Shown here one piece after another: positions 1 to 40,471 of a stretch of DNA of 40,471 nucleotides. Position 1 is the first letter of the stretch. The number at the start of each line of letters is the position of its first letter. The stretch lies in the IMG/VR virus record IMGVR_UViG_2565956717_000010, positions 1-40,471 of that record. One strand, given 5' to 3'. Source of the DNA: a virus (Duplodnaviria > Heunggongvirae > Uroviricota > Caudoviricetes). The position numbers were made by a program, and so were the translations under genes. Below the pieces are notes generated by a model. The model was not told where the DNA came from and searched no databases. It saw only the letters and a list, made by a program, of their open reading frames with translations.

Positions 1-516
1 ATGAAATTTAAAAAATGTCTTCTGCCCGTGGCAATGTTAGCGTCATTCACTCTGGCAGGATGCCAGTCAAATGCTGATGATCATGCCGCCGATGTTTATC
101 AAACCGATCAACTGAATACCAAACAAGAAACTAAAACCGTTAATATTATTTCCATTCTTCCCGCAAAAGTTGCCGTAGACAACGCCCAAAATAAACGGAA
201 CGCACAAGCCTTCGGCGCGCTTATTGGCGCTGTCGCTGGCGGTGTTATCGGCCACAACGTCGGGTCTGGCAGCAATTCCGGAACGACGGCAGGTGCAGTT
301 GGCGGCGGAGCTGTAGGCGCGGCAGCGGGTTCTATGGTGAATGATAAAACCTTAGTGGAAGGTGTTTCTTTAACATATAAGGAAGGCACCAAAGTGTATA
401 CCTCCACCCAGGTGGGTAAAGAGTGCCAGTTTACGACAGGTTTAGCCGTTGTTATTACCACGACGTATAACGAAACGCGTATTCAGCCAAATACCAAATG
501 TCCTGAAAAGAGCTAA
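1..516 (+). CDS. yfgH: Host outer-membrane lipoprotein, glycine-zipper type (YfgH-like)
   Basis: Lipoprotein signal peptide with lipobox LAGC (MKFKKCLLPVAMLASFTLAGC) and a Gly/Ala-rich glycine-zipper segment; size and neighbour match my memory of E. coli yfgH-yfgI. Symbol is from memory only. Confidence 0.6.
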   Translation: MKFKKCLLPVAMLASFTLAGCQSNADDHAADVYQTDQLNTKQETKTVNIISILPAKVAVDNAQNKRNAQAFGALIGAVAGGVIGHNVGSGSNSGTTAGAVGGGAVGAAAGSMVNDKTLVEGVSLTYKEGTKVYTSTQVGKECQFTTGLAVVITTTYNETRIQPNTKCPEKS

Positions 517-531
517 TAATCAGGAGGAGTC

Positions 532-1071
532 ATGAAGAAAGTTTTTCTTTGCGCCATCTTAGCCTCCTTAAGCTATCCGGCTATCGCCTCATCATTGCAG
601 GATCAACTCTCGGCTGTCGCAGAAGCGGAACAGCAAGGTAAAAATGAAGAGCAAAGGCAGCATGACGAATGGGTCGCGGAGCGCAACAGGGAAATCCAGC
701 AAGAGAAGCAACGTCGCGCAAACGCCCAGGCCGCGGCTAATAAAAGAGCGGCAACGGCAGCAGCGAATAAGAAAGCTCGTCAGGATAAACTGGACGCCGA
801 AGCCACTGCGGACAAAAAACGCGATCAAAGTTATGAAGATGAGCTACGTAGCTTAGAGATTCAGAAACAAAAACTGGCGCTGGCGAAAGAAGAAGCCCGC
901 GTTAAGCGCGAAAACGAATTTATCGATCAGGAACTGAAGCACAAAGCTGCGCAAACCGATGTGGTGCAATCTGAAGCTGACGCAAACAGAAATATGACTG
1001 AAGGCGGTCGCGATCTGATGAAAAGCGTGGGTAAAGCAGAAGAGAATAAATCAGATAGCTGGTTTAACTAA
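532..1071 (+). CDS. yfgI: Host secreted coiled-coil protein (YfgI-like)
   Basis: AGGAGG RBS 6 nt upstream of ATG; N-terminal signal peptide; charged K/E/R/Q/A-rich body; 179 aa as I recall for E. coli YfgI. Symbol is from memory only. Confidence 0.55.
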   Translation: MKKVFLCAILASLSYPAIASSLQDQLSAVAEAEQQGKNEEQRQHDEWVAERNREIQQEKQRRANAQAAANKRAATAAANKKARQDKLDAEATADKKRDQSYEDELRSLEIQKQKLALAKEEARVKRENEFIDQELKHKAAQTDVVQSEADANRNMTEGGRDLMKSVGKAEENKSDSWFN

Positions 1072-1109
1072 ACGATGTTAGTAACTTCAAACCTATAATT
1101 CTTTAGGAT

Positions 1110-1142
1110 AAAAAACCCTCTGTAGTAACAGAGGGTTTTGTT
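1110..1142. terminator. Bidirectional intrinsic terminator at host/prophage junction
   Basis: A6 then 8-bp stem CCCTCTGT/ACAGAGGG (1116-1123 / 1128-1135) with 4-nt loop, then TTTTGTT; U-tract available on both strands. Lies downstream of yfgI (+) and of Rz (-). Confidence 0.6.
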
Positions 1143-1265
1143 CATTCATAGTGCAGGGTCAAATCATTTCCACTCAATTATTTACGATAACCATAACCAA
1201 TTGAGTGATAACATTTTTCCAAATCTCAATTTTTCCCGTACCGTTTTATATACCGTCACCGGAAA

Positions 1266-1763
1266 TCAGTGCCACGATTTTTGCTTCTTCAGTGAATCGT
1301 ATTGCTGCTCGCAGAATTCCCCTGCGATACGATACTTTTCAGCCTCAGCTGCTGTTGCGTTGTAAACTCGGTTGCTTTCTTCAAGCATGTCGGCGAGCAC
1401 ACCGATGACCTTGCTGGCTGGCGTGCCAGGGGGGAAAGATCCGGTATAGTGTTCGGCGAGCCGCCTGGTTTTGTCAAGCTCGGCGCGCATGCTGTCAGCA
1501 GCGGAATTAGCATACTCAGCATCAGCACGCGCCGCATCGATACGGGATTGTGCTTCACGTTCAATTTGTGTTTTCTCCTGCTCACGCTGTGACCTTAACT
1601 TATCATCAGCCTGTTTCTGATCTTCCTTCGCCTGCGCATACCCGGCATCGTACTGACGGATGCCGTGCACATTCCAGGCAACAACTCCTGATATGACCAG
1701 AACAGCAAGCATCGCCACGATAAGTAACTGTTTACGGTATGCTTTTACAAATGCCCAGATCAT
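1266..1763 (-). CDS. Rz-like i-spanin (lysis)
   Basis: N-terminal TM helix followed by charged coiled-coil-like region; start overlaps endolysin stop (ATGA); last gene of lysis cassette. Confidence 0.65.
1289..1537 (-). CDS. Rz1-like o-spanin lipoprotein, embedded in Rz in another frame
   Basis: ORF wholly inside Rz; translation [17 protein letters not shown] has a lipobox (LTAC) followed by a Pro-rich segment. Start codon choice uncertain and RBS weak. Confidence 0.4.
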   Translation of the reverse strand: MRRVLMLSMLIPLLTACAPSLTKPGGSPNTIPDLSPLARQPARSSVCSPTCLKKATEFTTQQQLRLKSIVSQGNSASSNTIH

Positions 1764-2389
1764 ACCGCCAGTACCTTACTTGCTGTGATGTACCGCGCAC
1801 GCCGGTCGTCGATACCGTTTCTGCCACCATTGATAATCAGAGTTACACGTGCAATATCGCCGGTATACTTCATGCATCCTTTGCTGGCGAAGAACCACGC
1901 CGCGCTACGAGCCGCATATTCGTCCTGCGCCAGCAGTTCAGGGCTCTCCAGCAGGTCAACCTTCAGACCGTTTCCGCAATCACGATAGTTATTCAAACCG
2001 GTAATCTGGATAAGTCCGCGCCCTCGGTAATTCCAGCCATCACCAGGGGCATTGTTCCCCATGCGTTTGCTGTATACCAGATTTGCGATCGCGCGCTGGC
2101 GCTCAAGTGGCAATGGTGGTTCACCAGCACGGCGCCCCAGTGCATTAGCCTGCCCCTGAGTGAGACGCCCAGCCCGAACGAAGTTAGCCAGTCCGCTGAC
2201 ACTGTAGTTGAAATTCTCCTGCAACCTGGTGAAGCCCCCAGACTCATGCCCGACTTGAGCAATAAACATTGCCTGATCTTCTGCTTTGCTGATACCAAAC
2301 TCTTTCATCGCAGAAGTTATATGCGAGAACCAGCGTGCGGCCAGTGCCTCGCTGATACCAGCAGCTCGCTGGAATTGTTTAATCTCCAT
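1760..2389 (-). CDS. Endolysin, glycoside hydrolase family 19 (chitinase-like lysozyme)
   Basis: GH19 signatures visible in translation: [11 protein letters not shown] (catalytic Glu region) and [15 protein letters not shown]; start set at internal ATG 2387-2389 (MEIKQF) with GAGG RBS. Confidence 0.8.
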
Positions 2390-2687
2390 GTTTAGACCTC
2401 GATACTTTAAAAATTTGAACGACGTTACCGCGCGTTTTAATAACCGCAGCCAGCATGACAGCGTTGATAATGACCTCAGATAAATCCACAGCCATTGGCG
2501 TACGTAACCAGATTGCATAGGCGACTCGAACAGGAATACTGGCCGCAGCAACAATCAGGAAATAAGCAAGCCATCCTCCCCACCTTCGATGTTGAGAGCC
2601 GTTACGCCGGAATGTGACAACGCGAATTGCTATGCCAGTGCAAATAACTGCATTGGTGATAAGCAAAAAAAACTCATGCGTTACCAT
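2379..2687 (-). CDS. Holin/antiholin-like small membrane protein
   Basis: 102 aa with two hydrophobic helices; GGAG RBS; sits between a holin-like gene and the endolysin. Confidence 0.5.
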
Positions 2688-3078
2688 CGTCTTTTCTCCC
2701 CGGAATTAACTCGCGTGGATTATCGGAACGGTGATAGAGCCATATACCAATACGCACAGCGACAATTGCTGACACGAATGCGCCTGCAGAGAAAACAATC
2801 CCTTTTTCAAAAGAGTCCTGCGTGATGGTAGGGATCAGGCTGGCTATGCCGATAAGAATTGATGCTGCTGGTTTGTAAAAGAGAAGGCCACAAAGAAAGC
2901 TGAGCATCGAAAGGAGCACCCGGCGACGGATGGGGTACTCTACTGCAGAGGTAACAAAAATTACCGCCCCAGCCAAAGCCCCTAAAGCAACCTCCGGAGG
3001 GACACCTGCAATAACCGCAGCAAGAGAACCAAAACTAAGCAACTGATTTAATTGCTCACTTGTTACTTGAGCAGACAT
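2674..3078 (-). CDS. Holin-like membrane protein
   Basis: 134 aa, three to four hydrophobic helices; AGGAGA RBS 6 nt upstream of ATG; first gene of lysis cassette. Confidence 0.5.
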   Translation of the reverse strand: MSAQVTSEQLNQLLSFGSLAAVIAGVPPEVALGALAGAVIFVTSAVEYPIRRRVLLSMLSFLCGLLFYKPAASILIGIASLIPTITQDSFEKGIVFSAGAFVSAIVAVRIGIWLYHRSDNPRELIPGRKDDGNA

Positions 3079-3360
3079 ACTTTCTCCTGTTTACTATCTA
3101 TAAGCCAGTCAATTATTGATGACTAACCCCCGCATAGTAAACCATATATGAATCATTATTGTTCCATATCATATATCTCAATAAAAGTACTAATGATTTT
3201 ACAGAACGAGCCAGCAGAGTGAGGGCAGTTGTACAGGAACCATAGACTTAATTTTGTATTTAATAATGCTATGGTGTAATAAACCTGAACATGTATTTAA
3301 AATACGTACTGATTCATGATAGAATTCAAGGATAACTTTTCACAAACTCCGTTTTTGATA

Positions 3361-3387
3361 CCCGCAAAATATTGCGGGCTTTTTTTT
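3361..3387 (+). terminator. Strong intrinsic terminator (plus-strand polarity) between lysis cassette and tailspike
   Basis: Stem CCCGCAA/TTGCGGG with 4-nt loop followed by T8 on the plus strand. On the minus strand the hairpin is preceded by an A-tract, so it is not a classical minus-strand terminator. Confidence 0.5.
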
Positions 3388-6300
3388 AACGTTCTTCCAG
3401 AGACTGAATCCGCTCTTTTATCTTATCCATTTCTCTGCGCTGCCATGCTGCCTCGATATAGAATAAGAGATCAGGTCTGACCCCCCATCTAGATCCTGCT
3501 GGCGTTATTTCAACGCGCTCAATGATGTCTTCCATTACCATCACTGGATTATCATCCTCATCAACAATAATGCTCCCGTCATTATCAGTCAGCGGCATTT
3601 CCCTTTGGCCAGTAATGACGTCATCATATACTGCGGGATAATCGTCATAGCAAAGAAACGCATAGCGGCATGTTGTGCTTTCTTCTTCCATGAGTCCGTG
3701 AGAAATAAGAACATCACGAAGTTGCTGCGCGATTACACCATGATGTATCCTCGCCCCTTCTTCCCCCTTTATAGCGACAGCGTTCAGCCATTTATAAGCG
3801 ATATACCTGACGTCACCCCAGGCATCCAGCAATGCTTCGTCAGGAGAGACCGGCTCTGTCTTTAATGTTCCGTCACTGGTAACCACAGGATTGGAGCCAA
3901 GATAAACTGTCGAGAACCTGTTTCCCGGACCACCAAGAGCATTTACATTATCAAGATAAGGTTTAACATCTCCGTTCTCAAAAAGATGTTCGAGTGCGTT
4001 ATATACCGCGCGACGTGGAGTACTGCTTCCGGAACCATGCAACGTTATCATTGCACCATCTGCTGAAGACGTTGTTTCACCGCCGCTAACGATTAATCTC
4101 TGAGCGGTAACATCATCAGACGGTACTTTCTTCGCAATAATGGCGTAATTACCCTCAAGTTTGACTTCCGCGCGAACTTGTCCTGATGTACCTGCATGGA
4201 CAGTCAGTGACTGGACGGCAACATCATCTGTGAAATCAACGGGTACAGGAACCGTCCTCACGCCTGACGTCGACATAAAAGTAGGAAGCGTTCTGTTAGG
4301 AGTGGCTCCGTAGACAAAATCCCTTGAAACAAATTCTTCCTGTTTAATTTTCACCCTGAAACAATACAAATCAGCCGGGTGACCATCGTGAACATAAGGA
4401 TATTTTCTGTTGTTATCCCCTATGCTCCATGGGTTTAGAAAGTCTTCCCCACCGAAAATGTAGTACAGCCAGTTGTCTTTGATACAAACTGAACCAACAC
4501 CAACCGCAGAGTTAACTATTCCGCCCTGATAAATCTGATCAGTAACATTAACCCACTCTACATTATCCAGACTCCACTCATTGACGTTAACTCTGGTCAT
4601 AAATGTTCTTGGATAATTTCCTGCATAACGGTTATCAGGTTCTCCTCCTTCCCACTCACCAAATGCGCGCTCACTGCCAAAAATAATCAGCTCATCGCCA
4701 ACTTTGGCAAAAGGAAGGTTTGAGTGATGAACATTATTTGGGAAGCGAAGAGAATTCCATGATGTACCTAAATCAGAGCTTCTGTGCAATGAACTACCGG
4801 GTTGAGTACTTAATGTCCCCCTGGTCGTCAGATACAGAATGCCATCATAATATTTTACACATGGCTCAGATGCATTCGCCTCATATTCTGCAGGTATGCG
4901 TCTGCGAACAAAGCTACCAGGAGAACCGAAAGCATCAGAGAAATAGAGTATCCCAAGCTCGCGTGGACCAATATCACCATTATGGTAGCCAACAGCAAAA
5001 CTGTTATCGCTAATCGTCGCAAAACTGTGAATCTCAGTAACAGGAGTGCTTCCGTCAACAAAAGAAGGAATAGTTCCAAGACTGGTTTTTCTCCATGGTG
5101 ACGAGTGAAATGATGTACCAAAACTCCAGTATCTACCCTCGTTATTCTGATCCACATCCTGGGTATTTTGCGTCGTAACTGTAAAAGTATTTTTATCAAT
5201 AACAGTAGTCACCGTCATATTCCCGGTAACACCTGTAACACCAGAGTTTGAGAAGTTGACAAAATCACCAGCAAATAATCCGTGATCAGTAATGCGAATA
5301 TAAGCGACTTGCTGATTTGCTGCTTTCGTTATACCACCATAAACGCGAAGGCTGCGACTCATTGGGCGATCCCACAACTCTGCAACCTGCAGTTTATTTC
5401 CGCTCACGGTCCGCGTCTCAATTACAGCAAAAAGGCGATTTCTGACAACCCCCATACTCATGCAGTGATAGTTAACTGTGGGATAGTTTTCATGTAAATC
5501 TGTAAGCCATTCCGGCGTTGTCCAGGTCTTCCCGTCATCTCCTGAGCGAACCCATGCAACATGGAGGTTATTTACACCATGGCGGTCTCCAGCCATAAAA
5601 GGCGCATAGATGACATTGTCATATACAAACGTTTTATCCTGCGTCCAGGCGTTGTACCACGGTGTATCTGTAATTTTAAATAACTCTCCCTGGATAAAAT
5701 CTTCAGAAGCATAAAAAAGAGGCTGGCCCGGTATTCTCTCAAATAAAAAACGAGCATTTTTAAATCGACTGACATCCGGAAGAGTTGATACTTTAAAAGT
5801 AAGCCCTAATCCGTCAATTCTATAACCTGGAGATGAGGCTTCAAGGCACGCGCTTATTGCAGTGGAATCGTCATTTATACCATCACCAACAGCTCCAAAA
5901 TCTTTGGGGCTAATAGCATCACGCATTTTATCCTGGAACGTTCGGTACACAGCCCCAGAACCATACTGAATAAACCAACCAAAACCACCAACAACCCCGG
6001 CGATTGCAGCATCGACATAATTACGCATTGAGCGATTATTTACAGCGTCCTGCTCAAATGATGGATCTGCAAGGTTAGAAATTTTGTTTTGCTTTGCATC
6101 GTAATATTTTGCAAGCAAAGATGGTTTCATCAATGCACGTCTGAACCACCCAAAACATTGCTGGATCAGCATCGTCAGGTAGTCAAAGGCATCTTCATGC
6201 ACTTCGGGGAAAAATTTTCCCTGATTGCGAAGGTCTGTCTCCTGCACTACATCAAGCACACGATCTATCGTAATTCGCCATCCAGTAGCAAGCGGAGACG

Positions 6301-6505
6301 GAAGAACCACAGAACCGCCACTATAAGTGCCCGCCCCAGTTACCGTATAACCGGTATCCAGAACCAATTCTGTTACGTTTCCGTTCAGGTCAGACACCTG
6401 AACAACCAGGTCTGATTTTCTGAAAATTCGAAAAGTATACGGAAACGATGTCGTAACGCCGTTACCGGTGTATTCGTTGTGGTCAACTTCGGTTGAGACC
6501 GTCAT
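3386..6505 (-). CDS. Tailspike with T7 gp17-like N-terminal adaptor, sialidase-fold (endosialidase-like) domain and C-terminal intramolecular chaperone domain
   Basis: Two Asp-box motifs (SGDDGKTW, SSDLGTSW); strong resemblance, from memory, to the K1F endosialidase catalytic region (GELFKITDTP, NYHCMSMGV); C-terminal S74-like domain with SDGTLK cleavage-type motif; N-terminus EYTGNGVTTSFPYTF resembles T7-type fibre adaptors. Confidence 0.8.
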   Translation of the reverse strand: MTVSTEVDHNEYTGNGVTTSFPYTFRIFRKSDLVVQVSDLNGNVTELVLDTGYTVTGAGTYSGGSVVLPSPLATGWRITIDRVLDVVQETDLRNQGKFFPEVHEDAFDYLTMLIQQCFGWFRRALMKPSLLAKYYDAKQNKISNLADPSFEQDAVNNRSMRNYVDAAIAGVVGGFGWFIQYGSGAVYRTFQDKMRDAISPKDFGAVGDGINDDSTAISACLEASSPGYRIDGLGLTFKVSTLPDVSRFKNARFLFERIPGQPLFYASEDFIQGELFKITDTPWYNAWTQDKTFVYDNVIYAPFMAGDRHGVNNLHVAWVRSGDDGKTWTTPEWLTDLHENYPTVNYHCMSMGVVRNRLFAVIETRTVSGNKLQVAELWDRPMSRSLRVYGGITKAANQQVAYIRITDHGLFAGDFVNFSNSGVTGVTGNMTVTTVIDKNTFTVTTQNTQDVDQNNEGRYWSFGTSFHSSPWRKTSLGTIPSFVDGSTPVTEIHSFATISDNSFAVGYHNGDIGPRELGILYFSDAFGSPGSFVRRRIPAEYEANASEPCVKYYDGILYLTTRGTLSTQPGSSLHRSSDLGTSWNSLRFPNNVHHSNLPFAKVGDELIIFGSERAFGEWEGGEPDNRYAGNYPRTFMTRVNVNEWSLDNVEWVNVTDQIYQGGIVNSAVGVGSVCIKDNWLYYIFGGEDFLNPWSIGDNNRKYPYVHDGHPADLYCFRVKIKQEEFVSRDFVYGATPNRTLPTFMSTSGVRTVPVPVDFTDDVAVQSLTVHAGTSGQVRAEVKLEGNYAIIAKKVPSDDVTAQRLIVSGGETTSSADGAMITLHGSGSSTPRRAVYNALEHLFENGDVKPYLDNVNALGGPGNRFSTVYLGSNPVVTSDGTLKTEPVSPDEALLDAWGDVRYIAYKWLNAVAIKGEEGARIHHGVIAQQLRDVLISHGLMEEESTTCRYAFLCYDDYPAVYDDVITGQREMPLTDNDGSIIVDEDDNPVMVMEDIIERVEITPAGSRWGVRPDLLFYIEAAWQRREMDKIKERIQSLEER

Positions 6506-6609
6506 GTTAAATCTCCAGATAGTCGCAGCACCCGTTGCGCCGCATATCTGGTTATTCTATTACCTGGAAAACCACATATGGATAGAAAGGCTGTAAATAC
6601 GAATAGATA

Positions 6610-6624
6610 TTACCTTTCAGGTAA
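6610..6624. promoter_or_regulatory. Operator-like palindrome TTACC-N5-GGTAA (site 1)
   Basis: Perfect inverted repeat TTACCtttcaGGTAA flanked A..T; in divergent region between tailspike start and the LexA-box gene. Confidence 0.45.
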
Positions 6625-6663
6625 TTTGCAAAACGTGCTGGATAGCAAACAAATTATTTGCTA

Positions 6664-6679
6664 CTGTATAAATATACAG
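6664..6679. promoter_or_regulatory. LexA (SOS) box
   Basis: CTGTATAAATATACAG is a perfect CTGT-N8-ACAG palindrome with AT-rich centre, 22 bp upstream of ATG 6701; overlaps -10-like TATAAA. Only such box found in the window. Confidence 0.7.
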
Positions 6680-6700
6680 TTATTGCATGGAGAAGATAAG

Positions 6701-6958
6701 ATGCAGCAGTATCACTATCCACTGGAAGACGGATTTACCGAAAGGATTCACACGCCGGGAGGCGTCAGGTCACTGGTGGAGGGATCGCACTTGATGAAAT
6801 TACTCCGGGATCTCGATAAGGATGGATTTAATGTCGATGGCCCACTTGCCGAACTGACTGCACTGATTAACTACGTCACCAGCTCACAGATGTCTATGCA
6901 GGATCTGCAAACACATCTCGACTATTGTGCCGAACAATTACGAAAGCAAACCAGATAA
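6701..6958 (+). CDS. Small protein homologous to the C-terminal domain of the adjacent antirepressor (SOS-controlled antirepressor candidate)
   Basis: 85 aa from ATG 6701 with GGAG RBS; C-terminal ~60 aa align with the C-terminus of the 7276-7926 product (GVRSLVEGSHLMKLLRDL...DLQTHLDY vs GVLGLTENSLLMNLLNQL...DIQTHAEY). Confidence 0.6.
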   Translation: MQQYHYPLEDGFTERIHTPGGVRSLVEGSHLMKLLRDLDKDGFNVDGPLAELTALINYVTSSQMSMQDLQTHLDYCAEQLRKQTR

Positions 6959-6989
6959 GGTTTGCAATTACCAAGTGGAGTGCTTATAT

Positions 6990-7004
6990 TTACCTTTGCG
7001 GTAA
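6990..7004. promoter_or_regulatory. Operator-like palindrome TTACC-N5-GGTAA (site 2)
   Basis: TTACCtttgcGGTAA, 32 bp after the stop of the small antirepressor-like gene. Confidence 0.4.
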
Positions 7005-7095
7005 ATTTACATCGCACTCCTCTTGTGCCATAGTAATCGGGCACTGGCAAAATCCAGTGCCGGGATTGGTCTCCCGGATTACTAAGTGGCGCATA

Positions 7096-7117
7096 CCACG
7101 CCAGACGTGGTTTTTTT
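7096..7117 (+). terminator. Intrinsic terminator after small antirepressor-like gene
   Basis: Stem CCACG/CGTGG with 5-nt loop followed by T7. Confidence 0.5.
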
Positions 7118-7275
7118 ATGCGTATAGCACAGTCATGCCAGAATTATGGTGGGCTGAATGGGGGTCCGAAAGGACGCCGGTACCACTTAGGCCGGTAAGA
7201 CCAACTCCGTTCAGTTCACCACCATCTGATTGGTCTCAGCGGTGGTGATGTAATTCGCTAAGTGGAGACGCCATA

Positions 7276-7926
7276 ATGAACGCTCAACTCATCCCCGTAT
7301 TCAACGGCACTATATCCAACGAAACCGCTCTTCTCGTTAATGCCCGTGATTTACACACTTTCCTCGATGTGGGTAAGCGATTTGCTTCGTGGATTGTCGA
7401 ACGAATTTCTGAATATGGTTTCGTTGAAAATCAAGACTTTATGATTATTTCCCAAGTTCGGGAAAAAATAGGCAGAGGCCGTCCTGCAAAAGACTACCAC
7501 CTCACCCTCGATACAGCCAAAGAGCTGGCGATGGTCGAGCGTAACGAAAAAGGTCGTCAGGTACGACGCTACTTCATTGAATGCGAGAAACGTTTAAGAC
7601 AACAAGAAACAAAAGTGGAGAAGGTCTTGTCAGGCTTCATGCCCGCCATTATGGAGGCGATCAAGCTGGAAGACAAAAAAGAATACAGTGCCCCACTGAA
7701 GCCCGGCTACCGTAGCCTGATTCATTCGCCGTCTGGTGTTCTCGGCCTGACGGAGAACTCACTGCTGATGAATCTGCTGAACCAGTTACAGGACGACGGG
7801 CACGACGTATCGGGCGCGGCGGCGGAGCTGACCACCATGTTCTGCTACATCGTCGGTGTGAGCAAATGCCTGCGTGATATCCAGACCCACGCGGAGTACA
7901 TCAACGACAAGGCAGGGTTCTTCTGA
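7276..7926 (+). CDS. Antirepressor, AntA-type N-terminal domain
   Basis: N-terminal LIPVFNGT...LVNARDLHTFLDVGKRFASWIVERISEYGFVENQDF matches the AntA/AntB antirepressor pattern as I remember it; GGAG RBS; C-terminal domain shared with 6701-6958. Confidence 0.7.
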   Translation: MNAQLIPVFNGTISNETALLVNARDLHTFLDVGKRFASWIVERISEYGFVENQDFMIISQVREKIGRGRPAKDYHLTLDTAKELAMVERNEKGRQVRRYFIECEKRLRQQETKVEKVLSGFMPAIMEAIKLEDKKEYSAPLKPGYRSLIHSPSGVLGLTENSLLMNLLNQLQDDGHDVSGAAAELTTMFCYIVGVSKCLRDIQTHAEYINDKAGFF

Positions 7927-7992
7927 CGGGCGGCGGCACAGGGATGTGCTTCTGACATAATCATTTGCGGTGTGATGTAGATTCACGTAAGA

Positions 7993-8007
7993 TTACCTTA
8001 AAGGTAA
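7993..8007. promoter_or_regulatory. Operator-like palindrome TTACC-N5-GGTAA (site 3)
   Basis: TTACCttaaaGGTAA, 26 bp upstream of ATG 8034; overlaps a second palindrome GTAAACC-atg-GGTTTAC (8004-8020). Confidence 0.45.
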
Positions 8008-8033
8008 ACCATGGGTTTACATGAGGAGGAGAT

Positions 8034-8243
8034 ATGGGATTTTGGTTCGCTCGTACAAAAACGAGGGATAATGCACCCAGCCCTCAGGCAAAAAATGCAG
8101 AAGTTCCGGCGTCAGCGCAGGTTAACAAGCGTGGTGGAGTATATATCTCATCACAGCAAATTTCTGAGCTTCCTGAGGTTAAGGAGATGCGTCGTCTCGC
8201 TGCTGCAATTGTTAAACAGGATCTTGCCACTGTAAGGAAATAG
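8034..8243 (+). CDS. Hypothetical small protein, first gene of cargo operon
   Basis: 69 aa; GAGGAGGAG RBS immediately upstream; stop overlaps the next start (TAGTG). A competing 74-aa ORF in another frame (8011-8235) lacks an RBS. Confidence 0.4.
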   Translation: MGFWFARTKTRDNAPSPQAKNAEVPASAQVNKRGGVYISSQQISELPEVKEMRRLAAAIVKQDLATVRK

Positions 8244-9109
8244 TGTTGTTAGCTCTTCTAATTATCCCCATTCTGGTTAGTGGTTATATTATGATAACCG
8301 CTAACCAGTATCATTATTTCCGTTTATACCGACATGAAGGCCAGCTTCTTTATATGAAAGTAGCTGCATTAGGTACATATTGCCTTGTTGCATCAGTAAT
8401 AATTGCAGCCGCTATAAAATATAAATGGCCTGATTTTCACCTAGTTCACGATATGGTGGAAACTTTTAATGTAACATCAAAACCAGAAACAGATAGAATT
8501 TACATGTGGCTGCTTCTTCTCTCAGCCACATCCATTTGCTTCTCTTTGTGTTATGTGTCTGTTGTGTGGGTGAAAGATTTTCTTCTTGGTTGTTTTTATA
8601 AACGTGATATTTACGAGCAAAAAACAGAGGCAATGAAGGCCAGAGTACTGCGAAAAACTTACTCGCAAGGTTCTTTAGACTTACTATTGCTTGATGCTAT
8701 TGAATCGGATCCTAAACGACCAATGTTGATTACTTTATCATCAAACAAAGTGTATGTTGGAATAATAAATGGTTCTGGTGAACCAACGGAAAATCAGGGT
8801 CCGCATCAGCACATATCTTTTGTTCCTTTAATGTCAGGATACAGGAACAAAGAAAACTTATCTGTCACATTCACTAATGCTTATCCAGGAGAAATACAGG
8901 TCAAGCGGACTGCAGCAATAAGAGGAATTAGCAGAAAGAAAGTGCTAGGACTTGAGATCATGGTGTCTATTGACGAAATAAGTTATATATCATGGTTTGA
9001 TTTTGAAGTATATAAAGCAACAAATAACAAAGTAGAATCCAGGGGGCACGTTATTCGTGTTACCAAAAATGGAAGAAATATATATCAAAGAAATAGCAAA
9101 AAAGAATAG
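8243..9109 (+). CDS. Hypothetical membrane protein (three N-terminal TM helices plus ~170-aa soluble domain), AT-rich cargo
   Basis: 288 aa; AAGGA RBS; three hydrophobic segments in first ~110 aa; markedly AT-rich codon usage compared with flanking structural genes; terminator directly after stop. Confidence 0.6.
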   Translation: MLLALLIIPILVSGYIMITANQYHYFRLYRHEGQLLYMKVAALGTYCLVASVIIAAAIKYKWPDFHLVHDMVETFNVTSKPETDRIYMWLLLLSATSICFSLCYVSVVWVKDFLLGCFYKRDIYEQKTEAMKARVLRKTYSQGSLDLLLLDAIESDPKRPMLITLSSNKVYVGIINGSGEPTENQGPHQHISFVPLMSGYRNKENLSVTFTNAYPGEIQVKRTAAIRGISRKKVLGLEIMVSIDEISYISWFDFEVYKATNNKVESRGHVIRVTKNGRNIYQRNSKKE

Positions 9110-9129
9110 CCCGCGCTGCGGGCTTTTTT
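9108..9129 (+). terminator. Intrinsic terminator after cargo membrane-protein gene
   Basis: Stem GCCCG/CGGGC with 5-nt loop followed by T6, starting at the stop codon. Confidence 0.55.
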
Positions 9130-9201
9130 GTGGACGAAACAAAAGTCAGTGCTACACTCATTGACGCCACATTGAGGTGGCTTATAGATGGAAATTTCAC
9201 A

Positions 9202-9363
9202 ATGAAAAAAGCATTTGCTGCACTGTTCGTTTTGTTGTCTCTGGTAGCTTCAACTCAGGCCTTTGCCGGTCGTTGTCAGCACGACAGCGATACTGCTGCT
9301 GACGGCTCCCGCTGCGGTGGGCGTTCTGCGGATTCCCGTCCGGGCGGCGGTGGCATTCGTTAA
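9202..9363 (+). CDS. Small secreted Cys/Gly-rich protein
   Basis: 53 aa from ATG 9202: signal-peptide-like MKKAFAALFVLLSLVASTQAFA followed by a short Cys-, Gly-, Asp- and Arg-rich segment. The longer ORF from 9130 is less plausible. Confidence 0.4.
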   Translation: MKKAFAALFVLLSLVASTQAFAGRCQHDSDTAADGSRCGGRSADSRPGGGGIR

Positions 9364-9386
9364 AAACAAGGCCGCGAAAGCGGCCT
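9362..9386 (-). terminator. Intrinsic terminator for minus-strand gene 9400-9858
   Basis: In minus-strand sense: stem GGCCGC/GCGGCC with 4-nt loop followed by TTGTTTTT; adjacent perfect palindrome GTGACATGTCAC (9387-9398). Confidence 0.45.
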
Positions 9387-9399
9387 GTGACATGTCACG

Positions 9400-9858
9400 C
9401 TACTTGCGAAATCTTTCTTTACCCTTCCAGCCAGTAGATGTTAGTTCAGGATGAATGGTTCCCAATATAAAGCCAACCATAGCGGAGCGAGGATCTTCTA
9501 TTTTATCCGTTAATTCTTCGGCATAACTCACAGGCAACCAAGCAACAAGATCACCAATCCTCAGCTTTGGTCCTTTGCTGTAAGATGAATCGGCAATAAC
9601 AAAAAATCCACCATCAGCTGAGCACACCTTCAGCATTGCCCTTTGTCTTCCAGAATCTAGCAAAACTGGCTGTTCCCCACTGGGACCAGGTATGATGATG
9701 GCTGGCATTGGTTTATTGGCTGAAAGGCTTGTGTCAAGATACTTACACGCATACTCAAAAGCTGAAAAGTTATCCTTAAAGATAAGAGGTTGAATTTTAT
9801 TGCTAACCTCCTTACCACCGATTAATCTGTTGATCATCTTCTTGAACATAAAGGTCAC
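9400..9858 (-). CDS. Hypothetical protein (cargo)
   Basis: 152-aa ORF with own terminator; no recognisable motif; start lies only 3 bp from a divergent gene, so start or reality is uncertain. Confidence 0.4.
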   Translation of the reverse strand: MTFMFKKMINRLIGGKEVSNKIQPLIFKDNFSAFEYACKYLDTSLSANKPMPAIIIPGPSGEQPVLLDSGRQRAMLKVCSADGGFFVIADSSYSKGPKLRIGDLVAWLPVSYAEELTDKIEDPRSAMVGFILGTIHPELTSTGWKGKERFRK

Positions 9859-9861
9859 CTA

Positions 9862-10302
9862 ATGATTAAGCCGATGCACGCTATTACAGCTACCGTTTTG
9901 TTTATCCTACCAATTTTTTCGTTTGCAAACGACATATGTTTTAAGAATTTAATAAATGAGGATATGTGTGCACATGCAAACAAAATCGCATCAGAAGCAG
10001 GAAAGTCACTTCCCATAAAATTGAATGATAATATGTCTATTGTTTCAATAAATGCAATACTAAACAAACTTTTAGTTGTAGCGCATCTTAATTACAACAA
10101 CAGCTATTTATCAAAAGTTTATAATGGTGATATAACCTTAGAAAATAAATTAAAGAGTGTGATGCGAAATTATTCAAAATCGAGCATTTGCTCCAACAGG
10201 CAAATGAAAGCATTTATTCACCTTGGCGGAGAGATTGAGTATAGGTATGTATTTAGTGATGGCAATATATTTGATACATACGCCATCACTAATTGTGAAT
10301 AG
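9862..10302 (+). CDS. Hypothetical secreted protein, strongly AT-rich (cargo)
   Basis: 146 aa; N-terminal signal peptide (ATVLFILPIFSFA); several Cys; AT-rich like 8243-9109. Confidence 0.45.
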   Translation: MIKPMHAITATVLFILPIFSFANDICFKNLINEDMCAHANKIASEAGKSLPIKLNDNMSIVSINAILNKLLVVAHLNYNNSYLSKVYNGDITLENKLKSVMRNYSKSSICSNRQMKAFIHLGGEIEYRYVFSDGNIFDTYAITNCE

Positions 10303-13300
10303 CTATTTCATCTGCTCTTCAACTTTATTTAGTAACGGTGATATCGCCCACAGGTTCTGAAAAGGTAGCATTTTACGGACCGCGTGGGTTTGCTGGCTGT
10401 CAAATTCTCCGTTAAGTACACCATTCGCAACCGTCGCGGCATCACCGCCAAGATCAAAGGTAGGACCAAGTAAAGCACCAATAGCATTACGACTCTGAAA
10501 CCTTGATACCGGAGGCGCACCAAACATCGCGCCAAGACCAAACCTACCGCCGCTTATGTTCTCAACGGTATTCAGCGGCTCAGAGAGCCAGCCAAGCATT
10601 CCGCCCCGGTCGATCCCCTCTTTCACAAGGTTATTCCAGCTGTAGTCGATATCGCGACCGCTTAACTTCTGTTTCATCATATATACCATTGAGCCAAGCG
10701 CAATCGTGCCAAGCGCACCAAGATAGAATGCAGCATCGCCCTGCTGGATACCAGATACCAGCACCCTGTTATGCTGTGCGAAGATAAACGTTTTGAACTG
10801 CGTGATCATCTTCCAGCCTTCTTTACTAAAAAACAGCGGTGTATCACCTACGCCAGGCGTTACAATCACTGAGTCTACATCTTTCAGCACTGCAGACTGG
10901 AAAATCTCTCTAGCGAAACGGTCATCCCACAGATGACTATGCCCGGTTAACAGCCCGTCCATATCCTCTCCGTGCTTCCCGAATTGCTCCCCGATTCGGC
11001 GCAGAACATCTTCATTGATGCCGACCTGTGCCATCTTCCGCATTTCACTTTTGGAGAGCGTGCCACCAGCAGAAACTTGGCGAGCCGCGTCAAGTATCCT
11101 CGACTGCACTATCATCCCGGACCATGATTTAAGTGCGCTGTTCCACTGATTCATCAGCGTCCAGTTACCGAATTTCTGCGTCATCCAGTTCAGACCTCGC
11201 TCAGCGGCGCTTCTCCGGCTATAGGGGTCAGTAAGATCCGCTATAGCCTTTGTACGCGTAGACAGGACATAATCAAGCCCAACGGCCATTTCTCGCAAAT
11301 CCCTAGTTGCAATTTTCACTGAGTCCATATTTTTAAGCATGCTTACCATTGGTCCGAGAGATTTTCTCAGGCCATGCTGCATCATCGGTCGCATCAGATC
11401 AGTTGCAGCGGAGACAGTCATTCCACCAAGCAAACGGAGGAAGTTAATATTCCTAGCAACTCGCCCGGCACGAACAAAGAAACTGCGTGGATCTTGAGGT
11501 GCGCCGTAAGTACCAAGCAGTCGATCACGCATAGCCGTAATATCCCTAATATCAGCCTCCCGTTGCTTCTCAAGAACTGCACGTCGTTTAGGTGTTTTAG
11601 CCTCTTTTATTAGCCGGGTATATTCCTCACTAACCTGACGGATTTGCTCCCCCATATCTTTACGGCCAAACTGCGCAGTCAGCTCAATTTCTGGTGCCAC
11701 CTGCCGGAGATAACTTTCCATGATGTAGTTAACATCTGATTCAAGAAAATCTTCTATACGCTCATCAGGAATAAGCAGCGTTCTGCTTTTAGTGAAACCA
11801 GCCCGACCAACGAGTCTCTCTGGGATAATATCGGCTGGTACAAGCCCGGAAGGTGCGCCTATTATTTTATTCACGATCTCGTCAGCAGCGTCCTCTGCTT
11901 CCTCTCGGGATAGAGGCTCCATCTGCTTCAGTGCTCGTTCGCGGCTTGCATTCAGCCTTGTGGTTGAATTTGCCCGTTTTTGCAGTCGGCGAAGCTCAGA
12001 ACGATATTTCCGTGGATTATCCAGCAACTCCATATGGCGCTGATAGACAGGAAGCTCACTCTTTGCCTGCGCTATATCATCAAGGCGTGTTTTAAGGTCA
12101 GAGCTTTCTTTCATCATTCTTGCCTGAAGTTTTTCTGATGAAGTCTCGGCCAACTCTTTTTCTATTCTTGTAAGACGCGCCTGTGTGTCAGTCTCCTGAG
12201 ATATAAGCTTATTTCGTTTATCCAGTTCTTCCATGAGTAGAATTTTTTTACCAGACCATTTCTCCGCTTCAGCGATTTCACTAGCGAGAGCATCAGCGCG
12301 CGGTGCCGATTCCTCTGCAGTTTTTAGCAATGAATTTATCCTTTCAATTCGCTGACCTGCTTTGTCAGCACCTTTGGCACTAATCCCTTGTATCCAGTTG
12401 GCAATTCGCCCTCTGAATTCAGTGCGGTCGGAAAGTATCTTATCGAACTTATAAATGCGGGGAAGATAACTTTTCGCCGTCACGACATCGATATCCTCAG
12501 GAAGGATCCCCAGTTCCTGCATACGGGCTTTTGTGGTCTCGAAAATGGGGCGGATTCTGGCGGCTGCTTGTGAAACCTCAGGAATATCACTCTGATCACC
12601 ACGGCGCATAGCCATGCCAACAGCTTCATTGAAATCAATAAAGTTCATCCTCTTCACGCCGCGGGCGCTAACAGATTTGCTGTACTGCTGGTAAGCATCA
12701 CGAGTGGCTTCCATCTGCTTATAAAGCATGGCGTCGTATTGCTTAATCTTAGTCTCGACTGCCGTAAACGTAGCCAACCCCTCATCATTTTTGGCGAAGA
12801 AATAGTTATTTTCGGCAAGCTGCTGGTTAATCTGACGGGAGACAAGAGATGGTGATTGAGCCAAGCGGCCAGCAGGAGTGACACTCAACGTTTTGTTAGC
12901 AAGTCCAAGTCCAGCGAGCTGTTCCTGATCGAGTGTGGTATTGAAAACCTGAGCTGCACCAATGCTTTGAGGAGAATCCATACCTCGCAAATGATTACCT
13001 ACTGAGTTAACCACTGCCTCGCGCGCGCTAGGTCCAGCAAGTAGCTGTGCACCAGCACCAAGGATCCCACCAACGAGAGCATCAACAACAACGTTCGATA
13101 CGCTCTCCATCGGTGAGCGAGCTTCCTGAGTGGCCTGTAATGCGGCTTCTGATACTCCCCCACCAGCAGCATTCGCCAGGGCAAAACGCCCTGCCGTCTC
13201 AGCAATACTTCCTCCACGCGCTACCGCCCCTACAGGGATAAACATTGCAGCCACATTAACCGGGTCTATCATTCCCATTGCTAAGCTTGAAATAGTACCA

Positions 13301-13692
13301 GCACCACCCATTTCAGATAGATATTCTCTATCTGTTCTTTGCTTATCGATTCGATGTTTAATTGCCATTGTTTCTTCATGCGAACCGGAGTTGATAAACG
13401 AATCTGCAAAATCTTCATAGCCTTTAATATCTGCTGCATCGTTATCAAATGGGTTATATCCTTCAACCCTGTCAAACTGACTGAAAGGAGCACTGGCAAT
13501 AAAGCTACCCAGCGTGTTATCTATACGAAATGCTGCTTGTCTAGACCTTTGAACGCGTTGATCACTGGTAAATGGGTTCACAGCAGAAAGCAAAGAAGGT
13601 GTTTCCATATAGAAATTACTGTCATCAGGTGCTGCTATTTGCTGAATATCCTCGCCAAGCAACTCTTTAGGATCCTGTTCATATATCGGCAT
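10303..13692 (-). CDS. Large internal virion / DNA-ejection protein (T7 gp16-like position)
   Basis: 1129 aa; long coiled-coil middle; last and largest of a translationally coupled internal-protein series upstream of the tail fibre, as in T7 gene order. Confidence 0.6.
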   Translation of the reverse strand: MPIYEQDPKELLGEDIQQIAAPDDSNFYMETPSLLSAVNPFTSDQRVQRSRQAAFRIDNTLGSFIASAPFSQFDRVEGYNPFDNDAADIKGYEDFADSFINSGSHEETMAIKHRIDKQRTDREYLSEMGGAGTISSLAMGMIDPVNVAAMFIPVGAVARGGSIAETAGRFALANAAGGGVSEAALQATQEARSPMESVSNVVVDALVGGILGAGAQLLAGPSAREAVVNSVGNHLRGMDSPQSIGAAQVFNTTLDQEQLAGLGLANKTLSVTPAGRLAQSPSLVSRQINQQLAENNYFFAKNDEGLATFTAVETKIKQYDAMLYKQMEATRDAYQQYSKSVSARGVKRMNFIDFNEAVGMAMRRGDQSDIPEVSQAAARIRPIFETTKARMQELGILPEDIDVVTAKSYLPRIYKFDKILSDRTEFRGRIANWIQGISAKGADKAGQRIERINSLLKTAEESAPRADALASEIAEAEKWSGKKILLMEELDKRNKLISQETDTQARLTRIEKELAETSSEKLQARMMKESSDLKTRLDDIAQAKSELPVYQRHMELLDNPRKYRSELRRLQKRANSTTRLNASRERALKQMEPLSREEAEDAADEIVNKIIGAPSGLVPADIIPERLVGRAGFTKSRTLLIPDERIEDFLESDVNYIMESYLRQVAPEIELTAQFGRKDMGEQIRQVSEEYTRLIKEAKTPKRRAVLEKQREADIRDITAMRDRLLGTYGAPQDPRSFFVRAGRVARNINFLRLLGGMTVSAATDLMRPMMQHGLRKSLGPMVSMLKNMDSVKIATRDLREMAVGLDYVLSTRTKAIADLTDPYSRRSAAERGLNWMTQKFGNWTLMNQWNSALKSWSGMIVQSRILDAARQVSAGGTLSKSEMRKMAQVGINEDVLRRIGEQFGKHGEDMDGLLTGHSHLWDDRFAREIFQSAVLKDVDSVIVTPGVGDTPLFFSKEGWKMITQFKTFIFAQHNRVLVSGIQQGDAAFYLGALGTIALGSMVYMMKQKLSGRDIDYSWNNLVKEGIDRGGMLGWLSEPLNTVENISGGRFGLGAMFGAPPVSRFQSRNAIGALLGPTFDLGGDAATVANGVLNGEFDSQQTHAVRKMLPFQNLWAISPLLNKVEEQMK

Positions 13693-16439
13693 TATTTGCC
13701 CCCTGCGTATATATTGCTCGGAAGGTAATTGGCTGAACCATAACCGAATGGTTTGGTCAGATCTGGAGGAGTATATCCATCTTTATTGCTGAACTGCGGC
13801 AGCGGATTGCCTTCTCTCCGCACTCTAGCCTCATCAACACGTTGTTGCTGGAACTGAATGGTTTGCCTGTACATTGGAGATGTCAGCTGATCCGGCTTGA
13901 AACGAACAGGGAGACCATTTTCTCCAATATAATTTCTCGGTTCTATCGCTCCGTTTGCGTCAGGCTGTAAAACCATAACAGCATAACTCCTATCCCTTGC
14001 CGTAAGGCCATCAGAAACAAGTATTAAGTCCGTATCACTGCGAGGACCGCCAAAGGATTTTGATTTAAGCTCGCGTTTTTCCTGCTCCCACTGCCCCTGT
14101 ATCCAGTTACCAGCACCATTATTTACTCCGTACAATGCCTCAGGTGCATACTTCATAACCTCTGCTTTGCCATTAACCGTAGAAACTCCCCAGGTGGTTC
14201 TGATCATGGCATTGGTCATTTTCTCAGCCTGTTCTGCATCGCCACCTGTCTGTACAAAGTTAGCATCGTAAATTGTCTGGTAATCTCGCTGATAGGCCGC
14301 ATTTGATTTTCCTGGATCGGTAATATCCGGAGACCACGAACCAAAGGAAGTCAGACTGCTGGCGTTATTTTGTGCAGCAGTTGCCCTCGCCGCGACATAT
14401 TTTTTGTCTCGCATGGCAGTGGAAAGCATCTGTTTCATTCGGTCATCCTGTTGGAACACCTGGCTGTAAGCCATATCAACAGCCTTATCCTCCGGCACGC
14501 CAGCGCGGGAATAATCGTAAACCTTGCCGTAAAATGCCATCGTACTTTTATCAAGTGTTGCCGCTGCCGCCGGATTATTATCGAATAACTGACCGTAGAA
14601 TTTTGCCATCGGGACAACCAGCGCAGGATCTCTTGATGTTGCTCCACTGTTAAGCATTGTTTTAACCTGAGTTGGTATCATGCCGCTTTTAGTTGTGACG
14701 GTGACCAGTGTATTGATGCTCTGCGGATCAGATATGGAAAACGAAGGCGCGATATCCTGCGCGAAATAACGGTCTACCGCTGCCTGATTGTTTTTGTCGT
14801 TCGGGTCCAGCGGGAAGTTATTTTGCATTGAAGACACGAACCTGTTTCTTCCCTGCTGAATCTCCCACTCCCTATCCATCTCTTTAAATTTGGCCTGCAT
14901 TTTCTCCCAGCGTTGCTGGTTAGCTGCAAATCCAGGAGCGTTTGGATCCTGTGGACGTAAACGTTCAAGAATGTCTTGTCGTCCTTCTGGAGTGAGGTCT
15001 TTAGCGGCACCAATGACACCTCCATATTGTATCTGCGCCTGCATATCCTTCCACTTCATAGCGCCAATGCGCGGACCATTGGCCCGGATAAAATCGTCCT
15101 CAGAAGGTAACTTCTCAGGTTTCAATCCTTCATCAAGGGCTGAATATGCATCTTTAACTACGGTGCTAAGCTGGTCCGCATACTGCTGGCGGTACTGATT
15201 TCTCAGCTCATTAGCCTGCCTCAATGCCTGTATTTGCATTTGAGGGCTCATAGCATCAAATGCCGCATTGCCCGTATAACGCTTAGGTGAATCAAGGTTA
15301 GTTAGACCAAGGGCTGCCGAGATACCAGTTTCAAGCTGTTCGGTGCTATAAGGCATACTGCCATTTTCGTGTTTAATAATCCCAGCACATAAAGCAGCTA
15401 GTGTCTTTGGGTTAGAGATATCAAGCTGATCATTCTCCCCAACACCAAGCTCACCACACAATGCCCTAATATAAGCATCCGTATTATTACCATCACTAGC
15501 CGGAGCATAGCGATTAACAATCTCGCTAACGGTGTCATAGCCTTGACGCTGGTAAGACAACATATTTTTACCCAACGCGCGGATTCCATGCTCAGGGGTA
15601 GCAAACGTTGCAAAACGTCCATCGCTACCGATCTGACCTTCCCACGGGTTAGATTTGCTCGCTTCAATATTACCAGGGTTATTATTACGTAAACCACGAG
15701 CATCCAATGAATTACCATGTGATATTGCACGACTCACACCATCAAGATCCCCTGGCTCTCCATTAACCTGAAGAAACTCGTTGTATTTTTGAGCGATATT
15801 TCCTATCCATGCTTGCTGCCCCATTTGTTCCTTGAGCTGAGTTTTCTGCTGAACACGCCACTCATCAGGAAGCCCATGCGCATCAGCGTATTGATCAATA
15901 GATTCAAATCGCTGCTTGGCTAAATCGACAAATGCTTGGTTATCGCTATATAGCCCCGCAGACTGAGTGACAGCCAATGCATTTCCTGACAAATACGTTT
16001 GATCTTGGAATTGCTGAAACTGCCCAACTTCATATCGACGTGCCTGATTGTAATAAGACTGCATAGACTGCTGGAGTTGAAAGGATAATTTATTCCTTTC
16101 CTCACTTTCAGGAATTGAGCCTAATAATGCCTGAGCCCTTTCCTGCATATTTTTCATAACAGCGTCACTCTGACCAAGAGCGTTTTTACCCTGTTTAGAA
16201 ATCAGCCCACTTTCAGGGTTGTTAATCTGGTCATCTGCAAATTGGTTAAATTGCAGTAACGCCTCCTGGGCCATAGCAACATTCGCTTTCTGCCTGGCTT
16301 CACCATATGCCACCGCATACTGATCTGCGACATTCGCCAGCACCTGACCTGCTTGAGGAACATCGAAGATCTGAAAACCACCGGTTTGCACACCACGACT
16401 TTGCACCTGGCGTCCGGATGTAGTAGGAACAACAGGCAT
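13692..16439 (-). CDS. Internal virion protein (T7 gp15-like position)
   Basis: 915 aa; start overlaps upstream stop; position in T7-like order. A segment (RNNNPGNI...GRFATFATPEHGIRA) may be a cell-wall-acting domain but I cannot assign it. Confidence 0.55.
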   Translation of the reverse strand: MPVVPTTSGRQVQSRGVQTGGFQIFDVPQAGQVLANVADQYAVAYGEARQKANVAMAQEALLQFNQFADDQINNPESGLISKQGKNALGQSDAVMKNMQERAQALLGSIPESEERNKLSFQLQQSMQSYYNQARRYEVGQFQQFQDQTYLSGNALAVTQSAGLYSDNQAFVDLAKQRFESIDQYADAHGLPDEWRVQQKTQLKEQMGQQAWIGNIAQKYNEFLQVNGEPGDLDGVSRAISHGNSLDARGLRNNNPGNIEASKSNPWEGQIGSDGRFATFATPEHGIRALGKNMLSYQRQGYDTVSEIVNRYAPASDGNNTDAYIRALCGELGVGENDQLDISNPKTLAALCAGIIKHENGSMPYSTEQLETGISAALGLTNLDSPKRYTGNAAFDAMSPQMQIQALRQANELRNQYRQQYADQLSTVVKDAYSALDEGLKPEKLPSEDDFIRANGPRIGAMKWKDMQAQIQYGGVIGAAKDLTPEGRQDILERLRPQDPNAPGFAANQQRWEKMQAKFKEMDREWEIQQGRNRFVSSMQNNFPLDPNDKNNQAAVDRYFAQDIAPSFSISDPQSINTLVTVTTKSGMIPTQVKTMLNSGATSRDPALVVPMAKFYGQLFDNNPAAAATLDKSTMAFYGKVYDYSRAGVPEDKAVDMAYSQVFQQDDRMKQMLSTAMRDKKYVAARATAAQNNASSLTSFGSWSPDITDPGKSNAAYQRDYQTIYDANFVQTGGDAEQAEKMTNAMIRTTWGVSTVNGKAEVMKYAPEALYGVNNGAGNWIQGQWEQEKRELKSKSFGGPRSDTDLILVSDGLTARDRSYAVMVLQPDANGAIEPRNYIGENGLPVRFKPDQLTSPMYRQTIQFQQQRVDEARVRREGNPLPQFSNKDGYTPPDLTKPFGYGSANYLPSNIYAGGK

Positions 16440-17014
16440 CAGTAACCTCCTATTTTGAATCGGGAGTCAGAATTCATAAAACCTGAGTTAGATAACATTG
16501 GCGTCCCACCACTAGATGTACTTCCTTTAGAGAACGGACTCCACGTCCCACCAAACATCTGGTACGCACCGTATGCCTTCAGAGGCGCAGTGAGTAAAGT
16601 TGTTGCTGCTCCCACATTCCCCTGTTTACGGGCTGAACTGGCTTCTGCTTTATAGTTGGCAGCCTGAACCTGATAACCGTAAGCCTCGCGTTGCGCGTTA
16701 TTCACCGTCGTCAGAGAATCAAGAGCGCCAAACTGGGCAGTGTCGCCAAATATATCCAGCGCGTTACCTGTAGATAAATCAGCGCCGGTAGCCCCCATTG
16801 TCGCCGCCTGTGTACCAAGCCGCTGTCGGGTCTCTCTGCGCCGTTGCTCAGCTTCAGCGTTACCTCTGTTTATTGCATCATTTGCCTGAGCTGTGGCTAT
16901 ATCTGCGTTCGCTTCTGCAACCTTCGAGGCATACTTTCCCTGTTGGTACTGGGTGTATGCCTGAATGCCACTCATGGCGAGCATTGCGCCACCAGCAATA
17001 ACCGGATCGCACAT
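16439..17014 (-). CDS. Internal virion protein (T7 gp14-like position)
   Basis: 191 aa, Ala/Gly/Gln-rich; translationally coupled (TAATG-type overlap) with neighbours. Confidence 0.45.
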   Translation of the reverse strand: MCDPVIAGGAMLAMSGIQAYTQYQQGKYASKVAEANADIATAQANDAINRGNAEAEQRRRETRQRLGTQAATMGATGADLSTGNALDIFGDTAQFGALDSLTTVNNAQREAYGYQVQAANYKAEASSARKQGNVGAATTLLTAPLKAYGAYQMFGGTWSPFSKGSTSSGGTPMLSNSGFMNSDSRFKIGGY

Positions 17015-17478
17015 TATTTTCTCTCCATGTGAAATCTGTGGAAATTAAGACCAAGAGCACCATAAGGCGCGGCTTCTTCAAGCCTGAATCCAAGCCAGTG
17101 CAGCCATGCTTTGGCAACATGGTTTCGCTCGTCGACATAGTTTTCCAGGCGCGGATAAACTGCCAGCATCTGCTGCAATACAGGGCGGCAGTGGCGAAGA
17201 AATGTCTTCTGATATTTTTCGATACGGCTGGTTCCGACCAGCCAGGGCGTACCATTGCCACCGATCATTGACGCCGGAGATACGCCAAACATGGTTACCA
17301 GTTCTCCGTTCGCAAATCCTGACCAGGCCATAGTCGCAGTACGCAGACCAACACGCAGCGCATCTTCGGTAGTCATCAGTGATACCGCATACAGTTCGTC
17401 AATATCAGCCTGACGAACATCCGGCAAAATCATCTGAAGATGCTCTTCGGTTGCGGGAATAACTTGAACATCGATCAT
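17014..17478 (-). CDS. Hypothetical virion protein (T7 gp13-like position)
   Basis: 154 aa; overlapping start/stop with neighbours (ATGA). Confidence 0.4.
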   Translation of the reverse strand: MIDVQVIPATEEHLQMILPDVRQADIDELYAVSLMTTEDALRVGLRTATMAWSGFANGELVTMFGVSPASMIGGNGTPWLVGTSRIEKYQKTFLRHCRPVLQQMLAVYPRLENYVDERNHVAKAWLHWLGFRLEEAAPYGALGLNFHRFHMERK

Positions 17479-19949
17479 CAGAATCCCCCAACAGTAAGGC
17501 GAGGAATAACGGCAAGAACAGACAGCGGCAACGGATCAAGCTGACGGATTTTTACACGTCCGTTTTTGCCCCAGTTACTGTCCAGTTTCACTTCTACTTT
17601 TCCGGTAGCATCATCAACAGGATCATCGTAGAACTCGAATTCACGCTGTGGATATTCGTACCATTTACCGCCGGGCGTAGTCGCCCAGATGCCGCGACTG
17701 GCATTCACAACCAGAGTAACGGAGGGGATCACCTGTTTTTTGTCCAGCAGCGTTTCCTGTCCGTTAATGTTGATATCCAGTGTTTCGAATTCAGCAGTTA
17801 TTGGCATGCCGATGTGCACTACAGCCCCCGGAGATTCCAGCGTGACGGCACCTCCGGAAACCACTTTCTGTGGTTCCACGTTCGCATCAGAGAGAATGTT
17901 TACGGTCTGGCCTTCAAGATGAGACAGGCCTCCAAATGTCCGGCGCGCCATCTGCCAGTTCGTGGTGGCCACATTCCTGAGGGATGGCGGGACGTTCCTG
18001 TTAGCACGAACCACTACAGCGGTATTGCTGGTTACAGAAATAATGTCGCAACGTAATTCTTTTGACACTTCATCGCCAGTATCAGGATCAGTTCCGGTAT
18101 AAGGGAACTGTAGTTGCGCGCCGACATCACTACTGGTGAAGTACGCACCACCAGAAACACTGATTGTATATTCCGCACGGTAATCCCATTCACCAGAACC
18201 ACCAGTGATGGTCATCGTTCTGTCAGACGTATTTCTTCCATCATAGCTAAGGCCAGAATCAACAAAGAAAGCATCTTCATCGCTGGTAAATAAACGGCTG
18301 GACAGTCGCTCGATGTATCTCACTGTTTGCCCGTTAACGGTTCGGTTAATGACGAAATACACCGCATCTTCATTGCCTTCGCTGATACTGCATGTGCTTT
18401 CATATTTTCCGGTACTGGACTGTGGTGCCCATGCAAAAACCTGTTGATCACGCAAATAGGTCATCACCAGTAATTTACCGTCATCACGAATGCAGAAGGC
18501 GCTGGAGTAAGGGACAATAGAGAAGCACCAGTCAACAATGCTGTGCTTCTGAAAAAGATGATTGGCAAGGATGGTCAGGTCGTTCCCCTGATAGCCGTCA
18601 ACATCGAATGAGTAGGCCAGATCACGGACAACGCTGCCTTTCTCCTGGACGAACAGAGCAATATTCGCCACGGCAATTGGCGGGACGTTGCTTGAGCCAT
18701 TTGATCCCTGAGAGCTGAATGCAAATGATGATGGGGTTAACACTTTGTTCTGGTCGCCGGTGATGACGTACTCACCTCCGGAAGTCAGCGCCACCAGAGA
18801 ACCAACATCAATCAGGTGGCGGATCTCATTAACCTGACGTCCGGCATAGGTGTAGATAATTCTGTCGTCATCCTGCGTAGGATTGCTTTTGCCAAAATCC
18901 TTATAATCCCCGGTACGGCTGGCCCAGATAGTCTGAGGAAACGCAGTCGATGCGGCGAAGTAAAGACGTTGTTGATAATAAACAACAGTGCCAGGATAAC
19001 CATTAACACTGTTCCAGGCATATTTAGCCCATTTATAGCTGGCATTATCCTCGCCCACGACCTGCGAAGGGATATAGGAAATCACCTCGGCAGTTGCAGT
19101 AGTTCCATTTGCAGCAGTGATACGGGCAATGCCAAAACCACTGTGCAGATATTCCCACTCAATGCCAGTATCATCATCACCGGATCCGCCCCAGCCATCC
19201 CATGATGTGCCTTCTGTATGCGAAGGGCGCAAAGTACCTGTTTTGCCTGCTGTAACGGCGCGATAGTAGTTACTGTCTGCACGGCGAATATCGCCAATCG
19301 ACGTACTCTTACTGGTTTCCCATACCGGCACAGAATCCACTGCAGGCTGTTCCAGATAGAACAATTTGCCTACCTGCTCCGCGCCAAAAATAGAGGCGCT
19401 TGCCGTTAGCGTAATTGTCCCGGTGCTGGCGCTGGCATAAACCGTCACTGACTCGTCAATATTGATATCTTCAAATGGCCCGTTCTTCGTTACCACATCA
19501 ACCAGTTGCCAGTTGTCATGCGCATAGCGGCGCAACTCTTTCGGCGGGTATGCCGGATGAACCAGCGTAAGCACGTCTGCGCTTTGCGTGAATTTAATTC
19601 GGAACAGATCGGTTTCAGTATATGGCGTGGAAATTTCATAAATAACATTGCTGCTGTTCAGCACCAACGCACCATCTTTGATAACGCGCATGTACTGGTG
19701 TCCGAACTCCAGAGCATAAGTCTGAACCGTCGAGAACTGGAACGGGATCAGGCGGCATTTCCGATTTGGGTATTTGGCGGCACCGACAAAACGCGTACCA
19801 GGTCGATTCTCAACTCCGCCATACTGCCGCACGATAAAGTTATCGCACTTGCGCAATGCCACCTGGTACTTCGCCATGTCGATACGACCGTACAACGACG
19901 GTCCAATCTCACCACCGGCAAAGCTGGGCTGGATCCAACTGATAGCCAT
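17478..19949 (-). CDS. Tail tubular protein B-like (T7 gp12-like)
   Basis: 823 aa, size and position as T7 gp12; immediately downstream of gp11-like gene with ATGA overlap. Homology not verified. Confidence 0.5.
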   Translation of the reverse strand: MAISWIQPSFAGGEIGPSLYGRIDMAKYQVALRKCDNFIVRQYGGVENRPGTRFVGAAKYPNRKCRLIPFQFSTVQTYALEFGHQYMRVIKDGALVLNSSNVIYEISTPYTETDLFRIKFTQSADVLTLVHPAYPPKELRRYAHDNWQLVDVVTKNGPFEDINIDESVTVYASASTGTITLTASASIFGAEQVGKLFYLEQPAVDSVPVWETSKSTSIGDIRRADSNYYRAVTAGKTGTLRPSHTEGTSWDGWGGSGDDDTGIEWEYLHSGFGIARITAANGTTATAEVISYIPSQVVGEDNASYKWAKYAWNSVNGYPGTVVYYQQRLYFAASTAFPQTIWASRTGDYKDFGKSNPTQDDDRIIYTYAGRQVNEIRHLIDVGSLVALTSGGEYVITGDQNKVLTPSSFAFSSQGSNGSSNVPPIAVANIALFVQEKGSVVRDLAYSFDVDGYQGNDLTILANHLFQKHSIVDWCFSIVPYSSAFCIRDDGKLLVMTYLRDQQVFAWAPQSSTGKYESTCSISEGNEDAVYFVINRTVNGQTVRYIERLSSRLFTSDEDAFFVDSGLSYDGRNTSDRTMTITGGSGEWDYRAEYTISVSGGAYFTSSDVGAQLQFPYTGTDPDTGDEVSKELRCDIISVTSNTAVVVRANRNVPPSLRNVATTNWQMARRTFGGLSHLEGQTVNILSDANVEPQKVVSGGAVTLESPGAVVHIGMPITAEFETLDININGQETLLDKKQVIPSVTLVVNASRGIWATTPGGKWYEYPQREFEFYDDPVDDATGKVEVKLDSNWGKNGRVKIRQLDPLPLSVLAVIPRLTVGGF

Positions 19950-20554
19950 CAGGACAACCTCGCAATGGTAAACTCGTCAACCGGTGGCAGTGGTTCCTGT
20001 GATTCATTCTGGCTATGCGAGCCAGCACTAAGAATCACGCGATTGTACATATTGAGGGCAAACGTACCGAGGTCTGCATTCCCAGTCAGCGCCATGTTAA
20101 TAGCTGCCGCAAGACGCCAGGCCAACGCCTCCATAAAAATGGCATCAAACATGTTCACATCTGAAACGCGAGAGACATACTTGAGCCATGCCTGCGGCTG
20201 GTCTGTGTAGATCAACTTTCCTGTTCCGTTGGTGTCTGCACCAACTTCGTACTGAACGCGCATTGCTGCTGTTGGATTGCGTACACCAGGAAGCATAATT
20301 TCAGTAATGCGCAGACAATCGGACGGGTACTGATACGCATATTCCCAGTCAGGCGGTGGATTGCTCGTATCTGCAAGCGCCACGCGTTTGGTAGCAAAGT
20401 TCCAGTCAAAATCAGAAAGCACAGCATCACGGCAGGCCTCAAAGTGCAGCGAACATTCCCCCGCTTCCTTGCTGGCTTCCGTCAGGCTGTTAATGCTGCG
20501 GCTATTGCCAATATTGGACAGCGCACGATTGCAGATCTCTACTACAGAGGCCAT
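19949..20554 (-). CDS. Tail tubular protein A-like (T7 gp11-like)
   Basis: 201 aa (T7 gp11 is ~196 aa); N-terminal pattern resembles gp11 by eye; position in conserved order. Confidence 0.5.
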   Translation of the reverse strand: MASVVEICNRALSNIGNSRSINSLTEASKEAGECSLHFEACRDAVLSDFDWNFATKRVALADTSNPPPDWEYAYQYPSDCLRITEIMLPGVRNPTAAMRVQYEVGADTNGTGKLIYTDQPQAWLKYVSRVSDVNMFDAIFMEALAWRLAAAINMALTGNADLGTFALNMYNRVILSAGSHSQNESQEPLPPVDEFTIARLS

Positions 20555-20877
20555 TACTCACCCCCATTGCCGTACAGGGTTTCAGCCGCTGATTTTTCTA
20601 CATCCCCGGAAACAGGAGCGATCGCCATATCAGTGATCTGCAGATCGGCGCTGCGATTAACACCATCGTCAGTTTCTCTGGCAGACAGGCCTCGAATAAC
20701 AGCTTTTGCAGTTATCATCACTTCTGTTCCGACGCCCTGAGGTTGCGCCTTCAGCTTATTCAATGTGTCGTTATTAAGAGTGATGCACAGCCCCCACGGG
20801 TATTCATCGCGAGTTCTGGTTTCTCCGCTCTCATCCTGGTAGCTGTCAGTGCCGGTTTTGAGGTTTACGAGTTCCAT
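20554..20877 (-). CDS. Hypothetical virion-associated protein
   Basis: Start set at ATG 20875-20877 with AGGAG RBS; stop overlaps next start (TAATG). Confidence 0.45.
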   Translation of the reverse strand: MELVNLKTGTDSYQDESGETRTRDEYPWGLCITLNNDTLNKLKAQPQGVGTEVMITAKAVIRGLSARETDDGVNRSADLQITDMAIAPVSGDVEKSAAETLYGNGGE

Positions 20878-20927
20878 ATACACTCCTGCAATAAAGGGGC
20901 CGAAGCCCCTTGTCGGATTCGCGAGGC

Positions 20928-21263
20928 TTACACGCCTAGTTCTTTACGCTTATCTGCGATCTTCTCGCGGAGCGTTTCGGCTTTAGCGTTATGGTGTGGC
21001 TTCTCGTTAAAGAGCAATTCGTACTCTTCACGGAGCTTATCCAGTTCACCATCATCTGACACATCGTTGATGATTTTGGTGCTGGTTGCTGCCATTGACA
21101 CCTTTCCTGCAACTTTTGCTTTTGCCTGTCTGGCTGCATCGTTAACAGGTTCCAGTGCGCTACCAGGCTCACCTTCGTATTCGATTTCTGCCCCCTCCGG
21201 CCACAGAGTGTTATGGATATGAGAGAGGCGCAGAACGCGGTATCTTGGTTTCTCACCTGACAT
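20928..21263 (-). CDS. Hypothetical head-associated protein
   Basis: Start set at ATG 21261-21263 with AAGGTG RBS; charged, Lys/Glu-rich. Confidence 0.45.
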   Translation of the reverse strand: MSGEKPRYRVLRLSHIHNTLWPEGAEIEYEGEPGSALEPVNDAARQAKAKVAGKVSMAATSTKIINDVSDDGELDKLREEYELLFNEKPHHNAKAETLREKIADKRKELGV

Positions 21264-21273
21264 CGATATCACC

Positions 21274-21711
21274 TTAACCAGTTACTTTTGAGCGGATCGG
21301 ATACGGCGTATTGGCATCAACATCAAGACTGATACCAGCAGTGAATTCGCCAGCCGTAAGTGGGCCAGTTGCGACGGAGTAGTTAACACGCAGATATCGC
21401 TGAACACCGGCAGGCACCTTTGCAGAAACAACTCGTTTACCTGCTGTCAGGGCGGTCTTTGCCAGTGCGCCACTATCATAAATAGTGGTCCATGAGCTGT
21501 TATTCTCACTCGTCTGCAACTGGATGTTTACAGTTGCATCACCGCTTGCTGCGGCGGCTGCGTTAACCAGCACCCAAAACTCAAGCGGGTAACCCACGCC
21601 GATATCACGACGTTTTCCGTCAATTGGACCGAGATCGATTACGTCAGTAGAAGCCGCGGTATCAGTTACCGCCTGTGCTTCGGAGAACATCAACAGTTTG
21701 TCGGTGATCAT
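21274..21711 (-). CDS. Hypothetical head protein (possible decoration protein)
   Basis: 145 aa directly after capsid gene; GGAG RBS. Confidence 0.45.
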   Translation of the reverse strand: MITDKLLMFSEAQAVTDTAASTDVIDLGPIDGKRRDIGVGYPLEFWVLVNAAAAASGDATVNIQLQTSENNSSWTTIYDSGALAKTALTAGKRVVSAKVPAGVQRYLRVNYSVATGPLTAGEFTAGISLDVDANTPYPIRSKVTG

Positions 21712-21762
21712 CTTCTTTCTCCATTAGTGGGTCTGTTACGACCCACAGGTTAATAACAGGCG

Positions 21763-22755
21763 TTACACCACGCGGGCTTCTGTTTCCAGAAGCGCATCAG
21801 TTTCACGGATTGGTACACCACGGAATGAAGTCCACCACTCGCCTTCTGTCTCTTTTACGCTGATAGCCAGAGATGTTTTCTCCAGAGACTGCAGATCAAG
21901 AGCCTGGCCTACAGTGCGGTTCATGTAGAACACCGGGCGGCCCATGCCACGGTTTGGAATGCGATGTAGTGCTTTAACCATCAACTTCGCAATATTTGCG
22001 GCAGAGGATGGTTCTGAAAGATTGCTGACATCGATGTTTGCAATGCGAACAACATAACGCCAGTCACGCAGAGCAAGTCCGTTATCCCATTTGTAATGGG
22101 TGCGATAGCCTTCGTACTTGCCGCCATTAGCATCTTCCAGTGTCACCTGGCCTTTATCTTCCATCTGGATGCCAGCCTTCTGCCCTTTCGGGAAGATGCC
22201 ATGCACGGTGTTTTCGCCCCACACCACTAACCAGATTGAGGTGTTATCTGTACCCGTGCCACCAGCATCAATGATGTTCTGAGCATTACCCGCAGACAGG
22301 CTGGAATAGCGGGAGGACAGTCCCATAAACTGCTGAGGATTAACGCTGGAATCACCATAAAACAGCGTCTGCGCCATCTGCTGATTCATCGCTTCAATAA
22401 ATGCGCGGTCTTCAGAAAGGCGGAATTCGGCGGTATTGCCGTTCAGATCAGCCAGTGACTTATCGACTTCCGCATAGGTTTCCAGCATGCCAACGGAATC
22501 GGTTACCTGCACTGTGGTTGATTTGCTTGGCTGTACGCCATAGTTCAGCAAACGCCAGGTAGCTGAAGGTAAACCAGAACGAATGGTGGTTCGGTGTCCG
22601 GTAGGAAGGTTCCCTTCGACAAAAGGCATATCCTGAAGGATCGGGTTAGTTTGACCGAGAAGCTCGATAATCTTATCGACTTTCCCGTTTGGATCGACGC
22701 GCTTACCCCAGTCAGCCAGCGTTAGCGCAGTTAAGCCTTTAACAGCCATTGTCAT
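21763..22755 (-). CDS. Major capsid protein
   Basis: 330 aa immediately downstream of scaffold gene in a portal-scaffold-capsid order; alternative start at 22749. Confidence 0.6.
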   Translation of the reverse strand: MTMAVKGLTALTLADWGKRVDPNGKVDKIIELLGQTNPILQDMPFVEGNLPTGHRTTIRSGLPSATWRLLNYGVQPSKSTTVQVTDSVGMLETYAEVDKSLADLNGNTAEFRLSEDRAFIEAMNQQMAQTLFYGDSSVNPQQFMGLSSRYSSLSAGNAQNIIDAGGTGTDNTSIWLVVWGENTVHGIFPKGQKAGIQMEDKGQVTLEDANGGKYEGYRTHYKWDNGLALRDWRYVVRIANIDVSNLSEPSSAANIAKLMVKALHRIPNRGMGRPVFYMNRTVGQALDLQSLEKTSLAISVKETEGEWWTSFRGVPIRETDALLETEARVV

Positions 22756-22763
22756 TTCCTCTC

Positions 22764-23465
22764 TTATTTGCCATAGAGCACTTCGGCCGCACTACGCTGG
22801 CCTTCATTACCACCGGTGACCATGCCATCTTCAGACATCGCCTTTCCGATTTTCACGAACGTTTTGACCAGATCAGGGTGATTACCCAGCCCGGTGGTGT
22901 TCAGATATTCTTTGAGCTCAGGTGTCCCGAACTGGTCAAGCGCACGCTGTGCGGCGCTAAGGTTAGAAATCAACTTGTCGCCACCGATTTCTTTGTCAGC
23001 TTTTACATCCGCAGCCCACTGCTCGGTTGTTTTCTGCCAGGCTTCTGCCTGGCGCTGCTGAACACCTGCCAGAATCTTCGGATAAGCATCAACCAGCTTT
23101 TGCGCTTGCTCGTTGGTCAGGTTAAGTTCTCGCGCCACAGGCTCGAATTCCTTCAACGCTTCTGTATCCAGCTCTACGCCTTCGGCAGCCTGAAACTCGT
23201 ACTTCTCAGGCGCACCCTCTGGTTTATCGCCGTCCTTTTTTTCATCCTGCTTATCGTTTTCAGGCTTTTTGTCATCAGCAGGTTTATCGCCATCAGCAAC
23301 AGGTTGTGGCTTATCACCTTCCGATTGTGATGGATCACCAACTGGAGCAGGGTTATCACCTGCAGGCGCTGACGGTTCTGACGCAGCCGGAGCTGCTCCA
23401 CCATCGACTGGTTGCTCATTGCAAAGACGGCGATACAGCAAACGCTCAAATAAATTCATGATCAC
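22764..23465 (-). CDS. Scaffolding protein
   Basis: 233 aa, acidic, Pro/Ala/Asp/Lys-rich low-complexity N-terminal half then helical region; lies between portal and capsid genes. Confidence 0.6.
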   Translation of the reverse strand: MIMNLFERLLYRRLCNEQPVDGGAAPAASEPSAPAGDNPAPVGDPSQSEGDKPQPVADGDKPADDKKPENDKQDEKKDGDKPEGAPEKYEFQAAEGVELDTEALKEFEPVARELNLTNEQAQKLVDAYPKILAGVQQRQAEAWQKTTEQWAADVKADKEIGGDKLISNLSAAQRALDQFGTPELKEYLNTTGLGNHPDLVKTFVKIGKAMSEDGMVTGGNEGQRSAAEVLYGK

Positions 23466-23758
23466 TCCTGTTCACTGGCCTCTTTGGCCATCTTCAAATA
23501 CTGTTCAGGGCAATGCGCCATAACGCGCTGAAACAGTTCCAGCGCCAGATTGCGTTGCCCCTCATTAAATGCCATAGCCATAGCGTCCATCGGTGAGATA
23601 GCAGAAAACACACGGCCTTTCTCCAGCACCGACCAGACAACGCGACGCCCCTGTTCACTGCTCATGACAAAGCGAATGTCATCAATTTCACGCTGTGCCA
23701 TGTCACGTTGCTTACGGGCGTTTTCTTCTTTCAGTTGATCGTCTTCGTAATCTGTCAT
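23462..23758 (-). CDS. Hypothetical head-assembly protein
   Basis: 98 aa, overlaps portal stop and scaffold start. Confidence 0.45.
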   Translation of the reverse strand: MTDYEDDQLKEENARKQRDMAQREIDDIRFVMSSEQGRRVVWSVLEKGRVFSAISPMDAMAMAFNEGQRNLALELFQRVMAHCPEQYLKMAKEASEQE

Positions 23759-25434
23759 TGTGATTGCCCACCCTGACCACTAACTGCATTCGCCATAGCT
23801 GACAAAACACTCGGATCCGAAGTTTTAGCTTCGCTTAGCGTCTTGGCACCCTGTGCCGCCGCCATCCCCATCGCCATCATTTGTTGCTGCTGTTGCTGCT
23901 GTGCCCGTTGCTGGCGAGCCTGCTCAACCTGTTCCTGCGGAACAATGACGGTTGGAGACACTCCGGACATATCAGCGAATGCATCGATTGCCTGATCAAC
24001 GTTGAGTTTGTCGAGAGCTTCTGGTTTCGCTTGCGCAAGTTGACCAATGAAGTTAACCGTGGACGCCAGACTGGACAGGCCGATAGACTTCTGCGCCTGA
24101 GCCATGACGGAAATGTATTCGACCTTCAGGGGCATACCTTCCATCGCGTCAGGCGGGGGCGGCAGCATGTTTTTACGCACCATCATCGAGAAAGCGCGGT
24201 CAATGAGAGGATTAAGACATTCGTCGTTCAGACGCTCCAGAACCGGCCCCAACATCAGAAGTTTTTCTTCTTTCATTTCGATCACCGCTTCAACAGGCAT
24301 CGAACGGGTATTGATGTTCTGCAACATCATGAACAGATCGACAAAGTAGGCACTGTTAATGATTTGACGAGTGTCCTGAATGTCTGCCACCAGATCTGCT
24401 GTACTGGGGTTAACCAGATAAGCAGGCCTGAAACCATCCTGACCAGTAATCTGATCGATATACGTGATGTCGCCAGGAAGAAGGGAGGCGCGCTGATTCT
24501 TGAGGGAAGTCGGAGCAATCATCGGCGGATTGGTGGCTTTATCAATCAACTGCGACTTGCGCTTCTGGAGAAGCTGCAATGCCTTAACAGGTCCAAGCGC
24601 CAGCATACCCGGGCATGATGATCCATAAACATCTTCGCCGTTAACTTCCCAGCGCGGAGCCATAATTGGAAACTCATCGAATCCGGACTCACGCAACAAC
24701 TTGTCGTTATCGCCACCAACCTCGTAATAAACCGATTTGAATGGCTTGTTCTTGCTATCCAGCTTCGATGTATCGCGGTCAATGTTCGGGTAAACCGAAT
24801 GCATCACTTCAATCCACTTCTCGTAGGTGCCGCTTTCCCACATGCTTTTTACGGATTCGCTGACGTTATTTAGCCCGAACTCCTGAACAAGCTGACGAAC
24901 AGTCATAGAGAACTTGCGAAAACAGGTGTCCACACTGCCACGAGGTGAGTTAGCCAGGTAGTAACTGCCTATCGGGAATGGCATTGTGCGAATGATGTCC
25001 TCGTCATCCTCCAGCACCGCCATTGCACCAGTGCTGTATGTGCCGAGGCTTCCGTATAACTGCGGAAGAGACTGGTAGAGATTCGACTTATTGAACATAT
25101 CGTTCATGCGGTTCTGAACTGCCTCAAGCCACAACTTAACAGGGCCATAGTCCATCATTTCAGGATCTGGCGTAGCCAGGCGAAACCACGGACGGGCGGG
25201 GCTTGTTATGCCTGACATCATGCCGCTGGCAAGAGTGCGCGCCGCCATAGTCCCGGTCGAATCAATAATGCGTGTATTGCGTCGATCGTTACGGTTTACC
25301 TCAGAAGTCAGAAAGCGGGAACCACGCGGGTTGATGTAATCACTCAACTCGCGCCAGTGCGGCTCGAACGACTGACGCTCGCTTTCAAGTTGTGCGAACT
25401 GTTTGTTCAATCGCTCTTTAGTTGTTTCCGCCAT
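23755..25434 (-). CDS. Portal protein
   Basis: 559 aa; GGAG RBS; follows terminase genes; Gln/Ala-rich C-terminal tail. Confidence 0.7.
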   Translation of the reverse strand: MAETTKERLNKQFAQLESERQSFEPHWRELSDYINPRGSRFLTSEVNRNDRRNTRIIDSTGTMAARTLASGMMSGITSPARPWFRLATPDPEMMDYGPVKLWLEAVQNRMNDMFNKSNLYQSLPQLYGSLGTYSTGAMAVLEDDEDIIRTMPFPIGSYYLANSPRGSVDTCFRKFSMTVRQLVQEFGLNNVSESVKSMWESGTYEKWIEVMHSVYPNIDRDTSKLDSKNKPFKSVYYEVGGDNDKLLRESGFDEFPIMAPRWEVNGEDVYGSSCPGMLALGPVKALQLLQKRKSQLIDKATNPPMIAPTSLKNQRASLLPGDITYIDQITGQDGFRPAYLVNPSTADLVADIQDTRQIINSAYFVDLFMMLQNINTRSMPVEAVIEMKEEKLLMLGPVLERLNDECLNPLIDRAFSMMVRKNMLPPPPDAMEGMPLKVEYISVMAQAQKSIGLSSLASTVNFIGQLAQAKPEALDKLNVDQAIDAFADMSGVSPTVIVPQEQVEQARQQRAQQQQQQQMMAMGMAAAQGAKTLSEAKTSDPSVLSAMANAVSGQGGQSQ

Positions 25435-25448
25435 TTCAATGACTCCGG

Positions 25449-25655
25449 TTACTGACCAAGTAGCGTTTTACCGCTGGTATTAGCGGTTGATGTGTCACCC
25501 TGAGAACCGGTAAGCAGCGTAGAACTACGACCAGCAGCAGCGCGACGGCGACGAGTTTCTTCGTCGCGGGCATCAACAACGGCGGCATCCTGCTCCTGTG
25601 GTGCTGCCTGAACTTCTGGTGTTGCAGGCACTGACGGTGAGCTACCCATGCACAT
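25449..25655 (-). CDS. Small hypothetical protein upstream of portal
   Basis: 68-aa ORF ending 14 nt before portal ATG; weak RBS; Ala/Arg-rich. May be non-coding. Confidence 0.25.
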   Translation of the reverse strand: MCMGSSPSVPATPEVQAAPQEQDAAVVDARDEETRRRRAAAGRSSTLLTGSQGDTSTANTSGKTLLGQ

Positions 25656-25745
25656 ATCAATGACTCCGTACGCAATTAAATTATTACCAATTTAACCATA
25701 TATGATTTATTTATCGTAGATAGTTGACATTTAACGCACGAATTA

Positions 25746-25760
25746 TTACCTTTCAGGTAA
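25746..25760. promoter_or_regulatory. Operator-like palindrome TTACC-N5-GGTAA (site 4)
   Basis: TTACCtttcaGGTAA, identical core to site 1; TTGACA hexamer 16 bp upstream on the plus strand (25724-25729); between portal operon and tRNA. Confidence 0.45.
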
Positions 25761-26082
25761 GCAAATAGTTCATTCAGGTTATTAACCTGACTGGCTTGTC
25801 GTTAAATTGAACAGGTGGAGTGAGCTTTTATTTTGAGCAGTACGGCGTATGGCACATGCGCCGATAGCGGTCTGGATACGCTTAAGGGGCACCCTCCCTT
25901 GCTCGGGCAAACGAACCAGGTAGCCGGAATGTGCAAGTCGAGCGGTTTTATTCCGCGCACGGGGATTCACCATCCCGGCGATTCGGTGTGACGCCTCGGA
26001 AGAGACGAGGGTACAACGATGAGAGCATTTATGGAGCCGCGACAAAGTGTGGCGCCTTAACAGGCTAAGTGCTCTCAGCGTT

Positions 26083-26159
26083 GTGGCATTAGCTCAGTTG
26101 GACAGAGCAACCGCCTTCTAAGCGGTTGGTCGCAGGTTCGAATCCTGCATGCCACGCCA
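26083..26159 (+). tRNA. tRNA-Arg (anticodon UCU)
   Basis: 77 nt, hand-folded cloverleaf: acceptor GTGGCAT/ATGCCAC, D-stem GCTC/GAGC, anticodon stem ACCGC/GCGGT with loop CTTCTAA, T-arm GCAGG-TTCGAAT-CCTGC, discriminator G, encoded CCA. Acceptor stem differs from the host argU I remember. Confidence 0.85.
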
Positions 26160-26202
26160 GAATCACGCCTAAGGACCGTGATGCCAGAAGTTCCAGGGGC
26201 TT

Positions 26203-26244
26203 GGCGGTGATGGTTTCCCTTGAAGGACTATCACCGCCCTTTTT
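26203..26244 (+). terminator. Intrinsic terminator downstream of tRNA
   Basis: Stem GGCGGTGAT/ATCACCGCC with a long loop, followed by CTTTTT. Confidence 0.45.
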
Positions 26245-26322
26245 ACAGCAGGACGCCATTGCGATGACTTCATGCTGTAAACCAGTACAGCCACGGAAGG
26301 CATAACTCATTGCTTCCAGTTC

Positions 26323-26346
26323 GCCCGGTTCGCCGGGCATTTTTTT
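26323..26346 (+). terminator. Intrinsic terminator (second, downstream of tRNA)
   Basis: Stem GCCCGG/CCGGGC with TTCG tetraloop, then T7. Confidence 0.6.
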
Positions 26347-26475
26347 AAGGTGTGAATCATGAAATACGAATTCGATGGATTTTGATGTCGTGACATGTCA
26401 CAAACAGCCAGCCGATGAGCTGGCTTTGTTTTATCCTCATCAGAGGATATCAACGACATTATCCCCACCAGCGGA

Positions 26476-27951
26476 TTAAGCATAGGGATCGTAATCTGTG
26501 ATGGCCTTGCCTTGCTGGTTCTGCTGCCCGGGAATTCGCAGACGCCTCGACACAGGGAACGCAAACGTCAGCAGTAGCGCATCGCCTTTACCCGGCGAAC
26601 GCCCAAGCCGCTCCTTGATATCCTCCTTCGGTTCGATAACGATTTTACCGTCCACGCGAACTTTGTACTCTGCCGCCGACAGGTCGTCTGCAGTTTCCTG
26701 GTCATCCAGCATGCCGCCCAGCCTCAGCCATGTCTTACATGAGTTGAACATCTCCCCACGCTTGTTAAGCATCTGCGGGTCAGTAGACGCGCCACCGAAC
26801 GGAACAAGTTGCCATGTACGACCCCAGCCGTCACCGATTGACTTCAAACCGGTTCCGTAACCGAAGTCGATGAACACCGCGTCAGCCTGATACTGGTCTT
26901 CAAAGTCAGCGATACGCTTCGCCATAATCAGATCGTCGGTAGTCTTGTTGCCAGTCCACAGCACCTTACTGTGTAGCCCCTGCCGCAGGTATATCACAGC
27001 GTCATCAACGCCGGAGTATGCCGGGTCAACGCCGATTATCACCGGAGCATGTGCAACCTGCGCAGCGGTTACCACCCGTTTCATTGCCTCGTCAGTAAGA
27101 CCGGTAGGGATAAACTGCAATTCAGATGCATCAGGGAATATGCCACGCACACGGATTTTAACGAAGTCGCTGTCTTCCCCGTAGTCATCAACCCATTTCT
27201 GCAACTGCTGTTTGTTGGTACCTTCCACCGTCCGACTGTCAATCTGCGCAGTTTTCCAGCGGTGTTTATACTTGCGGAAACATTCACGGAAACGTCCGGT
27301 ATTACGTGTAGGGTTTCCGAACGCCACCCAGATAATCTCAGTGTCTTCGTCCGTAAGCGCACCCTCAGCAACTTCCCACACCAGATCCGCAATGTTCGAC
27401 GCTTCATCAAACACCACGATGATGCGTTTGCGCTCGTTGTGTAGTCCGGCGAATGCCTCAGTGTTGTGCTCAGACCAGGGGATTGCGTCAGCTCGCCACC
27501 GCTTGTCGTGCCCAGGATCATTGCTGTACATCGCAGTAGCGGTACAGGTAAACCAGTCTTTCGTGATAGCAAGGTTCGACCACTTGATAATTTCCGGCCA
27601 GGTCTTCGTTCGTAGCTGGTTGTCGGTGTTGGCGGTCACCACGACCTTACAATCCTCGCAAGTGGACATGCCCCAGTTGATCAGCATTGAGATGAATGCG
27701 GATTTACCAATACCGTGACCAGAAGCGCGTGCCAGCATAAGCGGCTGATAGCGCGTCTCTGGATTCTGCAGGTGATCACGTATCTCTCGGAACGCATCAG
27801 CCTGCCACTGACGTGGACCGGTGGCATGTGCCAGTTCAGTACCCTCTTCCCCCCACGGGAACGCATAGAGGGCATAGCCAAGCGGATCGTGAGTGAACCC
27901 TGCAATATCCTCGATCAACTGCTCTTCAGGAGATAACGCTGTATCTGTCAC
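26476..27951 (-). CDS. Terminase large subunit
   Basis: 491 aa; Walker A-like ASGHGIGKS; GTG start overlaps small-subunit stop (GTGA). Confidence 0.8.
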   Translation of the reverse strand: MTDTALSPEEQLIEDIAGFTHDPLGYALYAFPWGEEGTELAHATGPRQWQADAFREIRDHLQNPETRYQPLMLARASGHGIGKSAFISMLINWGMSTCEDCKVVVTANTDNQLRTKTWPEIIKWSNLAITKDWFTCTATAMYSNDPGHDKRWRADAIPWSEHNTEAFAGLHNERKRIIVVFDEASNIADLVWEVAEGALTDEDTEIIWVAFGNPTRNTGRFRECFRKYKHRWKTAQIDSRTVEGTNKQQLQKWVDDYGEDSDFVKIRVRGIFPDASELQFIPTGLTDEAMKRVVTAAQVAHAPVIIGVDPAYSGVDDAVIYLRQGLHSKVLWTGNKTTDDLIMAKRIADFEDQYQADAVFIDFGYGTGLKSIGDGWGRTWQLVPFGGASTDPQMLNKRGEMFNSCKTWLRLGGMLDDQETADDLSAAEYKVRVDGKIVIEPKEDIKERLGRSPGKGDALLLTFAFPVSRRLRIPGQQNQQGKAITDYDPYA

Positions 27952-28544
27952 TGATTACCATCCTGACGTTCTTTGAGTCGCTTCCTGGCTGCTGCTATGC
28001 GATCAGCAATTGTCACATTCACATTAACATCCAGACGTTCTTTGAACGCGTTGACATCAACATGCTTACCAATCAGCTCAAGGTTCTTCACCTTGTCAGG
28101 CCATTTAATTTTTTTGAGGATTGTCTCTATCGAATCCTCGTTCATGTTCATGATGGTCGATGACAGATCAAAGCCACTAAGCGTAGTGCGCCAGATTTTC
28201 GGCCACTCGCGGATTGGCTTAAGGCTCCCATCGTCGTTGAGGATGTCGATCACGTCCATCTGGTCGATCTCCACCAGGCGCATGAGAACGTAATCAGCAC
28301 TGACGCGCATTCGTTTGTTGCGCTCCTCCATCAACTCGGCAATCCGTTTCTGAATGCGTTCATCGCGCATCATGACACTGGCTTTAACTGCCGCTGTATT
28401 TGGGGAGAATCCTGCATTAATCGCTGCCTGAGTCTGGTTTTCAGGCGTTTTGATGTATGACTGGCAATAAGCCTCCTGCATTGCTGTTAGTGGCTTAAAT
28501 TGCGTTGATTTGCGTTTATAGGTTTTAGGTTCAGCAGGCATCAT
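27948..28544 (-). CDS. Terminase small subunit
   Basis: Conserved-looking KPLTAMQEAYCQSYIKTPENQTQAAINAGFS segment; start placed at Met-27 of the ORF because the upstream 26 codons are translated from the tandem palindrome repeats. Confidence 0.6.
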   Translation of the reverse strand: MMPAEPKTYKRKSTQFKPLTAMQEAYCQSYIKTPENQTQAAINAGFSPNTAAVKASVMMRDERIQKRIAELMEERNKRMRVSADYVLMRLVEIDQMDVIDILNDDGSLKPIREWPKIWRTTLSGFDLSSTIMNMNEDSIETILKKIKWPDKVKNLELIGKHVDVNAFKERLDVNVNVTIADRIAAARKRLKERQDGNQ

Positions 28545-28558
28545 AACCACCGTGGTAA
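28544..28558. promoter_or_regulatory. Operator-like palindrome, one mismatch (TAACC-N5-GGTAA; site 9a)
   Basis: Directly abuts the terminase small-subunit start; part of a tandem pair inside direct repeats GTGGTAATAGT. Confidence 0.35.
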
Positions 28559-28561
28559 TAG

Positions 28562-28576
28562 TTACCGTTGTGGTAA
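28562..28576. promoter_or_regulatory. Operator-like palindrome TTACC-N5-GGTAA (site 9b)
   Basis: TTACCgttgtGGTAA, 18 bp upstream of the terminase small-subunit start. Confidence 0.45.
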
Positions 28577-28618
28577 TAGTACCATGCAAAATAAAGCCGC
28601 CATAGTTGGCGGCAGTAT

Positions 28619-28831
28619 TCAAAGTCCATCAAATTCATCGTAAAAACTCTCGTCAAGATACCCTTCCCATTTACCGCGAATGAAAATTACATCCTCGCCG
28701 CAAGGGTGCTGACTGTCGATAACTATATCCCTCCTGACGCAACCATACTTATGCATGAGAAATTTAACCTCTTTCGGAAAATTTGCTGAGTTATCTCTCA
28801 TATCTTCAAGGTCGTAGCGTATTTTTGGCAT
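28619..28831 (-). CDS. Hypothetical protein
   Basis: Start set at MPKIRYD with AAGGTG RBS; no recognisable motif. Confidence 0.4.
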   Translation of the reverse strand: MPKIRYDLEDMRDNSANFPKEVKFLMHKYGCVRRDIVIDSQHPCGEDVIFIRGKWEGYLDESFYDEFDGL

Positions 28832-28848
28832 AACACCTTCGTGACATG

Positions 28849-29187
28849 TCACACTATTAATTTCGTTTCATGCCAGCCTTTGGTCACCCAGCATTGCGAG
28901 TCACCATTACACGGGCATGAATTAACTGGAACTCTCTCGCCGCACTTACCGCAACGTTTTCTGCTGATCGATTTTATACGCCCGCGCACGCGTGCATCAT
29001 CCTGGCGGATCAGTAACGCTATATACTCACCAAATTCGTAAGGTGCACGCCCGGGGCGACGCGTGGCACAGTTACGCTCCAGCATTTCAATTTCCTGAGC
29101 ATCAAGCACAATTTCCAGCTTACGCACACCAGATGCAGCTTGTCTGGCTCTCTGAGCGGCTTTGCGCTCTGCTGCTGATTTAGCCAT
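28849..29187 (-). CDS. Hypothetical DNA-binding-like protein with C-terminal Cys cluster
   Basis: N-terminal basic helical region, C-terminal CGKCG...CPCNGDSQC zinc-ribbon-like cluster; AAAGGTG RBS. Confidence 0.4.
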   Translation of the reverse strand: MAKSAAERKAAQRARQAASGVRKLEIVLDAQEIEMLERNCATRRPGRAPYEFGEYIALLIRQDDARVRGRIKSISRKRCGKCGERVPVNSCPCNGDSQCWVTKGWHETKLIV

Positions 29188-29461
29188 CAATATTCACCTT
29201 TATCGCGAACACCTTTACCGGTTTATCTCCGAAGTGCGGATGTGTGATTGTCTTGATTTCATATCCGTCATACGGGACGTCAATTCTGCGGCTGGAATCG
29301 TCGCGCTTCGGATATCCCTTTGTGATAATCAGGCGGTCATACTCGCGGAACATAATTCGCTTATTCCAGTAGTCATTACACAGGCGATACTCTTCCGTTT
29401 TCTCTCCGCGAATCATGGCATCGAAGTATTCACCTTTAACGGCAAGTTGCAGGTTAGCCAC
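29180..29461 (-). CDS. Hypothetical protein
   Basis: 93-aa ORF in an overlapping gene string; no confident family assignment. Confidence 0.4.
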   Translation of the reverse strand: MANLQLAVKGEYFDAMIRGEKTEEYRLCNDYWNKRIMFREYDRLIITKGYPKRDDSSRRIDVPYDGYEIKTITHPHFGDKPVKVFAIKVNIDG

Positions 29462-29741
29462 GACCTTCCTCCTTTGGCTTGTGAATTTGTATCGTCATGC
29501 CGCTTTGAGTGGTGACTACAACGACAGAACCAGGCTGAAGACTGTTAAGATTGAATGCTTCGTAAAACGAAGCCAAGGCCAGCGCTTTTTTATTCTTTCG
29601 GTTCCACCAACGCCATCCATTGCTACAGGCTACACTGACAATCCACTGTCCACTCCTGTAAGCCATATAAAACCAGATGAGCAAAACCTGAATGAATGCT
29701 ATCCAGTCAATAATCGTATATTTCGCGAAGGAGACCATCAA
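29454..29741 (-). CDS. Hypothetical small membrane protein
   Basis: 95 aa with hydrophobic helices. Confidence 0.4.
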   Translation of the reverse strand: MMVSFAKYTIIDWIAFIQVLLIWFYMAYRSGQWIVSVACSNGWRWWNRKNKKALALASFYEAFNLNSLQPGSVVVVTTQSGMTIQIHKPKEEGRG

Positions 29742-30310
29742 TTAACCTCCTGCGGCGGTTCCGGTAGAGGCATCCAGTACAAGGCGTTCCCTAACCACGA
29801 TAAAGTGCCGTCGCTCAACTCCACGTATTCCCCTTGTACCTGTCCTGCCATATACTCGCCGTGCTTTGAATAAATTAAAATCCAATCATCTTGAGCGGGC
29901 ATTCGCTCACTACAGCTTATCCAACCATCCGGAGTTACCGGATAGTTGCCCGACAGCTCGTTCAACTTGTAAGTTTGGCTTACAGGTTCGGCTTCCAGTT
30001 CTGCAATGCGCTTCTCTGCAGCTTCCAGCTCAACGCGCAGCTTCCCTACCGTTAGCGCAATTTCCTCGTTCTCCTGGTCGCGGCGTTTGATGTATTGCTG
30101 GTTTCTTTCCCGTTCATCCAGCAGCGCCAGCACGGTTTCTGGTCCGGTCAGAAATTTGAAGGCGTTGAGCGCATCAATATCCACACCGTAATCCTTAAGT
30201 TCCTGTTCACTTAACAAATCATCATCAACTGGCAACATTAACAGGCGTTCCATTGCCGGAATTGCACGTTCTGCCGCCTCACGCAGTGCCTGATAGTTAA
30301 TTTTGGTCAT
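29738..30310 (-). CDS. Hypothetical protein with coiled coil and C-terminal Trp-rich domain (DUF551-like by memory)
   Basis: 190 aa; central coiled coil (LRVELEAAEKRIAELEA); C-terminal W/Y-rich segment common in prophage nin-region proteins. Confidence 0.45.
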   Translation of the reverse strand: MTKINYQALREAAERAIPAMERLLMLPVDDDLLSEQELKDYGVDIDALNAFKFLTGPETVLALLDERERNQQYIKRRDQENEEIALTVGKLRVELEAAEKRIAELEAEPVSQTYKLNELSGNYPVTPDGWISCSERMPAQDDWILIYSKHGEYMAGQVQGEYVELSDGTLSWLGNALYWMPLPEPPQEVN

Positions 30311-30311
30311 A

Positions 30312-30611
30312 TCACATCCCCCTGAAGCCGTTGCATTTACGTAAAAAATCGCAGATATAGCCCTTCATTTTTTCGTGCCAATCTCGATCATTCCCATTGC
30401 ACCAACCATCAGGTGGAGTCCAGTTTTCTATCAGAGCAGCCATTTTCTTTGCTTTCGCCGGAGTAGCTGTTGCGGTATCGCAGTAATGACGAGTGTCAAC
30501 CAACGTATCCATACCATCGATATCAAGTACGCAAAACCATGTGTGATTCGGCATTTCAACAGATGGTATTTGTTGCCCACGTCGACGTTTATCAATAAGA
30601 CATACAGTCAC
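30312..30611 (-). CDS. Hypothetical protein
   Basis: 99-aa ORF, overlapping stops/starts with neighbours. Confidence 0.4.
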   Translation of the reverse strand: MTVCLIDKRRRGQQIPSVEMPNHTWFCVLDIDGMDTLVDTRHYCDTATATPAKAKKMAALIENWTPPDGWCNGNDRDWHEKMKGYICDFLRKCNGFRGM

Positions 30612-31210
30612 TGGTTGCCTCCTTTGCGAAGCTGGGCAGCAAAGTCAACTAACCACTCAGTCATTTCAACCTTCCCTACCAGGTCTGAACCAGGGTGCAT
30701 ACAGCAATCACTCTGCGCCGCTTTGAAATCCTTATACTCATATTCTTGGGCCACCAGATTTTTTGCAGCTTCTATAGCAGCATCCACCCCCTGCGCCCGA
30801 ATTTCAGCCAGGAAAGCATCGGTGGCTGGCATATTTCCTGTTGCCTTCATGGCCTCCAAAATAACCAGAACGCCATCTCGCCCAACCACCTCAGCGATAA
30901 CCTCGGTGTTGTCGCCAACAACATCGCAGAATGCCTGAACTGCCTTACGAGCCAGCTCATTCTCCGCCGCCAGCACCGAAAACTTCTCGTGCGCCAACTT
31001 AACAGCCGAATCAGCCTGCTTAATTGACTCAGTCGCTCTCTGGTGGTCTTCGGCCAGCGCATTAGCACGCACCAGTTGCACTTCCAGTTGCGTTGCCAAA
31101 TCGCTGATCAGCTTTGCCACACTGCGCATATCAACGGCACCACATTCTGCTTTCAGTTCCGAAGCCATCTCATGCCCGGCGGAAACTAACCCTTTGATAT
31201 TACTTTCCAT
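30608..31210 (-). CDS. Hypothetical protein
   Basis: 200 aa, helical and acidic; no assignable motif. Confidence 0.45.
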   Translation of the reverse strand: MESNIKGLVSAGHEMASELKAECGAVDMRSVAKLISDLATQLEVQLVRANALAEDHQRATESIKQADSAVKLAHEKFSVLAAENELARKAVQAFCDVVGDNTEVIAEVVGRDGVLVILEAMKATGNMPATDAFLAEIRAQGVDAAIEAAKNLVAQEYEYKDFKAAQSDCCMHPGSDLVGKVEMTEWLVDFAAQLRKGGNQ

Positions 31211-31271
31211 CTTTACCCTCGCTTATCCACATAACTTATTGATTACATTGATAACTAAAAAGATCGTCGAT

Positions 31272-31619
31272 TCAGAACTCTTCGATGTTCCAGCCACCAC
31301 CAGCTTTCTTTGGTTTAACCGTTACCCCGATGATTCGGAACGGATACTGATCTGCGGCGACTTTGGTTTTCACCCTGGCGTCGTCGGTCCAGAATCCCCC
31401 TTTCACTTCGTGCAGTTCCATCTCTCCGGTGGCGAGCATCACAGCGAAATCTGGCGTATAGAACGTGTTGTCAGCTAACCGCAGCTTGATACCCTCAAAT
31501 CGATACCAGACGATTTCTCCTGCACGTTTACGCATCTCAAGGTGCTGACAATACGCAGATTCTGTTTTGTTCATCTGGCCTGTTTTGAGTCGACCAAGAG
31601 CCTGTATCTGTTTTCTCAT
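31272..31619 (-). CDS. Hypothetical nin-region protein
   Basis: 115 aa; AGGGG RBS overlapping palindrome site 5. Confidence 0.45.
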   Translation of the reverse strand: MRKQIQALGRLKTGQMNKTESAYCQHLEMRKRAGEIVWYRFEGIKLRLADNTFYTPDFAVMLATGEMELHEVKGGFWTDDARVKTKVAADQYPFRIIGVTVKPKKAGGGWNIEEF

Positions 31620-31622
31620 GAT

Positions 31623-31637
31623 TTACCCCTGAGGTAA
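31623..31637. promoter_or_regulatory. Operator-like palindrome TTACC-N5-GGTAA (site 5)
   Basis: TTACCcctgaGGTAA, 4 bp upstream of ATG 31619 (minus strand). Confidence 0.45.
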
Positions 31638-31684
31638 TTAAAAACCACATAAGACAAGAAATCAATAGATTTTAGAATATTTTA

Positions 31685-31699
31685 TTACCTCATAGGTAA
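31685..31699. promoter_or_regulatory. Operator-like palindrome TTACC-N5-GGTAA (site 6)
   Basis: TTACCtcataGGTAA flanked A..T; between the P-like gene stop and the next gene. Confidence 0.45.
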
Positions 31700-31736
31700 T
31701 TATTGAGACATAAAAAAATGCGCTATCGCGCTGGTA

Positions 31737-32522
31737 TTACTTGATAAATCCTGCCGCCTTTCCCCGCCTGTATTCCTCCATCAGCCACTGCGCCGGTGTT
31801 ATTCCCCCCAGGGTGGCGGCGTTAGGCATGCACCCGAAACTTCGCCCTGGCGGGTGGTAAACGTCTCTCCCTGTGTCCGGAGGTGTACTCATGGGCTCTG
31901 GCTTTGCCTGTATGCTGATCACCGGATCGGGTATCTGCTGTCCGGAAGCCACCTTTTTCGCCCAATCATCGAGCAGCCTGCGCGCGTGTTTCTCAACCTC
32001 AATCTCGCTAAGCTGGCGCTGATACATTGCACGGCGGGTATCACATACGACCCAGTACATAACCGGATGCCGCCACGGGAATCTTTCGGGACCACCAGGA
32101 TATAAACTTTTTTCCTTGCTGTACCGGTGAAACTCCGCCATCACATCGTCAATGGTGACGCCAAGAACCATCTTGCTGTCTTTACACCACTTGATAAATT
32201 GCCCTGGCGACGGCCAGAACGGAGATTCGCTGGCGCGGGCGTGGCGCATACCAGCAGAAACCTGTTCACGGGTTCGGATCCCACCTTCGGCAAACGCAGC
32301 AATCCACTGCTGTTTTGCAGCAACTTCCTGCTCTGGCGTCTTCAGGTTGGTTACCACTGCCGCCGGAAACAGTTGTTTCAGCTGTTTGAAAAGGGCATCA
32401 ACAAGCCTCTCTGCTGACATGTTCACCACGTTGTCATTGTTGGTGTACTGATGCTCATAACCTGACATGCGAGAAAGGGCTTCTCCGTCACGGTTTTGTA
32501 TCGCGGTAAAAACGTTGTTCAC
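31737..32522 (-). CDS. Replication protein P-like (helicase loader)
   Basis: EQVSAGMRHARASESPFWPSPGQFIKWCKDS closely parallels the lambda P segment I remember (EQVNAGMRVARRQNRPFLPSPGQFVAWCREE); GTG start with GGAGGA RBS overlaps O-like stop (GTGA). Confidence 0.7.
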   Translation of the reverse strand: MNNVFTAIQNRDGEALSRMSGYEHQYTNNDNVVNMSAERLVDALFKQLKQLFPAAVVTNLKTPEQEVAAKQQWIAAFAEGGIRTREQVSAGMRHARASESPFWPSPGQFIKWCKDSKMVLGVTIDDVMAEFHRYSKEKSLYPGGPERFPWRHPVMYWVVCDTRRAMYQRQLSEIEVEKHARRLLDDWAKKVASGQQIPDPVISIQAKPEPMSTPPDTGRDVYHPPGRSFGCMPNAATLGGITPAQWLMEEYRRGKAAGFIK

Positions 32523-33334
32523 AAGAAATCCTCCCATGCTTCAGGGCTGTTCCAGTGCGGAACGTTGTTATCAGGTAATGTTGATTGCTTCTGTCTGCTA
32601 ATCTGCAGCCGCCTTGCCAGCTTCTGCTCCCACTGTGCCTGATGGTATGCCTTACCCTCAGCCATCCAGTAAATTCTGAACTCTGCAAGTTCCTGTGCCG
32701 TTGGCAGACTGTCCAGGTAGATCCCCTGCAATGAGCTTTTCCGAAGAAAGTCATCTGATGGCTGCCATTGTTCATGCATGACAAATTTGCCTAATTGCCC
32801 TGGCCCACCAGGAGGAACAAAGTTATTCATCACGGCGTTGTTTGCGCCGGGGTCATGAGGCACAGAATCCCCGGTTTTTGTCCTGCTCTCCCTCTCTTGG
32901 TTAAATGACTGGTTATATGACTGGTTCTGGATCCCGTTTTTGGGATCATTCAACATCCCGTTTTTGGGATCATTCAACATCCCGTTTTTGGGTATATTCC
33001 CGCTTTCGGTAACATTACCGTTTTCGGGTTCATTGCCCCCCTCCCGGTTGCCTTTAATGTTCCCGTTTTTGGTTATATTAAGAGAGAAAACCCGCACTCT
33101 TTTTGTCGCTCCCTTTCTCTCTCCGGTATCTGAAATAAGCCCCATTTTCATGAGCGATATAAGCCCGGCCTGCACGGTTTTTTTATTCAGGCAAGTGTCT
33201 TTAACGAGGCGTTCTATGCTGGGGTAGCATAGGTTATATTCATCGGCTCTGTCAGCCATCGAGAGCAGTATGAGCTTTAATGACGAGCTACCTGGATCTG
33301 TCTCCCAGGCCCAATCTGTTGCATGTCTGCTCAT
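32519..33334 (-). CDS. Replication initiator O-like protein containing origin iterons
   Basis: N-terminal winged-helix-like domain; tandem 24-bp iterons inside the coding sequence; immediately upstream of the P-like gene. Confidence 0.7.
   Translation of the reverse strand: MSRHATDWAWETDPGSSSLKLILLSMADRADEYNLCYPSIERLVKDTCLNKKTVQAGLISLMKMGLISDTGERKGATKRVRVFSLNITKNGNIKGNREGGNEPENGNVTESGNIPKNGMLNDPKNGMLNDPKNGIQNQSYNQSFNQERESRTKTGDSVPHDPGANNAVMNNFVPPGGPGQLGKFVMHEQWQPSDDFLRKSSLQGIYLDSLPTAQELAEFRIYWMAEGKAYHQAQWEQKLARRLQISRQKQSTLPDNNVPHWNSPEAWEDFL
32931..33080. repeat. Origin-like iteron array inside O-like gene
   Basis: ATCCCGTTTTTGGGATCATTCAAC repeated perfectly twice (32931-32954, 32955-32978) then three degenerate copies; each unit has an internal TCCC..GGGA inverted repeat; flanked by TGACTGGTT x2 (32906-32926). 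Confidence 0.65.
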
Positions 33335-33349
33335 GATTAATCTCCGCTA

Positions 33350-33550
33350 TCAGCTTGAATGTTGTGGGGAGGAATTAATCATGATCTGCTTAATCTCTGC
33401 CCTGATACGACGGTTTGATTCCATGGTGCACTCAACACAGTGTCCGTTGTAAACCCAACGTTCACTGTCATGTCCGTGCTTACATGGTTTTCCGGTGTAG
33501 TAGCGTTTAAGTCCGCGCTTTGCGGCATCAATACGTGTAATGATTTCCAT
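33350..33550 (-). CDS. Small Cys/His-rich (zinc-binding-like) protein
   Basis: Start set at MEIITRID (ACAGGG RBS); motif KPCKHGHDSERWVYNGHCVEC; first gene after a tR1-like hairpin. Confidence 0.4.
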   Translation of the reverse strand: MEIITRIDAAKRGLKRYYTGKPCKHGHDSERWVYNGHCVECTMESNRRIRAEIKQIMINSSPQHSS

Positions 33551-33630
33551 GGTAAGCCCTGTTATTAGTATTGGGATTACGGTCATTTTGTGCTGACACA
33601 AAAAAAAGATCAACCAGATTTGGTTTTTTA

Positions 33631-33645
33631 TTACCTTTGAGGTGC
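33631..33645. promoter_or_regulatory. Operator-like palindrome, imperfect (TTACC-N5-GGTGC; site 7)
   Basis: TTACCtttgaGGTGC between Cro-like gene and the next gene. Confidence 0.35.
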
Positions 33646-33679
33646 GAATAGATATGAAAAGACCGCCGGGTGGCGGTCT
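33646..33679 (-). terminator. tR1-like hairpin downstream of Cro-like gene
   Basis: 8-bp stem AGACCGCC/GGCGGTCT with GGGT loop (33660-33679); on the minus strand followed by a moderately U-rich tract. Confidence 0.35.
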
Positions 33680-33700
33680 ACAGAGGGTTGTGGCTGGATA

Positions 33701-33931
33701 TCATGAGTAGAAGAAGTATGCCAGTTCTGCTTTTGAGCGCAGCCATTGTCTTGTTTTACAGGCTTTAAAAAGCCCATTCATCAATACTTTACCTGGCATT
33801 TTGCGCTTACCTGTTAAGTGAGTCTGGATATAGTGACTCGTCGTTCCGGCTTCCTGTGCGAAGGCTTCACGCTCATCCGGAGTAAGTGCAAGCCAGTGCT
33901 TTTTGAAATCGAAATGTCCGTTATCGCTCAT
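33701..33931 (-). CDS. Cro-like small regulator (first gene of rightward-type operon)
   Basis: 76 aa, divergent from the repressor candidate; promoter spacer contains palindrome site 8a between TTGTTA (-35-like) and TATTAT (-10-like). Confidence 0.45.
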   Translation of the reverse strand: MSDNGHFDFKKHWLALTPDEREAFAQEAGTTSHYIQTHLTGKRKMPGKVLMNGLFKACKTRQWLRSKAELAYFFYS

Positions 33932-33967
33932 AGCTATTGCCTGATATTTATTTCAGATAATAAATAT

Positions 33968-33982
33968 TCACCCATAAGGTAA
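33968..33982. promoter_or_regulatory. Operator-like palindrome, imperfect (TCACC-N5-GGTAA; site 8a)
   Basis: In divergent immunity region; overlaps predicted Cro-like promoter spacer. Confidence 0.45.
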
Positions 33983-33998
33983 CAAAAATCAAGGATAG

Positions 33999-34013
33999 TT
34001 ACCTATGGGGTGC
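33999..34013. promoter_or_regulatory. Operator-like palindrome, imperfect (TTACC-N5-GGTGC; site 8b)
   Basis: Middle of three sites in the divergent immunity region. Confidence 0.4.
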
Positions 34014-34015
34014 AT

Positions 34016-34030
34016 TTACCTGTTGGGTAA
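34016..34030. promoter_or_regulatory. Operator-like palindrome TTACC-N5-GGTAA (site 8c)
   Basis: TTACCtgttgGGTAA, 56 bp upstream of repressor-candidate ATG. Confidence 0.45.
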
Positions 34031-34085
34031 TATTGCTTTAAATTGAATCATCTACTGATTCATATACGAGGCGATTTTCCAGAAA

Positions 34086-34670
34086 ATGAAAAGTATCCAG
34101 GACGTCCGCAGGCAAAATCTCAACGACTTGATCGACCGTGAATTCAATGGTGTTCAGACGCGGATGGCAGAAAAACTTGGAACTCAGGCAAATCTGGTAA
34201 ACCGCTGGGCTCTTGGCAAGAAGGTTATCGGCGACCAGGTTGCGCGAAAAATTGAAGCTGCCGCCAATAAACCCCGTAACTGGCTTGATATCGATCGCTC
34301 GCTTTCTCAGGAAGGTTTTCAGCCTGTCGGCCCAAGCGACATTGGCCAGCTGGCGGCTCACAACCTGGAACGCTGGATGAGCGAAAGCCGCGACCTTTCA
34401 ACACAGGGAAAACTTCACCGCGCATCCGGCGTCGCCCAGGTGACAATCAGCCGCCTGTTAAACAATGAGGTCAGCGTTTCCATTTCCACCCTGGAGAATG
34501 TTGCATCCGCATTCGGGCGTCACGGCTATGAATTACTGATTCACCCGCACGACCCTGCGACCATCAACTATGACCGCTCGCGCTACGCATTGTTACCCGA
34601 AACCGAGAAAGCAAAGATCGAAAGTTACATTGAATTTGTCATCAACCAGAACGAAAAAAACAAACAATAA
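34086..34670 (+). CDS. Double-HTH XRE-type regulator, candidate lysogeny repressor without autocleavage domain
   Basis: Two HTH-like segments (GVQTRMAEKLGTQANLVNRWALG and GVAQVTISRLLNNEVSVSISTLENVASAF); no S24 peptidase motifs; divergent from Cro-like gene across three palindromes; own terminator. Confidence 0.55.
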   Translation: MKSIQDVRRQNLNDLIDREFNGVQTRMAEKLGTQANLVNRWALGKKVIGDQVARKIEAAANKPRNWLDIDRSLSQEGFQPVGPSDIGQLAAHNLERWMSESRDLSTQGKLHRASGVAQVTISRLLNNEVSVSISTLENVASAFGRHGYELLIHPHDPATINYDRSRYALLPETEKAKIESYIEFVINQNEKNKQ

Positions 34671-34691
34671 AATCATATTTTTCAGTAAGTA

Positions 34692-40471: not shown

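Follow-up and report, generated by a model that had tools for sequence, protein, structure and literature searches.

The immunity locus and its operators

The window analyzed here, a stretch of 40,471 nucleotides (positions 1–40,471 of IMG/VR record IMGVR_UViG_2565956717_000010), comes from a phiV10-like Uetakevirus, an E. coli prophage type. An ORF at 34086–34670 on the plus strand (stop codon included) encodes a 194-aa protein, the candidate lysogeny repressor, hereafter Rep. Support for its ATG start codon comes from an alignment of 52 homologues, all of which begin with M1-K2-S3-I4. The SD is poorly placed (GAGG, 14 nt upstream of the start), and a consensus scan for a PRM-like rep promoter reported none and offered no convincing location. 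Divergent from rep lies a 76-aa Cro-like gene (33701–33931, minus strand; phrog_35, E=5.6e-13), after which come DnaT-like and lambda-P-like replication genes (Pfam DnaT, Phage_lambda_P). Downstream of rep, and on the same strand, a predicted intrinsic terminator (34691–34710, plus strand), which is annotated in phiV10, is followed by an operon encoding a YqaJ-type exonuclease and RecT. An earlier sequence-only reading of this DNA had placed rep divergent from the Cro-like gene across three palindromes and on the strand of the recombination operon, and both placements hold.

Rep is 100% identical to phiV10 gp40, vB_EcoP_ZX5 ORF21 and the PAS61 repressor, among others, and the GenBank record of phiV10 already attaches a repressor annotation and the note "two helix-turn-helix motifs" to gp40. 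Overexpression of ZX5 ORF21 lowered endolysin and holin transcripts by ~99.97–99.99% and abolished free phage (PMC9782041). Among proteins of known structure, the best matches of Rep, by sequence and by fold, are PDB entries 5D50, the Rep-Ant complex of phage SPC32H, and 5D4Z, which covers residues 92–198 of SPC32H Rep. The phmmer alignment with chain 5D50_A spans nearly the full length of both proteins (query 1–190, chain 2–197; E=4e-42), a profile search of PDB sequences finds SPC32H Rep at E=2.2e-65, and global identity is 42%, distributed as 53% in the N-terminus, 32% in the middle domain and 43% in the C-terminal tail.

The three palindromes between rep and the Cro-like gene match the motif TTACC-N5-GGTAA (full form ATTACC-N5-GGTAAT). 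At no more than one mismatch, the window contains 12 such sites against 0.76 expected, a roughly 16-fold excess, and none of 100 shuffled sequences reaches 12. The 5-nt spacer is the correct one, since the same pattern with a 6-nt spacer gives chance-level matches only; a repeat search with a 6-nt seed misses these operators, whose arms are only 5–6 nt long. Operator O1 (33968–33982, TCACCCATAAGGTAA, one mismatch) overlaps the -35 element and spacer of a leftward promoter-like site of the Cro-like/replication operon (33957–33985, minus strand; TTGTTA-17-TATTAT, from a consensus scan only). The center of O2 (33999–34013, TTACCTATGGGGTGC, two mismatches) is 31 bp from that of O1, and the perfect O3 (34016–34030, TTACCTGTTGGGTAA) is centered a further 17 bp away. 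This spacing (30–31 bp, then 17 bp) is matched in SPC32H, and an equivalent of O1 is found in SPC32H, epsilon15 and Klebsiella phage BUCT711. In all three phages the operators recur with unchanged motif, number and spacing.

Further Rep-type sites, all from the motif scan, are distributed over the window. Two perfect operators 62 bp apart (34728–34742 and 34790–34804) lie around the predicted exonuclease/RecT promoter on the plus strand (34762–34790; TTGACA-17-AATTAT, consensus scan), a pair with a counterpart in SPC32H and epsilon15. A second 62-bp pair (31623–31637 and 31685–31699) surrounds a promoter-like TTGATT-17-TTTAAT inside the leftward operon on the minus strand, and its counterparts stand at 35972/36034 in SPC32H and 35907/35969 in epsilon15. 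A site at 6610–6624, directly upstream of the promoter region of the small antirepressor gene ant described below, is kept in SPC32H, epsilon15, Tyrion and BUCT711, and the epsilon15 record annotates a repressor-binding site there. Another, at 6990–7004, abuts a promoter-like site (7006–7034) ahead of an IsrK-like RNA, and perfect sites occur upstream of an ORF at 8034–8243 (7993–8007) and close to tRNA-Arg and to where the structural operon begins (25746–25760; counterparts at 3175 in SPC32H and 2932 in epsilon15). Two adjacent sites, 28544–28558 (one mismatch) and 28562–28576 (perfect), lie at the upstream end of an ORF at 27948–28622 on the minus strand; judged by gene order, they seem to match the sites that precede the small terminase subunit of SPC32H and epsilon15, at position 12. 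The recognition helix NLVNRW of Rep is invariant and accompanies the TTACC half-site in every relative examined. We found no covariation between helix and half-site across the genus, and none is usable because both are invariant.

Domain architecture of Rep and the S24 peptidase domain

Three parts can be distinguished in Rep. Residues 1–72 (34086–34301, plus strand) form an N-terminal HTH with the recognition helix ANLVNRW, the putative DNA-binding domain according to the AF2 model and homology to SPC32H Rep. Residues 85–152 (34338–34541, plus strand) form a second, HTH_3-type domain homologous to the middle dimerization domain (MDD) of SPC32H Rep, as seen by Pfam, AF2 and Foldseek, and residues 153–194 (34542–34667, plus strand) form a C-terminal tail homologous to its tetramerization/Ant-binding domain (CAD; homology and AF2). 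The second domain alone passes the Pfam HTH_3 cut-off (27 bits against 23); residues 1–72 stay below threshold (16 bits for HTH_3, 20.5 bits for a YdaS-like HTH) and align with the N-terminal part of SPC32H Rep. The AF2 monomer model (pLDDT 82.5) contains helical bundles at residues 4–59 and 83–151 and a disordered linker at 74–83; the N-terminal helices span residues 4–19, 24–31, 35–43 and 50–59, and the tail contributes a helix at 172–193. Foldseek against the PDB gives 5D50 and 5D4Z as the only top matches (TM 0.71–0.76, C-terminal half). Domain search and structure prediction, which the sequence-only reading had suggested, hence bear out its two HTH segments and add the match to the SPC32H Rep fold. 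Residues N36, R40 and W41 are invariant across the family.

The tail, residues 153–194, matches no Pfam family but falls inside the 5D4Z construct. In SPC32H Rep, according to PMC9986798, the N-terminal domain is the DBD, the middle domain the MDD and the C-terminal domain the CAD. By homology, the N-terminal HTH of our Rep would be its sole DNA-binding domain, the second HTH-like domain would serve dimerization, and residues ~153–194 would serve tetramerization and Ant binding. The label 'tandem HTH' therefore appears incomplete for Rep, a third, C-terminal module being present as well. Residues 106–192 score 19.7 bits with the NCBIfam RstR family (cut-off 80), a hint rather than a membership. 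Relatives of the 'middle HTH + tail' module exist as stand-alone proteins that take the cI position in other prophages; the second HTH of Rep thus has a DNA-binding domain as its ancestor and might keep some affinity for DNA. A recent internal duplication of the two HTH domains was considered and rejected, because BLASTP of residues 1–80 against 81–153 detects no similarity. PADLOC returned nothing meaningful for Rep and the adjoining moron ORFs.

The sequence-only reading had also proposed that Rep carries no S24 peptidase features, and every search agrees. Peptidase_S24 has no match in Rep in Pfam at E<=10, and neither a sequence-profile search of the PDB nor Foldseek against the PDB found a LexA or cI catalytic domain. 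That Pfam scan does detect Peptidase_S24 in its positive controls, namely P0138 and five relatives that have only the N-terminal domain in common with Rep. Between the N-terminal domain of Rep and that of S24-bearing proteins, P0157 and P0138 among them, identity is 35–40%, and in Rep only ~42 residues, helical in the AF2 model, follow the two helical domains. On this sequence evidence, the S24 domain is replaced in Rep, because relatives with the same N-terminal domain do carry it. With no S24 domain, Rep would be unable to sense RecA* itself, and it is not expected to undergo RecA*-stimulated self-cleavage. We infer its RecA insensitivity, its Ant binding and its oligomeric state from a homologue with which it has only 42% identity (32% in the middle domain).

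Two antirepressor genes and their RNAs

The small antirepressor gene, ant (6701–6958, plus strand), encodes an 85-aa protein 88% identical to SPC32H Ant (PDB 5D50_E, E=4e-47) and lies 27.4 kb from rep. A LexA box (CTGTATAAATATACAG, 6664–6679, pattern match) stands 22 nt upstream of its start codon. The LexA pattern occurs three times in the window against 0.53 expected; the box at 6664–6679 is AT-rich and near consensus. It is conserved across the genus, and the ant promoter region aligns with that of SPC32H, although the consensus scan for -10/-35 elements of ant reported none. In SPC32N, a sister isolate of SPC32H, the ACAG half of the box carries a C to A point mutation. In SPC32H, as summarized in PMC7380047, Ant synthesis is LexA-dependent and prophage induction is Ant-mediated; PMC9638917 describes SPC32H Rep as tetrameric on DNA and a tetrameric Ant as breaking the Rep tetramer. 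By sequence, the product under control of the LexA box is the small Ant, the orthologue of SPC32H Ant. Rep and Ant are found together in an essentially identical set of 35–37 phage records, and the PHROG family of the small Ant, phrog_450, is labeled 'unknown function'.

The small Ant is 40% identical to the C-terminus of a second protein, of 216 aa (7276–7926, plus strand), and the two are paralogous. The larger paralogue combines an AntA N-terminal domain (Pfam AntA, E=7e-28) with an Ant-like C-terminal domain, whose residues 135–211 match 5D50_E at E=9.5e-14. This C-terminal domain is common to ZX5 ORF4, the tested 'anti-repressor', overexpression of which left a prophage count ~1000-fold lower (PMC9782041). 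The large gene, which lacks a LexA box of its own, stands behind the promoter-like site at 7006–7034. The sequence-only reading had placed a LexA-controlled antirepressor paralogue 27 kb from rep, which is right for the small Ant and its box and does not extend to the large paralogue.

Between the promoter-like site and the large gene lie an IsrK-like sRNA with its terminator (7041–7117, plus strand; Rfam RF01394), which scores 67.7 bits where the gathering score is 50, and a C4 antisense RNA (7142–7226, plus strand; Rfam RF01695), which scores 61.2 bits where it is 45. Exposed C4 segments, CCACTTAG and AGACCAA, are complementary to 7258–7265 and 7230–7236, a target that covers the RBS and adjoins the ATG at 7276, and also to an upstream pair at 7082–7089 and 7066–7072. 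In ZX5, an 'ash family protein' is annotated over the stretch where a translationally coupled leader ORF of the icd/orf45 kind would be expected. The large AntA-Ant protein probably gives a second input onto Rep, one not gated by a LexA box of its own.

A probable Rep/antirepressor switch and its relation to known systems

We consider it very probable that rep encodes the maintenance (immunity) repressor of a Uetakevirus prophage of the phiV10 type, controlled by Ant and orthologous to SPC32H Rep and epsilon15 gp38. By homology, its N-terminal HTH would bind the ATTACC-N5-GGTAAT operators, with dimers formed through the second HTH-like domain and tetramers through the C-terminal tail. Occupancy of O1–O3 would silence the leftward Cro/replication promoter; the 62-bp operator pairs lie on either side of the predicted exonuclease/RecT and internal leftward promoters, and the further Rep-type sites stand ahead of ant, the RNA/large-ant cassette and late regions. 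Induction would be indirect: on DNA damage LexA would be inactivated, the box ahead of ant vacated and Ant made, and Ant would then bind the C-terminal domains of Rep and strip the tetramer off DNA, a final step that has been shown for SPC32H. The C4 RNA could pair over the RBS of the large AntA-Ant gene. The sequence-only reading had posited a lysogeny repressor that does not cleave itself and is inactivated by a LexA-controlled antirepressor; homology to SPC32H Rep/Ant and the same arrangement of the locus lend this support.

A more elaborate circuit is conceivable, and we put it forward only tentatively. Rep may co-repress both antirepressors, because operators sit ahead of the ant promoter (6610) and around the AntA-Ant cassette (6990 and 7993), so that Rep and its antirepressors would constitute a two-input toggle of mutual inhibition. 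The same proposal has the second HTH contribute DNA binding or looping at the 62-bp pairs, and has Ant cross-induce heterologous Uetakevirus prophages, as it could because Ant is 88% conserved and Rep only 42%. If the toggle exists, a little Ant, released through LexA or C4, would lead to Rep removal that amplifies Ant, and induction would be irreversible. Only the functional toggle circuit would be new, because the epsilon15 record already annotates the predicted operator upstream of ant.

Other readings of Rep were weighed against the Ant-controlled immunity repressor. Both of its HTH domains might bind DNA, the second reading another class of site or degenerate operators. That domain fits HTH_3 better than the N-terminal one does (27 bits), its 'recognition helix' holds two residues, Q118 and R123, that are conserved or invariant, and among homologues of the stand-alone module (P0102, P0110) it is the only HTH, one of them standing where a prophage would have cI; the contigs of P0110 and P0138 are too short to show neighboring genes. 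The genome of the prophage with the stand-alone module, however, has no TTACC half-site and carries different repeats, CATATCTGGTT, and in every relative examined it is the invariant N-terminal helix that goes with TTACC. Since SPC32H Rep is also described, in PMC9986798 and PMC9638917, as using this domain for dimerization and the N-terminal one for DNA binding, we regard a second DNA reader as unlikely. Considerably less probable still is a conventional RecA-sensitive repressor with cryptic cleavage, to which the antirepressor would be only accessory. P22, in which an ant gene coexists with a cleavable repressor (PMC7380047), provides a precedent, and the N-terminal homology (35–40% identity) to S24-bearing repressors points the same way; but the Pfam (E<=10), PDB profile and fold searches that gave no S24 signal in Rep include the scan that detects it in relatives, the ~42 helical residues left after the two domains compare with ~115 beta-rich residues in S24, and SPC32H induction is described in PMC7380047 as Ant-mediated.

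We give almost no credence to Rep being an XRE-type antitoxin or an accessory regulator, a notion that draws on the BP9 record, where the identical protein is named 'antidote protein VapI', and on weak matches to HigA and HipB in NCBIfam and the PDB. A toxin partner is absent, rep stands where cI would, with operator clusters on either side, its product is homologous over the full length to a phage repressor of solved structure, and in ZX5 the identical protein turns lytic genes off (PMC9782041).

The Rep/Ant mechanism itself is already known, having been solved structurally for the SPC32H homologue, and the GenBank records of phiV10 and epsilon15 between them already contain the two-HTH note, the annotation as repressor, the match to 5D50 and predicted sites of repressor binding. 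Since the homologue's mechanism and structure are in print, the window makes no open question testable that was not so before, and the value of the present analysis lies mainly in the correct annotation of the rep/ant immunity region. This region is present in 539 of 5,426 complete E. coli genomes (~10%), where Rep is usually labeled 'helix-turn-helix domain-containing protein' and Ant 'hypothetical'. An SPC32H-type reading predicts that SOS induction of these prophages runs through LexA and Ant rather than through repressor cleavage, that induction may be reversible, and that prophages with a common, conserved Ant may cross-talk.

The closest known system is the Rep/Ant antirepression system of SPC32H, a Uetakevirus of Salmonella, reportedly described by Kim & Ryu in J Virol in 2013 and by Kim et al. 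in PNAS in 2016. The two share the three-part architecture of Rep and full-length homology of Rep (42%) and Ant (88%), the motif, number and spacing of the operators (three separating rep from the cro-like gene, and pairs 62 bp apart around promoters), the LexA box and Rep-type operator before ant, and the gene neighborhood. They differ in that Rep has diverged in sequence, most in the middle domain (32% identity), and in that the E. coli lineage has elements which SPC32H and the other Salmonella phages lack, namely a second Ant-domain protein (AntA-Ant), an IsrK-like RNA, a C4 RNA and two more operators; accordingly, Ant is found at one place per record in the Salmonella phages and at two or three in the E. 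coli lineage. The epsilon15 record notes the 5D50_A match of gp38 and annotates seven repressor-binding sites, leaving unannotated the three between rep and gp39. The repressor proteins of phiV10 (gp40) and ZX5 (ORF21) show no difference from our Rep, but the ZX5 paper, unlike our reading, assigns DNA binding to the C-terminal HTH (PMC9782041). For that paper, moreover, the anti-repressor is the large Bro-N/Ant protein alone, and the small Ant under LexA control stays 'hypothetical'.

With repressors of the lambda cI, P22 C2 and LexA type, Rep shares its genome position, a divergent cro-like gene across three operators, SOS-linked induction and an N-terminal domain homologous to those of the S24-bearing P0157 and P0138. 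It differs in having no S24 domain, the SOS signal being expected to arrive through a LexA-controlled antirepressor. Unlike the phage 186 CI and Gifsy repressors, which are not known to be tandem-HTH proteins, Rep has two HTH-type domains. The logic is nonetheless that of phage 186 Tum and the Gifsy/Fels-2 antirepressors, in which a small LexA-repressed antirepressor inactivates a non-cleavable repressor by protein-protein contact (PMC7380047). Inactivation of SPC32H Rep by Ant is likewise described, in PMC9638917 and PMC7380047, as protein binding and not cleavage, unlike the lambda cI type. For the large paralogue only, the order of promoter, IsrK-like RNA with terminator, C4 and antirepressor gene recalls P1/P7 immI and the Gifsy-1 isrK-orf45-anrP locus, and, as there, the C4 loops find their complements in two pairs of target sites, of which one lies over the RBS (PMC4825925). 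In contrast to both of those loci, the antirepressor here carries an SPC32H-Ant-type C-terminal domain, and Rep-type operators flank the cassette.

The repressor gene and its neighborhood

The rep open reading frame was confirmed at 34086–34670 on the plus strand and encodes a lysogeny repressor (Rep) of 194 aa. Megablast and tblastn assign the window to the genus Uetakevirus (epsilon15-like podophages), within its phiV10 group. Its immunity region shares 97–98% DNA identity with phiV10, vB_EcoP_PAS61, vB_EcoP_ZX5 (hereafter, ZX5), and O157 typing phages 9 and 10, whose annotated repressors are 100% identical to Rep; 539 of 5,426 complete E. coli genomes carry this 879-bp region. A Cro-like gene (76 aa, phrog_35) and DnaT-like and lambda-P-like replication genes lie leftward of rep. 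To its right, an intrinsic terminator (34691–34710) and a strong promoter-like site (34762–34790) precede two small ORFs, a YqaJ-type exonuclease gene, and recT, so the neighborhood described in an earlier, sequence-only reading, which placed the gene in the cI position, is right.

ORF21 of ZX5 is identical in sequence to Rep. Its overexpression reduced free phage to 0 and lowered endolysin and holin transcripts by 99.99% and 99.97%, respectively (PMC9782041).

Domain architecture and relatives of Rep

Scanned as a whole protein against Pfam, Rep matches HTH_3 and HTH_26 at residues ~104–147 and gives a weaker YdaS-like or HTH_3 signal at residues ~21–67. Scanned alone, the second domain scores above threshold (HTH_3, 27 bits) and the first below it (HTH_3, 16 bits; YdaS, 20.5 bits); the last 49 residues alone have no Pfam match, and direct comparison of the two HTH regions detects no similarity between them. 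An AlphaFold2 model built from 52 homologs (mean pLDDT 82.5) comprises helices at 4–59, a disordered linker (74–83), helices at 83–151, and a C-terminal helix (172–193). In a Foldseek search of the PDB with this model, the only entries at E<0.001 are the Rep structures 5D50 and 5D4Z of Salmonella phage SPC32H (TM 0.71–0.76 for the C-terminal half), and generic XRE HTH domains rank below them. Domain search and structure prediction thus return two helical HTH regions and SPC32H Rep as best fold. No S24/LexA/cI catalytic domain was found in Rep with Pfam at E≤10, with a sequence profile run against the PDB, or in the fold search, upholding the proposed lack of an autocleavage domain.

The sequence comparison points to the same homolog. 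In phmmer searches of PDB sequences, 5D50_A (‘Repressor’, 199 aa) matches Rep over its whole length (E=4e-42) and 5D4Z (SPC32H Rep 92–198) matches at E=4e-20. Global identity is 42%, with 53% in the N-terminal domain, 32% in the middle domain, and 43% in the C-terminal tail. According to the secondary literature, from which we take the SPC32H mechanism, these parts are, respectively, a DNA-binding domain, a dimerization domain (MDD), and a domain (CAD) responsible for both tetramer formation and antirepressor binding (PMC9986798); SPC32H Rep is a tetramer on DNA, and tetrameric Ant binds two Rep dimers, breaking the Rep tetramer (PMC9638917). Given these roles, the description of Rep as a tandem-HTH protein is correct by sequence, but by homology the second HTH-like domain would serve as an oligomerization scaffold, and it would be followed by a third module which that description did not list. 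The window Rep is probably tetrameric as well.

Relatives were sought by running a profile against 1.84 billion representative proteins. The full Rep architecture occurs in about a dozen clusters, and partial matches are many. Relatives matching only Rep 1–78 carry Peptidase_S24 (working labels P0157, P0163, P0139, P0177, and P0186), and P0138 (290 aa; contig positions 454–1326) combines a Rep-type N-terminal domain, a middle HTH, and Peptidase_S24. The recovery of S24 in these relatives is a positive control for its absence from Rep. Conversely, proteins of 110–175 aa match only Rep 85–191 (e.g., P0110, 39% identity). One such stand-alone ‘middle HTH plus tail’ protein, P0102 (contig positions 5001–5468), is encoded at the cI position in a different prophage: its gene diverges from one for a small HTH protein and from replication genes, and lies upstream of an exonuclease gene and recT. 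These two sets of relatives lead us to read Rep as a composite, in which a DNA-binding domain of the cI type seems to be fused to what resembles an entire small repressor, at the place where relatives carry S24. The second HTH might still have some role at DNA.

Predicted operators

The predicted Rep operator is the palindrome (A)TTACC-N5-GGTAA(T), present at ≤1 mismatch in 12 copies in the window vs 0.76 expected, a number reached in 0 of 100 shuffles. TTACC-N5-GGTAA is absent from the P0102 prophage, where the repeats differ (CATATCTGGTT). Three sites lie in the gap between rep and the Cro-like gene: 33968 (one mismatch), overlapping the −35 element and spacer of a leftward promoter-like site, 33999 (two mismatches), and 34016 (perfect). 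Their centers are spaced 31 and 17 bp apart, compared with 30 and 17 bp in SPC32H. Two perfect pairs, each 62 bp apart, flank the exonuclease/recT promoter (34728 and 34790) and a promoter-like element within the leftward operon (31623 and 31685). Both recur in SPC32H (33604/33666 and 35972/36034) and epsilon15 (32555/32617 and 35907/35969), so that the exact spacing around promoter-like elements is kept in three phages, an arrangement that would suit a tetramer bound to both sites of a pair with the promoter between them.

Further Rep-type sites precede the antirepressor gene ant (6610), the promoter-like site of an IsrK-like RNA (6990), and an ORF after the large antirepressor gene (7993); others lie in the structural-operon region (25746) and at the upstream end of ORF 27948–28622 (28544 and 28562). 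A tRNA-Arg gene (anticodon TCT; 26083–26159, by ARAGORN and Rfam) lies ~320 bp from site 25746. Each predicted operator is presumably occupied by Rep in the window phage. Rep might also co-repress both antirepressor genes, which would create a toggle. Both the N-terminal recognition helix, (A/Q)NLVNRW, and the operator half-site are invariant among the window, SPC32H, and a Klebsiella phage. The epsilon15 record (AY150271.2), which cites HHpred 5D50_A for gp38, annotates seven operator-type sites as ‘repressor; lysogeny’, one of them upstream of gp19 (the ant counterpart); its annotation lacks the pair partner at 35969 and all three sites lying between gp39 and the repressor gene (33341, 33358, and 33388; span 33341–33402).

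Antirepressors and known systems

The window contains three copies of CTGT-N8-ACAG. One of them, CTGTATAAATATACAG (6664–6679), is near the LexA consensus and sits 22 nt upstream of the 85-aa ant ORF (6701–6958), whose product shares 88% identity with SPC32H Ant (5D50_E, E=4e-47); the sequence thus favors the LexA-controlled antirepressor that had been proposed. The upstream sequence aligns with that of SPC32H and is comparable in epsilon15, Tyrion, and one Klebsiella relative, in the order Rep-type operator, TTGCA, LexA box, RBS. In the 2.6-kb ant stretch compared, two positions distinguish SPC32H from its sister isolate SPC32N. One difference, C to A at locus position 1171, changes ACAG to AAAG in the ant LexA box, so that CTGTATGTTTATACAG reads ...ATAAAG in SPC32N, which we take to be the clear-plaque variant analyzed by Kim and Ryu (2013). 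Homologs of Rep and Ant share essentially the same 35–37 phage records. We infer that Rep is insensitive to RecA and is bound by Ant.

Divergence from SPC32H is asymmetric (Ant, 88% identity; Rep, 42%, with 32% in the middle domain): Ant may be constrained by something besides its own Rep, or may be active across diverged Reps. There is also an annotation gap, as small Ant belongs to phrog_450 (‘unknown function’) and most phage records name it ‘hypothetical protein’, even though the structure of the SPC32H ortholog has been solved; the ZX5 record likewise labels the small LexA-controlled Ant ‘hypothetical’.

A second, 216-aa protein (7276–7926) joins an AntA N-terminal domain to a C-terminal domain with 40% identity to small Ant (5D50_E, E=9.5e-14); no LexA box belonging to this gene was found. 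Between the two genes, a promoter-like site (7006–7034) adjoining a Rep-type operator leads into an IsrK-like sRNA with terminator (7041–7117; Rfam, 67.7 bits), followed by a C4 antisense RNA (7142–7226; 61.2 bits). Two exposed C4 segments, CCACTTAG and AGACCAA, are each complementary to two sites, one over the RBS of the ATG at 7276 (7258–7265 and 7230–7236, respectively) and one inside the IsrK-like RNA (7082–7089 and 7066–7072). ZX5 annotates the IsrK-like/C4 stretch as an ‘ash family protein’. Between this cassette and a 1129-aa ORF (10303–13692) lies a moron-like block (8034–10302), whose ORFs of 69, 288, 152, and 146 aa have PHROG matches alone, all to families of unknown function (phrog_5739, 3630, 9944, and 8772); no Pfam family passes the gathering threshold, and PADLOC gives no match.

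The layout of the cassette matches P1 immI and Gifsy-1 isrK-anrP (PMC4825925). Salmonella Uetakeviruses, unlike the window, have small Ant only, at one place per record. ZX5 ORF4 (locus positions 2074–2769) is the large paralog, with an Ant-like C-terminal domain almost identical to that of the window protein and a Bro-N domain in place of AntA; by sequence, the large antirepressor is modular. When ORF4 was overexpressed as an ‘anti-repressor’, prophage counts fell from 1e9 to 1e6 (PMC9782041). The observation of a two-HTH, S24-less protein in the cI position is confirmed, and its interpretation as a repressor under a LexA-controlled antirepressor is supported. The Rep/Ant system itself is already known, through the structure and mechanism of the SPC32H homolog and, for the identical protein, through annotation and overexpression tests.
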